Below, in pieces: positions 1 through 64,000 of a stretch of DNA of 64,000 bases. Both the position numbers and the translations under genes were made by a program. This DNA comes from an uncultured Clostridia bacterium (GTDB taxonomy: Bacteria; Bacillota; Clostridia; Christensenellales; UBA1242). Within the stretch, counting starts at the first letter, position 1. Each line of letters begins with the position of its first letter. Below the pieces are notes generated by a model, which saw only the letters and a program-made list of their open reading frames with translations, was not told the DNA's origin and searched no databases. The stretch is taken from assembly GCA_944381145.1 (NCBI GenBank), contig CALWJZ010000004.1:13314-77313 (forward strand), written 5' to 3'.

Positions 1-748
1 AATCATTTTTTAATGCAGTAGATGATAGACAATATCCAGCAGGATCTGTAAATCCAGTTTTCCCCGTTTGACAATAATTATAATACTTTATTAATCTATT
101 TGTATTCACAAGTTCTGTTTCTCTACCACTAGGGTGAATTAATTTATCCATCCAAATTTGACAATCATCTTTATATAAATCATACTTACTTACTTCATTT
201 AATAAAATTGCAGTATCAAGTGCTGTACTATATTGCTTTTCTCCCTCAAGCCCTGTTGCATTTGAATAAAGAGTATTTTCCATTGATAATTCTTTGGCCC
301 TATTATTCATTATATTTACAAATTCTTCTTCTGTACCTGCAATCCCCTCAGCTAAAACTATAGCACTATCATTTGCTGAAGCAACAATTACACTTTTGAG
401 CAAGTCTCTAATTGAATATTCACTACCAGCATCTAAGAAAGCCTGACTACCTTCAGCTTCACTTGCATGAACACTAACCATAAATTTATCATCTAATGAG
501 ATATTTCCATTTTCAATATTTTCTAGAGTTATAAGAGTTGTCATTAATTTACAAATACTTGCTACTTCTCTTTTATCACTAGAATTTTTTTCAATTAGGA
601 TATTTCCACTATTGTCAATAACTACATAACTTTTTGAACTTATATCATCAAATGTTTTTGCATCAACTTCTATCGAATTGTTTGTACAAAAAAGCACAGT
701 AGAAATAATAAGCAAAAAACTGAAGAAAACATGTAATAATCTTTTCAT
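1..748 (-). CDS. D-alanyl-D-alanine carboxypeptidase (serine-type, PBP5/DacB-DacF-like); C-terminus lies beyond the window start
   Basis: The frame runs off the window, so it is missing from the ORF track. Own translation from ATG 748..746 (AAGGAG 6 nt upstream) gives MKRLLHVFFSFLLIISTVLFC... (signal peptide), then SxxK (ASICK), SxN (SAND) and KTG (QTGKTGFT) in canonical order. Confidence 0.8.
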   Translation of the reverse strand, partial: MKRLLHVFFSFLLIISTVLFCTNNSIEVDAKTFDDISSKSYVVIDNSGNILIEKNSSDKREVASICKLMTTLITLENIENGNISLDDKFMVSVHASEAEGSQAFLDAGSEYSIRDLLKSVIVASANDSAIVLAEGIAGTEEEFVNIMNNRAKELSMENTLYSNATGLEGEKQYSTALDTAILLNEVSKYDLYKDDCQIWMDKLIHPSGRETELVNTNRLIKYYNYCQTGKTGFTDPAGYCLSSTALKND

Positions 749-823
749 ATAATACTCCTTTATTACTTATAGTGTGTATCTTTTTTTTCAATTTATGTAT
801 ATAATTTGAATTTAAAAATACAA

Positions 824-852
824 CAAAAAAGCGAACATATAATTTGTTCGCT
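824..852 (-). terminator. Intrinsic terminator after the lipoprotein gene
   Basis: Minus-strand hairpin AGCGAAC/GTTCGCT (830-836 / 846-852) followed by a U-run (A-run 824-830 on plus). Confidence 0.6.
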
Positions 853-864
853 AACAATAAAATA

Positions 865-2808
865 TTATAAAATACTAAAATTTAATAAATAAAGTAATGG
901 TATTTCATCAAGTTTTGTACCATTCATATCGTAGTACTCAAATGATAATGAAAAAATATTTTTGTTAATATTAATTTTTATTTCGTTAAATTCGTTAATA
1001 ATTAACAGATTATTACATACATTTAATCTTCCAACATTATCTATTACTTCTCCTGTTGTAGAAACCTCATAAGAAAAATTTGTAAATGAATTTGTAATAA
1101 TTTCGGTATCATCTATAGAAGAATATTTAAAATCATTTGCTTCACTAGAACTTTCAAAAATTGATCCCAAATTCCCGTACGCATTTACACTTGGTATATC
1201 ATTAATTATAAGATACCCTTCTTTGCTTACCATTTCATTTGTTGGTTCGCCTCCAACAAAAGTTCCATCAGGCAATGTAACCCCAAAACTTCCATCATCA
1301 AATTCAAATTGTTGATTCTCTAGAATATTACTCGAATTTCCAATTGCATTAACCAAAATATTTAATTGTACTTGATTTGCATCTTCAATTGTAGAAAAAC
1401 ACAATGATATATTTGAAAAACTAAAACTATCTTGGCTATATTTACTCTCATCAATTTTTGGAAGTAAAATTATTTCTGAAATTTTTCTTGCACTTCCTAC
1501 TTTTATAGTTTGATTTTTTAAATCTTCTAGAGTATCTTCATATGAATTATCTTCATCAAAATCAAAATCTTCATCGCTGTAGTCAGGAGTTTCATCTTGT
1601 GTCTCTTCAGCGTCACAAACATCTTCTAAATTATCAAAGAATATATATTCTTTTCTTTTTAAAATCGGATAAAGAGTTGAATTCCAATTAACACCAGAAT
1701 AGCAATAATTGCCAGAAACTATAGCATTACTGCCAGATATTATCATTTTGAAAGCATTTGACACTAATTCAGGTAATATTTTTTCATAAGCTTTATAAAC
1801 TTCAAAAGATTTGTAATTTTGCTCAGTTACTGTATTTAAATTAGTACCATTAAAAACAAATTTTGCATTATTAATAGAATTTGATACATTGGTTTCGCCT
1901 ATAACGCTATAAGCTAAGTAGTACAAAACGTTCCACATGTACGATTGTGAAAAGCCTATAAAATCTATGTTTGCATTGTCAACAAGTGACGCATTAAAAG
2001 AATTGTAATAATTTTTCAATACAATATCGTTTAAAGTTAAATTATCGCTTATATTTGCAGGGTTTATGCTATTCAAATATATATATTTCAATGGACCAAT
2101 TAAATCATCTGAACTGTTCAAAACTTTTTTCCATTTATTTTGAGTTAAGATAACGTCTGTATATTCAAATGTTATTGATTCATATACAGGATTTCCCTGT
2201 TGGTCATATATTGGATTATTGCTTTCATCTAACGCAGGAACTTTGTTTGTTATGACTAATTCATAACCACCTTGCATAGAATTTTGATATTTCAATGTTG
2301 ATAGTTCATTATAAATATTTTGTTGTACTAAACTTTCAAAAGTGTAAGTTAACTCCTGATTATCACTTTTGTAATTAAGTAGACTTCCATTAAATGTATT
2401 ATCACCATATGCAAATTTTAATGACTCATACAAAATTTTGGAAAGTGTTTCAAATTGTCTATCAATTAAAAAATTAAAATTGACATCTAAATTTGTATAA
2501 TTATCAAAAAAAGAAATTGATTCATTATCTATATCATAGACACCAATAGCACCCATAAAAACATCATTATAATCGTCAATAGTGTTTTCTAAAGCACCTT
2601 CATATGGATTATCAAATCCAGGTATTTCAGTACTGCCTGAACCACTTCCAGAGCCAGAACCAGAACCAGACCCAGAACCAGGGCTTCCCCCACCCATCGA
2701 CGAACCAAAACCTAGACAACCACTTAACGAAAAACAACTTAATATACAAATAAGTAGTATTGTAATATATCTAAAAGCAGATTTATTTTTCATTAGTTTT
2801 CTATCCAT
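865..2808 (-). CDS. Large lipoprotein of unknown function (647 aa)
   Basis: Signal peptide with lipobox LSGC, followed by a G/S linker including (GS)8. N/D/Y-rich mature part. SD-like AGGGATAGGG sits before the ATG. I recognise no family. Confidence 0.6.
   Translation of the reverse strand: MDRKLMKNKSAFRYITILLICILSCFSLSGCLGFGSSMGGGSPGSGSGSGSGSGSGSGSTEIPGFDNPYEGALENTIDDYNDVFMGAIGVYDIDNESISFFDNYTNLDVNFNFLIDRQFETLSKILYESLKFAYGDNTFNGSLLNYKSDNQELTYTFESLVQQNIYNELSTLKYQNSMQGGYELVITNKVPALDESNNPIYDQQGNPVYESITFEYTDVILTQNKWKKVLNSSDDLIGPLKYIYLNSINPANISDNLTLNDIVLKNYYNSFNASLVDNANIDFIGFSQSYMWNVLYYLAYSVIGETNVSNSINNAKFVFNGTNLNTVTEQNYKSFEVYKAYEKILPELVSNAFKMIISGSNAIVSGNYCYSGVNWNSTLYPILKRKEYIFFDNLEDVCDAEETQDETPDYSDEDFDFDEDNSYEDTLEDLKNQTIKVGSARKISEIILLPKIDESKYSQDSFSFSNISLCFSTIEDANQVQLNILVNAIGNSSNILENQQFEFDDGSFGVTLPDGTFVGGEPTNEMVSKEGYLIINDIPSVNAYGNLGSIFESSSEANDFKYSSIDDTEIITNSFTNFSYEVSTTGEVIDNVGRLNVCNNLLIINEFNEIKININKNIFSLSFEYYDMNGTKLDEIPLLYLLNFSIL
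2632..2679 (-). repeat. (GS)8 low-complexity coding repeat in the lipoprotein linker
   Basis: Residues 44-59 are GSGSGSGSGSGSGSGS, encoded by imperfect GGT/GGC/GGA-TCT/AGT/TCA hexanucleotide repeats. Confidence 0.9.
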
Positions 2809-2872
2809 ACCCTATCCCTTAATAATATATTCAAGAGTAGTTTACCACAATTTTTAAAATAAATCTAACAAA

Positions 2873-3487
2873 TCACTCCACAATTACAAATATATGAATT
2901 ATCGAAAAAAATATCGAAAGAAAAAACAATAATATTAATGCTAAACTTATAACAAAAAGATATTGTTTTTTATAGGTTTGAATACTAACATTTCCACAAG
3001 ATTTTGATAAATATCTTTTACAATTTATTGATATAATACATAAATACAATATGAAAATACATATTCCTAATAAACCATACACTAAAATACCTAATATAAT
3101 TCCAGCTAAACCTAAACATAAAATAATTATACATAAATCAAATCCAAAAATATATGAAATAAAAAAAATAATTAAACAGTTAAATACTATTAATAATTTT
3201 GTTTTTATTAGCAAAATTGTAAGAAAACATAAAATGATAAAAAAAATAGACATTATCAAAAAAAATGAAAAAAAATTAATTTCATTTTTTAAAAAATCCA
3301 ATAAAAATTTATTAATTATATTATCAGTTGTTAAATCACTAGAATATTTTGAACAATTAAGTATTCCTGTCAAAAAACCTATTAAGAATAAAATAAAAAA
3401 TACAAGTAAACAATATTTATAATTATTTATAAATCTTCTTGCTATACTTGTTAAATTATATTTTAATTTATAAAAATTTTCTTTCAT
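2873..3487 (-). CDS. Polytopic membrane protein, possibly SpoIIM-like
   Basis: 204 aa. Short cytosolic N-terminus, one TM, a ~30 aa loop, then about 4 TM. This topology and size resemble stage II sporulation protein M, and it lies next to spo0A. The assignment rests on topology only. Confidence 0.35.
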   Translation of the reverse strand: MKENFYKLKYNLTSIARRFINNYKYCLLVFFILFLIGFLTGILNCSKYSSDLTTDNIINKFLLDFLKNEINFFSFFLIMSIFFIILCFLTILLIKTKLLIVFNCLIIFFISYIFGFDLCIIILCLGLAGIILGILVYGLLGICIFILYLCIISINCKRYLSKSCGNVSIQTYKKQYLFVISLALILLFFLSIFFSIIHIFVIVE

Positions 3488-3523
3488 ATTAAAATATATG
3501 AAAAATAAAAATAATTAATTCTC

Positions 3524-4249
3524 TTAAATTTCACTATTTCTAGCTTTTATTTTCTCTATCAGATATCGTAAAAATGCACGATTAGTTACTTTTTTATTTC
3601 TAATTAAATCAACATCAAATGCTTCTGGAAAATTCTTTTTTGCTTTCTTTATTGCAATACGAATACATTTCTCAACATTGCTGATTGTAGTCATAAATTT
3701 ATTTGCTATATAAGGATATACTTTTGCATTCAATTGAAGTGAATTATTTTCTTGATTTAATCCTAGTATCAAACATTCCTTTAGATAGGTGTAACCAATA
3801 TGTTTTGGAGATATTTTGAACTTTAATAATGCATCAACAATATTTTCCATTAAATTTGATTTAGGACTGGTTTGCCCATTATATTCTATTTTTTTCTTTT
3901 CATATATTTCAAAAAATGTATTTTTTATGTTTTCATAATTAGTTTTATAAGCATTTTCGTCTTCAATTTTAATATTTAAATTAAAGTTGTCATTTAGAAA
4001 TACAAAAATAATATTACCTTTATTTTTGTATTCACAAAACTGCAAAATTAATTGAATAAATTTAAAATACTTCAAATCAATTAGTAATATACATTTATCA
4101 TGCTCCATCATATAAAATAACAATTGCTTTAAATTATCAATATAATTTAAATTTATTTTTATACTATTACATTTATTTCTCATTTTATATGCGTAGGTCA
4201 TATCTTTGGTAAAAATAGCAACATCTATTTTTATGTTTTCAAAACTCAT
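3524..4249 (-). CDS. spo0A: Spo0A-family sporulation transcription factor with atypical receiver domain
   Basis: The C-terminal half matches the Spo0A effector domain: HIGYTYLKECL...KVYPYIANKFMTTISNVEKCIRIAIKKA...KKVTNRAFLRYLIEKI. Start moved to ATG 4249 (AGGAAA 6 nt upstream), not the ORF-track start 4291. Confidence 0.8.
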   Translation of the reverse strand: MSFENIKIDVAIFTKDMTYAYKMRNKCNSIKINLNYIDNLKQLLFYMMEHDKCILLIDLKYFKFIQLILQFCEYKNKGNIIFVFLNDNFNLNIKIEDENAYKTNYENIKNTFFEIYEKKKIEYNGQTSPKSNLMENIVDALLKFKISPKHIGYTYLKECLILGLNQENNSLQLNAKVYPYIANKFMTTISNVEKCIRIAIKKAKKNFPEAFDVDLIRNKKVTNRAFLRYLIEKIKARNSEI

Positions 4250-4336
4250 ATTTATTTCCTGATGTATGAAAAATTCTGTTAGAATTATCATAGATTTTAC
4301 TTATTTTACCATATTTTTCCAATTTATACAAATATT

Positions 4337-4364
4337 TTGTACAATATTGTACAAATTTGTACAA
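4337..4364. promoter_or_regulatory. Three TTGTACAA palindromes at exact 10-bp phasing upstream of spo0A (candidate operator)
   Basis: TTGTACAA occurs at 4337-4344, 4347-4354 and 4357-4364. A degenerate TTATACAA lies at 4324-4331. The array sits 88-115 nt upstream of the spo0A start. Confidence 0.5.
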
Positions 4365-4400
4365 AAATATATCATATTATAAAATAAAAAATTATAATAT

Positions 4401-4426
4401 AAAAAAAATTGACGATTTCTCGTCAA
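4401..4426 (-). terminator. Intrinsic terminator after rplS
   Basis: Minus-strand hairpin TTGACGAGAAATCGTCAA followed by a U-run. Confidence 0.7.
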
Positions 4427-4457
4427 CCTAAAATAATTTTTAATTAAATAAATATTT

Positions 4458-4799
4458 TTATCTTTTTTCTTTAATCTTAGCGGCTTTTCCAGACAAATCT
4501 TTCAAATAGTATAATTTTGCGCGTCTTACTTTACCTTTTTTTACCACCTCTATTTTATCAATACGAGGAGAATGAACAGGGAAAGTTTTTTCAACGCCAA
4601 CACCAAAAGATATTCTTCTTACTGTAAATGTTTCTCTAACGCTAGAGTTCTTTCTAGAAATAACAATGCCTTCGAATACTTGAATTCTTTCTCTAGTACC
4701 CTCAACAATTTTGTTATACACTTTAACAGTATCACCAACATTAAATTCAGGAATTTCAGGTTTTAAATTCTCCCTTTCTAATGCTTCAATAAGTGTCAT
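4458..4799 (-). CDS. rplS: 50S ribosomal protein L19
   Basis: [27 protein letters not shown]...[11 protein letters not shown]. The AGGAGG lies inside the ORF-track N-terminal extension, 8 nt before ATG 4799, so the shorter start is used. Confidence 0.95.
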
Positions 4800-4873
4800 T
4801 GTGACTTTACCTCCTATCATACTAAATGTTCATACAAAATATCATTTTCAGAGGAACATCCGAAGTCTTAAAA

Positions 4874-4902
4874 ATGATATCATATAAACATACAAAAATC
4901 AA
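4874..4902 (-). promoter_or_regulatory. Candidate sigma-A promoter for rplS (TTGATT-17-TATCAT) ahead of a hairpin-containing 5' UTR
   Basis: Read on the minus strand: TTGATT (4902-4897), 17-nt spacer, TATCAT (4879-4874). The downstream leader contains ATGTTC...GAACAT with a nested AAAAT/ATTTT hairpin. Confidence 0.4.
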
Positions 4903-5079
4903 GCCTTTTTTGCTAAAAAATTTAACTTATTAAATATCGACTTAATTTTGAAATTATATTAATTGGTGCCTACAAAAAACAATCTAAATAAATCAATTCA
5001 TTTGATAAATAAGAATTATAATTTCTACAATAAATCCTATTTTTTTCATGTTTATGCAAATAACTTACAAATTATGCTA

Positions 5080-5436
5080 TCAAAAGCAATTTTTCAAATG
5101 AATAATATCATTATCTATTATTTCTATAACATCACATCTACAAGGGCTAGATAATTGCTTTGTCATTTTTAAATATTGAGTAGCAACAATTCTTATTTTA
5201 TTTTGCTTACTACGATTCACTGCTTCTCTAGGCAATCCAAAATCATTACTTGACCTATATTTTACTTCAACAAAAACAATAACGCTTTTTTGTTTTGCAA
5301 TAATATCAATTTCGCCAATACTTGTCTTGAAATTTGTTTCTAATATTTTATATTTATTTTTTTTTAAAAAATTAAGAGCAATTTTTTCTCCTGAATCACC
5401 GTTTATTTTGTTAAAACTTTTTTTTGGAAATAACAT
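5080..5436 (-). CDS. yraN: YraN-family endonuclease (UPF0102)
   Basis: GEKIALNFLKKNKYKILETNFKTSIGEIDIIAK...VFVEVKYRSS matches the family pattern. It sits in the usual position after rnhB. Confidence 0.85.
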   Translation of the reverse strand: MLFPKKSFNKINGDSGEKIALNFLKKNKYKILETNFKTSIGEIDIIAKQKSVIVFVEVKYRSSNDFGLPREAVNRSKQNKIRIVATQYLKMTKQLSSPCRCDVIEIIDNDIIHLKNCF

Positions 5437-5438
5437 AT

Positions 5439-6041
5439 TTAACCTATATCTACAAAATTTTTTATAAAAGTTTTTCTATGAATTTTACACGGTCCGAAAG
5501 TCTTTAGATTTTCTATATGCTCTTTTGTTCCATAACCTTTGTGTTTCTTAAAGTTATAGTTGGGATATTTTTTGTCAATTTCAACCATTAATTTATCTCT
5601 TGATACTTTTGCTAAAATTGACGCACAAGCAATTGAATAACTTAAGGCATCTCCTTTTATAATTGGTTCATATGGAATATCAATATCTAATTTTACTGCA
5701 TCTATAAGAATATAATTTGGTTTTGTTTTTATATTATTAATACAATTTTTCATGCCTAACTTTGTTGCATTTAATATATTTATTTTATCAATTGTTTCTT
5801 CGTCTATAAATTCAATTTGATAATCTATTGCTTTAGAAATAATTTCTTCATATAACTTATCACGCATTTTTGCTGATAATTTTTTGCTATCATTAACTTT
5901 TTCTATAATATTCTTTTTGTCAAGTGGCATTATAACCATTGCAACACATACAGGTCCAGCCAAAGGCCCTCTACCAGCCTCATCAATACCAGCAATTAAT
6001 TTATATCCAGAATTTAATGCTTTATTTTCATAATCAAACAT
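5439..6041 (-). CDS. rnhB: Ribonuclease HII
   Basis: GIDEAGRGPLAGPV motif, about 200 aa, and synteny with rbgA. Confidence 0.93.
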   Translation of the reverse strand: MFDYENKALNSGYKLIAGIDEAGRGPLAGPVCVAMVIMPLDKKNIIEKVNDSKKLSAKMRDKLYEEIISKAIDYQIEFIDEETIDKINILNATKLGMKNCINNIKTKPNYILIDAVKLDIDIPYEPIIKGDALSYSIACASILAKVSRDKLMVEIDKKYPNYNFKKHKGYGTKEHIENLKTFGPCKIHRKTFIKNFVDIG

Positions 6042-6956
6042 CTAAATTACCTTTTTGTCTTTTTTTGTTAATTCTTTTATTTGTTCAACACTCTCAAGAG
6101 TTATATTACCTAGTCTGCCTTGCTTAAAATCAGAAATAATTGCAAAGCAACACCTATCATAATCATAATCTCCACCACGCAAAATGTATTTTCTAGACAT
6201 ACAAATATTTTCTAATATTTCCAAGTTTGATTGAGACTCATCAATTATAATATTATATCTAGTTTCTAATATATTTTTATCCATTTTTTTGATATCATCA
6301 ATAAACTCTAATGCAAGTTCAGGAATATCAAGTACTTCTTCTTTGATACTGCCAATATAAGCCAAATGTTTAGCAACTATAGAATTTTCAAAAGACGGCC
6401 ACAAAGTTCCAGGCATATCAAGTAATTCAATACCACTTGCAATTTTAACCCATTGTTTACCCTTAGTTACTCCAGGCTTATTTCCAGTTATTGTTTTTGC
6501 TTTTCCACATAAATTATTTATTAATGTACTTTTTCCACAATTCGGAACACCTATAACCATAGATCTAATTATCGGCATCATATTTTTCAGTTTTAGTTTT
6601 TCAATTTTATCTTTCAAAACATCTTTTATTGAACTTTCAACTTTTTTTGCACTACCACTAGTTGTACTATCCAAAGTTATACATCTTGTATTATCTTTTT
6701 TGAAATACTTTATCCATCCTTCGATTTTTGATTTGTCAGCCATATCATATTTGTTAAATACATATATAATAGGCTTATTACCTATCAAAGTTTCAAATTT
6801 TGGGTTAATGCACGAAAAAGGTGCCCTACTATCCAAAACATACAAAATGCAATCAACCAATTTGATTTCTTTCTCCATAAGCTTGAAAGCTTTGTTCATA
6901 TGTCCTGGATACCAGTTTATTTTTAAATTTGATGTTTTATTATTTACAGATTCTAT
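6042..6956 (-). CDS. rbgA: Ribosome biogenesis GTPase A (YlqF/RbgA); 5' end extended to an in-frame non-AUG codon
   Basis: Circularly permuted GTPase (NKYD...GVPNCGKSTLIN...DMPG). The conserved N-terminal W(F/Y)PGHM motif (INWYPGHM) is encoded in frame upstream of the first ATG (6899). The frame opens at ATA 6956-6954, directly after a TAA and 8 nt after GGAAG. Confidence 0.88.
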   Translation of the reverse strand: MESVNNKTSNLKINWYPGHMNKAFKLMEKEIKLVDCILYVLDSRAPFSCINPKFETLIGNKPIIYVFNKYDMADKSKIEGWIKYFKKDNTRCITLDSTTSGSAKKVESSIKDVLKDKIEKLKLKNMMPIIRSMVIGVPNCGKSTLINNLCGKAKTITGNKPGVTKGKQWVKIASGIELLDMPGTLWPSFENSIVAKHLAYIGSIKEEVLDIPELALEFIDDIKKMDKNILETRYNIIIDESQSNLEILENICMSRKYILRGGDYDYDRCCFAIISDFKQGRLGNITLESVEQIKELTKKDKKVI

Positions 6957-7060
6957 TTAGATCACTTCCTTTCACTATAGAATTTTATATGTTTCAAACA
7001 AAATACAAATTTTACATATCATTATAAAAAACATATGTAAAAATATAAACAACAATTTTG

Positions 7061-7735
7061 TTATTTATCTAACAAATCTGGTCTCAGTTGTCTAGTTTCT
7101 TGTTCTTTTTGTGAAGATTTCCACTTTTCTATTTCTTTATGATTACCATTTATCAAAACCTCCGGAACACATAACCCCATAAATTCTCTTGGACGGGTAT
7201 ACTGAGGGTGTTCCAATAAATTTTCTTTAGAAAAACTTTCATCTTCTACACTTGTATTGCTTCCCAAGACATTTGGAATATATCTAAGTACAGAATCAAC
7301 CAAAACCATTGCTGGTAATTCTCCACCAGTCAAAACATAATCACCTATACTTAGTTGTTCATCAACACATAGATCAATAATTCTTTGATCAATACCTTCA
7401 TAATGTCCACAAACTATAATTAAATGTTCATATTCTTTTGCAAAATTTTTCACTTTTGATTGATTAAGAACTGAACCTTTTGGTGACATGTATATTACAT
7501 GACTATCAGATTTTTTTACACTCATAATTGCGTCATAAAGAGGTTGTGGTGTCATCAACATACCATCACCACCTCCAAATACATAATCATCAACTTTTTT
7601 GTGCTTATCTAATGAAAAATCGCGAATATTAATTATATTTAATTCAAAGTATCCTTGATTCAACGCTCTGCCTATAATACTATGTTTCAAAGGCTCAAAC
7701 ATTTCAGGAAAAATAGTTAAAATATCAATTTTCAT
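7061..7735 (-). CDS. trmD: tRNA (guanine37-N1)-methyltransferase
   Basis: MKIDILTIFPEMFEPL... is a typical TrmD N-terminus, and the gene shows the expected synteny. ATG 7735 is preferred over the TTG at 7741. Confidence 0.93.
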   Translation of the reverse strand: MKIDILTIFPEMFEPLKHSIIGRALNQGYFELNIINIRDFSLDKHKKVDDYVFGGGDGMLMTPQPLYDAIMSVKKSDSHVIYMSPKGSVLNQSKVKNFAKEYEHLIIVCGHYEGIDQRIIDLCVDEQLSIGDYVLTGGELPAMVLVDSVLRYIPNVLGSNTSVEDESFSKENLLEHPQYTRPREFMGLCVPEVLINGNHKEIEKWKSSQKEQETRQLRPDLLDK

Positions 7736-8207
7736 ACACAACCACTTGATCGTAAATTTGTTTATTTAAAATTAATTTTTTATTTTTTTCATCTACACTT
7801 TCAATCAATCCGTCAATAACAGGCAACATACAAATTTTAGAATCTGCTTGGATAGTAAAAATATCTTTTGAACCAAAATTATTTATTTCAATAATTAATC
7901 CTTTTGTATTTTCAATTTGAACTTCGTAATTTAAAAAATCAAAATTATTACTATTTTCAATTTCGATTTCGGCATATAAGTGTTCATTTCTTAGGTTTTC
8001 TGCCTGATCACATGTATCTATACCTTTTACCTTTAAAATTGCAAAATTTTCTCTCAAAATAACATTTTCTACTTCAAAATTTTGATTTTGTATAAATACA
8101 TTTTTTAAATTTTTAAACTTTTTCAATTCATGAATTTTTGGTTTAACTCTAAATTGACCTTTTAGTGCTTGTGGCTTAGTTATAATTCCTATTAAAATTT
8201 TTTCCAT
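7725..8207 (-). CDS. rimM: 16S rRNA processing protein RimM
   Basis: MEKILIGIITKPQALKGQFRVK. Position between the KH protein and trmD. Confidence 0.85.
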   Translation of the reverse strand: MEKILIGIITKPQALKGQFRVKPKIHELKKFKNLKNVFIQNQNFEVENVILRENFAILKVKGIDTCDQAENLRNEHLYAEIEIENSNNFDFLNYEVQIENTKGLIIEINNFGSKDIFTIQADSKICMLPVIDGLIESVDEKNKKLILNKQIYDQVVVYEN

Positions 8208-8225
8208 ATACAAAAATAAGAGAAA

Positions 8226-8465
8226 TTAATCTCTTTCTCCTATTTTTACTATAAATCTTTTGCCTAATTTTGCACTAGCAGATTTAATAATAGTTCTAAT
8301 ACTACTAGCAACTTTGCCATTTCGACCAATAACTTTGCCAATATCATCTTTGGCAACCAAAACGGTCATTACTGAAACCTTTTCGCTTTCTTCTTTGGTT
8401 GTAATTTGTATATTTTCTTTGTCATCTACCAAATTACTAACAATAAATCTCAATAATTCTTCCAA
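8226..8465 (-). CDS. KH-domain RNA-binding protein (YlqC family)
   Basis: 79 aa with the GxxG-type KH motif VIGRNGKVASSIRTI. Conserved position after rpsP. Confidence 0.85.
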   Translation of the reverse strand: MEELLRFIVSNLVDDKENIQITTKEESEKVSVMTVLVAKDDIGKVIGRNGKVASSIRTIIKSASAKLGKRFIVKIGERD

Positions 8466-8483
8466 ATACTTGTACCTTCCTGA

Positions 8484-8780
8484 CTACTTACTTTCTTTTT
8501 TCTTTTTATCAGTTTTTGGCGCTCTTTTTGCTACTGGTTGCAAGATACCTTCTCTAACAAGTATTGTTCTTGCAGTTTCTGTTGGTTGTGCTCCATTAGA
8601 TAACCATTTTTTAGTTAATTCTACATCAAGTTTAATATCAGCAGGATCTACCAAAGGATTAAATGTACCTAACTTTTCTATGTAAGCACCATCTCTTGCT
8701 TTTCTAGAATCAGTAACAACTATTCTATAAAAAGGTGATTTTTTATCTCCCATACGTGTAAGTCTAATTTTAACTGCCAT
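8484..8780 (-). CDS. rpsP: 30S ribosomal protein S16
   Basis: [22 protein letters not shown]... Confidence 0.95.
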
Positions 8781-8848
8781 AATTTTTCTCCTTATAATTT
8801 ATATTAATTTTTATTGGAATTATCCAAAAAAATTCAAAAACAATTTAT

Positions 8849-10171
8849 TTAGAAAGGTAGTCTAAAGCCACCTTTTCTCTTGCCATTAAACTGTTTCATC
8901 AAATCTTTTGATTGATAAAACTGTTTTAGCAAAATATTTACATCTTGAATAGATGTCCCACTTCCACTTGCGATTCTTCGTTTTTGACTGCCTTTTATTA
9001 TGTCTGGATCTTGACGCTCCTTAGGAGTCATACTAAGAATAATTGATTTATTTTTTGCAAGTTGTTTTTCATCAATAGCATTTGCACTTAATTTTAATTT
9101 ATTTGAACCAGGAATCATAGCTAAAATATCAGAGATATTACCCATTTTCTTTAATTGCTCAAATTGTATCAAATAATCATCAAGCGTAAAACTATTTTCT
9201 TTTAATTTTTTTTCTAATTTTTTTGCTTCTTCTTCTGTGATATTCTCTTGTGCCTTTTCAATAAGAGACAAAACATCACCCATATCAAGAATTCTGCTTG
9301 CCATTCTATCTGGATAAAAAGGCTCAATATCGTCCATTTTTTCGCCAACACCACAAAATTTAATTGGTTTGCCAGTAACTGCTCTTATGGATAACGCAGC
9401 ACCACCTCTAGTATCACCATCAAGTTTTGTTAAAATTACCCCTGTTATATCTAATTTTTCATTAAATGTATTTGCAACATTAACACTTTCTTGACCTATC
9501 ATACTATCAACGGTAAGTAAAATTTCAGTAGGATTAACTATTTTTTTGATATCTATCAATTCGTTCATTAACTCTTCATTGATTTGAAGTCGTCCTGCCG
9601 TATCGATTATTACAGTATCATAACCTTTTTTCTCAGCATACTTAATAGCATTAGATGCAATTTTTTGTGGTTTATTATTTCCCTCTTCATAGACGTCAGT
9701 ATCAACAGATTTGCCAACAGTTTTCAATTGACTAATTGCTGCAGGCCTATAAATATCACACGCTACTAGTAATGGTTTTTTTCCTTGTTTTTTTAACATT
9801 TTTGCAAGTTTTCCACACATTGTAGTCTTGCCAGCACCTTGAAGACCACACATCATAATAATTGTTGGTGGTTTACTACTAACAATCAATTTAGAATTAG
9901 TGCTACCCATTAGAGTTGTCAATTCTTCATTTACAATTTTAATTATTTGCTGACCTGGAGTTAAAGATTTCATAACTCTTTCACCAGTTGCTTTTTGTTC
10001 AACGCTTTTTATAAAATCTTTTACAACCATGTAGTTAACATCAGCTTCTAGAAGAACTAATTTTATTTCTCTAAGAGCATTTTTTATTTCTAATTCAGTT
10101 AGAGTTCCTCTTTTTGTAATTTTACTGAAAACATGATTAAGTTTTTCGCCCAAACTGCCAAATAAAGCCAT
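8849..10171 (-). CDS. ffh: Signal recognition particle protein Ffh
   Basis: SRP54 N/G domains (GLQGAGKTT, DTAGR, TKLDGD) and a Met-rich M domain. Confidence 0.95.
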   Translation of the reverse strand: MALFGSLGEKLNHVFSKITKRGTLTELEIKNALREIKLVLLEADVNYMVVKDFIKSVEQKATGERVMKSLTPGQQIIKIVNEELTTLMGSTNSKLIVSSKPPTIIMMCGLQGAGKTTMCGKLAKMLKKQGKKPLLVACDIYRPAAISQLKTVGKSVDTDVYEEGNNKPQKIASNAIKYAEKKGYDTVIIDTAGRLQINEELMNELIDIKKIVNPTEILLTVDSMIGQESVNVANTFNEKLDITGVILTKLDGDTRGGAALSIRAVTGKPIKFCGVGEKMDDIEPFYPDRMASRILDMGDVLSLIEKAQENITEEEAKKLEKKLKENSFTLDDYLIQFEQLKKMGNISDILAMIPGSNKLKLSANAIDEKQLAKNKSIILSMTPKERQDPDIIKGSQKRRIASGSGTSIQDVNILLKQFYQSKDLMKQFNGKRKGGFRLPF

Positions 10172-10183
10172 ATCAAATTCCTT

Positions 10184-10507
10184 TTAATTCAAATTTTTTA
10201 TCAAAAATTCAATTTCTCTTGTAAGTTTTTCATCATTAGATAATTTTAGTAAGTTTTTTAAACTAGTTATAATATTTTCATTTGATTTAATTTTCCCTAC
10301 AACGTTTTCGTAATTATCAAGAATTTTTAAAGATTTTGATATACTATCACGTACTGCTTGTCTAGAAATTTGTAAATTTTCAGCAATCTCTACCAATGAT
10401 AAATTTTCGAAATAATAATCTTTCATGATTTTCAATTGTTTAGTTGTCAACAAATCACCATAAATGTCTATTAATTTTATAATCTTTAAGTTATTTTCAA
10501 TACTCAT
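10184..10507 (-). CDS. ylxM: YlxM/p13-like putative DNA-binding protein (UPF0122)
   Basis: 107 aa with a sigma-70 region-4-like HTH (LSLVEIAENLQISRQAVRDSI), immediately upstream of ffh. Confidence 0.85.
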   Translation of the reverse strand: MSIENNLKIIKLIDIYGDLLTTKQLKIMKDYYFENLSLVEIAENLQISRQAVRDSISKSLKILDNYENVVGKIKSNENIITSLKNLLKLSNDEKLTREIEFLIKNLN

Positions 10508-10546
10508 TGGCTTTCCTACCGTAAAGTTATTTTACTTTACAAACAT

Positions 10547-10575
10547 ATTTTAATACAAAAATAACAACTTGTCAA
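10547..10575 (-). promoter_or_regulatory. Near-consensus sigma-A promoter for ylxM-ffh (TTGACA-17-TAAAAT)
   Basis: Minus strand: TTGACA (10575-10570), 17-nt spacer, TAAAAT (10552-10547). Confidence 0.5.
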
Positions 10576-10665
10576 TATTTTTTGCTAATTTAATATTAAT
10601 TTTTAAAGTGATATTTATGACAAATAAATTTCATCATAATTATTGCGAAAATATCTTAATTGGAA

Positions 10666-11421
10666 TTAATCATTATCAAAATCACTAAAAATTAATTGAG
10701 AGTTTGTAATAGTATTTGGAATTCTATTACCATTTTCATCTGGTATATAATTTTGAATAGCTTGAAACTTGATTATAATCTTTATACCCAATCCAGAATA
10801 TTCACTTGTAACGTATTCTGGAAATTTGATAGCTTCATCAACAAATGGAATAATAACATCATCTGTTTCAACATCTATTTCTTTTAGTAATGTTTCGCCC
10901 TCTAAAGTTGTACCTGTTGGATATAAATCTCCAACATAATAAAAAAACCCATCAGAGTGAAAATACCAATCGTTGTCTTTTTCTATAATATCATAAATTT
11001 GATTTGTTAAATCTTCAGCTACACTTAGAATATCAGAATCACCCGTACTATTACCATTCTCATCAGTGACTTCCAATAGTAAACTAGTTCTTAACAATGG
11101 TTTTGTTGTACTCCTAAAAACTTTGCAGTTTACAATGCAACTAATAGGCATACCCGGAATCAAAACATCATAGTAATTATCTAAATCTATAACTAAATTA
11201 CAAGAAGAATCCGTATCTTCAATTGATGCAAACTCTGTACCTTTGCCAACGGCTTCTATATCAACTTTACCAGACATTTGAGTAACTTTGCTAGCATATA
11301 TATCAGCAAACATCCAAGCAAGAGTAACTGATACAGTAATAAACAACATAGTAATTATAACTATGCTTATACTTGACAAACCACGAGATGTCTTATTATT
11401 ACTGTAGTTAAACTTGCTCAA
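10666..11421 (-). CDS. TasA/camelysin-like secreted protein with SipW-type signal peptide (putative)
   Basis: TTG start 8 nt after AAGGAG. The N-terminal TM ends in TLAWMFAD (compare the GT-A-Y/W-F-S/T-D motif of SipW-dependent signal peptides). The C-terminal strand is IKIIIKFQAIQN, as in TasA/CalY proteins. Confidence 0.5.
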   Translation of the reverse strand: MSKFNYSNNKTSRGLSSISIVIITMLFITVSVTLAWMFADIYASKVTQMSGKVDIEAVGKGTEFASIEDTDSSCNLVIDLDNYYDVLIPGMPISCIVNCKVFRSTTKPLLRTSLLLEVTDENGNSTGDSDILSVAEDLTNQIYDIIEKDNDWYFHSDGFFYYVGDLYPTGTTLEGETLLKEIDVETDDVIIPFVDEAIKFPEYVTSEYSGLGIKIIIKFQAIQNYIPDENGNRIPNTITNSQLIFSDFDND

Positions 11422-11532
11422 CTCATATTCTCCTTTTTATTATATTGTATCATTTTTGTATCATTTAGTAATAAATACTAATAGTTACTTTTAATAATTA
11501 ATTATTTAAAATTTATAAATAAATAATCAAAA

Positions 11533-12420
11533 TTAAATAATATTTTGTACAAAATCTTCGGCATTAAAAGGCTCTAAATCTTCTAAACCTTCACCTACAC
11601 CAACATATTTTATAGGTATCCCATATTTTTTTGCAATTGCAAATACAACTCCACCTTTGCTAGACCCGTCAAGTTTAGTCAAAATAATTCCACTTAAAGG
11701 CAAAATTTCATTAAACATTTCAACTTGTGTTAATGCATTTTGACCTGTAGTTGCATCTATTACAAGCAAATTTTCACTATTACCATTCCATTCTTTTGCA
11801 ACAATTTTTGCTATTTTCTTTAATTCTTCCATTAAACCAACTTTGTTATGGAGTCTTCCTGCAGTATCTATAAGTACAACATCATCTTTTTTAGCAATTG
11901 CACTATTAATTCCATCAAATACTACTGCGCCAGGATCAACACCTTCATTGTATTTTACAATTCTTACTTTTGCGCGTTTACTCCATTCAGTTAATTGTTC
12001 ACTTGCAGCAGCCCTAAACGTATCTCCAGCAACAAGAAGAACATTTTTTTTGTTTTGCTTAAAATAGTGTGCAAGTTTTCCAATTGCTGTAGTTTTTCCT
12101 ACACCATTTACTCCCACAATAGTATAAAGCAATGGATACTCTGTTGGACGATTTTCAATATCCAAAATCGAAATCATCGCTTTTCTTAATAATTTTTTGA
12201 AGTCTTCTTCTGTTTTTATTTTTTCCTTTTTCGCTAGTTTTTTTACATTTTCAACTATTTCTGAACTTGCTTCAATACTTATATCTGATGATACAAGAAC
12301 AAATTCTAATTCTTCATAAAATTCATCATCTAGCTCTCCAACGAAAATTTGAGAAATTTTTTTCGAGATAATCTCTTTTGTTTTCTTTAGTGCACCAAAA
12401 AATTTCGAAAATATACCCAT
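11533..12420 (-). CDS. ftsY: Signal recognition particle receptor FtsY
   Basis: NG domain (GVNGVGKTT, DTAGR, TKLDGS). The start overlaps the smc stop by 1 nt. Confidence 0.93.
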   Translation of the reverse strand: MGIFSKFFGALKKTKEIISKKISQIFVGELDDEFYEELEFVLVSSDISIEASSEIVENVKKLAKKEKIKTEEDFKKLLRKAMISILDIENRPTEYPLLYTIVGVNGVGKTTAIGKLAHYFKQNKKNVLLVAGDTFRAAASEQLTEWSKRAKVRIVKYNEGVDPGAVVFDGINSAIAKKDDVVLIDTAGRLHNKVGLMEELKKIAKIVAKEWNGNSENLLVIDATTGQNALTQVEMFNEILPLSGIILTKLDGSSKGGVVFAIAKKYGIPIKYVGVGEGLEDLEPFNAEDFVQNII

Positions 12421-15400
12421 TATTTTTGCTCCGTATTTTTTATAGCATCATTTAATTTTACAGACACAATTTTACTAACCCCTTTTTCTTCCATTGTAAC
12501 TCCATAAAGAGTATCAGCATGTTCCATTGTAGGTTTCTTGTGAGTAATAACGATAAATTGTGTCTCATGTGAATATCTTTTTAAATATTTAGCAAGTCTT
12601 GTAACATTTGCTTCATCAAGCGGTGCTTCAATTTCATCTAGCAAACAGAAAGGCATAGGTCTCAATCTCAAAATAGCAAATAAAATTGCAATCGCAACAA
12701 GAGCTTGTTCTCCACCACTAAGAAGTGTGATATTACTTAACTTTTTCTCTGGAGGTTCTGCTTTGATTTCTATTCCTGCTTCCAAAGCATCTTCACTATC
12801 CATAATTTCTAGCCTTGCATTTCCTCCACCAAATAATTCTTTGAATACAATACCGAAATTTGTATTGATTTTGTCAAATTCTGTTTGGAATCTAACAATC
12901 ATTTCGTTTGACAAGTCTTTTATAATTCGTTTCAAATCACTTTCTGCTTTTAGCAAATCTTGAGATTGATTATACATTTTACCAAATCTTTCTTCTAGAT
13001 TTTTGCAATCTTCAATTGCTCGTTCATTGATATGTCCCAAACTTACAATATCTTTTTTGATTTTATTTATTTCAGAAGTCCCTAATTTTATTTCAAAATT
13101 TGGATCTTTAAAATCTAGTGCCGTTTGGTAAGTAAGACCATATTCTTCCCAAACCCTTTCTTGCATAGTTTCGATATCAGTATCAACTTTTGCAAGACCG
13201 ATTTCCTGTTTGTATTTTTTATCTTGAAGTATATTGACTTCATTTAATAAATTAGTTCTATTTTCGTCAAGACGTTTGATATCTTCTTGAATACTTGATT
13301 TTTCTTTCTCTTTTTGCTCAAGATTTTCTTGAGTTCTTTTCAATAATGCATAAGATTCATTTGTTTCAAGATTGGTTTCACTTTCGAAAACAATATTAGA
13401 AGCGACATTTAATAATTGTCTATTTTTGTTACAAGTTGATTCATATATTTCAATTTGTTCATTTGTTGCTTTCAAAATATCTTCTATTCTTTTTCTTTCC
13501 TGTTCCAAATTCAAAGATTCTGACTCAAGAGTAGCAATTTCTATTTTCAAAGCAGTCATTTTATTAGAATAATCATCTTTTTGAGACTTTAGTTCACTAA
13601 ATTGAGATGTGTTTGCTTCAAAAGATTCTTCTTTTTCGATATCTGATTTTACATCTGTAATTTTATTTAATTGATTTATTATACTTTCTAATATTTGTTT
13701 ATTTTTACCAATATTTGATTTAATTTTTGTTCTTTCATCTTCATAATCATTACATATTGTATTGTACTTATCATTTCTCTCAGTTTCACTTGCAATTTCA
13801 ATATCAATATTATGAATATTGTCAGATAATGACTTGATTTGATCATTAATCTCTTGTAGTTTTTTTATTAAATTGTCGTAATCTTGAGTTTTCAACTGTT
13901 TTTCATTATTTAATTTAATGATTAACTTACCACAATTCTCTATCTCTGTTTGACGCCCAAGAAGATTTGTTACTTGTGCTTTTTTGCTACCACCAGTCAA
14001 ACTACCTTGAGGCGAAATAATATCGCCATCTAGAGTTGCTATTCTATAGGCAAAATTACAAGACTTGGCAATATTCAAAGCATTGGTCATATTATTAGCA
14101 ATTAATGTATTTCCTAACAAACTACTTATAACATTGTTTAGCTTTTTATCATATTCTATCAATTCACTTGCTATACCCAAGCAACCTTCCATATTTAGCA
14201 AGTACCTATTATTATTGTCAAAATATCTAGGTTTTATTGTATTAATAGGTAAGAATGTTGCTCTACCATAATCTCTTTGTTTTAGATAATTAATTAAGTA
14301 TTTAGCATGGTCATCATTTTCAGTTACTATATTTTGAATAGAATTGCCAAGTGCAGTTTCTATGGCAGTTTGGTATGTTGTTGGCACCTTTACTAAACCT
14401 GCTATTACACCTAATATTTTAGATTTGATTTCGTTATTTTTTTCTGCATCAGTAAGAAGTCTTTTTACAGTTCCATTAAATCCTTCATATTCTCTAGCAT
14501 ATTCTTCCAACATCTTTTTTCTATGTTCAAGAGTCAAAATATTATTAGAGATTTCATTAAGGACACTCTCCTGCAATTTAACCTCCGATTGTAAATTATT
14601 TTGATAATTTATTTTTTCACTCAATTCGCCATCTATTTGATTGCGATTTTGTTTTAGAGAAAGCAAATTATTAGAACTTTCAGCTTGTTTTGACTTTGCT
14701 TGTGAATACTTTTCGTTTAAATCATTCTGCATTTCTTCAAGATCAAAAAGTGATTTTTCATAACTTTTTTTATCTGCGTTGAGTGCTGAAATTTGCGCTT
14801 TTACATCTCCCAATACTTCCAAGTTGTCAATAATTCTTTGTTGAATTTGTTGTGCTTCATCTTCTCCTAACTTTAATTCATCAGAAATTGATTCAAATTT
14901 AGAAGAAACTTCATGCAATTCATTCTTTTTATTAAACAATATAACTTGTTTATTTTTCAAGTTATTTTCAACATCTATAATCAAATTTTGATTAATGTCT
15001 CTTGTACTTTTTAATCTGCTAAGTTCATCTGACAATCTTTCATCTTCGGCTTTTAAATGATTAAATTTTTCTTTTTGAAGATTAATTTCTCCACTTTGCT
15101 TTGTTATTGCAATGTTTAACTCTAAAATTTTATCTTTTAAAGTACTAATATCTGAATCAATAGTATTTACTTTATCAAATGCTTCTGTGTAAAGATTATC
15201 TGCTTTTTCTTTTTCGGAAGTTCTCAATTGTAGTTCTTCAACAATACCATTAATTTTTTCCAAAATTGCATTTTTTGTGTCACTTGCATTGTCATATTGG
15301 TATATATACAAATTAACTTCTAATACTTTCAATTTATCTTTCAATTCATGATAAATTTTAGCAGTTTCTGCTTGTTCTTTTAGAGGTTTCAATTGTCTAT

Positions 15401-15995
15401 CAATTTCATTAATTAAATCATTAATTCTGTTTAAATTGTCTTGAGTATTTAATAATTTTCTTTCTGCTTCAATTTTTTTTGATTTAAATTTAGCAATACC
15501 AGCAGCCTCTTCGAAGATTACACGTCTTTCTTCAGGTTTGCTATTAACAATTTTGCCAACCATTCCTTGTCCAATTATTGAATAACCGTTTTTGCCAATA
15601 CCACTATCATGAAGCAAATTAACAATATCTTTTAGTCTAGACGGAGTTTTATTAAGTAAATATTCACTTTCCCCACTACGATATAATTTTCTAGTTAAAA
15701 TAATTTCATTATAGTCACAATTAAATATTTTGTTGGTGTTATCAAAAATTAAAGAGACTTCGCAAAAACTAAGACCTTTTCGTTTTTCAGTTCCTTTGAA
15801 AATAACATCTTGCATTGAAGATCCTCTAAGAATTTTACTACTCTGTTCACCAAGGACCCATCTGATTGCATCGGCTACATTACTTTTACCACAGCCATTT
15901 GGTCCAACTATCGCAGTAATGCCTTCTTCAAAATCAATTTTTTGATAATCTGCAAAAGATTTAAATCCTACCATTTCAATACGTTTTAGATTCAT
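12420..15995 (-). CDS. smc: Chromosome segregation protein SMC
   Basis: 1191 aa with an N-terminal Walker A (GPNGCGKSN), long coiled coils, a hinge, and a C-terminal signature LSGGE plus Walker B (LLDEIEAPLD). Confidence 0.95.
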   Translation of the reverse strand: MNLKRIEMVGFKSFADYQKIDFEEGITAIVGPNGCGKSNVADAIRWVLGEQSSKILRGSSMQDVIFKGTEKRKGLSFCEVSLIFDNTNKIFNCDYNEIILTRKLYRSGESEYLLNKTPSRLKDIVNLLHDSGIGKNGYSIIGQGMVGKIVNSKPEERRVIFEEAAGIAKFKSKKIEAERKLLNTQDNLNRINDLINEIDRQLKPLKEQAETAKIYHELKDKLKVLEVNLYIYQYDNASDTKNAILEKINGIVEELQLRTSEKEKADNLYTEAFDKVNTIDSDISTLKDKILELNIAITKQSGEINLQKEKFNHLKAEDERLSDELSRLKSTRDINQNLIIDVENNLKNKQVILFNKKNELHEVSSKFESISDELKLGEDEAQQIQQRIIDNLEVLGDVKAQISALNADKKSYEKSLFDLEEMQNDLNEKYSQAKSKQAESSNNLLSLKQNRNQIDGELSEKINYQNNLQSEVKLQESVLNEISNNILTLEHRKKMLEEYAREYEGFNGTVKRLLTDAEKNNEIKSKILGVIAGLVKVPTTYQTAIETALGNSIQNIVTENDDHAKYLINYLKQRDYGRATFLPINTIKPRYFDNNNRYLLNMEGCLGIASELIEYDKKLNNVISSLLGNTLIANNMTNALNIAKSCNFAYRIATLDGDIISPQGSLTGGSKKAQVTNLLGRQTEIENCGKLIIKLNNEKQLKTQDYDNLIKKLQEINDQIKSLSDNIHNIDIEIASETERNDKYNTICNDYEDERTKIKSNIGKNKQILESIINQLNKITDVKSDIEKEESFEANTSQFSELKSQKDDYSNKMTALKIEIATLESESLNLEQERKRIEDILKATNEQIEIYESTCNKNRQLLNVASNIVFESETNLETNESYALLKRTQENLEQKEKEKSSIQEDIKRLDENRTNLLNEVNILQDKKYKQEIGLAKVDTDIETMQERVWEEYGLTYQTALDFKDPNFEIKLGTSEINKIKKDIVSLGHINERAIEDCKNLEERFGKMYNQSQDLLKAESDLKRIIKDLSNEMIVRFQTEFDKINTNFGIVFKELFGGGNARLEIMDSEDALEAGIEIKAEPPEKKLSNITLLSGGEQALVAIAILFAILRLRPMPFCLLDEIEAPLDEANVTRLAKYLKRYSHETQFIVITHKKPTMEHADTLYGVTMEEKGVSKIVSVKLNDAIKNTEQK

Positions 15996-16116
15996 TTGTA
16001 TCTCCGTCTTTTGATAATACTTAACATAATTTGCTAAGTACGCATTTTTAAGTATAGAAATATTTTATCAAAAATTTAACAATATGACAAATTAAAGAGA
16101 TAACTTTTGAAATTAA

Positions 16117-16148
16117 ATAAAAAAAGACTAAAATAGAATTTTAGTCTT
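16117..16148 (-). terminator. Intrinsic terminator overlapping the rnc stop codon
   Basis: 10-bp stem AAGACTAAAA/TTTTAGTCTT followed by a U-run on the minus strand. Confidence 0.6.
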
Positions 16149-16797
16149 TTAAATTATTATAAAAATTATATGCACTGTTTTCCTGAGCCAAATGAATACT
16201 TTTTCCAATGCCTCTCGATTGTGTTTGTCCATCAATTATCAATTCAACTTCAAAAGTTTTATTATGATCTTTGCCGTATTCACAAACAAGTTTATATTCA
16301 AATTGTTTTGAGTGCTTTTGCATATCTTCTTGTAACTTAGTCTTATAATCTATAGTATTTTTGAATACATTTATAATATTTTCTTTGCTAATAATTACAA
16401 AATTTTTTATTACTTTTTTAACATTTTTTATTCCACCATCTAGAAATATGGCACCTATTACACTCTCAAATAGGTCAGCACAAGTTTTCGAACTAAGAGA
16501 ATTAAGAGACTTAGACTTCAAAATAAGTTTATCAAGCGATAATTTTTTGCTAATGTTACTTAGATTATTGGTTGAAACTAAACTTGCTCGTAGTTTACTT
16601 GCATCTCCACTATTTAACGTAGTATGTTTAAAAATAAAATCCGAAACAACCAATTCCAATATTGCATCACCAAGAAATTCTAACCTATCATAATTATCTC
16701 CACCAAATTCGTTAGAATAACTTGTGTGAGTTAGCGCTGTTTTTAATAAATTTTTATTTTTGAATTGATAGTCTAATTTCAATTGTAAATCATTCAT
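16141..16797 (-). CDS. rnc: Ribonuclease III
   Basis: ERLEFLGDA signature plus a C-terminal dsRBD. Confidence 0.92.
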   Translation of the reverse strand: MNDLQLKLDYQFKNKNLLKTALTHTSYSNEFGGDNYDRLEFLGDAILELVVSDFIFKHTTLNSGDASKLRASLVSTNNLSNISKKLSLDKLILKSKSLNSLSSKTCADLFESVIGAIFLDGGIKNVKKVIKNFVIISKENIINVFKNTIDYKTKLQEDMQKHSKQFEYKLVCEYGKDHNKTFEVELIIDGQTQSRGIGKSIHLAQENSAYNFYNNLKD

Positions 16798-17809
16798 TTT
16801 GCCCTATACCTATCGTATTTAAATTTTCAGAAATTTTTTCTATTAACTTTCCTTTAGCCATATTATACATTTGGTCTATACAAGCAGTAATACTTTGAGC
16901 ATTACTACTACCGTGAGCTTTTACTACTAATTTTTTACAACCAAGCAAGACTGCACCACCATAAACAGAATAATCAAATCGTTTTTTTACTTTCTTAAAC
17001 GCTTTTTTCATAAATAGTGCACCAATTTTACTAAGTATACCAGCCTTGATTTCACTTTTTATAACTTTCAGAAGTCCCTTGATGGCACCTTCGGTGCTTT
17101 TTAATAACACATTGCCAGCAAAACCATCTGTTACAACCAAATCAAAATCTCCACTAAGCAAATCTCTAGCTTCCATGTTTCCAACAAAGTTAATATATTT
17201 GTTGTCTTTTAGTAAAACAAATGCTTCTTTGCTACGATTATCTCCTTTATGATCTTCTGTACCAACATTTAACAGAGCAACTTTTGGATTTTTTTTACCA
17301 ACTACATTAAGATATGCTGTACCCATTATTGCAAATTGTTCTAAATATTCTGGTTTGCAATCCATATTGGCCCCACAATCACATATGCTAACACTTCCAC
17401 CTTTTATAGTAGGAAGAATAGGACAAAGTGCCGGTCTATGAATACCTTTTATCCTGCCTAATTTAAGAAATGCACCTGTAAGCACAGCTCCTGTTGATCC
17501 AGCGCTTATTATACCTACTAATTCATTATCTTCTTTTAACAAATCAAAAGATTTAACAAGAGAACTTTCTTTTTTTAGTTTAATTGCTTCTGTTGGAGAT
17601 TCGTTATTAGAAATAACATCATTTGCATTTAATATAGAAATTTGTTCTTTATTGTAATTTTCTTGTAACAAAAGTTCATTTATTTCTTTTTCTTTTCCAA
17701 CGAGAACAATATGAATATCTTTATTTTCATTAATAGCATTAATTGCCCCTTTTATTATTTCCTTGGGAGCATTATCTCCACCATATGCGTCTATAACAAT
17801 CTTTATCAT
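16790..17809 (-). CDS. plsX: Phosphate acyltransferase PlsX
   Basis: MIKIVIDAYGGDNAP... and full-length similarity to PlsX. Confidence 0.93.
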   Translation of the reverse strand: MIKIVIDAYGGDNAPKEIIKGAINAINENKDIHIVLVGKEKEINELLLQENYNKEQISILNANDVISNNESPTEAIKLKKESSLVKSFDLLKEDNELVGIISAGSTGAVLTGAFLKLGRIKGIHRPALCPILPTIKGGSVSICDCGANMDCKPEYLEQFAIMGTAYLNVVGKKNPKVALLNVGTEDHKGDNRSKEAFVLLKDNKYINFVGNMEARDLLSGDFDLVVTDGFAGNVLLKSTEGAIKGLLKVIKSEIKAGILSKIGALFMKKAFKKVKKRFDYSVYGGAVLLGCKKLVVKAHGSSNAQSITACIDQMYNMAKGKLIEKISENLNTIGIGQNE

Positions 17810-17952
17810 ATTTTACTCCATTATCGTAATTGAAAAATTATACTATAATTTAGATTTTTAATCAAATAATTTAATTTATTTTAGATACTTAACCTTATTG
17901 TTAATAATGAAATATAGGATTTTTTAAAAAGTAATTTACCAAAATTAATCTT

Positions 17953-18261
17953 CTATTTCTTGATGGTTTCCAAAATGTCCTTTCTATCTTTGTATTGTGT
18001 TTTTTGAATTAGTTTGTATTTTAATGTGCTAGGCAATATTTCATTTGAGATTTTTATAATTTCCAAAATTTCATTTAATTGTAGATTATTAAACATTAAA
18101 CCATACTTTTCGATAAGAAAATATTTAATTTCATTTTGTTTTTTAAATTTAGTCTTCAATATTTTTAGAACTGAATCTTTATCCAAAAATCCATACTGAA
18201 TTGCATTTATTTTATCTTCTTGCGTTAAATCAGAATTAATTATTTCTTGAATATTTAACAT
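17953..18261 (-). CDS. Hypothetical protein; paralogue of the N-terminal ~100 aa of the upstream 658-aa protein
   Basis: 102 aa, starting 2 nt after the previous stop. Shares EIIKISNEILPSTLKYKLI with SIIKNSNVNNPLPLSLLI, and LTQEDKINAIQYGFLDKDSVLKIL with PVTKLQILESEKLNKEEFKELF. Confidence 0.5.
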   Translation of the reverse strand: MLNIQEIINSDLTQEDKINAIQYGFLDKDSVLKILKTKFKKQNEIKYFLIEKYGLMFNNLQLNEILEIIKISNEILPSTLKYKLIQKTQYKDRKDILETIKK

Positions 18262-18262
18262 A

Positions 18263-20239
18263 TTACATCTCGCTTTTTATTCGTTTGTTTTGTAACAAAT
18301 CTTGAATCTTATTTTTGAAAATTTCAACACTTTCATATGATGATATTTTATTCACACATGATTTATTATCTTGTATAGATATTGATTTTGGCAATATTTG
18401 CATTTCATTCAAAGGTTTTATAACCTTTTCTTCATACCTATTTTCAATTTCTCCACTATTCAAAAATTCTTGTGCTTTATTAAGCAGTTCTGGTATATAA
18501 TTTTCATTATTTAACAAAAAATGTATTGAATTATTGTATATTTCTGAAACAAATCTATTATCTTTGTTTGACTGATAAACATCATAAAGATAAGCAACCA
18601 ATTCTATATCATCTTTTAATAAATTTTTTGCTTCATCAAAATATTGTATAATATCGTCAATTTTACATGTTTTATAAAAATTTTGTAAATAATTTATTAA
18701 TTTGAAAGATGGATTTTTTGTATTTTTTAGCGATTTTAAGGTTTCAATTAAAGAAAGATTATAGGCGTCGTATTCAATAAGCGAATTATAATACTGCCTT
18801 TTGTTTTCGTTATTTTCAAAATTTAAACTTACCTGCATGTAATTTCTGATGTTATGTGCCATTTTTGACACTAAACAAGCTTTGTTAAAATTGCTATCTG
18901 TTTCATGTTTGAATTGACGATAATGTTGACACTCATGAAAAACAGTTAATGGCAAATTATCAATCTTTTTTAAATTGAAAGATAGATAATTTCCTGGAAA
19001 TTTAAGGTTTGAAAATGGAACATTATTTTCAATAGTATAAAGAGCTGAAATTCTACTATCTTCAAATATTGCAGTATCGGAAACTCTTACCAAAGGAAAT
19101 TGGTGATTTTGTTTATAGATTTGATAATTCACAAAAGAATTTACAAAGCTTTTATTATAATTATAGCACATTGAATTTGCCATATGTAATTTATCTATTT
19201 TTTCTTGTGTAAAATTAGTTACTTCGTCAAAAAATTTTTGTTTATTTTCATCATTACACTTGCCAAACAATACACATTCACTTATACCTTTTGAAATAGG
19301 TAAAATTGTATCATAAAAGACTTCATTTAAGAATCTATCTAAAGAAATTTGCATTAATGTTTTTTCAGTATAGACAGCAAAATCAATAACGTCATTTTCA
19401 GAAAACGTACTTTCATTTAATTTTTCAAGAAAATAGTTTAGTTTATTATCATTTTTTAAATTATTTTTAAAATCTTTTATGTATTGATAATTGCAATTGT
19501 TATCAAATATGCTTTTAAATACCAATTTGCATTTATCAATAATAAACTTATTTAAATCATTTTGTTCAAAAATAACATCTTGAAAAAGAGGTGCGACCTG
19601 AAAAAGAGATATTCTATCAAGATTTAAATAATTATCAATATCATTATTATCTTCCATTAATGCAAAAAAGCAATTTTTAAGCTTTTCTTTAGACTTAAAT
19701 TCAGATGTTTCGATGTGAAAGTCTTTCAAACTATTTTGAATACTGACAAAAATAGAAGAGATTTGGCTTTCTGGACATTTTTTTATCAACTCTAAATACG
19801 ATTTAAATCTATTTATAAGCTCTTGTTCTGTAATATTTGAATTAATTGGAATTTTTGCTAAAGACAAAAGTTTGGCCGTATAAGCAAAACTATTGCCAAA
19901 AATTTTCCCTAACAAAACAGGATTCATTTCGTTTATTAAATTAAACCACTTTTCGCTTGAAATTAAATTTTGATTATTGTAAATAAGAAGACTTAATGGC
20001 AAAGGATTATTTACATTAGAATTTTTTATTATACTAACAACATCATCTTCAGGCATACTAAAAACTACATGTTCTTGTGTTTTGCATAATTCTAGACATA
20101 ATGTTTCATCAGAATCAATAAAATCTAAAAACAATTCTTTGAATTCTTCTTTGTTCAATTTCTCAGATTCAAGTATTTGTAATTTAGTAACTGGATCTGT
20201 ATTTGCATCTAGTAATTTTGATTTTGTTTCGTTTGTCAT
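18263..20239 (-). CDS. Hypothetical 658-aa helical protein with a HExxH motif (putative metallopeptidase-like)
   Basis: Long uninterrupted ORF containing LTVFHECQHYRQFKHE. I recognise no family. Confidence 0.6.
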   Translation of the reverse strand: MTNETKSKLLDANTDPVTKLQILESEKLNKEEFKELFLDFIDSDETLCLELCKTQEHVVFSMPEDDVVSIIKNSNVNNPLPLSLLIYNNQNLISSEKWFNLINEMNPVLLGKIFGNSFAYTAKLLSLAKIPINSNITEQELINRFKSYLELIKKCPESQISSIFVSIQNSLKDFHIETSEFKSKEKLKNCFFALMEDNNDIDNYLNLDRISLFQVAPLFQDVIFEQNDLNKFIIDKCKLVFKSIFDNNCNYQYIKDFKNNLKNDNKLNYFLEKLNESTFSENDVIDFAVYTEKTLMQISLDRFLNEVFYDTILPISKGISECVLFGKCNDENKQKFFDEVTNFTQEKIDKLHMANSMCYNYNKSFVNSFVNYQIYKQNHQFPLVRVSDTAIFEDSRISALYTIENNVPFSNLKFPGNYLSFNLKKIDNLPLTVFHECQHYRQFKHETDSNFNKACLVSKMAHNIRNYMQVSLNFENNENKRQYYNSLIEYDAYNLSLIETLKSLKNTKNPSFKLINYLQNFYKTCKIDDIIQYFDEAKNLLKDDIELVAYLYDVYQSNKDNRFVSEIYNNSIHFLLNNENYIPELLNKAQEFLNSGEIENRYEEKVIKPLNEMQILPKSISIQDNKSCVNKISSYESVEIFKNKIQDLLQNKRIKSEM

Positions 20240-20302
20240 AATATTTCCTTTTCAACTATTTTTTATTATAACATAGTTATATAAGTGAATACAACAAAAA
20301 AC

Positions 20303-20331
20303 AAAAAAAGATATGTGATATTACATATCTT
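20303..20331 (-). terminator. Intrinsic terminator after rpmF
   Basis: 9-bp stem AAGATATGT/ACATATCTT followed by a U-run on the minus strand. Confidence 0.65.
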
Positions 20332-20344
20332 TATACACAATAAA

Positions 20345-20545
20345 TTATTTTGTTTCTTTCTTTTGTTTTTCAACAACAACTTTTTGTTCGCCATCGTAGT
20401 AACCACATTTTTTACATACTCTGTGATTAGCTTTTAATTCATGACAATGAGGACATTCAACCATAGAAGGTGTTGAAATTTTCCAATTTGCTTTTCTGGA
20501 ATTACGCCTTGCTTTTGAAACTTTACCCTTTGGTACTATTGCCAT
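20345..20545 (-). CDS. rpmF: 50S ribosomal protein L32 (zinc-ribbon form)
   Basis: MAIVPKGKVSKARRNSRKA... with CPHC...CKKC. AGGAGG lies upstream. Confidence 0.93.
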   Translation of the reverse strand: MAIVPKGKVSKARRNSRKANWKISTPSMVECPHCHELKANHRVCKKCGYYDGEQKVVVEKQKKETK

Positions 20546-20620
20546 ACTGCACCTCCTAATTTTTTCGACTAAAGCAATTTTAAACTATATTCAATATTTT
20601 GTCAATCACTATTTGTAAAA

Positions 20621-21823
20621 TTATCTCAAATTATTGATTGTTTTGTATGTTTCTTCTGCAATAACCATTTCTTCATCGGTCGGAATTACAAAGATTTTGA
20701 TTTTGGAATTAGGACTACTTATCAAAGCTTCTTCTCCTCTTGGAGCAGAATTGTTTAAATTCTTATCTAATTCTACGCCCATAAATTCTAATCCTTCGAC
20801 CACAGCTTCTCTAAGTTCTGGTGTATGTTCTCCACAACCTGCTGTAAATACGATTGCATCAGCACCACCCAAAATACCCAAATATGCACAAATATATTTT
20901 TTTATTCTGTGACAATACATATCGAAAGCTGTTTTTACATTTGGATCATTCAAGTTAGCAGTAATATCACGCATGTCTGCCATTCCAGTACCTATTGCTC
21001 CCAACAATCCACTTTCTTTATTTAACATTTTCAAAACTTCACTGACAGTTTTTCCTTCTTTGTTGCAAATAAATTCTATAACAGCTGGATCAATATCTCC
21101 AGACCTTGTATTCATAATAATTCCTTCCAAAGGAGTAAATCCCATAGAAGTATCAAAACTTTTGCCATTTTTTACTGCTGTTATACTTGCTCCTGAGCCT
21201 ATATGACACGATACAATACTTATTTCTTCAGCTTTTTTGCCAAGAAGTTCAGCGCATCTTTGAGTTACATAATAATGACTAGTTCCATGTGCGCCATAGC
21301 GTCTTATTTTGTAATTATCATAATATTTTTTTGGAATTGCATATCTATACACATATTCTGGCAAAGTTTTGTGGAATCCTATATCAAATACAGCCACATT
21401 AGGTTTATTAGGACATAATTTCATAGAAGCTTCCATTCCTGCTATTGCTCCTGGAACATGAAGTGGAGAAAAATCTACATTCATTCTAAAATCTTCCAAG
21501 ATTTCTCTAGTAACAAGTGTACTATCAAAATAACTTTCACCAACATTAACAACCCTATGACCAAAGGCGCTTATTTCTTCTAAACTTGAAATAACCCCTA
21601 TTTTTTCATCAACAAGTTTTTCCAATACTAATTCCATAGCTTCACTATGATTAGTGATATTTTTATCGAATTTATATTCTTGACCATTAGATTTATATTT
21701 TAAAAATGAGCCGTTCTCATTAATTTTTTCTACATTTCCTTTTGCAATAACAGACTTGTTTTGCATATCTATTAATTGAAATTTCAACGAACTGCTACCA
21801 GCATTAATTACCAATATTTTCAT
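20621..21823 (-). CDS. ackA: Acetate kinase
   Basis: MKILVINAGSSSLKFQL... Confidence 0.95.
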   Translation of the reverse strand: MKILVINAGSSSLKFQLIDMQNKSVIAKGNVEKINENGSFLKYKSNGQEYKFDKNITNHSEAMELVLEKLVDEKIGVISSLEEISAFGHRVVNVGESYFDSTLVTREILEDFRMNVDFSPLHVPGAIAGMEASMKLCPNKPNVAVFDIGFHKTLPEYVYRYAIPKKYYDNYKIRRYGAHGTSHYYVTQRCAELLGKKAEEISIVSCHIGSGASITAVKNGKSFDTSMGFTPLEGIIMNTRSGDIDPAVIEFICNKEGKTVSEVLKMLNKESGLLGAIGTGMADMRDITANLNDPNVKTAFDMYCHRIKKYICAYLGILGGADAIVFTAGCGEHTPELREAVVEGLEFMGVELDKNLNNSAPRGEEALISSPNSKIKIFVIPTDEEMVIAEETYKTINNLR

Positions 21824-21838
21824 AATTATCTCCCTTTA

Positions 21839-22825
21839 TTATTCACATTGCAAAACAGTAATGGCAATTGCCTGTACTATGTCATCTACTGTTGCTCCAC
21901 GACTTACATCATTAATTGGTTTTCGCATTCCTTGTGCTATAGGGCCTATTGCCTTGAAACCACCAAATCTTTGCATTAATTTATAGCCTATATTTCCCGC
22001 CGATAAATTAGGGAATATTAGAACATTCGCATCTCCTTGAATTTTGCTGAAAGGTGCTTTTAATTTTGCTACAGATGGGACACACGCACTATCTAATTGC
22101 ATTTCTCCATCATATACAAAATCAACATTTTCTTTATCTAAAAGACTTTTTGCTTCTCGCATTTTCAAAGCATCATCACCATCTGCACTACCAAGCGTTG
22201 AGTAAGAGAGCAAAGCAACTTTTGGGTCACTAATTTTTGCGATTACTCTAGCAGATTCTGCAGACAACTTGGCTATTTGTACTATATCTTCTGCAGTTGG
22301 ATTGATATTGATACCACAATCAGATAAAATAAAGGTTTGATCATTTCTCATCATAACAAAAAAACTAGAAATTTTTGAATCTTTATTTTTCCCTTTTATA
22401 ATTTGAAAGGCAGGTTTGAATGTGTCTGCAGTTGCAATTTCAGCACCAGCAACAAGACCATCTGCTAGTCCAAGGTCAACCATCATAGTCCCAAAATAAA
22501 CTGAATTGCCAATCAATTTTTCTGCATCAGCCATAGTTAACCCTTTGTCTTTTCTTTTTTCGAACAATGCAGAAACAAGCATTTCTTTTATTTCATGAGT
22601 TGATATATTTACAATTTTCAAATATTCATTTTCTTCAAATTTAATATCTTTTAACTGATTATCATCATTAACAAGAAAAATAATTTTTGCAATGTGATGT
22701 TTTGCACATTCCAGCCCTGCTTCAACAATTCTTTTGCTAAATCCTGCTTCAGGTAATACTATTGTTTTGCTTAATTCTTTTGCACTATTTAACCAAATAG
22801 TTTCTAAATTAGTTTTATTTTCCAT
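21839..22825 (-). CDS. pta: Phosphate acetyltransferase
   Basis: 328 aa PTA_PTB domain, immediately upstream of ackA. Confidence 0.93.
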   Translation of the reverse strand: MENKTNLETIWLNSAKELSKTIVLPEAGFSKRIVEAGLECAKHHIAKIIFLVNDDNQLKDIKFEENEYLKIVNISTHEIKEMLVSALFEKRKDKGLTMADAEKLIGNSVYFGTMMVDLGLADGLVAGAEIATADTFKPAFQIIKGKNKDSKISSFFVMMRNDQTFILSDCGININPTAEDIVQIAKLSAESARVIAKISDPKVALLSYSTLGSADGDDALKMREAKSLLDKENVDFVYDGEMQLDSACVPSVAKLKAPFSKIQGDANVLIFPNLSAGNIGYKLMQRFGGFKAIGPIAQGMRKPINDVSRGATVDDIVQAIAITVLQCE

Positions 22826-22956
22826 AATTATTTCAAAATCCTTATAAGATTTATTTGTATAAAAATTACAAATGTATTAAAATATTAATATTGTAATTCA
22901 AACAATTGTAGTTTACTAAAAATACATGAAAAAGTAAATCATTTAATGGAGTAATT

Positions 22957-24231
22957 ATGAAAATCTGCGCGATAATTTGTGAATATAACCCTCTACATTA
23001 TGGTCATTTATATCATATCCAAAAAGCCAAAGAATTAAGTGGTTGTGATGCTATAATGTGCATACAGGCTGGAAATTTTACACAAAGAGGCGAACCAGCA
23101 ATTTCTAACAAATATTTACGTGCTAGAATGGCTCTTGAAGCTGGTGCAGACATAGTTGTTCAAATCCCTACAGCGTATTGTTGTAGTTCGGCAGAAATTT
23201 TTGCACTTGCAGGCGTGAAAATTGCTAACTCATTTGAAAATGTTACACATTTAGCATTTGGATGTGAAACAGAAAATTTCGAATTACTAAAAGAGATTGC
23301 CAAATTTTTTTCTAATGAAACCAAAGATTATAAAGAAAAATTAAAAAAATTTTTGGATAATGGAGATTCTCTACCTGTAAGTAGACAAAAAGCAATTGAA
23401 GAGCTTATAAAAGAAGACAAAGTAGAATTCAGTGAAATTACAGAAACTTTGAACATTCTTACAAAACCAAACAATATACTAGCTATCGAATATTTAAAGG
23501 CTTTGTATAGAACCAAAAGCAAAATTGAACCAATATTCACTACAAGGTCAAATAGTGATTATAATTCAGCAGATTTAAATGGCAAAGATAGTAGCGCTAC
23601 TGCAATACGAACAAGACTTTTGTCAAAGAAAAAAATTCGCTCTATCAAAAAATTAGTGCCACATTTTACATATAATTTAATGAAAGATGATATAAAGACT
23701 TATGGACTTCCTGATTTGAATTTATACAATGATTTGTGTTCATATGTTGTCAAAACAAGTTCCGAAAACGATATAAAAAATATATATGATGTTTCTGAAG
23801 GAATTGAAAATAGATTTATTGCTAGTGCAAAAAAATTCAAAGATTTCAATGAACTTCTTTTAGATGTCAAAACAAAAAGATATACTTATACTCGATTGAA
23901 ACGAATAGTTCTAAGACTTCTTCTTAAAATTGATAAAGAAATTATATCTGAAATCTATAAAATAGATAAACTTCCATTTATCAAAGTTCTTGCATTCAAT
24001 GCTGGGAAAAAAGAATTACTATCTAATATAAGTGCAGACACGAACATCATTATTAGAAATAGTAATGTTGTCAAAAAACCTAGTGCAGAATATAAAACTC
24101 TTGCAGATATAGAAGATAGAGCAAATGCAGTTTTTAATTTGTTATTACGAAAAAACAAAACTATTCCTAATTATTCTCCAGATTTATATACACAAAGCAT
24201 AAAATATATAGACAAAACAAACAATAAATAA
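22957..24231 (+). CDS. tmcAL: tRNA(Met) cytidine acetate ligase (TmcAL/YlbM, UPF0348 nucleotidyltransferase)
   Basis: MKICAIICEYNPLHYGHLYHI... (HxGH nucleotidyltransferase motif). Size and neighbourhood to ylbJ match Bacillus. Confidence 0.85.
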   Translation: MKICAIICEYNPLHYGHLYHIQKAKELSGCDAIMCIQAGNFTQRGEPAISNKYLRARMALEAGADIVVQIPTAYCCSSAEIFALAGVKIANSFENVTHLAFGCETENFELLKEIAKFFSNETKDYKEKLKKFLDNGDSLPVSRQKAIEELIKEDKVEFSEITETLNILTKPNNILAIEYLKALYRTKSKIEPIFTTRSNSDYNSADLNGKDSSATAIRTRLLSKKKIRSIKKLVPHFTYNLMKDDIKTYGLPDLNLYNDLCSYVVKTSSENDIKNIYDVSEGIENRFIASAKKFKDFNELLLDVKTKRYTYTRLKRIVLRLLLKIDKEIISEIYKIDKLPFIKVLAFNAGKKELLSNISADTNIIIRNSNVVKKPSAEYKTLADIEDRANAVFNLLLRKNKTIPNYSPDLYTQSIKYIDKTNNK

Positions 24232-24267
24232 AAAATAGTTATTTTTAACCAAATAACTATTTTTTTA
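24229..24267. terminator. Bidirectional terminator between tmcAL and the patatin gene
   Basis: 12-bp stem AAATAGTTATTT/AAATAACTATTT flanked by A- and T-runs. Confidence 0.6.
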
Positions 24268-25036
24268 TTAAATCTAAAATTTCTTGTATGTGTTTTTCGG
24301 TTTCAAGTTCTCCTTCTTTTATGACTTTCAATGCATTCTTTTTGCCAAACCCCATAAGAGTCAATCCACTTAAATTTGGCTGTAGAGATATGTTAGCATG
24401 ACAAGCTTTGCAATTTTGAATTACTTTTGTCATAATATTTATAGAGTAAATAAGAGTATCAATTATAGTACGAGGCTTTTTTGTCATAAAAGATTTAGCA
24501 ATAGAATCTACTGAAATAATAATATCAGGTCCCATGTCCTTTGCAATATCTTCTGGAAGATTATTTACAACACCTCCGTCTACCAATAGCATTTCGTCTT
24601 TTTTGAATGGAACAAAAAATCCAGGCATTGAAAGTGTAGCTCTAACAGCATCTCTAACATTACCAGAATTAAAAATTATTTCTTTTTCGCTATACAAATC
24701 ACACGCAACACAAGCAAATCTTTTTTTCAAATCTTGAATATTTTTATCAGGCAAAAATTTATTAATTTTTTCCATAACACCTTTTCCTGAAAATAGACCA
24801 CTTGCATTAAAATTGACATCAATAAAATGTATTTTTTTAAATTTACAAGCAAATTGTGTCATTTCTTTTACACTTAAACCTGAAGCATATGCGGCTCCAA
24901 CCAGACCTCCCATACTTGTACCAACAATAATGTCAATAGGAACTTTGTACTTTTCCAAAACTTTGATAACTCCTATATGGCAAAATCCAAGTGCTCCACC
25001 ACCACCCAAAACTAATGCAATTTTTTTTCTTTCCAT
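24257..25036 (-). CDS. Patatin-like phospholipase
   Basis: GGGGALG oxyanion motif, GTSMGG nucleophile elbow, and a DGG catalytic Asp motif (LVDGGV). ATG 25036 follows GGTGGG. Confidence 0.85.
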   Translation of the reverse strand: MERKKIALVLGGGGALGFCHIGVIKVLEKYKVPIDIIVGTSMGGLVGAAYASGLSVKEMTQFACKFKKIHFIDVNFNASGLFSGKGVMEKINKFLPDKNIQDLKKRFACVACDLYSEKEIIFNSGNVRDAVRATLSMPGFFVPFKKDEMLLVDGGVVNNLPEDIAKDMGPDIIISVDSIAKSFMTKKPRTIIDTLIYSINIMTKVIQNCKACHANISLQPNLSGLTLMGFGKKNALKVIKEGELETEKHIQEILDLIKK

Positions 25037-25110
25037 AAAACCCACCAAACCATTTCAAATATCTAACTAAAAAGAATATATTACTTAATATACTCATATT
25101 TTAATATATA

Positions 25111-26085
25111 ATGATAAAAAACAAAATTAAATTTTATAATTTAAATAAAATATTATATGTAATTATTTTAATTTTAGCTATTTTATTGCTAATTATTTTT
25201 CCACAATACTCAATATCTGCTTTTTATGATGGTTTGCGTATTTGGGCAACCAAAGTTTTACCAGCTTTACTTCCTTTTTTTATTCTTACAAAATTATTAT
25301 CATACACAAATTTCATAACAAATTTAGGGAAATTTATAAGTCCTTTAACACGCAAATTATATAATGTTGGTGGAGTATCTGGCTATATTTATATTATGAG
25401 TATCATTTCTGGTTATCCTGTAGGAGCAAAATTAACATCAGATTTATATTTAAATGGAACTATTAACGAAAACCAAGCCAAAACAATAACTGCTTTTACA
25501 AGCACATCAGGACCTTTATTTATAATTGGCACTGTAGCTATTGGAATGTTTAATAATTCAACTATTGGTTTTATTATTTTATTTTGTCATATAATAGGCG
25601 CAATTATAAATGGTTTTTTTTATAAAATGAAAAAATCAGAATTAGTTTATTCATTTTCTAAAAAAACTCCCGAAAATTTTTTAAATGAAAGCATGAATAG
25701 TAGCATTATTAGTATTATGGCAGTTGGTGGATTTATTGCCATGTTTTATATGTTTTTGACAATATTAATTCAAATAAATATTTTTGAGCCTATTTTCCAA
25801 TTAATTGAATTAATTGGTATTAATTCAGAAATATCGAGAAGTATATTTTGTGGCTTAGTTGAAGTCACTACAGGCTGTTTACAATTAAGTAAAACGAGTT
25901 TAAATTTTGAAGGAATTTGCTTAATTTCTACTTTTTTAATATCATTTGGAGGTCTATCCATACATGCTCAAGCATATTGTTTTCTAAAAAATTTTAATAT
26001 GTCTTATGGTTTGTTTTTTTTACAAAAGTTAACTCAGGCTGTAGTATCGACTCTTCTATGCTTTTTGATTATGTTGTTTATTTGA
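25111..26085 (+). CDS. ylbJ: Sporulation integral membrane protein YlbJ (nucleoside-recognition-domain family)
   Basis: Polytopic membrane protein with a YlbJ-like N-terminus (GLRIWATKVLPALLPFFILT). Lies near tmcAL/ylbM as in Bacillus. Confidence 0.7.
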   Translation: MIKNKIKFYNLNKILYVIILILAILLLIIFPQYSISAFYDGLRIWATKVLPALLPFFILTKLLSYTNFITNLGKFISPLTRKLYNVGGVSGYIYIMSIISGYPVGAKLTSDLYLNGTINENQAKTITAFTSTSGPLFIIGTVAIGMFNNSTIGFIILFCHIIGAIINGFFYKMKKSELVYSFSKKTPENFLNESMNSSIISIMAVGGFIAMFYMFLTILIQINIFEPIFQLIELIGINSEISRSIFCGLVEVTTGCLQLSKTSLNFEGICLISTFLISFGGLSIHAQAYCFLKNFNMSYGLFFLQKLTQAVVSTLLCFLIMLFI

Positions 26086-26196
26086 TATGAAGAAGCGAAA
26101 AAGGCAATATCAATTTCATAAAAAAAATAAATAGACTTAAAACATTTTTATATTAAATCAACAATTTTTTGAAAATTTCAAATTGTGAAAATAAAA

Positions 26197-26220
26197 AATC
26201 AACTATAATCATAGTTGATT
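26197..26220. terminator. Hairpin between convergent ylbJ and the 259-aa ORF
   Basis: AATCAACTAT-AATC-ATAGTTGATT with flanking A/T runs. Confidence 0.5.
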
Positions 26221-26999
26221 TAATAATATATGTCTGCAATTAACAATTTTATATTTTCATATAACTTATTCAATCTTTTATGTTTTTTCAAAAAATGTTC
26301 CAATGGAACTAAAAGAGCATTTATAATTAATAATTCTTCCAAGTGCACAGCCCTATTAAGAGCTTTAAGCACAATTATTAATTCTTCTTTTTCACTATAT
26401 TTTAACCTTGGTTCTTCATTGATTGCATTATGCAACTCTTCTATTCCCATAATTAAGTTTGCAAGCAATATTTTTGTATTTTTATCTGTTTCTATTTTTT
26501 CTATAGTTTCGTCAATTGTTACTTGGTTTTTTGAAAAATCTGCAACTTGTTCAATATTTCCATTTTCATCCATCCCAATTAAATTTTTTACAGCAGTTTT
26601 ATATGCTACAAGTACAGTAATTGCGAAGTTATTATAACTTATATTGTAACCATCAGGGCTAAAAAAATTTTCAGTCACAAAAGATTGCAAATTAATATTT
26701 TTTTTATCTACATCAAGAAGCAAACATGTAACAAAAGCCACTATTTCCTTTTCGTCATCTGTCATAACAAAATATCCACCATTTGCTGGATTTGATGCAA
26801 CACTCCTGTCTAGTACATTTTTAAATTTGAATCCTTTCATACAATTGGAATAAAGATCATATAAAACTTCACTTTTCACTACACATTTTAAAATGTTTGC
26901 AACTTTTGTATCAGATAAAATAAATCTTCCTTCTATCATTTCGTTACAAGCTTTATAAAAATCTAAAATATTTTGCTTTTCTTGATCGGTTATTATCAT
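26220..26999 (-). CDS. Hypothetical protein (259 aa)
   Basis: Long ORF with no recognisable motif. Confidence 0.5.
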   Translation of the reverse strand: MIITDQEKQNILDFYKACNEMIEGRFILSDTKVANILKCVVKSEVLYDLYSNCMKGFKFKNVLDRSVASNPANGGYFVMTDDEKEIVAFVTCLLLDVDKKNINLQSFVTENFFSPDGYNISYNNFAITVLVAYKTAVKNLIGMDENGNIEQVADFSKNQVTIDETIEKIETDKNTKILLANLIMGIEELHNAINEEPRLKYSEKEELIIVLKALNRAVHLEELLIINALLVPLEHFLKKHKRLNKLYENIKLLIADIYY

Positions 27000-27325
27000 G
27001 GTATCCCCTCTCCTGTTTATATTGTATTATAAAAATCATTAAATATCAATTAAATATAACAAATTGATTAAGTTAAAAATCTTTCACAAAAATTATTCAT
27101 CCAAACAACAGAAAATAAATGAAAAATGATTAATAGTTTATATATTTATTTAAAATCTTTAAATTTAATTGAAATTTTTATATTTAATTAAACTTTTTAT
27201 ATTTAATTACAAAAATTACTTTAAAATATTTCATATTTTGCAAAAATTACAAAAACTTTTTAAATTAATTTATCTTTTGCTATTTTTGTGTTAATATATA
27301 TTCAAATAATATATTTGGAGAAATC

Positions 27326-27862
27326 ATGGATTTTGAACAAGATAACACTATTCAAAAATTAAAATTATTATTTTTATTAGACAAAATGGAAATTCCATTG
27401 ACCGAAAATAATATAATAGACATTTGTACTAGTAGCAATAATTGGTTTTCATACTTAGATGTCAAAGAAGCCATGTATGAATTATTAGATGTGGGATTCA
27501 TATGTGAAGAAAAAATAGAAGCAGAGGAGACAAGATACAGTATCACTTTTGACGGTAGAAACTGTTTAAGTCATTTTTATTATAGAATTCCAAAAGATAT
27601 AAGAGAAAAAATTTCTACCTACGCACAAGAAAATAGAATGAATCTTAAGCGTAGTCAAGAATATGTTTCAGAATATACCAAAAATAGCGATGGTACTTAT
27701 TCAGTAATATTGAAAATAAAAGAGCCAATTCTTACACAATCTTTATTAGAATTAAAATTAAAAGCGCCAACAAGAGCTTCTGCAGTTGAAGCAAGTAGAA
27801 GATGGACAGAAAAAGCTCCCGCAATTTACGAAACTATCTATGATAATTTACTAGATAATTAA
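27326..27862 (+). CDS. DUF4364-family putative transcriptional regulator
   Basis: KLKLLFLLDKMEIPLTENNIIDI...YLDVKEAMYELLDVGFI matches my recollection of the DUF4364 N-terminal wHTH pattern. GGAG lies upstream. Confidence 0.6.
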   Translation: MDFEQDNTIQKLKLLFLLDKMEIPLTENNIIDICTSSNNWFSYLDVKEAMYELLDVGFICEEKIEAEETRYSITFDGRNCLSHFYYRIPKDIREKISTYAQENRMNLKRSQEYVSEYTKNSDGTYSVILKIKEPILTQSLLELKLKAPTRASAVEASRRWTEKAPAIYETIYDNLLDN

Positions 27863-27885
27863 GATTATAAAATTAAGGAGAATTT

Positions 27886-28128
27886 ATGGAAACATATACA
27901 CCAAAAAACGTTTGTTCAAGAAAAATAAATTTTGAAGTAAATAATGGCATAATTACAAAATGTGAATTTGTTGGTGGTTGTGCTGGAAATACTCAGGGAG
28001 TATCAAAGTTAGTTCTTGGTATGAATATTGATGATGTAATAAAAAAATTAAGTGGTATTCAATGTAGAAACGGAACATCTTGTCCTGATCAATTAGCTCA
28101 AGCCTTAAAAAACTATAAAAATAATTAA
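27886..28128 (+). CDS. TSCPD-domain protein (TIGR03905 family)
   Basis: 80 aa with GGCAGNTQGVSKL...GIQCRNGTSCPDQLAQAL. Confidence 0.8.
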   Translation: METYTPKNVCSRKINFEVNNGIITKCEFVGGCAGNTQGVSKLVLGMNIDDVIKKLSGIQCRNGTSCPDQLAQALKNYKNN

Positions 28129-28161
28129 TAAAAAACAACTAACTTATTAGTTGTTTTTTTA
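28129..28161. terminator. Bidirectional intrinsic terminator
   Basis: 9-bp stem AACAACTAA/TTAGTTGTT, 4-nt loop, A-run before and T-run after. Confidence 0.7.
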
Positions 28162-28590
28162 TATTCTATTAAATTTTTGTAATACTTTTGATTTATGAAG
28201 TTCAGTTTGAGATTGAATATTTTTTATTATTGCATTAGTTTCCATAAGTTTTGTATATGATTCTTTGAAATCTATAGATTCTCGAAAATTTGGATTATAT
28301 GCAAAATCAATACAACACTGATGGCAATAATAATTACGCTGACGCGCTAATTTGTTAAGTAAAAAATATGTATTTTTATCAAAATAAGGTGTATTGTCAC
28401 TATTATCCAAATTTTCTAATGCTTGAATTATTTGACCTAATCCTTTGTATGTACTACGTACAAGTTGAATATTTTTAAAAAAATTTCCGTTTAACATACC
28501 GGCATATATTATTTTAAGGTCATTTTCTATAAACTGATAAAGCATTATAGTTTCTCCAAGCAGATATTTAAAATTATCAAAAGAATCCAT
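28159..28590 (-). CDS. Hypothetical all-helical protein with an Rx4H (HEPN-like) motif
   Basis: 143 aa containing LNKLARQRNYYCHQ. The size and motif position are compatible with a minimal HEPN domain. This is motif-level evidence only. Confidence 0.45.
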   Translation of the reverse strand: MDSFDNFKYLLGETIMLYQFIENDLKIIYAGMLNGNFFKNIQLVRSTYKGLGQIIQALENLDNSDNTPYFDKNTYFLLNKLARQRNYYCHQCCIDFAYNPNFRESIDFKESYTKLMETNAIIKNIQSQTELHKSKVLQKFNRI

Positions 28591-28646
28591 TTATACCTCT
28601 CTTAATTTATTAAGTATATAATAATTAATTATCAAAATTTTTGTCA

Positions 28647-28691
28647 ACAAAAAAACATATCAATTTATTAAAATATTTTAATTGATATGTT
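28647..28691 (-). terminator. Intrinsic terminator after valS
   Basis: 12-bp stem AACATATCAATT/AATTGATATGTT followed by a U-run on the minus strand. Confidence 0.6.
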
Positions 28692-28704
28692 TTATTAAAA
28701 TTAT

Positions 28705-31290
28705 TCAAACTAATTTTTCCAAATCAATCTTTAATGCTTTATTTTTTTGCAATTTTTCCTTTTCATTTTCGATTAAACTTGAAGGTGCTTTTGATATAAA
28801 TCCAGGATTATTCAATAATTTTTCGCTTCTTTCTATTTCAAAATTTAATTTTTCAATTTCTTTTAGTAATCTTTCTTTTTCTGCTGAACTATCAACCATA
28901 CTAATTAATGGTAAGTTTATAACTAAATTATTAAATGTTAGCATTATTCCATTTTCTTGAAATTGATTGTTATTATTTAAAATTTTTAGTTCACTAATTC
29001 CACAAAGTTTTGAAATATAATCAAAAGTTTGAGAATAAATATCAAAATTATTCTTTATTAATATTTCTGCTTGTATTTTTTTGTTATCTGGTACTTTTTT
29101 ATCTGCTCTAGCATTTCTAATTGTACGAATTATATTGATTGTTTGTTCCATTATTTCACAATCAAAATCTTTGTATTTCTTAGGCCAAGAAGATATCATT
29201 ATACTTTCATCATGATTTGGCAATTCAAGATAAATATTTTCAGTTATAAATGGTATAAAAGGATGAAGTAATTTCAAAATTGTAGTAAGTACATAAACTA
29301 AAGTTGCACAAGAAGACTCTTTATGATTTTGTATATCACATTTACTAAACTCAATATACCAATCACAAAATTTATTCCAGAAAAATTCACTCAAATCACT
29401 AGCAGCCATTCCTAAGTCATATTTATCAAACTTTTTGTCCACCATATCTATGACTTTGTTAAGTTCGGTAATTATCCATTTGTCTGCAAGTGATAAATCA
29501 ACTTGAGAAATATCTTTTATATCTTCCCCTTCGATTTGCATAAGAACATATCTAGAAGCATTCCAAATTTTTCCCATAAAATTTCTAGTAAGTTCAACTT
29601 TTTTCTCACTAAATCGACTATCAGATTGAATTGCAACGCCATCAAATAGACTAAACCTAAGAGAATCAACTCCATATTTGTCAATCATATCAATTGGATC
29701 TGTTCCATTACCCAAAGTTTTTGACATTTTTCTACCATCAGAAGCTTTGACTATACCATTAATTACAATCTCGCTAAATGGTATTTTCCCCATGTATTCA
29801 ATACCAGAAAATATCATTCTTGCTACCCATAGATTGATAATTTCTCTAGCAGTTACCATAACATTTGTAGGATAAAAATACTTCAAATCAGGAGAATCAT
29901 CTGGGAATCCTAAAGTGCTTAGTGGCCACAAAGCACTACTAAACCAAGTATCTAATTTATCTAATTCCTTAGTTAAATTATGACTATGACATTTAGGACA
30001 CTCATTTGGATCATATTCTTCTACAATTATTTCTCCACAATCATTACATGTAAATATTGGAATATCATGTCCAGACCAAATCTGTCTTGAAATACACCAA
30101 TCTTTTATGTTTTTCATCCAATTCAAATATGTTTTTTTGTATTGTTCGTCCATAAATTTAACTGTGCCATTTTCAACAACTTCAATTGCAGGTTTAGCAA
30201 GGTCATTCATACGAACAAACCATTGGCTAGAAATTATCGGTTCTATAATGGTTTTGCATCTTTCACAATGACCAACATTATGTGAATAATCTTCTATCTT
30301 TACAAGATTGCAACTTAACTTTAAATCATCAACGATTTGCTCTCTTGCTTTTTCTCTAGTCAATCCTTGATATTTACCAGAATTTTCATTCATTATACCA
30401 TCATCGCCGATACATTTAATTATATCCAAATCATGTCTAAGGCCAACTTCAAAATCGTTTGGATCGTGAGCAGGTGTTATTTTTACTACTCCAGTACCAA
30501 AATCCATTTCTACATAATCATCAGCAATAATAGGTATTAGTTTGTTAACAAGTGGCAACACTACATTTTTTCCAATCAAATTTTTATATCTTTCATCTTT
30601 TGGGTTAACAGCAACAGCAGTATCTCCAAGCATTGTTTCTGGTCTTGTTGTCGCAACTTCAATAAAATTGTCTGAATTTTCTATTTGATAACGTATGTGC
30701 CATAAATGAGATGGAACATCTTTGAATTCAACTTCAGCATCGCTTATGCTACTGCGACATTTTGGACACCAATTAACAATTCTTTTACCTTTATAAATCA
30801 ATCCTTTTTTATACAAATGAACGAATACTTTTCGCACTGCTCTACAATTTCTATCGTCCATTGTAAAGGCAAGTCTATCCCAATCGCAAGAATACCCCAT
30901 TCTTTTGAATTGTTCAATGATAGTACCCTTATATTGTTTATACCAATCTTCAATTCTTTCCTTAAATTTTTCTCTTCCTAATTGTTCTTTTGATGTTCCT
31001 TCTTTTTCTAATTGTTTACATAACATGTATTCAGTAGATAATGCAGCATGATCTGTTCCTGGCACCCATAGAGCATTATAGCCTTGCATTCTTTTTCTAC
31101 GAATAATGATATCTTGTATCGTTTCTTGAAAGGCATGTCCCATATGTAATTTGCTTGTAATATTTGGAGGTGGCATTATTATTGTAAAAGGCGTTTTTGA
31201 TTGATCAACCTTTGCACTAAAATATTTTTTCCCTAGCCAAGTATCATATATTTTGGCTTCAAATTTACTAGGATCATAATTTTTTTCCAT
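28705..31290 (-). CDS. valS: Valine--tRNA ligase
   Basis: 861 aa with HIGH-type motif (SKLHMGHA), KMSKT, and a C-terminal coiled coil. Confidence 0.96.
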   Translation of the reverse strand: MEKNYDPSKFEAKIYDTWLGKKYFSAKVDQSKTPFTIIMPPPNITSKLHMGHAFQETIQDIIIRRKRMQGYNALWVPGTDHAALSTEYMLCKQLEKEGTSKEQLGREKFKERIEDWYKQYKGTIIEQFKRMGYSCDWDRLAFTMDDRNCRAVRKVFVHLYKKGLIYKGKRIVNWCPKCRSSISDAEVEFKDVPSHLWHIRYQIENSDNFIEVATTRPETMLGDTAVAVNPKDERYKNLIGKNVVLPLVNKLIPIIADDYVEMDFGTGVVKITPAHDPNDFEVGLRHDLDIIKCIGDDGIMNENSGKYQGLTREKAREQIVDDLKLSCNLVKIEDYSHNVGHCERCKTIIEPIISSQWFVRMNDLAKPAIEVVENGTVKFMDEQYKKTYLNWMKNIKDWCISRQIWSGHDIPIFTCNDCGEIIVEEYDPNECPKCHSHNLTKELDKLDTWFSSALWPLSTLGFPDDSPDLKYFYPTNVMVTAREIINLWVARMIFSGIEYMGKIPFSEIVINGIVKASDGRKMSKTLGNGTDPIDMIDKYGVDSLRFSLFDGVAIQSDSRFSEKKVELTRNFMGKIWNASRYVLMQIEGEDIKDISQVDLSLADKWIITELNKVIDMVDKKFDKYDLGMAASDLSEFFWNKFCDWYIEFSKCDIQNHKESSCATLVYVLTTILKLLHPFIPFITENIYLELPNHDESIMISSWPKKYKDFDCEIMEQTINIIRTIRNARADKKVPDNKKIQAEILIKNNFDIYSQTFDYISKLCGISELKILNNNNQFQENGIMLTFNNLVINLPLISMVDSSAEKERLLKEIEKLNFEIERSEKLLNNPGFISKAPSSLIENEKEKLQKNKALKIDLEKLV

Positions 31291-31299
31291 TTTTTATCA

Positions 31300-31554
31300 T
31301 TAAACTCCTCTAAAAACAACTATTAGAACTGAAATAAACAAAAAAACCAAACCAACAGCTTTAAAGGAAATTAAAACTGGATCGTTATCTTCAATTTCAT
31401 TAGATTTTCTTACTACCCTTGCCACTCGTCTACCAAGAACTGCCAAAGAAACTCCAATTATTGCAAATACTAATGCAACAATAATGGCAGGCATTTGAAT
31501 TCTTCTTACGAAATTATCTGCGAAAGTTTGAAATACATTTAAAGTTAAGTTCAT
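31300..31554 (-). CDS. Small two-TM membrane protein (84 aa)
   Basis: Two hydrophobic helices. Its stop lies 9 nt before the valS start. Confidence 0.45.
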   Translation of the reverse strand: MNLTLNVFQTFADNFVRRIQMPAIIVALVFAIIGVSLAVLGRRVARVVRKSNEIEDNDPVLISFKAVGLVFLFISVLIVVFRGV

Positions 31555-31819
31555 TATAACTCTCTCCTGTAATTAAAAAAATTTTAGGTTATCTATGTAA
31601 TTAGTGATTTTAGATAAGTCTTATAATATTTATCACAATTTATATAATTATACGTAAAGTATATCAAATCTAATCAGAAAAAACAAGTCTATTTTTTGAA
31701 AACTTCAGTATGATATTGATTTTTTTATTTCTTTTTAATTAATTATTAAAAAACCCCAAAATAACAAATTTTAAAAAAAAAGAATATATTAAGATAATGC
31801 ATAAATTAGGAGGTTATGA

Positions 31820-32806
31820 ATGAAAAAATTATTTATTGCATTGCTTTGTTTACTTTTTGCAGTACCATTTGCACTTGTGGGTTGCAGTGACACAAAAAAC
31901 ACAGTTAGGTTATGTGAAGTAACTCATAGTATTTTTTATGCTCCTCTATATATTGCAATTAACAAAGGTTATTTTGAAGATTACGATATAAAAATTGAAC
32001 TTACAAATGGTGGCGGAGCAGATAAATGCATGTCAGCATTAATTAGCAAATCAGCTGATATTGCTCTTATGGGTCCAGAAGCAACAATTTATGTTGCAGA
32101 ACAAGGCAAAAAAGATATGCCAGTTGTTTTTGGACAATTAACAAAACGAGACGGTTCTTTTATTATTGGTAGAGAAAATATTACAAATTTCACATGGGAC
32201 GTTCTTGCTAACAAAGAAATTCTTGGTGGTAGACAAGGAGGAGTTCCTGCAATGACTCTTGAATATGCCATAGAGAAAAATAATGTACAAAATTGCACAA
32301 TCAATTACGATGTTGCTTTTGATAATTTGACAAGTGCTTTTATAGGTGGTACAGGAGATTTTGTAACAGCATTTGAACCAGTTGCCAGTACTTTAGTGGA
32401 AAACAATCAAGGATATATTTTGGCAAGTGTTGGTGCAGAAACAGGCGAAATTCCATATACTGCATTTACTGCAAATTCTAGTTATATTGAAAAAAATGAA
32501 GATACCATAAAAAATTTCTTGAGAGCAATTATGAAAGGTTATAATTATTTGATGAGTGCAAAAATTGATGATGTTGTGCAATCATTAAAACCTTCCTTTG
32601 AAGGAACTAGTGACGCTTCAATCAAAAAGAGTATTCAAAGCTATATAGCAATTGATTCTTGGAATAGTACCCCTGTTATGACAGAAGTTGCATATAATAA
32701 TCTAATTAAAATTATGCAAAATGCTGGAAAATTAACAGAAACTGTACCTTTTGCTTCTGTTGTAAATAACAATTACGCCTTAGAAATTTTAAATGATGCT
32801 ATTTAA
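31820..32806 (+). CDS. ABC transporter substrate-binding lipoprotein (NMT1/THI5-like, nitrate/sulfonate/bicarbonate class)
   Basis: Lipobox LVGC. AGGAGG lies upstream. NMT1-like pattern, followed by a cognate ATPase and permease. Confidence 0.75.
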   Translation: MKKLFIALLCLLFAVPFALVGCSDTKNTVRLCEVTHSIFYAPLYIAINKGYFEDYDIKIELTNGGGADKCMSALISKSADIALMGPEATIYVAEQGKKDMPVVFGQLTKRDGSFIIGRENITNFTWDVLANKEILGGRQGGVPAMTLEYAIEKNNVQNCTINYDVAFDNLTSAFIGGTGDFVTAFEPVASTLVENNQGYILASVGAETGEIPYTAFTANSSYIEKNEDTIKNFLRAIMKGYNYLMSAKIDDVVQSLKPSFEGTSDASIKKSIQSYIAIDSWNSTPVMTEVAYNNLIKIMQNAGKLTETVPFASVVNNNYALEILNDAI

Positions 32807-32924
32807 ATATAAAGACATATTGGAATTCAATATGTCTTTTTTATATCACAAATTCTATTTTATTTAAATATAATGAGATAAGGTGACACATTATTGTTGC
32901 CTACTAAAGATTTTGGAGAGCGAG

Positions 32925-33671
32925 ATGAAAATTCTTAAACTAGATAATGTTGACTTAACCTACTTTAGTACCAACGGCGAAACTGAAGCATTAAAAAATA
33001 TTACATTTACGGTTGATTCTGGCGATTTTGTTAGCATAGTTGGTCCTAGTGGGTGTGGAAAAACCACAATCTTATCTCTTATAAGTGGACTTATGAAACC
33101 AACAAAAGGAAAAATATCAATAAATAATCTAAAAAATGATTCTTCTTTTGTTGGCTATATGTTTCAAAAAGATAATTTATTTGAATGGCGAACAATTCTT
33201 GGAAATGTTTATCTCGGTCTTGAGTTACAGAAAAGAAAAACAAAAGAAAATATTGAATATGTTAACAATCTTCTAAAAAAATATAATTTATGGGAATTTA
33301 GAAATAAATATCCAAAGCAACTTTCAGGAGGCATGAGACAGCGTGTTGCTTTAATTAGAACTTTGGCACTTAAGCCATCTATTTTATTATTAGACGAAGC
33401 ATTTAGTGCTTTGGATTATCAAACAAGATTAAATGTTTGCGATGATGTATATAAAATTATAAAGCAAGAAAAAGTAACAGCTATTCTAGTTACTCATGAT
33501 ATAAGTGAAGCTATATCATTAAGTGACAAAATTATAATACTTTCAAAAAGACCTGCTACCATAAAAAAAGAAATAAATTTAACTTTTGATAAATCTCAAT
33601 CACCACTTAATCGACGAGGAAGCAATGAAGCTAAAAAAGTATTTGATGAAATTTGGAGAGAATTACAATGA
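32925..33671 (+). CDS. ABC transporter ATP-binding protein (NitT/TauT family)
   Basis: Walker A GPSGCGKTT, signature LSGGMRQR, Walker B LLLDEAFSALD. ATG 32925 follows GGAGAG. Confidence 0.9.
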   Translation: MKILKLDNVDLTYFSTNGETEALKNITFTVDSGDFVSIVGPSGCGKTTILSLISGLMKPTKGKISINNLKNDSSFVGYMFQKDNLFEWRTILGNVYLGLELQKRKTKENIEYVNNLLKKYNLWEFRNKYPKQLSGGMRQRVALIRTLALKPSILLLDEAFSALDYQTRLNVCDDVYKIIKQEKVTAILVTHDISEAISLSDKIIILSKRPATIKKEINLTFDKSQSPLNRRGSNEAKKVFDEIWRELQ

Positions 33672-34474
33672 AACCAAAAATTTCAAACGATTATAAAATT
33701 TACTTAAAAAAACAAAAAATTCACAAAGGTCTAATTTTAACTGCACAAATAGGAATATTGGTGGTTTTTATTGGTTTGTGGGAACTTTTAGCTTGGTTAG
33801 AAATAATTGACACTTTTATTATGTCAAGCCCTAGTAGAATAATAAAAACAATTGGAGAATTATATAGGGGTGGAAATTTATTTTATCATATTTTTACAAC
33901 TCTTTATGAAGCTATTATAGGTTTCCTTATTGCCACACTTGGAGGAACTTTGATAGCTATTATTCTTTGGTGGAACGATACTTTAAGAAGAATTCTTGAT
34001 CCATATATTGTAGTTTTGAACTCTCTACCAAAAATCGCATTAGGTCCAATTATTATAATTTGGGTAGGCGTAGGAACTTCTTCTATAGTAACTATGGACA
34101 TTCTAATTATGATAGTTATCACTATAATTTCTATGCTTAATGCTTTTAGACAAACTAGCGAGAGTAAAATTATGTTGCTAAAAAGCATGAACGCAACAAA
34201 ATTTCAAATACTATACAAATTAATTTTGCCAAATTCTCTATCTGAATTTATTAGTTTGCTAAAAATTAATGTTGGACTTACTTGGGTTGGAACTATTATG
34301 GGCGAATATCTTGTTAGCAAAGCCGGTCTTGGTTATTTAATTATTTATGGTAGTCAAATATTCAATTTGGATTTAGTTATGACTAGTACAATTATTCTTT
34401 GTATTTTAGCAGCGCTTATGTATTTTATAGTTGCTTTTATAGAAAAGAAGGTCAATAACAAACTTAATTCTTAA
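33668..34474 (+). CDS. ABC transporter permease
   Basis: About 6 TM. The ATGA overlap with the ATPase stop indicates translational coupling. Confidence 0.85.
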   Translation: MKPKISNDYKIYLKKQKIHKGLILTAQIGILVVFIGLWELLAWLEIIDTFIMSSPSRIIKTIGELYRGGNLFYHIFTTLYEAIIGFLIATLGGTLIAIILWWNDTLRRILDPYIVVLNSLPKIALGPIIIIWVGVGTSSIVTMDILIMIVITIISMLNAFRQTSESKIMLLKSMNATKFQILYKLILPNSLSEFISLLKINVGLTWVGTIMGEYLVSKAGLGYLIIYGSQIFNLDLVMTSTIILCILAALMYFIVAFIEKKVNNKLNS

Positions 34475-35483
34475 TATCTTTTGAACAAGAGAAACTTTTC
34501 TTCAAATAGAAAAGTTTCTTTTCTTGAATAAACACACCAAAAATTATAATAAACCCAAGAATACCAATTATTAAATAAATATAATTAACAATAAAAGCAA
34601 ATTTTAAATTTCCTATTAGAAAAGAAACAAACAAAATCAAAATAACTGTTATATTATAATTTTTTATATATTTATTAATGTAATTACCTAATACAAAGAC
34701 TGAAGAAGTAATTGTTGTGAAAAGCCCACCCCAAATTGTGACGATTGACACAATCCAACAAATTAAATTTTTTTGAAGAGAAAGAGTGAGCAAAGGCATA
34801 GGATAATTTGTTAAATTATTTGTAATAATTGCATTATTACAAACAAAAATTAATAAACATATTATTAATGTTGATAAAATAGACGCAATCAAACATTCCT
34901 TGCGCGAATAATTTTTACCCACCTCTAAAATAAATAATCCTAATGACACAATATTTATAAAAACATAATTTGTTCCACTTATTATACTTAGCATTATATC
35001 GCCATTTTGAATTTTTGTGTCTGCATAACCCCAACACATAGTTAATATTACAATTATGATAATTGGCACTAATATTAAATTAATTTTACTTAACGCTTTT
35101 ATATTTCCAATAACTGCAATATAACACAAAAAACTTGTCATAATAACGAAAATAAATTTATTAATTTTGATTGTTTCTGCTATAACCACACTTCCTGCAA
35201 GCATTGAGCTAGTTAAAATTAATAAACTTATAACCAATAACCAATTGATACAAATACCAAATTTCCCAAAATACTTTAAAACAAAATTGCTAAATCCTTG
35301 AATTTTTTGAGATAATCTAAAAAACATATAAATAAAAATAAAAAGCAAAATTCCAGCTATGCAGATACTAATAAAAGAACTTTTGCCAAAAATACTAAAA
35401 TAATTTGCAATTTCTCTGCCACTAACAAATCCAGCACCAATAAACCAACCTAAAATCATAAATACAAGACTCAAAACTTTCAT
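34464..35483 (-). CDS. YkvI-family membrane protein
   Basis: N-terminus GWFIGAGFVSGREIANYF resembles the YkvI signature. Polytopic. Confidence 0.65.
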   Translation of the reverse strand: MKVLSLVFMILGWFIGAGFVSGREIANYFSIFGKSSFISICIAGILLFIFIYMFFRLSQKIQGFSNFVLKYFGKFGICINWLLVISLLILTSSMLAGSVVIAETIKINKFIFVIMTSFLCYIAVIGNIKALSKINLILVPIIIIVILTMCWGYADTKIQNGDIMLSIISGTNYVFINIVSLGLFILEVGKNYSRKECLIASILSTLIICLLIFVCNNAIITNNLTNYPMPLLTLSLQKNLICWIVSIVTIWGGLFTTITSSVFVLGNYINKYIKNYNITVILILFVSFLIGNLKFAFIVNYIYLIIGILGFIIIFGVFIQEKKLFYLKKSFSCSKDIKN

Positions 35484-35549
35484 AAAAATATATATGTTAA
35501 ATAAAAAAAAATTAGAAGAAAAAAGTAATCAGAATGTACTGATTACTTA

Positions 35550-36485
35550 TTATTGTTTATCTTTATTCTTATTTACTTTTACTTCTTTGGTTGTTGCTAC
35601 GAATCCACTATTTTTGCTTTGAGATAAGTTTTTTTCAGTTTTAGGTTGAGCTTTAGTTTCGCTTTTTACTAGAATTTGCGATTTTGTAGATTTATGTTTC
35701 TGTCTATATTCTTGTTGCGCTTTTAAGTTTCCTAGAGCTATAAGTTCTTCAATTTGACTTTGTTTTTGCTTTTTTGTTTTTATCAAATCAAATGGCAAAA
35801 TTAATAAAAACTGAACTCCCACTAAAATTGCAAGTAAAGGCAAAATACATAAGAAAGGAATCGGTATTATACTATACAACCATTCAATCAAAATATCATA
35901 ACCTTCTCCCATTGTCCCAAAATAATTTGCATGTACTCCCCACGCTGTAAATCTCATAAAAACATTAAATAAGTGTGCAATTGCAACTATGATTATATAA
36001 GTAATGCTTGCATCTAAAACATCTTTCTTCTCCAAATCTTCTTCGTTCCATAGCATACCCAAAACTGCGTTTGCCAAAACTACTGCATTCAATATATAGT
36101 AACTAATTATGCATAACGAAAATGCATTAAATTGATTATACATACTTGGTACAAAAATTAAGTTATACCCACTTACTGGAGCAATAATCAAATAAGCAAA
36201 TTTTTTCCATGATGATTTTTTATAAAAAAATATAAAAATACTCAAATATACAAATATTTGAAATAATTCAATTGGCATTTGGTCTCCAAATTTTGTACCT
36301 TTGTTGACAATCAATCTACTTGTATATTCAATTATGAAAAAAAGACCAATACAGGCAATCAATGAAATTTGACTAATAACTCGTGCTTTGTCATCTAATT
36401 TTCTTAGTACCAACACCAAAGCAACAATTATCCCAATAGACAATGTTAAATATATAAAATATTGCCAACTAAACACATTAAACAT
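35550..36485 (-). CDS. Integral membrane protein (possibly YwaF/TP0381-like) with a K/Q-rich C-terminal tail
   Basis: About 7 TM. The family call is weak. Confidence 0.5.
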   Translation of the reverse strand: MFNVFSWQYFIYLTLSIGIIVALVLVLRKLDDKARVISQISLIACIGLFFIIEYTSRLIVNKGTKFGDQMPIELFQIFVYLSIFIFFYKKSSWKKFAYLIIAPVSGYNLIFVPSMYNQFNAFSLCIISYYILNAVVLANAVLGMLWNEEDLEKKDVLDASITYIIIVAIAHLFNVFMRFTAWGVHANYFGTMGEGYDILIEWLYSIIPIPFLCILPLLAILVGVQFLLILPFDLIKTKKQKQSQIEELIALGNLKAQQEYRQKHKSTKSQILVKSETKAQPKTEKNLSQSKNSGFVATTKEVKVNKNKDKQ

Positions 36486-36590
36486 AATTATTGTCTTCCT
36501 TAAATTTTCATAAAACTTTTTTAACTACACTAGTATGATAACACAAAGGGCTCAAAACTCAAATCATTTGTAAACATATTCAGTCTGAAT

Positions 36591-37400
36591 TCATTTAAAT
36601 ATAATTTTATCATGCTGAATTATAGGAGTTGAATTTATAATATTTACAAAAACATTTATTGCAGAATTTATTATATTATTTCCTAATTCATCAAATTTAG
36701 TTAAAGAATTTTCATTTAAAATAGTTATAATTTCATTATTTTTACTTTCATCTTCTACATTGTTTAATTTTGCTTCATTGGATATAGAAAAAATCGAATT
36801 ATTCAAAACTTCTATTTTTGATTTTGTCTTTATATATATACTAGGTAAATTAGAATTTTTTATATAATTTGACATATTTACTTTAATCACACTTTCAGCA
36901 AAAAAGTCTTCTCCAATACCAAAAATATCATAATACAAAATTTCTACATTTTTATTTAAATTTAAAGCTTGACATATTTTTATTGATAAAGCACCTATTT
37001 CTCTACTATTTAATTCCAATTGTTCACTAATAATAATATTTGAATTTTCATCAATTTCAGAAAAATCAATACCTACAGATAATAATTTTTGATTACAACT
37101 ATTCCAATCATTTTGATTAAGCTTAGATGCCGAGAAAATTTTATTTTCATCTACTTTTTGTTCAAGTATTTCAATGATATCTTCATTTATTCCTATTATA
37201 TTATTCCAAGAGTAATTTCCACTCATATTATTGCAAGAATAAATCAAAGCACCAACTATTACAAATATTGCAAATATTATTCCAAAAATTTTGTATTTTT
37301 TTTGTTCTTTGGTTAATGATTGTTTTTTGTTTTTCTTTTGTTCTTGACGAATTTTTTTTCGTTCTTCTTTTTCTTCTTTCAAAAAATCTTTTAAGTTCAT
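36591..37400 (-). CDS. Hypothetical single-pass membrane protein
   Basis: Lys-rich N-terminus, one TM, and an N-rich ectodomain. Confidence 0.5.
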   Translation of the reverse strand: MNLKDFLKEEKEERKKIRQEQKKNKKQSLTKEQKKYKIFGIIFAIFVIVGALIYSCNNMSGNYSWNNIIGINEDIIEILEQKVDENKIFSASKLNQNDWNSCNQKLLSVGIDFSEIDENSNIIISEQLELNSREIGALSIKICQALNLNKNVEILYYDIFGIGEDFFAESVIKVNMSNYIKNSNLPSIYIKTKSKIEVLNNSIFSISNEAKLNNVEDESKNNEIITILNENSLTKFDELGNNIINSAINVFVNIINSTPIIQHDKIIFK

Positions 37401-37620
37401 TTTACAAAAAATATATAGAACAATATTACAGCCCCTATAATAATTATTATTCTAAATATTCTCCTAAAAATTTTAAACATATTATCATTAACCTTTAATT
37501 AAAATGCAAAGTATTTTATAAATATATTATCAAAACTTTAACATTATTTTTTATATTTATAATTTTATTAATTTTAAATTAACTATCATGCTCAAATACA
37601 AACAATTTTTTAGAAATATT

Positions 37621-37696
37621 TGGTGGGCAATGAGGGACTCGAACCCCCGACTTTTTCCACGTCAAAGAAACACTCTCCCAGCTGAGTTAATTGCCC
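37621..37696 (-). tRNA. tRNA-Val (anticodon GAC), CCA encoded
   Basis: GGGCAAT acceptor stem, anticodon arm TTTCT-TTGACGT-GGAAA, T-loop GGTTCGAGTCC, 3' ATTGCCCACCA. Folded by hand. Confidence 0.9.
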
Positions 37697-37934
37697 AAAA
37701 GATATAAATATAAAATTATTTATTATAAAATGCCACCATTATAATTTATATTTATCAAATAAATTTAGTTTAGTCAATCAAAAAGATTTTTATAAATATT
37801 TTATATTTTTATTTTTAAATAGTATTTATTATTATTTTATAATCAACTCAATTTTAAAAAAATATTATTTAAGAAACTTAGCAATATTTCCTAAATAAAT
37901 CACATAATAGATGTGATAAGCATGATAACTAAAC

Positions 37935-38615
37935 TTATTTATTTTCAATAGTTGAATTATTGCTATCTGTATTGCAAAATTTTTTGAGAAAATATAGACT
38001 AAAAATAGCAAAAGCGATTGAAATTAATTTACCTATATACAAAGCAAGCAATGATAGCCAAAAATCTTTGCTCATCAAAGAAATATTTGTAACTAATGAC
38101 AATCCATAATATATAATTGAATCAATTATGCTTGATATAATTAATGATAATGTTATGTTTAAGTAAAAATTAAATTTTTTGTTTTTGAACATATTGTATA
38201 ATTTAATAATTAAAATACTAGCAACAATTGATGATATACAACTCGAAAAATACAAAAAAGAATCTTTTAAATATTGAACATTATAACCAAATGAAGCAAT
38301 TTTTGTTAAAAATTCAACTATAGTAGCAAAAATAACAGCGCTTACCGAACAAATTACTAACTTGTATGCGTCTTTTTTACCAAAATCAATATACATAATA
38401 ATTACACAAACCAAAAAAAGTGTATACACTACTGAGTTCATGCCGAATTTTAATCCAAAAATGTAAATTGGATACGCTTGAGAATGAAAAATGTTGGCAT
38501 TAACAATACTACCTATAGCCAATGTATATAATATTGAACTTTTCCAAAATTTGCAACCTATAATCAAAGATGTATAAGCTAATACACAAAATCCAATCAA
38601 AAAAAATATATTCAT
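37935..38615 (-). CDS. VUT-family (YhhQ-like queuosine precursor transporter) membrane protein, tentative
   Basis: 226 aa, 6-7 TM. The segment SSIIDSIIYYGLS resembles the YhhQ DT-containing segment. Weak. Confidence 0.4.
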   Translation of the reverse strand: MNIFFLIGFCVLAYTSLIIGCKFWKSSILYTLAIGSIVNANIFHSQAYPIYIFGLKFGMNSVVYTLFLVCVIIMYIDFGKKDAYKLVICSVSAVIFATIVEFLTKIASFGYNVQYLKDSFLYFSSCISSIVASILIIKLYNMFKNKKFNFYLNITLSLIISSIIDSIIYYGLSLVTNISLMSKDFWLSLLALYIGKLISIAFAIFSLYFLKKFCNTDSNNSTIENK

Positions 38616-38635
38616 CTTCTTATTTATCCCCTAGA

Positions 38636-39169
38636 TTAATCGCTCCATAAATCATTATTAATTAATTTTGTAAGAGCCATAATAAATGCATCTTGCGTAA
38701 TCTCAATTCTATTTTTCTTTCCTTTAGTCAGAATATTTATTCCACCTTTATACATACGTAACTCATTTTCATTAAATAGATTATCCATAAGATAACCTAA
38801 TCCTTTTTCTTTGATTACTCCAATATATTTATTTGGAACAGGAAATGCACAACTAATACCAATGCTTTCAATTCCAATTTGATTTTTTACAACAGCAAAA
38901 TTTAAAATATAATAATCATTATACACATTAACTAATCCACTCTCTATTGCAACAAAATATTGAGCTTCAATATTATTATTATTTGCATATTTGATTAAGT
39001 TATCTACCCTATTTTTAGCACCTTGCAAAGTCTCTTCGTTAACAGGTTGTTCGTTAACATTTGATTCAACATTTACTGCCTCAATTTCAACATCATCAAA
39101 AAATTTTTGAAAGGCAAGTTTTGCACCTTCAATTTTACCAGCATTTTTAGTAGCAATAAGTATTTTCAT
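38636..39169 (-). CDS. yjjX: Inosine/xanthosine triphosphatase (YjjX/DUF84 NTPase)
   Basis: MKILIATKNAGKIEGAKLAF...VESNVNEQPVNEETLQGAKNRV, comparable with E. coli YjjX. Confidence 0.8.
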   Translation of the reverse strand: MKILIATKNAGKIEGAKLAFQKFFDDVEIEAVNVESNVNEQPVNEETLQGAKNRVDNLIKYANNNNIEAQYFVAIESGLVNVYNDYYILNFAVVKNQIGIESIGISCAFPVPNKYIGVIKEKGLGYLMDNLFNENELRMYKGGINILTKGKKNRIEITQDAFIMALTKLINNDLWSD

Positions 39170-39330
39170 AATAATCCTTAAACACGTAATATTTAATTAT
39201 ATCATAACCTCAGCAAAACACAAAATAAATATATTTTAATAAAGAAAATAATTTTAGATAAAAGTAATTATATAATTACAATAAGCCACGTCTTCTGAAG
39301 TAAAAATTTATTTGTAATAAATAATAAATT

Positions 39331-39357
39331 CAAAAAAAAGTAGGTTATGACCTACTT
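39331..39357 (-). terminator. Intrinsic terminator after tRNA-Arg
   Basis: AAGTAGGT-TATG-ACCTACTT hairpin followed by a U-run on the minus strand. Confidence 0.7.
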
Positions 39358-39360
39358 TTT

Positions 39361-39437
39361 TGGTGCACCCATGAGGAGTCGAACCCCAAACCTCCTGGTC
39401 CGTAGCCAGACGCTCTATCCAGTTGAGCTATGAGTGC
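39361..39437 (-). tRNA. tRNA-Arg (anticodon ACG), CCA encoded
   Basis: GCACTCA acceptor stem, anticodon arm TCTGG-CTACGGA-CCAGG, T-loop GGTTCGACTCC, 3' TGGGTGCACCA. Confidence 0.9.
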
Positions 39438-39551
39438 AAATTATGATTGATATTTAGAATATAAATTCTTTAACCAAACGTTATAATTTTAATAAAAATT
39501 ATTATAAATGTCAATAACTTTAAAATATTTTTTAATTTTTGACGAAAACAT

Positions 39552-39599
39552 TTGACTAATTTCTTTTATTTAATATAATAAAAATAGGAATTGTTCCTA
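39552..39599 (+). promoter_or_regulatory. perR-rbr promoter (TTGACT-16-TATAAT) with overlapping palindromic operator TAGGAA-TTG-TTCCTA
   Basis: TTGACT at 39552-39557, TATAAT at 39574-39579, palindrome at 39585-39599 just downstream of the -10. Confidence 0.55.
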
Positions 39600-39613
39600 A
39601 TTTTAGAGGTTAT

Positions 39614-40015
39614 ATGAAAAATTTTTCTAGACAAAGAAAATTGATTGTAAGTATTCTACAAAATTCTTTTGAACACCCTACTGCTGAAGAAATTTTCTAT
39701 CTAGCAAGACAAAAAGAAAAAAACATTTCTCTCGGCACAGTTTACAGAAATTTGGACATGTTGTCAAAAGAAAATGTAATAGAAAAAATTTCAACACCCA
39801 TAGGAAAAGTTAAATATGATCTAAAAAAAGACAAACATTATCATGCTATTTGCAAATTATGTGGTGAAATTTTCGATTTCTATTCTAATATTAATTTAGA
39901 AAAATTGCAAAATGATATAAAGAAACAAACAAAATTAGAAACATTCTGTGAAGAATTAAGTGTATTGGGTATTTGTGAAAAATGCCAAAAGGGAGAAAAA
40001 AATGAAAACAATTAA
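39614..40015 (+). CDS. perR: Fur-family transcriptional regulator (PerR-like)
   Basis: HPTAEEIF...LGTVYRNLD w[13 protein letters not shown] and CEKC metal sites. Overlaps the rubrerythrin gene. Confidence 0.8.
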
Positions 40016-40664
40016 ATATCGTTGCAAATTATGTGGAGCAGAATTTGAAGTAGAAGAAGGTATTGAAGCCGTTTGCCCTGTTTGTGGTGCTGTTGGAGAT
40101 AATTTAGAGATGATTAGTTCTACACCAAAAAATAAATATTCTGGAACTAGAACTGAAAAAAATTTACAAGCTGCTTTTGCTGGAGAAAGTCAAGCAAGAA
40201 ATAAATATACTTATTTTGCATCTGTTGCAAAAAAAGAAGGAATGGAACAAATTTCTGCTTTATTTTTGAAAACTGCAGATAATGAAAAAGAGCATGCAAA
40301 AATGTGGTTCAAAGAATTAGGTGGATTAGGTACAACTTCTGATAATTTACTTTCTGCTGCTGAAGGAGAAAATTTCGAATGGACAGACATGTATGCAGAA
40401 TTTGCAAAAGTTGCTAGAGAAGAAGGATTCGAAGAGCTTGCAGAAAAATTTGAAGGAGTTGCAAAAATAGAAAAGCATCATGAAGAGAGATACAGAGCCC
40501 TACTTCACAATGTTGAAACAAAACAAGTATTTGAAAAATCTGAAGTTAAAGTTTGGGAATGTAGAAATTGTGGACACATTTGTGTTGGTACAAAAGCTCC
40601 TGAAACTTGCCCAGTTTGCAATCATCCACAAAGTTATTTCGAATTAGTTTGCGAAAATTATTAA
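40002..40664 (+). CDS. rbr: Rubrerythrin with an extra N-terminal rubredoxin-like domain
   Basis: ATG 40002 follows GGGAGAAAAA. N-terminal CKLC...CPVC, ferritin-like ExxH pairs ([16 protein letters not shown]), and C-terminal CRNC...CPVC. Confidence 0.9.
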
Positions 40665-40671
40665 TTATAAA

Positions 40672-40730
40672 CAAAAAAACTATCTTGAGAAGAATTTATA
40701 AATTATTATCTTCTAAAGATAGTTTTTTTA
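40672..40730. terminator. Long bidirectional terminator hairpin
   Basis: Outer stem AACTATCTT/AAGATAGTT with inner AGAAGA/TCTTCT, A-run before and T-run after. Confidence 0.65.
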
Positions 40731-40740
40731 TTTAAATGTT

Positions 40741-42954
40741 TTATTTTTTTACTGCATAAATATTGCCGTCAACAGTACCATATATTGCATCCATTTTCAC
40801 AACAAAAATATTATATGGTGCACCATTTATCTCAAGTGTAATATTATTTCCAATAACATCTTTCAAAGGTATTGTACTTGAAATTAAAGTTTCAGTCGGA
40901 TTTTCAGGATCTAAGCAGATTTTAAAATCAAAATTATCAATACTTTCACATCTTACAAAATAATATAAATCTTGATTTTGACTAATATTTATATTTTTTA
41001 TTGTATCTTTGTTTGTATTGTTTACAAAAACAAAATCTTTTAATTCGGAAAAATTATTATTATTTGTAAAATATATACCTTCGTAAGCAACATTTGGAAA
41101 TTCCATTTGAGAAAAATTTAATGAAAAAAACTGTTGCAAACTAGGATTCAAGACAATTTTGGAAGTAATTGAGTATTCATATAAATGCTCTTTATTTTTT
41201 ATTGTTATAGGAACATTACTAACGCCATTAAATTCTTTTGGGTTTTCTACAAATATTTCATTGCTCGCTTTGACATCATATAAATAAAAAGTTGCACTTG
41301 AAATAGTTATAGATTTATTAGATTCATAATCAAATCCTCTCAATTCTACGAATAGAGAATTTTGTTTATAATCACCATATGTTCCATCTGGATTTTTTTC
41401 AAATAAATCTTCAGTCATAAAGTATATCATATCATAAGAAGCATAATGATAATCTATTAGTCCATAATCTAATTTCTCGCCATTTTTTATGTAAGCCACA
41501 AAATAAAAATAATGATTATCAAGATTGGTTTTGTTACCAATTATTTCTGTATGTAAATGAATTCTTGTGTATTTAAATCTATCAAAAGGATCTTGATTTT
41601 GTCTATCTTCTTGAAAATGTTTATAATCCATTTGTATATACAAAATTGCACTTCCAATTTTATAATTTGTAATGTTTCCATTATTTACAGTATCTCTTTC
41701 TAGCAAAAAATTTTCTACTACATTTTTGTTAATAACAAAATATTTTAATCCATTTTGACTTATTATTTCAAGTTCTAATTTGTTTGTAGGTGAAGGTTTT
41801 TCTTTTTCGTAATTTAATAGATAAATATTTAAGTATTGAGTATCAATTTTGCTCTGAATATTAAAATAAATAGAATCGGACAATTGAAGTTTATCGACAT
41901 CATTAACTAAATCATCACTATCTAAATCATCTCCAATATATATTCTATGAACATCATAACGATTGTTATAAACAAAACTTTCGTCAGTCATTTCTATACA
42001 AAAATCTTCGATTTTATCTAATTTATCATCTGATTCTACATACTGTCTATCAGATTTTACATAAGATTGCAATGAAAAAGTTTCAGAATTATTAGAGCTC
42101 AAATTTGTAAATAAGTAGAAAATATTAGGGCTTTTTTGTATATCAAATCCTTTGTCTTCTACATAATTAGGAATTGAGCTAGATAATTTTAAATCTTCTT
42201 TTATAGGTCCCAAGTAGTAAATTCTTGTATCGTTTTGATAATTTATATAATAATATGAATTCCCTCTTTTTGACGAATCATAAGTTGCAAAAATGTTTGA
42301 ACCAATACTAGTTTTCTTAGCGTCTAATGTAAAATTTCCAATTTCGCTATATACAGTTTCTACATATTCAGAATCTGATGATTTTTTGAAAATCAAAAAT
42401 GCATATTCTCCGTATTCTACACTCGCTATTCGTGAAACAAAGTTTATTTTGTTTGTAATTATATTGTCATTTAAATTTGTAAGATTATCTAAACTATCTT
42501 CGTCAACCGTAACAATTGAAAAATTACCTGCTTGTAAATTTTTATCTAATTCTATATTAAATTCCAATTTTGGCATATTTGATAAATCTATGTCTAGTTT
42601 TAGGTCTCGTTTTACTGAATCTATTTTTATTGTTATAGTTTTTCCAACAGAATATTGCAAATTTTCAACTACAGAGGCATCAAAATTTACTTCGTGGGCA
42701 TATGGAACACCATCAATTTTGGTATCAATTTTTGTATGGTCAAACCCCTCAGGAACTTTGAATGTAATAATCGCTGGTTCATTAAATTTGACTTGTTTTT
42801 TATAATCAACCAAATTATTTTTTAGTTCAGAATCAACGCCTATAAAATTCACATCAATTGTCAAAGTATTTGGAGAACAACAACTTGAAAACAAAAATCC
42901 ACATAATATTATGCCTATTATCAAACAAAAATATTTAATTTTAGATTTAATCAT
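40741..42954 (-). CDS. Large lipoprotein of unknown function (737 aa)
   Basis: Signal peptide with lipobox-like FSSCCS, then an N/D/Y/F-rich, probably beta-rich mature part. Confidence 0.6.
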   Translation of the reverse strand: MIKSKIKYFCLIIGIILCGFLFSSCCSPNTLTIDVNFIGVDSELKNNLVDYKKQVKFNEPAIITFKVPEGFDHTKIDTKIDGVPYAHEVNFDASVVENLQYSVGKTITIKIDSVKRDLKLDIDLSNMPKLEFNIELDKNLQAGNFSIVTVDEDSLDNLTNLNDNIITNKINFVSRIASVEYGEYAFLIFKKSSDSEYVETVYSEIGNFTLDAKKTSIGSNIFATYDSSKRGNSYYYINYQNDTRIYYLGPIKEDLKLSSSIPNYVEDKGFDIQKSPNIFYLFTNLSSNNSETFSLQSYVKSDRQYVESDDKLDKIEDFCIEMTDESFVYNNRYDVHRIYIGDDLDSDDLVNDVDKLQLSDSIYFNIQSKIDTQYLNIYLLNYEKEKPSPTNKLELEIISQNGLKYFVINKNVVENFLLERDTVNNGNITNYKIGSAILYIQMDYKHFQEDRQNQDPFDRFKYTRIHLHTEIIGNKTNLDNHYFYFVAYIKNGEKLDYGLIDYHYASYDMIYFMTEDLFEKNPDGTYGDYKQNSLFVELRGFDYESNKSITISSATFYLYDVKASNEIFVENPKEFNGVSNVPITIKNKEHLYEYSITSKIVLNPSLQQFFSLNFSQMEFPNVAYEGIYFTNNNNFSELKDFVFVNNTNKDTIKNINISQNQDLYYFVRCESIDNFDFKICLDPENPTETLISSTIPLKDVIGNNITLEINGAPYNIFVVKMDAIYGTVDGNIYAVKK

Positions 42955-42987
42955 AATTTCTCCTTTGTAAATTACTGCGAACCTATA

Positions 42988-43608
42988 TTACAAATTTATT
43001 GACTGCAAAACATAATACCCTTTGTCTCTTTGCAAAATTTGACAATTACCAAAAATTTCCGTCATATATTTTTTTGTAGAATCTGCGCCTAAATTTTTTT
43101 TGATAACAATTGTAAGGCTACCATTTTTTGATAAAAAGTTTCTTGCATTATTCAACAAATCCAATAAAATTTTTTTTCCTGTTTTTATTGGTGGATTTGA
43201 TATTATGTGATTATATTTTTTTGCCACATTTTCCCACAGATCACTAACAAAAACATCTTTAATGTTGTCATATTTATTTGAATTTATTTTAGCCAAATCA
43301 ACTGCTAAATCATTTATATCACACATATCAATTTCTGCATTTAAAATAGTACTTAGTATTATTCCTATCGCACCATATCCACAACAAATATCTAAAATAT
43401 TACCTGTATAAAAATTTTTTAATTTACAAATCGTTTTTATCAAAATCAAACTACCTTGATCAACTTGATTTTTGCTAAAAACATCTCTACAACTTGTAAA
43501 TTCAAATTTTTTATCAAAAAGTTCGAAAGAAAATTTAAAAAACTCGCTACTATCATGAGTACTACTTATAAAATAATGATGAAAATTATTTGACGACTTC
43601 ATAACCAT
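42988..43608 (-). CDS. Class I SAM-dependent methyltransferase (RsmC/RlmG small-domain-like)
   Basis: Motif I DICCGYGAIG and motif IV NPPI. Overlaps the cysS 3' end. Confidence 0.8.
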   Translation of the reverse strand: MVMKSSNNFHHYFISSTHDSSEFFKFSFELFDKKFEFTSCRDVFSKNQVDQGSLILIKTICKLKNFYTGNILDICCGYGAIGIILSTILNAEIDMCDINDLAVDLAKINSNKYDNIKDVFVSDLWENVAKKYNHIISNPPIKTGKKILLDLLNNARNFLSKNGSLTIVIKKNLGADSTKKYMTEIFGNCQILQRDKGYYVLQSINL

Positions 43609-44971
43609 CTTTTGAATCCAAAATTTTATATCCTTTTTTTACAATTTCATCTCTTAATAAATCTGCAGTTTTCCAATCTTTGTTAAGTTTAGCATTCCAA
43701 CGTTGTTTTGCCATTTCCAAAATATCATCTGGAATATCAATAAAAGTATTTTTTTCTTGTTGAATTTCGGATAACTTTAATCCAAAAACTCTATCAAAAT
43801 CAATAGCCAAATTGTACACATCAATGCTTTTTTCTTCTGATTTTAACATATCGAACAAAATACCTATTGCTAGTGGAGTATTCAAATTATCATTAATTGC
43901 TTCTAGGAATTTAGATTTATAATTAGTAATTTTTTCACTAGAAATCTTGTAATTACCATTCTTATGTTCCAATACCAATTTTCTTAAATTATTTAAAGAT
44001 ATCTGAGCTGATTTAATAGCATCAAAAGTGAAATTTATTTTTTTTGTATAATTAGTATTTAAACAAAAAAATTTATACGCTAAAGGTTCATATCCCATTT
44101 CTTTTAGTTGTGTTAAAGTATAAATATTATTTAAACTTTTGCTCATTTTTCCACCATCAACAAGCACAAACTCATTATGTAACCACATTTCTACAACTTT
44201 ATGTCCAAACGCACAATCATTTTGAGCAATTTCATTTTCATGGTGTATAGGTAGATGATCAATTCCTCCTGTATGTATATCGAAATGATCACCCAAAATA
44301 TCTCCACTCATTGCTGAACATTCTATATGCCAGCCAGGACACCCTACTCCCCAAGGACTATCCCATTTCATTATATGACTTTCTGGCACAAATTTCCAAA
44401 GAGCGAAATCAAAAGGGTGCTTTTTGCTAGTATTTTCTTCTACTCGACCAATTCCAACATCTTCCAAACTTTTGTTACTCAATTGTCCATAATTTTGAAA
44501 TTTTGAAACATCAAAATAAACGCCATCATCAATAATATATGTATAACCTTTTGCTTCTAATTTTTTGATAAATTCAATCATTTGAGGAATATATTCAGTA
44601 GCTTTTGTTATATGTTCAGGAATATCAATATTTAACATTTCAAGATCTTTGAAGAAAATATTTGTATAATATTCAGCTATTTCATAAGGGGTCTTATTTT
44701 CTCTTTTTGCAGATTTTTCCATTTTATCTTCGCCATCATCTGCATCACTTGTCAAATGTCCTACATCGGTTATATTCATAACACCATCTATTTCATAGCC
44801 ATTATACTTAATTACCCTTCTTAACGTATCCATGAAAATATAAGCTCTCATATTTCCAATGTGTGGCAAATAATATACTGTAGGTCCACATGTATACATT
44901 TTGACAATATTTCCATTGATAGGAATTAGTTCTTCATTTCTTTTTGTTAAAGTATTATATAATTTAATCAT
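43586..44971 (-). CDS. cysS: Cysteine--tRNA ligase
   Basis: HIGNMR (HIGH) and KMSKS motifs, 461 aa. Confidence 0.95.
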   Translation of the reverse strand: MIKLYNTLTKRNEELIPINGNIVKMYTCGPTVYYLPHIGNMRAYIFMDTLRRVIKYNGYEIDGVMNITDVGHLTSDADDGEDKMEKSAKRENKTPYEIAEYYTNIFFKDLEMLNIDIPEHITKATEYIPQMIEFIKKLEAKGYTYIIDDGVYFDVSKFQNYGQLSNKSLEDVGIGRVEENTSKKHPFDFALWKFVPESHIMKWDSPWGVGCPGWHIECSAMSGDILGDHFDIHTGGIDHLPIHHENEIAQNDCAFGHKVVEMWLHNEFVLVDGGKMSKSLNNIYTLTQLKEMGYEPLAYKFFCLNTNYTKKINFTFDAIKSAQISLNNLRKLVLEHKNGNYKISSEKITNYKSKFLEAINDNLNTPLAIGILFDMLKSEEKSIDVYNLAIDFDRVFGLKLSEIQQEKNTFIDIPDDILEMAKQRWNAKLNKDWKTADLLRDEIVKKGYKILDSKDGYEVVK

Positions 44972-45383
44972 TTTTATATCCTTTTAATTGATTTACAATT
45001 TGCTCAATAACATTATTTAATTTAACAAATTCAATATTCTTTTTTGATAATAAATTATTTTTCAAATCTTCTTTATATTTTTTTAAATTCTGTTTACCCA
45101 AATTTGTTATTCTATAAAAAATATTTTTGGAATTTTCTAAATTCTTATAACTAATAATTAAATTTTCTTTGATCATAGATTTAAGAATATTAGCAAGGTT
45201 GCTTTTTGCAATGCACAACTTAAATATCATATCACCTGGAGTACAATCCCTTTCTTCTAATAAAAACAAAATTTTTATTTTAGTTGTAAGAGTCATATCT
45301 TTGCTTTCTTTACAAATTGAAAAACCATCACACAAATTATTAAGCAGTATTCTAAGTTCAATTAAATTGTCAATCAAATTCAT
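44964..45383 (-). CDS. MarR-family transcriptional regulator
   Basis: 139 aa with a wHTH pattern (TPGDMIFKLCIAKSNLANILKSMIKENLI). Overlaps the cysS start by 8 nt. Confidence 0.7.
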   Translation of the reverse strand: MNLIDNLIELRILLNNLCDGFSICKESKDMTLTTKIKILFLLEERDCTPGDMIFKLCIAKSNLANILKSMIKENLIISYKNLENSKNIFYRITNLGKQNLKKYKEDLKNNLLSKKNIEFVKLNNVIEQIVNQLKGYKND

Positions 45384-45626
45384 AAATTCTCCAAGATAGT
45401 TAAGTTACATTCTAAAAATTATTATGATAATTAGTATGCTATTGTTAATAATCAATGTTATTACAATGCAAGTTACTAAGTCATTAATAACTATAGCATA
45501 AATACGATTTTAAATCAAATATACTTAATTATAAATTTGCATGAAAAATCAAAATCTTTTATAAAATAATTTGGATTTAGATGAAAATAATATATAATAA
45601 AGATAAATTTATTTTAGGAGTGAAAA

Positions 45627-47024
45627 TTGAGAAAAACAAAAATAATTGCAACAATTGGTCCTGCAACCAATAATCATAAAAATTTAAAAAGTCTGATTCT
45701 AAGTGGCGCAAATGTTTTAAGAATTAATTTTAGCCATGGAAGTATAGAAGATCACGAAAATACGATTAATTTAGTTAAATCTGTAAGAGAAGAATTAAAT
45801 ATGCCTGTAGCTATAATGGTAGATACAAGAGGTCCTGAAGTTAGAGTTAAGTCTTTTGATGGTGGTAGTGGTATTCTAAAGAAAAATAAATTATTTACCT
45901 TGTATGGATATTCAAAATTAGGTTCCAATGAGGGTGTTAGCGTATCAGAACCAAATTGCTTAAAAAATCTAAAAAAAGGCAACATTATATTAGCTAATGA
46001 TGGCCTAATAAAATTATCAGTATTAGAAAATAAAAATTACGAAGTTGTTTGCAAAGTTATTTCAGGAGGTATTTTAAGCGATAATAAAGGTTTGAATTTC
46101 AAAGATGTTCCTTTAAATTTACCCTATATAAGTTCAAAAGACAAAAAAGACTTAGAAATGGCCTTTAGAAATGGGTGTGACATGATTTCTGCCAGTTTCG
46201 TTAACTCAAAGCAAGACATCATTGACTTAAAAAAATTATTAAGAGAAAATAAATATACTTGCAAAATAATTGCAAAAATTGAAAGTCTACAAGGTATAAA
46301 AAATATTGAAGAAATACTTGAAGAAGCAGATGGGATAATGGTTGCTAGAGGAGATTTGGGAGTTGAATTACCACAAAAAAAGCTACCAAAAATACAAATG
46401 GATTTGATTGATATAGCTGTAAAATGTGGAAAAACAGTTATTGTAGCTACAGAAATGCTAGAAAGCATGATAAATAATCCTCGTCCCACTAGAGCTGAAA
46501 CAGTTGATGTAGCAAATGCTGTTTACAATGGAACATCTGCAGTCATGTTATCTGCTGAAACAGCTGTTGGTTCTTATCCTGACAAAGCAGTAAAAACAAT
46601 GTCAGAAATCTGTATGCAAGCAGAAAAAGACATTAATTACAAAAAACTATTTTTTAACACTATTTTTGTTAGTTACGATTTAACCGATGTGTTAAGCCAT
46701 AGTGCTACAAGTTGTGCGTTTAAATTAAATGCAAACGCTATTGTTTTGTATACTAATACAGGCAAAACAGCAAGTATGATTGCTAGATACAAACCAGAAG
46801 CCCCTATTGTTGCTATTACGGACAATATTCAAACATATAACTTTTTGAGTATGGAATGGAATGTTTTGCCTATATATTCAAAAATTGATAATGTTGATAT
46901 CTTTGATTTGGCATGTTCAATTGTTAAACAAAAAAATTTAGCTAATGTCAATGATAGAATAATAGTCACAACAGGAACTACAGATAAAATAAGTAACGTT
47001 ATGAAAGTTTGTACTATATCTTAA
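45627..47024 (+). CDS. pyk: Pyruvate kinase
   Basis: TTG start 6 nt after AGGAG. RKTKIIATIGPA, MVARGDLGVE. Confidence 0.95.
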   Translation: MRKTKIIATIGPATNNHKNLKSLILSGANVLRINFSHGSIEDHENTINLVKSVREELNMPVAIMVDTRGPEVRVKSFDGGSGILKKNKLFTLYGYSKLGSNEGVSVSEPNCLKNLKKGNIILANDGLIKLSVLENKNYEVVCKVISGGILSDNKGLNFKDVPLNLPYISSKDKKDLEMAFRNGCDMISASFVNSKQDIIDLKKLLRENKYTCKIIAKIESLQGIKNIEEILEEADGIMVARGDLGVELPQKKLPKIQMDLIDIAVKCGKTVIVATEMLESMINNPRPTRAETVDVANAVYNGTSAVMLSAETAVGSYPDKAVKTMSEICMQAEKDINYKKLFFNTIFVSYDLTDVLSHSATSCAFKLNANAIVLYTNTGKTASMIARYKPEAPIVAITDNIQTYNFLSMEWNVLPIYSKIDNVDIFDLACSIVKQKNLANVNDRIIVTTGTTDKISNVMKVCTIS

Positions 47025-47029
47025 ATCTA

Positions 47030-47686
47030 ATGTTTATGAAATGTCTAAACCGAAATACTCTCAAGTTAATAGCATTGATAACAATGCTTTTAGATCATAT
47101 TGGTTATTTGTTTTTTCCAAACATTATATTATTTAGAATTATTGGTAGATTATCATTTCCAATATTTGCTTTTTTTGTGTCTGAAGGTTATAAATATACA
47201 AAATCAAAAAAGAAATACTTATTAACTATGATTTGTTTTGCATTGTTGTCACAACCTATTTTTATGCTAACTATCAACAATCATATGTTAAATATATTAT
47301 TTACTTTTAGTTTTGCAATTGTTTTACTTATGTTTATAGACAACTTTTCAAAAGACAAAGTATTATATTCTATTTATATCTTGCTTATTGTAATAATTCT
47401 TATAACATTAACCATAATGAATGCCATAGATTACGGCATTTTTGGTGTTTTACTTGTGATTTTATTTAACAAAATAAAAAATATAATAATCAAATATGTT
47501 TTTGCTACAATTTGTTTGTGTTTGTTATTAACATATAGTTTCATATATCAATTATATTCAATTTTATCAATTTTTTTATTATTACTGTATAATGGAGAAA
47601 AAGGAAATTTAAATCTCAAATATTTGTTCTATGCTTTCTATCCTTTACATTTATTCATTCTTTTTGTAATTAAATTATTACTTTAA
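47030..47686 (+). CDS. TraX-family membrane protein
   Basis: LKLIALITMLLDHIGYLFF is the TraX signature. The start is uncertain (47009 TTG, 47030 or 47036 ATG). Confidence 0.7.
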   Translation: MFMKCLNRNTLKLIALITMLLDHIGYLFFPNIILFRIIGRLSFPIFAFFVSEGYKYTKSKKKYLLTMICFALLSQPIFMLTINNHMLNILFTFSFAIVLLMFIDNFSKDKVLYSIYILLIVIILITLTIMNAIDYGIFGVLLVILFNKIKNIIIKYVFATICLCLLLTYSFIYQLYSILSIFLLLLYNGEKGNLNLKYLFYAFYPLHLFILFVIKLLL

Positions 47687-47718
47687 AAAAACTTGTATGT
47701 TTTCATACAAGTTTTTTA
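47684..47718. terminator. Bidirectional terminator between traX-like gene and ypeB
   Basis: 10-bp stem AACTTGTATG/CATACAAGTT with flanking A and T runs. Confidence 0.7.
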
Positions 47719-49032
47719 TTCTAACAAATCTCCATTTGTTGTATTTATAACTCTCAAAATATTTGCTTCCTCACCAGTGTTGCTATCTATATAAATGTAA
47801 TAAGTGTAATTCTTCCATGTACAAATAAATTCATAAGCAGATAGTTCTCCAACATATTTGTCTGGAATTATACAATAATTTCTTTCTTTCACTTCCAAAA
47901 TTTCACTTAATTTATCTTGTGCTTGAGTAATAGAAATTGAAGATGTGAAAGTACGATCTTGATTATTTGTTGCATAGTTTGTTGCTTCCCAACCAACAAC
48001 TTGTCCCGAAGTCAAATCAATTTTAACTTTAATCAGATCGCTATAATATATTACTGAATTAACAATCTTAGCTAAATTTATATATTGTATGTTGCCCGTA
48101 ACTTGTGTCCATACTGAATACATATTATCTATTCCAACTTTTTTTGCAAAACTTTCTGCTATTTGAACACCATCTTCATAAGAATACTTATTTTCCCCAA
48201 CATTACCAAATGAGGTAATTGAAAGTAAAAAGCCTCCTTTTTTTGTTATAGAAACACTTAATCTACTACCAGTTACAACTTCGAAATTATATGTTTCAAA
48301 TTTGCCTTGCGTAAAATTTATATATCTGACATTTTGTGTTTCAAAAATATTTTTTACTTTTTCTTCTGCTTCCAATTGAGAAAATTCAACATCGTCTAGA
48401 CCAACTATATCTTTATTTAAAACACTCTCTGAAAATGGTCCGTCATAAATTAAACTTGGTAATTCAGCATTTGAACTTTCTGTATCAATAACACCTGCAG
48501 AAAAATCATTTGCTTCTTCTTTGAAATCAATATTATCTAATATATTATAATCATACTTTAAATTTGACATATAGTAATTGAGATCATATTTGATTTCGAG
48601 TATTGTTGTATGCAAATCATCTAACTGTTTGTAATCATCTGTAGTAATATCATTACCTAAATAAATTTTATTCATAAGGCTATATGAATAACCACTCATT
48701 GTATTCAAAAAACTATTAATTTTTGTCAACTTTGAATAGTTTATTGGCAATAAATTTAAGTTATTGACAGTTAAGTTTGAATTTGAATATAATTGTGAAA
48801 GCAATTCTCTTAATGCATTGGAGTCTTTGGTTGCTACTATTTTCGAAATATCAACTTCCATATTATTTATATTTGATACAACTTCATAAAAACTTTTTTT
48901 GTAATTATTCTCTAATTGAGTTTTGTAATTATTTGATGTATTCAAATAGCTTAAAAACAAACATAAAAATATTATGCTACACGAACCTAATATTGTTATA
49001 AAAACATACAATAAATTATTATTTTTTTTCAT
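47716..49032 (-). CDS. ypeB: Germination protein YpeB
   Basis: N-terminal TM. ENNYKKSFYEVVSNI compares with B. subtilis ENNYQRAFHELTYQV. PepSY-like C-terminal repeats. Lies directly after sleB. Confidence 0.75.
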   Translation of the reverse strand: MKKNNNLLYVFITILGSCSIIFLCLFLSYLNTSNNYKTQLENNYKKSFYEVVSNINNMEVDISKIVATKDSNALRELLSQLYSNSNLTVNNLNLLPINYSKLTKINSFLNTMSGYSYSLMNKIYLGNDITTDDYKQLDDLHTTILEIKYDLNYYMSNLKYDYNILDNIDFKEEANDFSAGVIDTESSNAELPSLIYDGPFSESVLNKDIVGLDDVEFSQLEAEEKVKNIFETQNVRYINFTQGKFETYNFEVVTGSRLSVSITKKGGFLLSITSFGNVGENKYSYEDGVQIAESFAKKVGIDNMYSVWTQVTGNIQYINLAKIVNSVIYYSDLIKVKIDLTSGQVVGWEATNYATNNQDRTFTSSISITQAQDKLSEILEVKERNYCIIPDKYVGELSAYEFICTWKNYTYYIYIDSNTGEEANILRVINTTNGDLLE

Positions 49033-49040
49033 AATTTCAC

Positions 49041-49685
49041 CTATATTGCAAAAACATGATCTCCATATGTTACAACAGTTTGTCTATTGAAAATCCAGCT
49101 ACTACTTGCAGTGTTAGGATTATAGTAATACAAACAGCCATAAGTTGGATCCCAACCATTCAAAGCATCTGTTGCTGCTTGAAAACTTGCCGCCTCAGGC
49201 TCCAAGTCTATTTGACCATCATGCACTGCAGTAAATGCCCATGGTTGATAAATTACACCATATATTGTATTTGGAAAATCTGGACTAGCGACTCTATTTA
49301 AAATCACTGCACCGACTGCGACCATACCAATATAAGGTTCCCCTCTTGCTTCGGCGTGAATACATTTGGCAAGAAGATACAAATCATTGCTCTCTTGTTC
49401 CGTCATATAAATACCCAAAGCATTTGCAGTTATTCCACCTACTGCACCCGACACATATATTCCATTGTCAGCTTGAAATTCTTTTATAGCCACAACAGTT
49501 GCATCATCATAAATTCCATTAATTGCACCATTATAATAACCTAGTTCTTTCAACCTAGACTGTATTTCATACATATGTGTGTCATAGGCATATGCATCTT
49601 TGTTTTTTAACCCAAAAAAACATATTACAAAAGAAAATGATATACAAAGCACAAACATCATACAAATTAATAATTTTTTTGCCAT
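49041..49685 (-). CDS. sleB: Spore cortex-lytic enzyme SleB
   Basis: Signal peptide, PG-binding domain (LGYYNGAINGIYDDATVVAIKEFQ), and Hydrolase_2 domain (AEARGEPYIGMVAVGAVILNRV). Confidence 0.88.
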   Translation of the reverse strand: MAKKLLICMMFVLCISFSFVICFFGLKNKDAYAYDTHMYEIQSRLKELGYYNGAINGIYDDATVVAIKEFQADNGIYVSGAVGGITANALGIYMTEQESNDLYLLAKCIHAEARGEPYIGMVAVGAVILNRVASPDFPNTIYGVIYQPWAFTAVHDGQIDLEPEAASFQAATDALNGWDPTYGCLYYYNPNTASSSWIFNRQTVVTYGDHVFAI

Positions 49686-49686
49686 A

Positions 49687-50217
49687 TCAACCTCCGAAAA
49701 AATTGTTTATAAGTTCTAGCAATTTACTTTTGTATTTTATAGAATTATTGCCATTATCTTCTCCAATGAAACATAATGGAGGATAAGCTACACACCACCA
49801 ATTATTACCAGAACCTGACCCTAAATTAATGATTAATGCATCATAATAATCGGCTTTGAAAACTTTGCCATTATAACTGCGACTAGGGAAATATTCATTA
49901 GATAATTTTGCATTAGCACTATAATCGAAATTATTTTTTGATAAGACATTATTTGAAACAGATTCAATATTTTGCAAATTAATTTGTAGTATTTTTTTTA
50001 CATCTTCACTATCTTTGCAATTTACAAGCAATGGTGTAATGTAATTTATGACTTCATCTCTTACTGATAGTTTAATGTTTTGATCAGTATCATCATTTGA
50101 ATTTGCTCTGATATGTATTCTAATCACATCATTATTAATGTTGCTTTTTATTTCTGTACAACCAAAGAAAGGCATACATATAAACATCATCATAAAAACA
50201 ATAAAAACTTTTTTCAT
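49687..50217 (-). CDS. spoIIR: Stage II sporulation protein R
   Basis: VIRIHIRANSNDDTDQNIKLSVRDEV is the SpoIIR signature. Signal peptide present. Confidence 0.85.
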   Translation of the reverse strand: MKKVFIVFMMMFICMPFFGCTEIKSNINNDVIRIHIRANSNDDTDQNIKLSVRDEVINYITPLLVNCKDSEDVKKILQINLQNIESVSNNVLSKNNFDYSANAKLSNEYFPSRSYNGKVFKADYYDALIINLGSGSGNNWWCVAYPPLCFIGEDNGNNSIKYKSKLLELINNFFGG

Positions 50218-50324
50218 AACTACTCTCCAATCTATGATTTAATTGTTGACTAGTTTAATTATGTTATAATATATTAATTTGTCGAATTTTTAAATAAGAG
50301 CGATTTTAATTTTGATTTTAAACA

Positions 50325-50357
50325 TAAAAAAAACAGGCTACAATAATTGTAACCTGT
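50325..50357 (-). terminator. Intrinsic terminator after the SPOCS/LysM gene
   Basis: ACAGGTTAC/GTAGCCTGT hairpin followed by 8 U on the minus strand. Confidence 0.7.
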
Positions 50358-50380
50358 AAAAATCTTGGGGAATTTTTTAT

Positions 50381-51904
50381 TTATTTATCAAATCCTATCA
50401 AATTTGGTTTATATATAACTATTTTTTCTCCACCTTTTAATGGTAGTTCAATTTCTGGATTTTGTTCAAGAATCAATTCTTGACTAACATTCATATCTTT
50501 TGCTATATCCCAAACTGTTTCATTTGGTTTGACTATATAAATATATAATGCACAATCATCTTGAGGTTTTTCATCTCCTAATGAAATATTTGAAATAACA
50601 CAAACATCATTTAATCTATACATGTCACTATAAACACTAAGATCGGCAGAAACTTCAATTTCTTTTCCTCTTTTGCTTCTTGCATTTACGTTAGCCAAAC
50701 ACAATGTTACCACGTTTGATATTTCCCCTTCAATCTTTTGTTCTACTGAAAATGGCATTTCTACCTGTACCGAAGTAATACTATTTGTTTCTTTTGTATA
50801 ATAAACAACTGTAGCGTTAGCAACACCTTCAATATTTAAGATTCCATTTTCCACTCTACTACTAGCAAGAACGATATTATTTGTGCACACTCCCAAAATA
50901 TCATCAATGAAAGGAGCAGTATCCAATATACTTGCAGTTCCACTAATAGCATCTTTGAAATTAATAGATTGCACGCCATCAATGGTATCAAAGTTTTCAC
51001 TTGTTATGGATAAATAATTTGTTTTTGAATAAACATCATCTACAACATCTAACATTGATTTGGTAAAAACATAACCAGTATAAATAATAGGTATATACAA
51101 ACTTATTGTCGAATTATCTTCTTCCAAAATTGTAGAAACTTTTATTTCATTTGAAATCAAAGAAATAATACTTTGTATATAAGATGTTTCTTCTATACCA
51201 GTCAATGCAACATCAAAGTTAAAATCAAATGATTTTGCAATATTTTTTATATCATAATTATTTTCTCCTATTTGGTAGCACACATCAACATTTAAGACTC
51301 CATTAACTGTCAAATAATTTTCGTTTGGTACTACATTATTTAAACATACGCTTGGTGTTACCATTAAAACCTTGATAGCATCTTTGATTTCAAACTCTTG
51401 CGTAAAATCATACTTTTCTGTAGCTTTACCCAAATAGCTACTAAGTTCAATTTTTTTGGAAGATGTACAAATATTTTCACCTTCTACGTTAGTTAAAATA
51501 TTTACATCTTTAGTTGTTATTTCATCGATAGTTACTTCAATAATTGCAACAACTTTTATACCATTTGAAACAATATTACTATTGACATCAACAACATTTG
51601 AAGATAATACAATTTCTCCATTAATATCTTCTGTATATGTAAATTTATCTTTAAACTCAGCACTATAATCTATTGCAGATATACCATTACTTTCATACAT
51701 TGCTTGAAAGTCAACAAGCCCAACAAAATTAATCGTGTTGCCCACTACCTCACTAGAAACAATTGCTGACTTGGCGCTAATAGAATAAATAGCATTGATA
51801 ACATCTTCATTTGTTGGCAAATTCAATTCAATAACAGATTGTGTCATGCCTATGTTTTTTCTTGCACTACTCACAACCTTTGTAAAATTTGGCTCGAACA
51901 CCAT
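50381..51904 (-). CDS. SPOCS (DUF3794) repeat protein with C-terminal LysM domain
   Basis: 507 aa. The C-terminal YIVKPNETVWDIAKDMNVSQELILEQNP...GEKIVIY is a LysM domain. The repeated beta-rich N-terminal part looks like clostridial SPOCS proteins (from memory). Confidence 0.6.
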   Translation of the reverse strand: MVFEPNFTKVVSSARKNIGMTQSVIELNLPTNEDVINAIYSISAKSAIVSSEVVGNTINFVGLVDFQAMYESNGISAIDYSAEFKDKFTYTEDINGEIVLSSNVVDVNSNIVSNGIKVVAIIEVTIDEITTKDVNILTNVEGENICTSSKKIELSSYLGKATEKYDFTQEFEIKDAIKVLMVTPSVCLNNVVPNENYLTVNGVLNVDVCYQIGENNYDIKNIAKSFDFNFDVALTGIEETSYIQSIISLISNEIKVSTILEEDNSTISLYIPIIYTGYVFTKSMLDVVDDVYSKTNYLSITSENFDTIDGVQSINFKDAISGTASILDTAPFIDDILGVCTNNIVLASSRVENGILNIEGVANATVVYYTKETNSITSVQVEMPFSVEQKIEGEISNVVTLCLANVNARSKRGKEIEVSADLSVYSDMYRLNDVCVISNISLGDEKPQDDCALYIYIVKPNETVWDIAKDMNVSQELILEQNPEIELPLKGGEKIVIYKPNLIGFDK

Positions 51905-52055
51905 TTCAACCCCCTGATTTTTTTTTCTGATATAATATACTAGACATATTCACAAAATATGACAACAATATAAACTTTTTTATTCTTTTGCAATTTTGTT
52001 TTTTAAAATATGGTTAATTATGATATCATATAATATATATCTTATAGGAGTTTTT

Positions 52056-53219
52056 ATGAAAATATTGCTTATAGTGATTGATAGTTTTGGTATAGGAGCA
52101 ATGCCAGACGCCGATAAATTTGGAGATATAGGTAGCAATACTTATTTGAACGTTTTTAATAAAACTAAAGTAAAATTAAATAACATGATTAAATTGGGGC
52201 TTAATAATATTGACGGAATAGAACTTTCAAAGTCTGCAACTATTGGAAGTTTTGCTCGTCTAAAAGAATTGACATTTGCAAAAGATACAACAGCTGGACA
52301 CTATGAAATTTGTGGCTTAATTTTAAAGAATCCTTACAAAACATTCCCAAATGGTTTTCCAAAAAAACTACTTGATGTAATAAAAGAAAAATTAAATGTA
52401 GAATTTTTAGGTAATGAAGTTGCATCAGGCACAGAAATTATAGAACGACTTGGCAAAACTCATCTTGAAACCCACAAACCAATTTTATACACATCAGCAG
52501 ATTCTGTTTTACAAATAGCAACACATATAGACATCTATCCTCTTGAGAAATTATATAAATTATGCGAAGACATTAGAAAAATTTGTGATAAGGATAGTGA
52601 GTATAACATCGGTAGAATAATTGCAAGACCTTTTGATACAGATAGTAATGGCAAATTTTATCGTCTTGAAAATCGAAAAGACTATGCTCTTAATCCTCCA
52701 AATATTACCCTTCTTGACAAATTAAAAAATAATGGCTTAGATACTATTTGTATAGGTAAAATAGAAGATATCTTTAATTTTCAAGGCATAACAGAAAGTT
52801 ATCACACTAGAAATAATCAATCAGGTATTGAAGAAATTTTGAAAAATTCAAAACGCAATGATATCAATGGATTAATTTTCGCAAATTTAAATGATACAGA
52901 TATGTTGTATGGTCATAGAAATAATTTCGAAGGTTATGCAAAAGCACTTAAGGAAATAGATGAAAGTATTCCTAAAATTATTAATAATTTATCAAACGAC
53001 GATATTTTAATGATAACAGCAGATCATGGTTGCGATCCAACTACTATTAGCACAGATCATAGTAGAGAATATGTTCCATTATTAATTTATGGCAAAAATT
53101 TAAAAAATAATATTAATTTAGGTACAATTGAAGGATTCGATATTATAAGCAAATCTATTCTTGATTTGTTTAAAATTGAAAAGCACACAAATAATATTTT
53201 TAATAAATTGAAGAAATAG
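52056..53219 (+). CDS. deoB: Phosphopentomutase
   Basis: ATG 52056 lies 5 nt after AGGAG. MKILLIVIDSFGIGAMPDA...; the ORF-track N-terminal extension is rejected. Confidence 0.92.
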   Translation: MKILLIVIDSFGIGAMPDADKFGDIGSNTYLNVFNKTKVKLNNMIKLGLNNIDGIELSKSATIGSFARLKELTFAKDTTAGHYEICGLILKNPYKTFPNGFPKKLLDVIKEKLNVEFLGNEVASGTEIIERLGKTHLETHKPILYTSADSVLQIATHIDIYPLEKLYKLCEDIRKICDKDSEYNIGRIIARPFDTDSNGKFYRLENRKDYALNPPNITLLDKLKNNGLDTICIGKIEDIFNFQGITESYHTRNNQSGIEEILKNSKRNDINGLIFANLNDTDMLYGHRNNFEGYAKALKEIDESIPKIINNLSNDDILMITADHGCDPTTISTDHSREYVPLLIYGKNLKNNINLGTIEGFDIISKSILDLFKIEKHTNNIFNKLKK

Positions 53220-53229
53220 GAGAAAAAAT

Positions 53230-53937
53230 ATGACAGCACATATTTCAGCACAAAAAGGTGATTTTGCACAAGTTGTAATTATGCCTGGAGATCCTTTGAG
53301 AAGTAAAATGATTGCAGAGACTTATTTGGATAATCCCAAACTTGTAAACAATGTACGAGGTATTCAAGGTTACACAGGTTTTTACAAAGGAAAAAAAGTA
53401 TCCGTAATGGCAAGTGGAATGGGAAATCCAACTATGGGAATTTATTCTTATGAATTATTTAAATTTTTTGATGTGAAAAAAATTATAAGAGTAGGCTCAA
53501 TTGGAGCAATTAACAAGGATATACCTTTAAAAAGTTTAATTATTGCAAAAAGAGTTTTTTCAAATACAAATTATAATAATTTTTATATTAATTTTGGAGA
53601 AGATTACATCAACGCCTCCAAAAATTTAGTTTCTCTCGCTTGTAAAAAAGCAAAAGAATTAGATTTAAAATATACAATTGGAGATGTTCTTTGTTCTGAT
53701 ACTTTTTACACAGATGAAGATGAGGTTTCTAAGGCTCTAAAGTTAAATTTGATTGGTGTTGAAATGGAAGGTGCTGCACTTTATTTAAATGCAGAAAGAT
53801 TAAACAAAGAAGCTTTGGTAATTTGCACTGTATCAAATAACTTAATAACAAATGAAGATACCACAAGCGAAGAAAGACAAAATTCTTTCCATGACATGAT
53901 AAAATTAGCTCTCGAGATTTCTATTACTGAAGACTAA
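53230..53937 (+). CDS. deoD: Purine nucleoside phosphorylase, DeoD type
   Basis: GDFAQVVIMPGDPLRSKMIAETYL...NNVRG...KKIIRVGS aligns closely with E. coli DeoD. Confidence 0.95.
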   Translation: MTAHISAQKGDFAQVVIMPGDPLRSKMIAETYLDNPKLVNNVRGIQGYTGFYKGKKVSVMASGMGNPTMGIYSYELFKFFDVKKIIRVGSIGAINKDIPLKSLIIAKRVFSNTNYNNFYINFGEDYINASKNLVSLACKKAKELDLKYTIGDVLCSDTFYTDEDEVSKALKLNLIGVEMEGAALYLNAERLNKEALVICTVSNNLITNEDTTSEERQNSFHDMIKLALEISITED

Positions 53938-53940
53938 AAT

Positions 53941-54489
53941 TTATAGTTTCTTCAAAAAATTTAGATTTCTATTTGAAATACACAAATTATAATTTTGATT
54001 AGTAATTTCAAGTGTACCTTTGAAAAATATTCTTATTTCTTGTGTTTTATTATTTTCATCTTTGTAGGTTATATCATAAAAACTATAGCCTAATATATTA
54101 AGCAACGGATTTATATAGAAAATATTATTTTTAATATATACAATACCTATAAAAATTAAAATAACTACAAAAACACAAATAAAGCAAATTTTAGATAAAT
54201 CAAATGCCAATGCCAACAAAACGAACAAAGAAAAATAATTTAAGAAATGTTGATCTGTTATATTTTTTTTTGACAAAACTTTAATGGTTTTATATTTATT
54301 ATTTTTATAATTTATTATATACAATAAACCAACTATTCCTAAAATTGAAAGAATAGTTAAAACGATTAATACGCAAGTATTAACTATATTAAATGTTAAA
54401 TTCCCATTAATCAATTCTACAATTAAATTAATCAAAAACAAAATGTACATAGGAACAAACGCAGATATATATAAAATTACTTTTGACAT
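53941..54489 (-). CDS. Hypothetical membrane protein (182 aa)
   Basis: Four predicted TM. No family recognised. Confidence 0.5.
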   Translation of the reverse strand: MSKVILYISAFVPMYILFLINLIVELINGNLTFNIVNTCVLIVLTILSILGIVGLLYIINYKNNKYKTIKVLSKKNITDQHFLNYFSLFVLLALAFDLSKICFICVFVVILIFIGIVYIKNNIFYINPLLNILGYSFYDITYKDENNKTQEIRIFFKGTLEITNQNYNLCISNRNLNFLKKL

Positions 54490-54576
54490 ATTATATTATT
54501 AGTTAAAAGTATTTTTTTATACAATTTTATTTATATTAGCACAATAATTATTTAATTTTCATATTATTATTTAAAT

Positions 54577-55074
54577 ATGAAATATTTAAAATCAATTCAA
54601 GAAAGAGATCCAGCAAGTGGCAATCAAATACAAATATTTTTTTGCTATCCATGCGTACATGCTATAATAGCACATAGAATAAATCACTTTTTGTATAATT
54701 GTAAATTAAAATTTCTTGCTAGATTATTTAGCCAAATCAATCGTTTTTTTACAAACATAGAAATACACCCTGGAGCAATTATAGGAAAAAATTTATTGAT
54801 AGACCATGGTGCAGGTGTTGTTATTGGAGAAACCACAATAATTGGTGATAATTGTACTATATATCAAGGTGTAACACTTGGTGGCACAGGAAAAGAAAAA
54901 GGAAAAAGACACCCAACAATAGGAAACAATGTATTTATAGGAAGTGGAGCAAAAATATTGGGCAATATAACAATAGGTAATAATGCAAAGATTGGAGCAA
55001 ATAGTGTTGTATTACATGATATACCACCAAATACAACTGCTGTAGGAATACCTGCAAAAGTCGTGAAAAAGTAA
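54577..55074 (+). CDS. cysE: Serine O-acetyltransferase (short form)
   Basis: Hexapeptide-repeat core [41 protein letters not shown]. Confidence 0.9.
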
Positions 55075-55215
55075 ATAAATTTATTGTCATAAACATATCA
55101 ATTTTTGACAATTTTTTATATATTTCTTGCAAATTATATCATTTATATCAAAAATAATCTCGTATAAAATTTTAATTACTAATCAAACTAAATTTGTAAA
55201 GAGGTTAAAACTTAA

Positions 55216-55884
55216 ATGAAGCAAAAAAAATATTTGATATTGATGCTATTATTAATTATAATGTTGTGTTCTATTACAAGTTATTCGTTGCCTGTCATGG
55301 CTCAATCAAACTTAGAAATAGAAATTTGGAGTGAAGGAAAAATTGAAATTCTTCCTGATACAGCTGAAATCAATTTTTCTATTCAATATATAGATAAAAT
55401 AGAAGAAAACTCATATAATTTTACAATGGAAACCTATAACAAAATTTTAGATATTTTATCATCTAACAACTTTGATGAAAGCGATATCAAAATTCAATAT
55501 ATTCAAACTTATAGTTTGAATAGCAATTATGATATTGGTTTTAAAACATGTTTAAATTTTTCTGTCAAAACTGATATTAATGATATATATGATATTATAA
55601 ATTTATGTGAGCATGAATATATTGAAGTTCAAAATATCAATTATTCCAATTCCTATAATGATAGGTATTATATAGATGCAGTAAAATTAGCAATTGAAAA
55701 TGCAAAAGAAAAAGTGCAACAAATTTACCCTAATCAAAATTTCATAATAGAAAATATAAAAGAAGAAAATTATTATTATCCTGCAGTAATGTACAAAGAA
55801 TATGTACAACAACATATCGAACAAGATATGCAAACCCCTATTGAAATAATTGCATTAGTTAGAGTAACTTTTGAGATTATATAA
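55216..55884 (+). CDS. SIMPL (DUF541) domain secreted protein
   Basis: Signal peptide. EIEIWSEGKIEILPDTAEINFSI matches the SIMPL N-terminal pattern. Confidence 0.6.
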   Translation: MKQKKYLILMLLLIIMLCSITSYSLPVMAQSNLEIEIWSEGKIEILPDTAEINFSIQYIDKIEENSYNFTMETYNKILDILSSNNFDESDIKIQYIQTYSLNSNYDIGFKTCLNFSVKTDINDIYDIINLCEHEYIEVQNINYSNSYNDRYYIDAVKLAIENAKEKVQQIYPNQNFIIENIKEENYYYPAVMYKEYVQQHIEQDMQTPIEIIALVRVTFEII

Positions 55885-55886
55885 AA

Positions 55887-55916
55887 AATGCTAAATCACC
55901 TTTTAGCATTTTTTTA
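55887..55916 (+). terminator. Intrinsic terminator
   Basis: AATGCTAAA-loop-TTTAGCATT followed by a T-run. Confidence 0.7.
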
Positions 55917-56006
55917 TTTAAACTTTACAAAAAAATAAAAAAATGATAAAATTATTTAGTATTGAATTAAAAGATACAGTTTTTTCAACACGATTAAATT
56001 GTTTGT

Positions 56007-56097
56007 GGAGACGTACCGAAGTGGCCGTACCGGGACGCACTCGAAATGCGTTTGTCAAGTAATTGGCACGAGAGTTCGAATCTCTCCGTCTCCGCCA
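56007..56097 (+). tRNA. tRNA-Ser (anticodon CGA), long variable arm, CCA encoded
   Basis: GGAGACG acceptor stem, anticodon arm ACGCA-CTCGAAA-TGCGT, variable arm TTGTCAAGTAATTGGCAC, T arm GAGAG-TTCGAAT-CTCTC, 3' CGTCTCCGCCA. Confidence 0.9.
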
Positions 56098-56098
56098 A
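56077..56098 (+). repeat. Direct repeat copy 1 (3' end of tRNA-Ser): CGAATCTCTCCGTCTCCGCCAA
   Basis: Exact 22-nt match to 56206-56227. Confidence 0.95.
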
Positions 56099-56205
56099 AA
56101 AAAAACAACTGCAGTTAGAGATTCTCACTCTTGCAGTGTACTCGCACTCACATACTTATTATTTTTACCTTATGTTCGTGCGAGGGCGTTCGCTTCGCTC
56201 GGCTC

Positions 56206-56227
56206 CGAATCTCTCCGTCTCCGCCAA
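56206..56227 (+). repeat. Direct repeat copy 2 (displaced tRNA-Ser 3' end, att-like)
   Basis: Exact 22-nt match to 56077-56098, followed 5 nt later by a strong terminator. Confidence 0.95.
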
Positions 56228-56232
56228 GAGCA

Positions 56233-56270
56233 AACAATCCGAACCATTTGTGGTTTCGGGTTGTTTTTTA
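56233..56270 (+). terminator. Strong intrinsic terminator, probably the original tRNA-Ser terminator
   Basis: About 14-bp stem AACAATCCGAACCA/TGGTTTCGGGTTGTT followed by a T-run. Confidence 0.75.
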
Positions 56271-57748
56271 TTATCAAAAAGTTCGCCATCTTCTGGTATT
56301 TCTTTAAGTTTTAAATGGGTTTTCTTGTCATCACTTGCATTGAAATAAATATCAACATGGTTATCAAATAAAACAACTTTGTTGATAAACATATCAATTA
56401 GTCTTTGTTTTGCCTTTTCGTTATTTTTGTCTATATCTTTAAATGACAAGAGATAAGTATAAACTTGTTCTTCATTAAATGGTTGTATTGATTGAGCAGA
56501 GACTTGTGCAATCTTTTCTTCCAACTCTTTTTTAGATATTTCAAGTTCTTTCATTCTTTGATTTGTAGTATCGTTAAAAATCCCATTTTCTATTGCAGAA
56601 AGAAGATTTTTAAGTTTTTTATTTATGTCTGAAAGTTCTTTTTCAAGTGCTTTTAGTTCGTGATTTTCTTCTGACTTTTATTATAAATTTCAGTAATCTT
56701 TTTTGCTAGTGCCTTTAAATCAATTTGCATAAAAAAGTTTTGTGTTGCCGTGAACACAATATCTTCTATATATTCTTTTGAAATAGATTTTTTGTCGCAT
56801 TTCTCTTTGTTTCTTTTCTTTGTAAAACATTTGTAGTAATTGTATATCTTTCCAAGTTTGCCTTTACCACTATCACCAGTCATTAAACCACCACATTTGC
56901 CACAAAGTAGTTTTCCACTTAAAAGATATTGCGTGTCGGTTTTGTAGTGTGCAGAGGTGCGTTTTCCGACTTTTAACTTCGCATTAACTTCATCAAAAAT
57001 CTCTTTACTAACAATTTGTGGATAGATATTTGTGTAAATAGTGTCATCGGCAGTTATAATACCCTTATAGTTTTCATTTCTTAAAATTCTGCTAACACTA
57101 TTTATATTCCACTCTGTGCCATATTTGTTTTTAATTCCAGTACTAGACAATTTTACAACAATATCTTTAATTCTTATACCAGAAAGATAATCGTTAAACA
57201 TTTGTCTAACAATATTTGCTTCCGTTTCATTTATCACAAGTCTTTGATTGATTTTGTCATATCCATAAGGAGTAGGTCCACCAGTAAATAAACCTTTAAT
57301 TCTGCTTTCTTTAAGCCCACGCTTAACTTTTTGACTAAGTTCAGCAGAATAATACTTGGCAAAACTTTTAAGCATCCCTTCGAGTATTATGCCTTCAGGA
57401 GTATTAGAAATCTGCTCTGTTGCCGAAACAACTTTAACACCATTTTTCTTCAAAATAGATTTGTTAATCGCACTATCATATCTTGACCTTGCAAATCTAT
57501 CAAATTTATAGACAAGAACAAAGTTCCATTCATGCTTTTTGCTGTCGCCAATCATTTGTTGAAAAGCAGGTCGCTTATCATTCGTTCCAGTCATAGCCCT
57601 GTCGACATATTCACCGACAACAGCATATCCATTCTTTTCAGCATATTCCTTGCAAACTCGCATTTGACCTTCAATACTCTGTTCAGTTTGGCTATCGCTT
57701 GAATATCTCGCATAAATAACCACTTTGTTCATAATTTTACTCCTTTTA

Positions 57749-58129
57749 TCAAATATTATATTTTGCTTTTATTTCTGCAATCTTTGTTAACATTACATTA
57801 ATTTTAGAAATATCATTATCTTTAGATAAATTTAAGTATTTAACTAATCCTACAAGTTCTTCTACTGCATCTTCGTTGATTTTTAAAATTCTAGTTGCAA
57901 TAAATCTAAAAATTTCTTCATCATGATTTATATCTACCATTAGGGCTAATATTTTTGTTTTATCTTTTTCTAAAATATATTTATCATTCTTAATAATCTC
58001 TTCAACGCATTTTTTTAAAGAGACATTTTTGTCCATAATATTGAAAATTTCATCTATTACTTGTGGACGGTAATTTGAAAATTGTAAAAACATTTGTTTA
58101 ATTGCAATTTTTATTTCATCTTTAGTCAT
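57749..58129 (-). CDS. Hypothetical helical protein (126 aa), cotranscribed with the methyltransferase
   Basis: Overlaps the M1 stop by 8 nt. No recognisable motif; it is not Vsr-like. Confidence 0.5.
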   Translation of the reverse strand: MTKDEIKIAIKQMFLQFSNYRPQVIDEIFNIMDKNVSLKKCVEEIIKNDKYILEKDKTKILALMVDINHDEEIFRFIATRILKINEDAVEELVGLVKYLNLSKDNDISKINVMLTKIAEIKAKYNI

Positions 58130-59081
58130 TATTTTCTCCTTCGTTAATAATTGTAAAAATATTTTTCGCTATTCTTTCAATAACAGTGACACAAACACTA
58201 TTTCCTGCTTGTTTATACAATTGAGCAGTAGAAATATTTGGCAAAACATAATCCTTTGGAAAGCCTTGTAAGTTAAAACATTCTTTTGGAGTTAATTTTC
58301 TAATTCCAAATTTTGTAATGACTAATGGAACATTATGTCCACCAGTTCCCATGTTTGCAGTTAAAGTTGGAGACAAGTTGCTTTTGTTTTGTCTTACATA
58401 TTGTCTTCGCCATTGATACAACGTGTCTTGGTTATTAAATTCTTGCATTGCACTTACGATTTTAGAATACTTTTCATAAGTATAATAATATTTATCCTCA
58501 ACTTTATTATCAAAATCTATCACATCTTTTAATTTTGTTGTTAATGGAATTGGGGTAGGAAAATAAAATTTGTTAGCAAATTCTTCATTTAAAAAACCAA
58601 CGATGTATATTCTTTCCCTGTTTTGTGGGAGATTACCATACTCGCAAGCATTAAGCACCATATAACGAACGTGATAACCTATTTCTTTTAAGGTCGTTAA
58701 TATTATATCAAAAGTTTTTCCATTATCATGAGCAACTAAATTTTTAACATTCTCTAAGAACACTACTTGTGGTTTTCGTTCTCTTAAAATTCTAGCAATT
58801 TCAAAAAACAATGTTCCCCGAGTATCTTCAAATCCTTTTCTATAACCAGCAACAGAAAAAGCTTGGCATGGAAATCCTGCTATTAAACAATCAAAATCCG
58901 GCAAATCGTTGGCACTAATATTTTTTACATCTTCACATACAGACTTAATTTTGAAGTTTGCGTCAAAAGTCTTACATGCATAACAATCTATATCGTTTGC
59001 AAATATAGTTTTGAAGCCTGCGTTTTCAAATGCAATGTCTATTCCACCAACCCCACTAAATAAACTTACAACTCTGTTCAT
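58122..59081 (-). CDS. DNA (cytosine-5)-methyltransferase (M1)
   Basis: Motif I FSGVGG, IV GFPCQAFS, VI ENV, VIII QNRERIYIVG, X GNSV. Confidence 0.92.
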   Translation of the reverse strand: MNRVVSLFSGVGGIDIAFENAGFKTIFANDIDCYACKTFDANFKIKSVCEDVKNISANDLPDFDCLIAGFPCQAFSVAGYRKGFEDTRGTLFFEIARILRERKPQVVFLENVKNLVAHDNGKTFDIILTTLKEIGYHVRYMVLNACEYGNLPQNRERIYIVGFLNEEFANKFYFPTPIPLTTKLKDVIDFDNKVEDKYYYTYEKYSKIVSAMQEFNNQDTLYQWRRQYVRQNKSNLSPTLTANMGTGGHNVPLVITKFGIRKLTPKECFNLQGFPKDYVLPNISTAQLYKQAGNSVCVTVIERIAKNIFTIINEGENND

Positions 59082-59144
59082 AGTTTTTGCAGCATGCCGC
59101 TTATTAAATATCTATAATAAACGGCACACCCTTTCCTCCTTTTG

Positions 59145-59687
59145 TTAATCTATCAATTTTATTCTTTTGATAGGTTTTATATTTTTCTCTTTAATTAATT
59201 TTTTTAATGATAATCTAGGTCTTCGACCTTGTTCTTGTTGCATTTTAAATGTTTCATTTTTCTTTGCGTTGAGAATAACATCATCAAGAGCAAAGTCCAA
59301 ACGATAAACATCTATAATGCCATCAATTTTACCAGTTGTCGCAAAATCCATGAAATACAATTCATCCCATTTTGACCTTGGTCCAAATGATGTGCAATCG
59401 TTTGCTATAGAAGCCGATTTAACTTGAACTCCCGCTCCATTGTCAAGATTTACACAATCATAAGAGTGTGCAGTGTTATTTGTCCTTACTGCATTAAAAT
59501 AAATACAATAAAGAGCTTCACTAAAAACATCTGGAACATTAAGCCCACGACCGCCTAAAGATGTGACTTTTTTGTTGATTTCTAGCCACTCGGCAAAAAT
59601 TTCTTTTAATGTGATTAAATCCTTATTATCAAATTTATCACCATAGATAATTTCACCATTTTTTAATTTAACTTTAACTTTTTCCAA
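59145..59687 (-). CDS. Putative small type II restriction endonuclease (R1)
   Basis: 180 aa directly upstream of M1. Candidate PD-(D/E)xK-like SYDCVNLDNGAGVQVKSAS. TTG start. Possibly the Bsp6I-like family (from memory, unverified). Confidence 0.5.
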   Translation of the reverse strand: MEKVKVKLKNGEIIYGDKFDNKDLITLKEIFAEWLEINKKVTSLGGRGLNVPDVFSEALYCIYFNAVRTNNTAHSYDCVNLDNGAGVQVKSASIANDCTSFGPRSKWDELYFMDFATTGKIDGIIDVYRLDFALDDVILNAKKNETFKMQQEQGRRPRLSLKKLIKEKNIKPIKRIKLID

Positions 59688-59712
59688 CTTGGCTTTAGGT
59701 GTACCTATACAT

Positions 59713-59721
59713 ATTATAACA
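59713..59721 (-). promoter_or_regulatory. Extended -10 element (TGTTATAAT) upstream of R1
   Basis: Minus strand TGTTATAAT, about 26 nt upstream of the TTG start. No clear -35. Confidence 0.35.
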
Positions 59722-59740
59722 TATTTTTGATAAAAAGTAG

Positions 59741-60691
59741 CTAATTTTCAAAAATTTTTATAATCTCTTTAGCAATAATTTCAATAATTGGAACACAAAC
59801 GCTATTGCCAATCTGTTTATATGCTTGATTTAAACTTATTCCTTTTGGAAACTTATAATCATTTGGAAATCCTTGAAAAGCTAAAAGTTCGTATGGAGTT
59901 AGTTTTCTTATTCCAAATATATCTCTAATTATTGGAACGCGATTTGGGAATGTTCCCATATTTGCAGTTAGCGTAGGACATAAATCTTTAGTAAATGGAA
60001 ATATCCCATTGTCTTTTATTTTATAAATTCTATAAAACTCAACAACCTTTTTATTAAGAGCATTAAATAGCGATGAATTTTCTTTGTAGTAATAACAATC
60101 ATTATGCTTTTGATTTATATCAAAAAATTGGTTTACGGTCTTAGTTGTATTGCTTTTGTCTGGAAATTTGAATTTACAACTGTCATCATAATCTCTAAAA
60201 GCAACTATGTATATTCTGTCTCTATTTTGTGGGATATTTGTATACTCATATACATTCATAAAAGCATATCTAATTGTATAGCCAAGTTGTGTTAAACTTA
60301 TAAATATTTTTTCAAAACTTTTTCCGTTATTATGATTGCCGAGATTTGAAACGTTTTCTAAAAACACAACCCTTGGCTTTTTATCTTTTACGACTCGTTC
60401 TATTTGATAAAATAATTGTCCACGCTCGTCGTTAAATCCTTGTTGTTTGCCAGCAATGGAGAATGGTTGACAAGGAAATCCTGCAGTTAACACATCAATA
60501 TCAGGGATATCTTGTGTATTAATGTTTCTAATGTCATCTTCAACTAGATAGCTATTGTCAAAATTTTCAGCATATGTTTTACATGCATATTTATCAATTT
60601 CGTTTGCCCACACAGTTTCAAATCCAGCTTTATTAAAACCTAAATCTATACCACCAATACCAGCAAACATGCTCGCTATTTTAATTTTCAT
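59741..60691 (-). CDS. DNA (cytosine-5)-methyltransferase (M2)
   Basis: Motif I FAGIGG, IV GFPCQPFS, VI ENV, VIII QNRDRIYIVA, X GNSV. The target-recognition region differs from M1. Confidence 0.92.
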   Translation of the reverse strand: MKIKIASMFAGIGGIDLGFNKAGFETVWANEIDKYACKTYAENFDNSYLVEDDIRNINTQDIPDIDVLTAGFPCQPFSIAGKQQGFNDERGQLFYQIERVVKDKKPRVVFLENVSNLGNHNNGKSFEKIFISLTQLGYTIRYAFMNVYEYTNIPQNRDRIYIVAFRDYDDSCKFKFPDKSNTTKTVNQFFDINQKHNDCYYYKENSSLFNALNKKVVEFYRIYKIKDNGIFPFTKDLCPTLTANMGTFPNRVPIIRDIFGIRKLTPYELLAFQGFPNDYKFPKGISLNQAYKQIGNSVCVPIIEIIAKEIIKIFEN

Positions 60692-61811
60692 TTATATTTT
60701 CCTTAACTATTGCATTTAAAGAAGAAATTAAATCATTTTCATTATTGTTTAATATGTCATAAATATTTTTATGCATAAAATATTCTTTCGGACTAGAGGC
60801 AGACCGTTCAAGAATAGCAAATTCAATTTTATATATATCATTTTGCAACTTAAAATTATTTATGCACGCATTACCATAGACTTTGATATAAATGTTGCTT
60901 TTGTTCATTTTTATTATACTAATATTTTCTAAATGTTCAATTTTAATATCTAGTGTTTTTACATTTTGTCTTTTAACAAACTTTTTATACCAATTATCAT
61001 TAAATTTGTAAACATTATCATAGACCCTTGTCATAAAATGAGATAACTGTATATTAACTGTTGGCTTTGGTGGTTGTGAAAAGTCTTTTATAGAAATTTC
61101 ATTATTTATGTACTGTACACTTTCGCCAGGCATACAAGATGTGGCTTTTTTTAAAAAGTCTTCAGCTTTTGTGATTATTAAAACATCAACATCACCTATT
61201 TTGTTATTACCTAAGTTAATTTTGTTTGTTTGAGAAATTAATTCATCGCATTCACACTCTAAGAACGTCTCATTGTTCATTTTTAATTTTTCATATATAT
61301 CTTGACTAAATAAACTTTCATTAAAGAATGGTAATAAATAGTCAATATTAAAAGTTGATTCTGCAAAAATTAAAAATTTACCACTATAGTGTTGGTCTCT
61401 TAGTGTTAACATTTTTTGAGATACCTTTAAAGTTTTAACTTCAATTTGTGGATAATCCTTATTCTTATGCCAACAAATGTCATTACCATATTTACCAAAA
61501 ACACAAAATGGAATTTCTTTATTGTTAATTTTTATTCCTAATACATCGGGAGCTATGCCAACTTTTTTAGGGTTATACAAATAAAAATCTTGAATTAACT
61601 CTACATCTAAATCTTTATAATATTTTAATTTTGGTTTTATATACTCATTAAAAATAATACTCTCTGGGATTGTGTTAATCCATCGGTCAAAAATTCCACC
61701 CATTAAATCACCCTTGGATGATAAGACCCCTTGCATAGAAGTTTTTGTCTTTTGAGTTAAACTACAAATAAAATATATATTTTTTAGTGACTTGTCTTTT
61801 GTTATCTCCAT
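60681..61811 (-). CDS. Putative type II restriction endonuclease (R2)
   Basis: 376 aa (377 codons counting the stop) from ATG 61811, which lies 7 nt after AAGGAG. Overlaps the M2 start by 11 nt. PD...(E)xK candidate IAPDVLG...PQIEVKT. No family recognised. Confidence 0.5.
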   Translation of the reverse strand: MEITKDKSLKNIYFICSLTQKTKTSMQGVLSSKGDLMGGIFDRWINTIPESIIFNEYIKPKLKYYKDLDVELIQDFYLYNPKKVGIAPDVLGIKINNKEIPFCVFGKYGNDICWHKNKDYPQIEVKTLKVSQKMLTLRDQHYSGKFLIFAESTFNIDYLLPFFNESLFSQDIYEKLKMNNETFLECECDELISQTNKINLGNNKIGDVDVLIITKAEDFLKKATSCMPGESVQYINNEISIKDFSQPPKPTVNIQLSHFMTRVYDNVYKFNDNWYKKFVKRQNVKTLDIKIEHLENISIIKMNKSNIYIKVYGNACINNFKLQNDIYKIEFAILERSASSPKEYFMHKNIYDILNNNENDLISSLNAIVKENINEN

Positions 61812-61889
61812 ACTTATTCTCCTTGAGAAAAGTATATCATAAAAATACAAAAATTTAGACTTTTTTAGCTCAATTTATATATATTTTTA

Positions 61890-62045
61890 GTAAGCAGGAT
61901 AAGGAATAGGCTCAAAATCGGATTTTCGGCCGCCAAAATGCCTATAAATAAAGACTTTTAGACGACTCACCCTAGAAAAGAAGAAGTTTCGATTTTGAGT
62001 CATTCCCCTTACTTGACCAAGTGGGACGCCCACTCGTCTTTTTTT
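61890..62045 (+). ncRNA. Candidate structured small RNA or leader (unknown class)
   Basis: Promoter-like TTAGAC-17-TATATA (61855-61883). Long imperfect stem: GCTCAAAATCG 61910-61920 pairs with CGATTTTGAGT 61990-62000, with flanking GGAAT/ATTCC and TAAGG/CCTTA pairs. Terminator GAC-CA-AGTGGG-ACG-CCCACT-C-GTC followed by T7 (62015-62045). Noticeably GC-richer than its surroundings. Confidence 0.3.
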
Positions 62046-62157
62046 GTTGAAAATATAGCAAAATACTATGAAATATATATACTAAATATGGACTAAAAAG
62101 TCCTTGGATTAAAGTCAATAGGCTGCTAGCATACCTTTTATAAAATTATAAAAGCTT

Positions 62158-62397
62158 ATGAAAACTATTGACAAAATTCAAAGTTTTATTGATTGTAAAG
62201 ATATAGAAGAAAATACAGCTGTTTACAACTTTAATGACAACTCATTAAAACAAGGTAAAGTATACTTAAACTCGAAGCAACTTGAAAGAATATCCTTTCT
62301 TTTTGCCTACGATTTAAAAACCTTTTCCAAAGTAAATAGCAATATTTCAACCCTATCAGCAAATGCAGTCTACACTCATTTGCAAAACAATCAATAA
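62158..62397 (+). CDS. Hypothetical 79-aa ORF (doubtful)
   Basis: The ORF lies between two terminator-like hairpins and has no convincing Shine-Dalgarno. Confidence 0.25.
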   Translation: MKTIDKIQSFIDCKDIEENTAVYNFNDNSLKQGKVYLNSKQLERISFLFAYDLKTFSKVNSNISTLSANAVYTHLQNNQ

Positions 62398-62403
62398 AAC
62401 ACC

Positions 62404-62438
62404 AAGAAGAAGTTGAAATATGCTTCTTCTTTATATTT
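62404..62438 (+). terminator. Terminator-like hairpin
   Basis: AAGAAGAAG-loop-CTTCTTCTT followed by TTATATTT. Confidence 0.45.
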
Positions 62439-62463
62439 AATATTAAACTCGTATTGAATACAC

Positions 62464-62492
62464 TTGACAGTGCAATAAAAATATAATATAAT
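62464..62492 (+). promoter_or_regulatory. Perfect-consensus sigma-A promoter TTGACA-17-TATAAT for the two-gene cassette
   Basis: TTGACA at 62464-62469 and TATAAT at 62487-62492. AAAGGAG lies 6 nt before ATG 62517. Confidence 0.6.
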
Positions 62493-62516
62493 ATTATAAT
62501 ATGCAAAGGAGTAAAT

Positions 62517-63092
62517 ATGGAATATAAAGAAAAGATTGACATGTTAAACGAAGTTTTAGAAGTAATTAAAAAATATCCTGAAAATTTACAAGAAAAGGTT
62601 TTTGATTTTTTATTCAGTAGTCAAATAACCACAAATAAGCAAGAAAATTTTGAAAATAACGATCTAGAAAACGATAAAAATGGACAAAAGACAACGATAA
62701 ATAAAAAGAAAAGGAAAAAGGCAGCATCTTCAACATCCTATACAAATAGTTACAAACCTCAACTTGTGAAAGATTTAAACTTACGACCTGATAACACGAA
62801 GACATTAACTCAGTTTTTTGAAGAAAAAAGACCAGAAGGTAACATTCAAAATACCGCAGTAATGACTTACTATCTTGAAAAAATACTTAATCTTGACAAT
62901 ATAACCCCAGACCATATTTTTACTTGTTATATGGAACTTGGTAAAAAGATACCTGCAGTTTTAATTCAAAATTTAAGGGATTGTAGTAGCAGTAGATATG
63001 GTTTTATTGACTTTGTAGACGGGAAAATAACAACATCAATAAAAGGAATTAATTTTGTAACTCAAGATTTACCACACAAGGATAATAAATAA
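62517..63092 (+). CDS. Hypothetical protein: N-terminal helix, basic/low-complexity linker, C-terminal winged-helix-like domain
   Basis: 191 aa. Linker NKKKRKKAASSTS. The C-terminal domain (about 96-181) resembles the N-terminal domain of the next protein. Confidence 0.6.
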   Translation: MEYKEKIDMLNEVLEVIKKYPENLQEKVFDFLFSSQITTNKQENFENNDLENDKNGQKTTINKKKRKKAASSTSYTNSYKPQLVKDLNLRPDNTKTLTQFFEEKRPEGNIQNTAVMTYYLEKILNLDNITPDHIFTCYMELGKKIPAVLIQNLRDCSSSRYGFIDFVDGKITTSIKGINFVTQDLPHKDNK

Positions 63093-63835
63093 TGTACTCA
63101 ATGGATTTGCTGGAAAATTTCGTTTTTACAATTGAAGATTTTAATAATTATACACCTGCAAAGCAAATAGATTATTTTGCATATTTTTTGCATTTAAATA
63201 ATATGGATAAATTTACAGCAAAAGATATAGAATTATGCTTTGAATTGTTAAAATATCCAAAATACTCTAATATATCAGCGTATTTAAATAACAATTCAAA
63301 TACAAAGAATAAAAAATTTATAAAGAAAGATACTGGAATTTTTACTATTACAAGACAATTTCAAAATAAATTTGATAAAGAATTTAGTAACATTAAAGCA
63401 CCTCCTCCATCAAATGATTTATTTCCTCTTGAGATAGTTGAAGGAACAAGAGAATATATAAAAGAAATTTCTATCCAAGCAATAAGTTGTTATGATTTAA
63501 AATTATTCGATGCTTGTTCAGTAATGTTAAGAAAGTTAATAGAAACACTAATTATAGAGTGCTTTGAGAAGTATAAAATTGATATAAAAATAAAAGATAA
63601 AAATGGAGAGTTTTTCTATTTAAGTGATTTAATAAGCAATCTTTTGATAGAGCCAACATGGAATATAAGTAGAAACGCAAAGCAAGGTTTTAAAAAAATC
63701 AAAACAATAGGAGATTTGGCTGCTCACAATCGTAGATTTTGTGCTAAAAAGGGCGATATAGATAAGATTAAGCAAGATATACGCATATGTATTCAAGAAT
63801 TAATCAATTTAATCGATTACAAGAATTGGAAATAA
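63092..63835 (+). CDS. Hypothetical protein: N-terminal winged-helix-like domain plus C-terminal DUF4145/HEPN-like domain
   Basis: 247 aa. The start overlaps the previous stop (TAATG). The C-terminal pattern ACSVMLRKLIETLIIECF...LSDLISNL...KKIKTIGDLAAHNRRF matches the DUF4145 layout (RxxGNxxxH), but with K and D in place of R and N. Confidence 0.6.
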   Translation: MYSMDLLENFVFTIEDFNNYTPAKQIDYFAYFLHLNNMDKFTAKDIELCFELLKYPKYSNISAYLNNNSNTKNKKFIKKDTGIFTITRQFQNKFDKEFSNIKAPPPSNDLFPLEIVEGTREYIKEISIQAISCYDLKLFDACSVMLRKLIETLIIECFEKYKIDIKIKDKNGEFFYLSDLISNLLIEPTWNISRNAKQGFKKIKTIGDLAAHNRRFCAKKGDIDKIKQDIRICIQELINLIDYKNWK

Positions 63836-63956
63836 ATAATCTCATCCACCCGACGCCAATAAATATTTTTGTGTTAGGATTGGATGTCAGTCTTCCCGCC
63901 AAGTGAAACTGATAACAACAATTTTATCTTCTTGTCAGTCCATTATTTGAGGGGTT

Positions 63957-64000
63957 ATGGGTAAAGTTTTATTAATTGTAGATATGCAAAAAGGGTTTAT
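63957..64000 (+). CDS. Isochorismatase/cysteine-hydrolase family protein (N-terminal fragment, continues beyond window)
   Basis: GAGGGG SD, then MGKVLLIVDMQKGF, a typical N-terminus of the family. Confidence 0.6.
   Translation, partial: MGKVLLIVDMQKGF

Follow-up and report, generated by a model that had tools for sequence, protein, structure and literature searches.

What are two small overlapping genes doing beside the restriction-modification (R-M) genes of an uncultured Clostridia bacterium, and do they belong together at all? In the 64,000-nucleotide stretch that we analysed (the window), a first-pass annotation had described these genes, here called P1 and P2, as a coupled pair of unassigned function, and had suggested a role in defence or abortive infection. 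Our analysis argues that P1-P2 is a genuine, widely spread two-gene module, most likely a toxin or abortive-infection device carried by mobile DNA. As to how such a device might work, we lean, at a little short of an even chance, towards a latent HEPN RNase (P2) held or steered by an inhibiting or guiding partner (P1), which together would form a toxin-antitoxin-like or abortive-infection module on mobile elements.

The features of the locus are collected in Table 1. The promoter is the only perfect TTGACA-17-TATAAT of the window, where 0.05 would be expected by chance in the 64 kb scanned. Both hexamers are kept in three related loci (L002, L003 and L010), a fourth (L012) retaining the -35 hexamer only. 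An AAAGGAG sequence lies 5 nt upstream of the P1 ATG, and in relatives the stop codon of the P1-family gene falls within a range that begins 10 nt ahead of the P2 start, taken as the longest-ORF call, and ends 37 nt beyond it. Thus, the promoter and the two coupled genes are as the first-pass annotation had drawn them, and the basic linker that it had seen in P1 could be located precisely. The palindrome beside the -35 box occurs twice in the window, with 0.18 sites expected; its counterpart in L002 is GTATTAAATAC, and relatives carry more AATAC half-sites after the -35 box. By its position and conservation it is a candidate operator. The conserved non-coding stretch upstream had no Rfam match as a known RNA, and covariation was insufficient with 4 sequences.

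Table 1. Features of the P1-P2 locus and of the element that carries it.
Feature	Nucleotides	Residues	Strand	Basis or remark
Left conserved block: large serine recombinase, frameshifted	56206-57749		-	Starts at partial tRNA-Ser 3' copy
Variable cargo	57750-61892		-	126-aa ORF; M.C5 + Bsp6I-like REase; M.C5 + 389-aa unclassified ORF
79-aa ORF, first gene of lineage-specific module	62158-62397		+	Within conserved DNA block 61893-63836
Terminator-like hairpin 3' of 79-aa ORF	62404-62431		+	10-pair stem, then T-rich tail; kept in relatives
11-bp palindrome GTATTGAATAC, candidate operator	62451-62461			Abuts -35 box; kept in relatives
Sigma-70/sigma-A type consensus promoter	62464-62492		+	-35 TTGACA 62464-69, 17 nt, -10 TATAAT 62487-92; 12/12
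P1 ORF	62517-63092		+	191 aa
P1 N-terminal helices (two)		3-44	+	AF2 model
P1 basic linker KKKRKK	62703-62720	63-68	+	Disordered in AF2
P1 winged-helix module	62805-63068	97-184	+	AF2 model; weak fold matches
P1/P2 TAATG stop/start overlap, translational coupling	63090-63094		+	Read from sequence
P2 ORF	63092-63835		+	247 aa
P2 N-terminal winged-helix module, paralogous to that of P1	63092-63385	1-98	+	hhalign, AF2, Foldseek
P2 C-terminal HEPN-fold domain, DUF4145-like subfamily	63428-63835	113-247	+	Foldseek, DUF4145 sub-threshold match, residue conservation
P2 motif K204..G..D208...H212-N-R-R	63701-63736	204-215	+	R147 and E151 sit in helix 2
Conserved terminal segment of element	63842-63902			Probable attR side

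Whether the two genes travel together had been left as a question by the first-pass annotation. In fact, 62 of 64 non-redundant loci have a P1-family gene immediately before P2: the pair is obligate, its genes almost never being found apart. It occurs in Bacillota, Bacteroidota, Proteobacteria and CPR (Shapirobacteria), with a patchy distribution across phyla, and tblastn found no match for the pair in phage and plasmid collections. A word-indexed profile search with P1 retrieved 41 proteins, a lower bound for the family, since the Bacteroidota partners known from the locus analysis are not among them. In one locus (L027, a single MAG contig), P2 is intact and an IS element occupies the place of P1, which argues against P1 as an indispensable antitoxin; the promoter may also be lost there. 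The layout is otherwise that of type II toxin-antitoxin systems, with a small overlapping bicistron, an upstream partner of winged-helix fold and a mobile, patchy distribution. PADLOC, NCBIfam and PHROGs returned nothing usable for P1 or P2, with no PADLOC family at E<=1, and together with Pfam these profile searches place neither protein in a regulator or housekeeping family.

What links the two proteins is a shared domain. The C-terminal domain of P1 aligns profile to profile with the N-terminal domain of P2 over 90 columns (hhalign prob 93.7%, E 1.9e-7), with a score of 43.8 for the real pair against at most 16.4 for the reversed and 20 column-shuffled controls. An HMM of the P1 domain also matches the N-termini of four P2 homologues (E 4e-5 to 6e-4, 7508 ORFs searched). 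AF2 models predict an identical H-H-H-H-E-E-H topology for both modules; that of P2 (pLDDT about 90) has PadR, IclR, FOX and F93 fold matches, and the winged-helix matches of P1 are all weak. Alignment and predicted structure thus agree that the two domains are paralogous winged-helix modules, and the paralogy that had been proposed from a shared residue pattern stands. Pfam gave 0 matches to the winged-helix module in 50 members (partner C-terminal segments from 49 loci plus full-length window P1). P1 is not an AbiEi antitoxin: AbiEi_2 was matched at E 0.13 and 13 bits, against a cut-off of 21, and P2 carries no nucleotidyltransferase.

The remainder of P1 is less uniform. Residues 37-72 are predicted to be disordered (AF2 pLDDT <50), and in all aligned partner proteins the C-terminal module follows a stretch rich in K, R and S. 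The partners are modular, with one or two winged-helix modules and with or without a double zinc ribbon, and their variable portion is the N-terminus. Long forms begin with a double zinc ribbon (PF12773, E as low as 4e-8) and also have two winged-helix modules, and some partners join a beta-rich N-terminal domain to the winged-helix module. The resemblance between the N-terminal helices of P1 and those of the L083 partner is not significant.

Variable N-termini are what one expects of sensors. P1 could sense a phage protein or invading nucleic acid with its winged-helix modules, its basic linker and, in long forms, its double zinc ribbon, and recruit or oligomerise P2 through the shared winged-helix module, thereby activating the HEPN domain, as a two-polypeptide counterpart of RAZR. 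In RAZR/PD-T7-4, DUF4145 is an active RNase with catalytic R146 and H154 that acts in abortive infection; the protein employs its zinc ribbon and forms assemblies on ring proteins of phages (PMC13017515). The likeness lies in the C-terminal DUF4145-branch HEPN effector, in the same x7 spacing between a basic residue and the histidine, and in the zinc ribbon, which the P1-P2 family has in its long partner forms. The intact P2 of L027 would also be easier to tolerate if P2 were inactive by default. However, zinc ribbons are confined to long partner proteins at other loci, the window P1 having only two helices instead, and a smaller partner placed first with a stop/start overlap resembles antitoxin-toxin operons. 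RAZR is, moreover, a single protein with a Cys4 zinc ribbon N-terminus and an R146/H154 site, whereas P2 has a winged-helix N-terminus, K204/H212 and an obligate partner gene. Its N-terminus and the PADLOC result set P2 outside the RAZR/PD-T7-4 family, and we regard activation by a sensing P1 as possible but rather unlikely. Inhibition or steering of a latent P2 remains our preferred reading.

Is P2 then likely to be an RNase? Its AF2 model (pLDDT 92.9) finds 2hsb as its best Foldseek match (TM to target 0.77, rmsd 2.9 over 124 columns, prob 1.0), followed by 2q00 (TM 0.71), 1ufb, the Csm6 HEPN domain, AbiA and HepT (5yep, 6m6u). Since P2 is a query of two domains, the E-values stay weak, none being better than 0.04. 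On this structural evidence, the C-terminus of P2 is predicted to adopt the all-helical HEPN core fold. A search of PDB sequences with the P2 profile gave nothing at E<=10, and Foldseek against viral structures gave nothing significant. The window P2 matches DUF4145 (PF13643) at E 0.009 and 16.5 bits, under the gathering score of 23.1, and architecture variants reach 14-22 bits. This family is nevertheless matched by 16 of 30 P2 homologues at E<=0.01 (best 7.3e-6); two P2 homologues have a precomputed PF13643 match, and three others are named 'DUF4145 domain-containing' by NCBI or UniRef.

The active-site region departs from the Rx4-6H catalytic motif of the HEPN superfamily, which in DUF4145 takes the form R..GN...H, as in RAZR; K204 and D208 replace the motif arginine and asparagine. 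In P2, the motif reads K204-T-I-G-D208-L-A-A-H212, and none of 30 homologues differs at K204, D208 or H212. Among 150 divergent representatives, R147 is found in 150, E151 in 149 and H212 in 148, with K204 in 143 (R in 6) and D208 in 139 (N in 5); R214 is nearly invariant too. From these alignments we place the domain in a divergent DUF4145-like subfamily with K-x7-H in place of R-x7-H. The altered motif marks this large subfamily, which has at least 876 sequence-cluster representatives, and is not a local degeneration. The first-pass annotation had already pointed to a DUF4145/HEPN-like domain with this altered motif; the fold and the motif hold, at a sub-threshold DUF4145 score. The domain also recurs behind many different N-termini, an arrangement typical of defence effectors; between one upstream partner of another HEPN architecture (L081) and its own effector, BLASTP detected no shared domain. 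Since arginine is replaced by lysine and asparagine by aspartate, the chemistry could differ from that of known HEPN RNases; lysine can stand in for arginine at phosphoryl-transfer sites.

The same replacement invites the idea that the Lys variant binds nucleotide or RNA without cleaving it, so that the pair would control genes, such as neighbouring restriction genes, at the transcriptional or post-transcriptional level. The presence of at least two winged-helix modules per system would suit such a regulator, and some HEPN families are indeed inactive (Anantharaman et al. 2013, PMC3710099). However, the near invariance of R147, E151, H212 and R214 is a pattern typical of catalytic sites, and the neighbours of the pair vary among loci, so that there is no constant target gene. 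We therefore judge a non-catalytic P2 improbable, and keep to the reading of P2 as a latent RNase.

How does the pair come to sit next to R-M genes? The neighbours of the pair were verified (two C5 methylases, a Bsp6I-like REase, a serine recombinase and a tRNA-Ser), yet mere adjacency is not the right description. Comparison with relatives indicates that P1-P2 forms the conserved right-hand end of a serine-recombinase element integrated at tRNA-Ser, with the R-M genes as variable cargo. This integrative element is compact (7.7 kb), with a fixed recombinase, a fixed P1-P2 module and an exchangeable R-M middle. Its left block shares 72% DNA identity with L002 and L009 and encodes Resolvase, Recombinase and Zn_ribbon_recom domains, with the frameshift near codon 356. 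The cargo, assigned by Pfam and PADLOC, is not shared with the relatives. The terminal segment is 82-88% identical to the stretch after the P3 gene in L002, L003, L010 and L011. Within it, GTCTTCCCGCCAAG at 63882-63895 resembles the tRNA-Ser 3' end (by-eye comparison with 56216-56228 and L002), and this region is probably the attR side. A search for an att site of long direct repeats found only this short imperfect tRNA-Ser 3'-end repeat.

In the window's lineage, the unit exceeds the gene pair, comprising the 79-aa gene, P1, P2 and, in relatives, P3, a third paralogue that is precisely absent from the window locus. The 79-aa product is conserved as a protein in L002, L003, L010 and L012 (47-58% identity), with no match in Pfam, NCBIfam, PADLOC or PHROGs. 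One may thus ask whether these genes are backbone functions of the element, controlling its excision, integration, replication or maintenance, with the winged-helix modules as DNA-binding regulators. In fact, the recombinase and the 79aa-P1-P2(-P3)-terminal segment are the sole blocks common to the window, L002, L003 and L009-L012, whose cargo differs; the module ends about 50 nt short of the probable att site, and the palindrome at the promoter is conserved. Against this, a serine recombinase lies within seven genes at only 8 of 64 loci, the pair being accompanied elsewhere by tyrosine integrases, IS elements or no recombinase; P3 can be precisely lost, and a strictly conserved HEPN-type site would be unexpected for an excision regulator. 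A backbone role thus has little probability in our estimation.

Genes for restriction, Abi systems, toxins and mobile elements abound around the pair, in keeping with the association with defence islands that had been suspected. AbiLi-AbiLii lies directly upstream of the pair in about 6 loci; the neighbours also include GmrSD-HNH, EcoRI methylase, Vsr and NgoFVII, as well as SymE (L088), SocA/Panacea, toxSAS, IS elements and a mobilisable element. Many neighbour genes are ordinary metabolic ones. The earlier defence or abortive-infection reading thus gains from genomic context, pair conservation and the HEPN fold, while the defence function itself, toxicity, RNase activity and P1-P2 binding are all inferred.

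Several known systems offer parallels. In type IX retrons, a WH partner wraps a HEPN RNase that is devoid of the canonical Rx4-6H motif and keeps its site covered until release is set off by a phage nuclease (10.64898/2026.07.14.738597, 10.64898/2026.07.14.737667). P1-P2 likewise would couple a non-canonical HEPN RNase to a separate helix-turn-helix partner, and the P1-family partners with a beta-rich N-terminal domain before the winged-helix module add to the likeness; however, compared by description, the retron HEPN has its histidine before the arginine (H64, R122), whereas in P2 R147 precedes H212. The pair is not a type IX retron: no reverse transcriptase was found among the ORFs of the window element (all accounted for) or the most frequent neighbour families, and no Rfam retron RNA at 61700-64000. 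RnlAB is a bicistronic anti-phage pair of HEPN RNase and protein inhibitor, in which inhibition occurs at the HEPN dimer and RnlA uses R255, E258, R318 and H323 (PMC8266594). The R/E of one helix and R/H of another in RnlA-RnlB/LsoA-LsoB are paralleled by R147/E151 and K204/H212 of P2, but RnlB is no winged-helix paralogue of the toxin N-terminus, nor is there sequence similarity to P1-P2. The gene order of rnlAB, toxin first, is also the opposite of that of P1-P2.

The HEPN-MNT (type VII) systems share the HEPN fold, HepT being among the structural matches of P2, and are also small two-gene mobile modules; unlike them, P2 fuses its HEPN domain to a winged-helix module and P1 is not a nucleotidyltransferase. 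Membership was rejected on finding no nucleotidyltransferase family by Pfam in P1 or in the partner C-terminal segments of 49 loci. Finally, DUF4145 domains occur in BxaP (PMC10799925) and Ishtar1 (10.64898/2026.07.06.735840), and DUF4145-type HEPN domains in fusions with AbiJ-NTD, REase or helicase (PMC3710099). These resemble the P1-P2 family in setting such an effector beside variable domains and in the company of R-M and symE toxin genes (cf. L088). They differ in their other accessory domains, and for none of them has a partner gene been described whose product has a domain paralogous to one in the effector.

Which mechanism would account for such a pair? We envision P2 as an RNase that stays latent until two HEPN domains pair and so build the active site, by analogy with RnlA and RAZR. 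In resting cells, P1 would bind P2 and keep the HEPN domain inactive, the contact being made through the paralogous winged-helix modules, possibly together on nucleic acid. P1 may block productive dimerisation of P2 or occlude its site, like the WH protein on the type IX retron HEPN effector, and the complex would probably repress its own promoter through the adjacent palindrome. A trigger would then remove or remodel P1, the candidates being a protein or nuclease made by a phage, foreign DNA and the loss of the element. Freed P2 could thereupon cleave cellular RNA and stop growth, protecting the population or stabilising the element. Stabilisation of the mobile element may indeed be an alternative to defence. 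We also entertain, as an unlikely extension, a new class of HEPN immune modules templated on nucleic acid. Here, the paralogous modules (P1 having one to two, P2 and P3 one each) would co-assemble on DNA or RNA into a higher-order complex and cage the Lys-type HEPN site, until damage to the scaffold, or an invader's competition for it, frees the RNase; such retron-IX-like logic would operate without reverse transcriptase and would have been recruited as a fixed 'guard' module of serine-recombinase elements that shuttle R-M genes.

Bacterial immunity repeatedly employs HEPN RNases as effectors (Cas13, Csm6, RnlA, RAZR, retron IX), and how they are kept silent is the point of interest. P1-P2 would offer a distinct solution, an obligate partner with which the effector has a duplicated domain in common, together with a strictly conserved Lys-for-Arg active-site variant that at least 876 sequence-cluster representatives display. 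Given that the family is absent from PADLOC 2.0, it is missed by annotation based on that library. The element in the window provides a tidy model for the shuttling of defence cargo in gut Clostridia. If the function of P1-P2 is confirmed, the catalogue of defence systems would gain both a two-gene system and a winged-helix family that are new to it.

The P1-P2 pair, a partner protein (P1) and a downstream winged-helix plus HEPN-like effector (P2), is best described as a putative HEPN-based toxin or abortive-infection module whose partner family and winged-helix module are new and whose site is of the Lys type. As proposed in the first-pass annotation, the two ORFs are translationally coupled, TAATG at 63090-63094 being the P1 TAA overlapping the P2 ATG, and stand behind a perfect promoter: TTGACA-17-TATAAT (62464-62492) matches the consensus at 12/12 positions and occurs once in the 64 kb window versus 0.05 expected. 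A ribosome-binding site, AAAGGAG, precedes P1. Close relatives (L002, L003 and L010) keep both hexamers, and an 11-bp palindrome abutting the -35 box (GTATTGAATAC, 62451-62461) is likewise kept in close relatives. Autoregulation could take place at this palindrome.

The modelled structure of P2 is confident (AF2, pLDDT 92.9). Residues 1-98 form a winged-helix domain (helix-helix-helix-helix-strand-strand-helix) for which Foldseek finds PadR, IclR, FOX and F93 winged helices in the PDB. The P1 model (pLDDT 74.6) starts with two helices, followed by the strongly basic linker already noted from the sequence (KKKRKK), which is disordered, and by a C-terminal domain with the topology of the P2 N-terminus and weak, generic winged-helix matches. 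Are the two domains paralogous, as first suspected? In profile-profile alignment, 53 partner C-termini match P2 N-termini from 178 sequences over 90 columns (probability 93.7%, E 1.9e-7), scoring 43.8 versus at most 16.4 in reversed and column-shuffled controls. They are indeed paralogous, and 50 members of this module gave no match in Pfam.

Residues 113-247 of P2 are all-helical, and HEPN proteins top the Foldseek PDB matches (2hsb, TM 0.77, rmsd 2.9; further 2q00, 1ufb, Csm6, AbiA and HepT). The suggested DUF4145/HEPN-like domain with an altered motif is borne out by its fold. Its own DUF4145 match, at 16.5 bits, is under the 23.1 threshold; 16 of 30 homologues match DUF4145 (best E 7e-6), a family of the HEPN superfamily in Pfam clan CL0291, KNTase_C (PMC3710099). 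In RAZR, DUF4145 is a proven RNase with catalytic R146 and H154 (PMC13017515); K204 and H212 of P2 have the same spacing, and D208 replaces the family N. Because the domain falls below the Pfam threshold and lacks the canonical motif, we class it not with the plain DUF4145 members but as a divergent relative of that family within the HEPN fold class.

In fact, a large subfamily carries the altered motif as its fixed signature. Searching exhaustively with the last 142 residues of P2 gave 876 cluster representatives with the HEPN-like domain, 599 of them at E<=1e-10. Among the best 150, proteins of ~100 to 515 residues, the domain is C-terminal in every case, and only 27 have a P2-type N-terminus. 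The site is conserved throughout these 150: R147 in all, E151 in 149, H212 in 148, K204 in 143 (R in 6), D208 in 139 (N in 5) and R214 in 138. The R/E pair and the basic/His pair parallel the catalytic set of RnlA, R255, E258, R318 and H323 (PMC8266594). With such a constrained site, we consider it improbable that P2 is a non-catalytic HEPN regulator.

The pair is obligate. When one genome per species was scanned, 223 relatives came up, and 80 loci were retrieved; a P1-family gene lies directly upstream of P2 on the same strand in 62 of 64 non-redundant loci, its stop falling between 10 nt before and 37 nt past the called P2 start, which answers the question of co-occurrence raised at first pass. 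One of the two remaining loci is at a contig edge and the other has an IS element 117 nt 5' of an intact P2. Partners come in a short form, as in the window (~50 helical residues, linker, one module), a medium form of ~310 aa with two modules (hhalign probability 91%), and a long form of ~390 aa with a double zinc ribbon (PF12773) and two modules; in 4 loci, a beta-rich N-terminal domain precedes one module. A sensor or adaptor role for P1 is a rather unlikely alternative to control of P2. Immediately 3' of P2, close relatives carry P3, a 173-aa gene in which the module recurs as a third paralogue (E 2e-10).

At two other loci (L081, 9210-10471; L083, 7440-8692), a protein of ~265-270 aa has the same HEPN-like domain behind an N-terminus unrelated to that of P2, and its gene is overlapped or abutted by that of an upstream partner of ~150 aa, 45% identical between the loci. 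Because this architecture also has a conserved upstream partner, a partner plus a Lys-type HEPN may be a broader theme.

Coordinates of the pair, its element and related loci (window positions unless a locus is named)
Feature	Position	Strand	Remark
Large serine recombinase	56165-57732	-	frameshift split near codon 356 versus 510-aa L002 protein
Shared block	56206-57749		large serine recombinase
126-aa ORF	57749-58129	-	adjoins first methylase
389-aa ORF	60681-61850	-	overlaps second C5 methylase
Shared block	61893-63836		structured non-coding stretch, 79-aa gene, P1, P2
P1 ORF	62517-63092		191 aa
P2 ORF	63092-63835		247 aa
Shared block	63842-63902		terminal segment; 3' of P3 gene in relatives
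P3 gene, L002	10756-11277		
P3 gene, L003	9476-9997		
P3 gene, L012	3423-3965		
Tight array AbiLi (AAA_21), AbiLii (RloB), P1-like, P2-like	e.g. L042 224-3864		L024, L042, L059, L062, L066, L069

When the window is compared with close relatives by blastn, the shared blocks flank a middle region (57750-61892) not common to them: the window has two C5 methylases, a Bsp6I-like enzyme and two unassigned ORFs, and the relatives have other R-M genes in its place. The 389-aa ORF matches nothing in Pfam or PADLOC and probably encodes a restriction enzyme of no classified type; no family match came up for the 126-aa ORF either. The left block begins exactly at a partial tRNA-Ser 3'-end copy, and the L002 insertion is also at a tRNA, whose 3' end recurs at its right end. 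These flanking blocks and tRNA copies make the cassette the conserved terminal module of a ~7.7-kb element that integrates at tRNA-Ser and carries exchangeable R-M cargo, which makes precise the tRNA-linked island beside R-M systems of the first-pass annotation. That the pair serves a backbone function of this element seems to us a poor bet.

Within 56007-56237, an intact tRNA-Ser(cga) (56007-56097, called by ARAGORN; Rfam at its gathering threshold lists only the window's two other tRNAs) is followed 108 nt on by a second 3'-end copy (56206-56237, 91% identity), and the right end carries GTCTTCCCGCCAAG (63882-63895), resembling GTCTCCGCCAAG. We read these sequences as probable att remnants and as traces of a previous tandem insertion. 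The recombinase frameshift may have immobilised the element, unless it is a sequencing error. P3 is precisely absent between P2 and the terminal segment, by clean deletion from the window or insertion in the relatives. Directly after the element, an ORF starting MGKVLLIVDMQKGF (63958-64000, +) runs past the window end; it may encode an isochorismatase or nicotinamidase-type hydrolase. Upstream of the conserved 79-aa ORF, a non-coding stretch (61893-62050, +; 75-80% identity in relatives) has a long-range stem, GGCTCAAAATCG/CGATTTTGAGTC, a terminator-like hairpin (62020-62034) and a fold of -42.6 kcal/mol (z -2.7). Rfam has no match for it, and covariation among 4 sequences is too sparse to be informative; candidate roles are those of a small RNA, a leader or a DNA site belonging to the element.

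Elsewhere, in settings that span other phyla, the pair sits in mobile or defence-rich surroundings. AbiLi-AbiLii lies directly 5' in ~6 loci as apparent four-gene operons, and this tight packing suggests that, in one sub-lineage, the pair is functionally coupled to an OLD-like ATPase/Toprim system. Other settings include GmrSD-HNH with an EcoRI-type methylase, a type I R-M system with a Rep protein, SymE toxin with HNH, and a mobilisable element with relaxase, primase, toxSAS and integrase; Vsr, NgoFVII-type enzymes, integrases and transposases are further neighbours. In Flavobacterium sp. N1736 (L089, 5693-16699), an RND efflux (ACR_tran) gene is interrupted by an IS1595-flanked insertion that contains the pair together with a SocA/Panacea-domain gene. 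An Allomuricauda locus shows no obvious island, and phage and plasmid collections yielded no relatives.

To explain these results we tentatively propose that P2 is a latent HEPN RNase under control of P1. P1 would bind P2 through the shared winged-helix module and inhibit it either at the HEPN dimer or at its active site, until a phage trigger or loss of the element releases P2 to act as an RNase. Precedents exist: RnlB blocks the HEPN dimer site of RnlA (PMC8266594), and in type IX retrons a WH protein stays wrapped around the HEPN effector as long as no phage nuclease has cut the msDNA scaffold (10.64898/2026.07.14.738597; 10.64898/2026.07.14.737667). RAZR, for its part, becomes active when it assembles on phage rings (PMC13017515). 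The pair is none of the known systems considered: it has two genes and neither zinc ribbon nor PADLOC match (RAZR), no nucleotidyltransferase (HEPN-MNT) and no RT (retron IX), and we found no description of it in the searchable literature. The first-pass observation holds, and its reading of the pair as a putative defence or abortive-infection module is supported, with refinements. The P1-P2 family holds no surprise in kind; it is solid, testable and useful for defence annotation.
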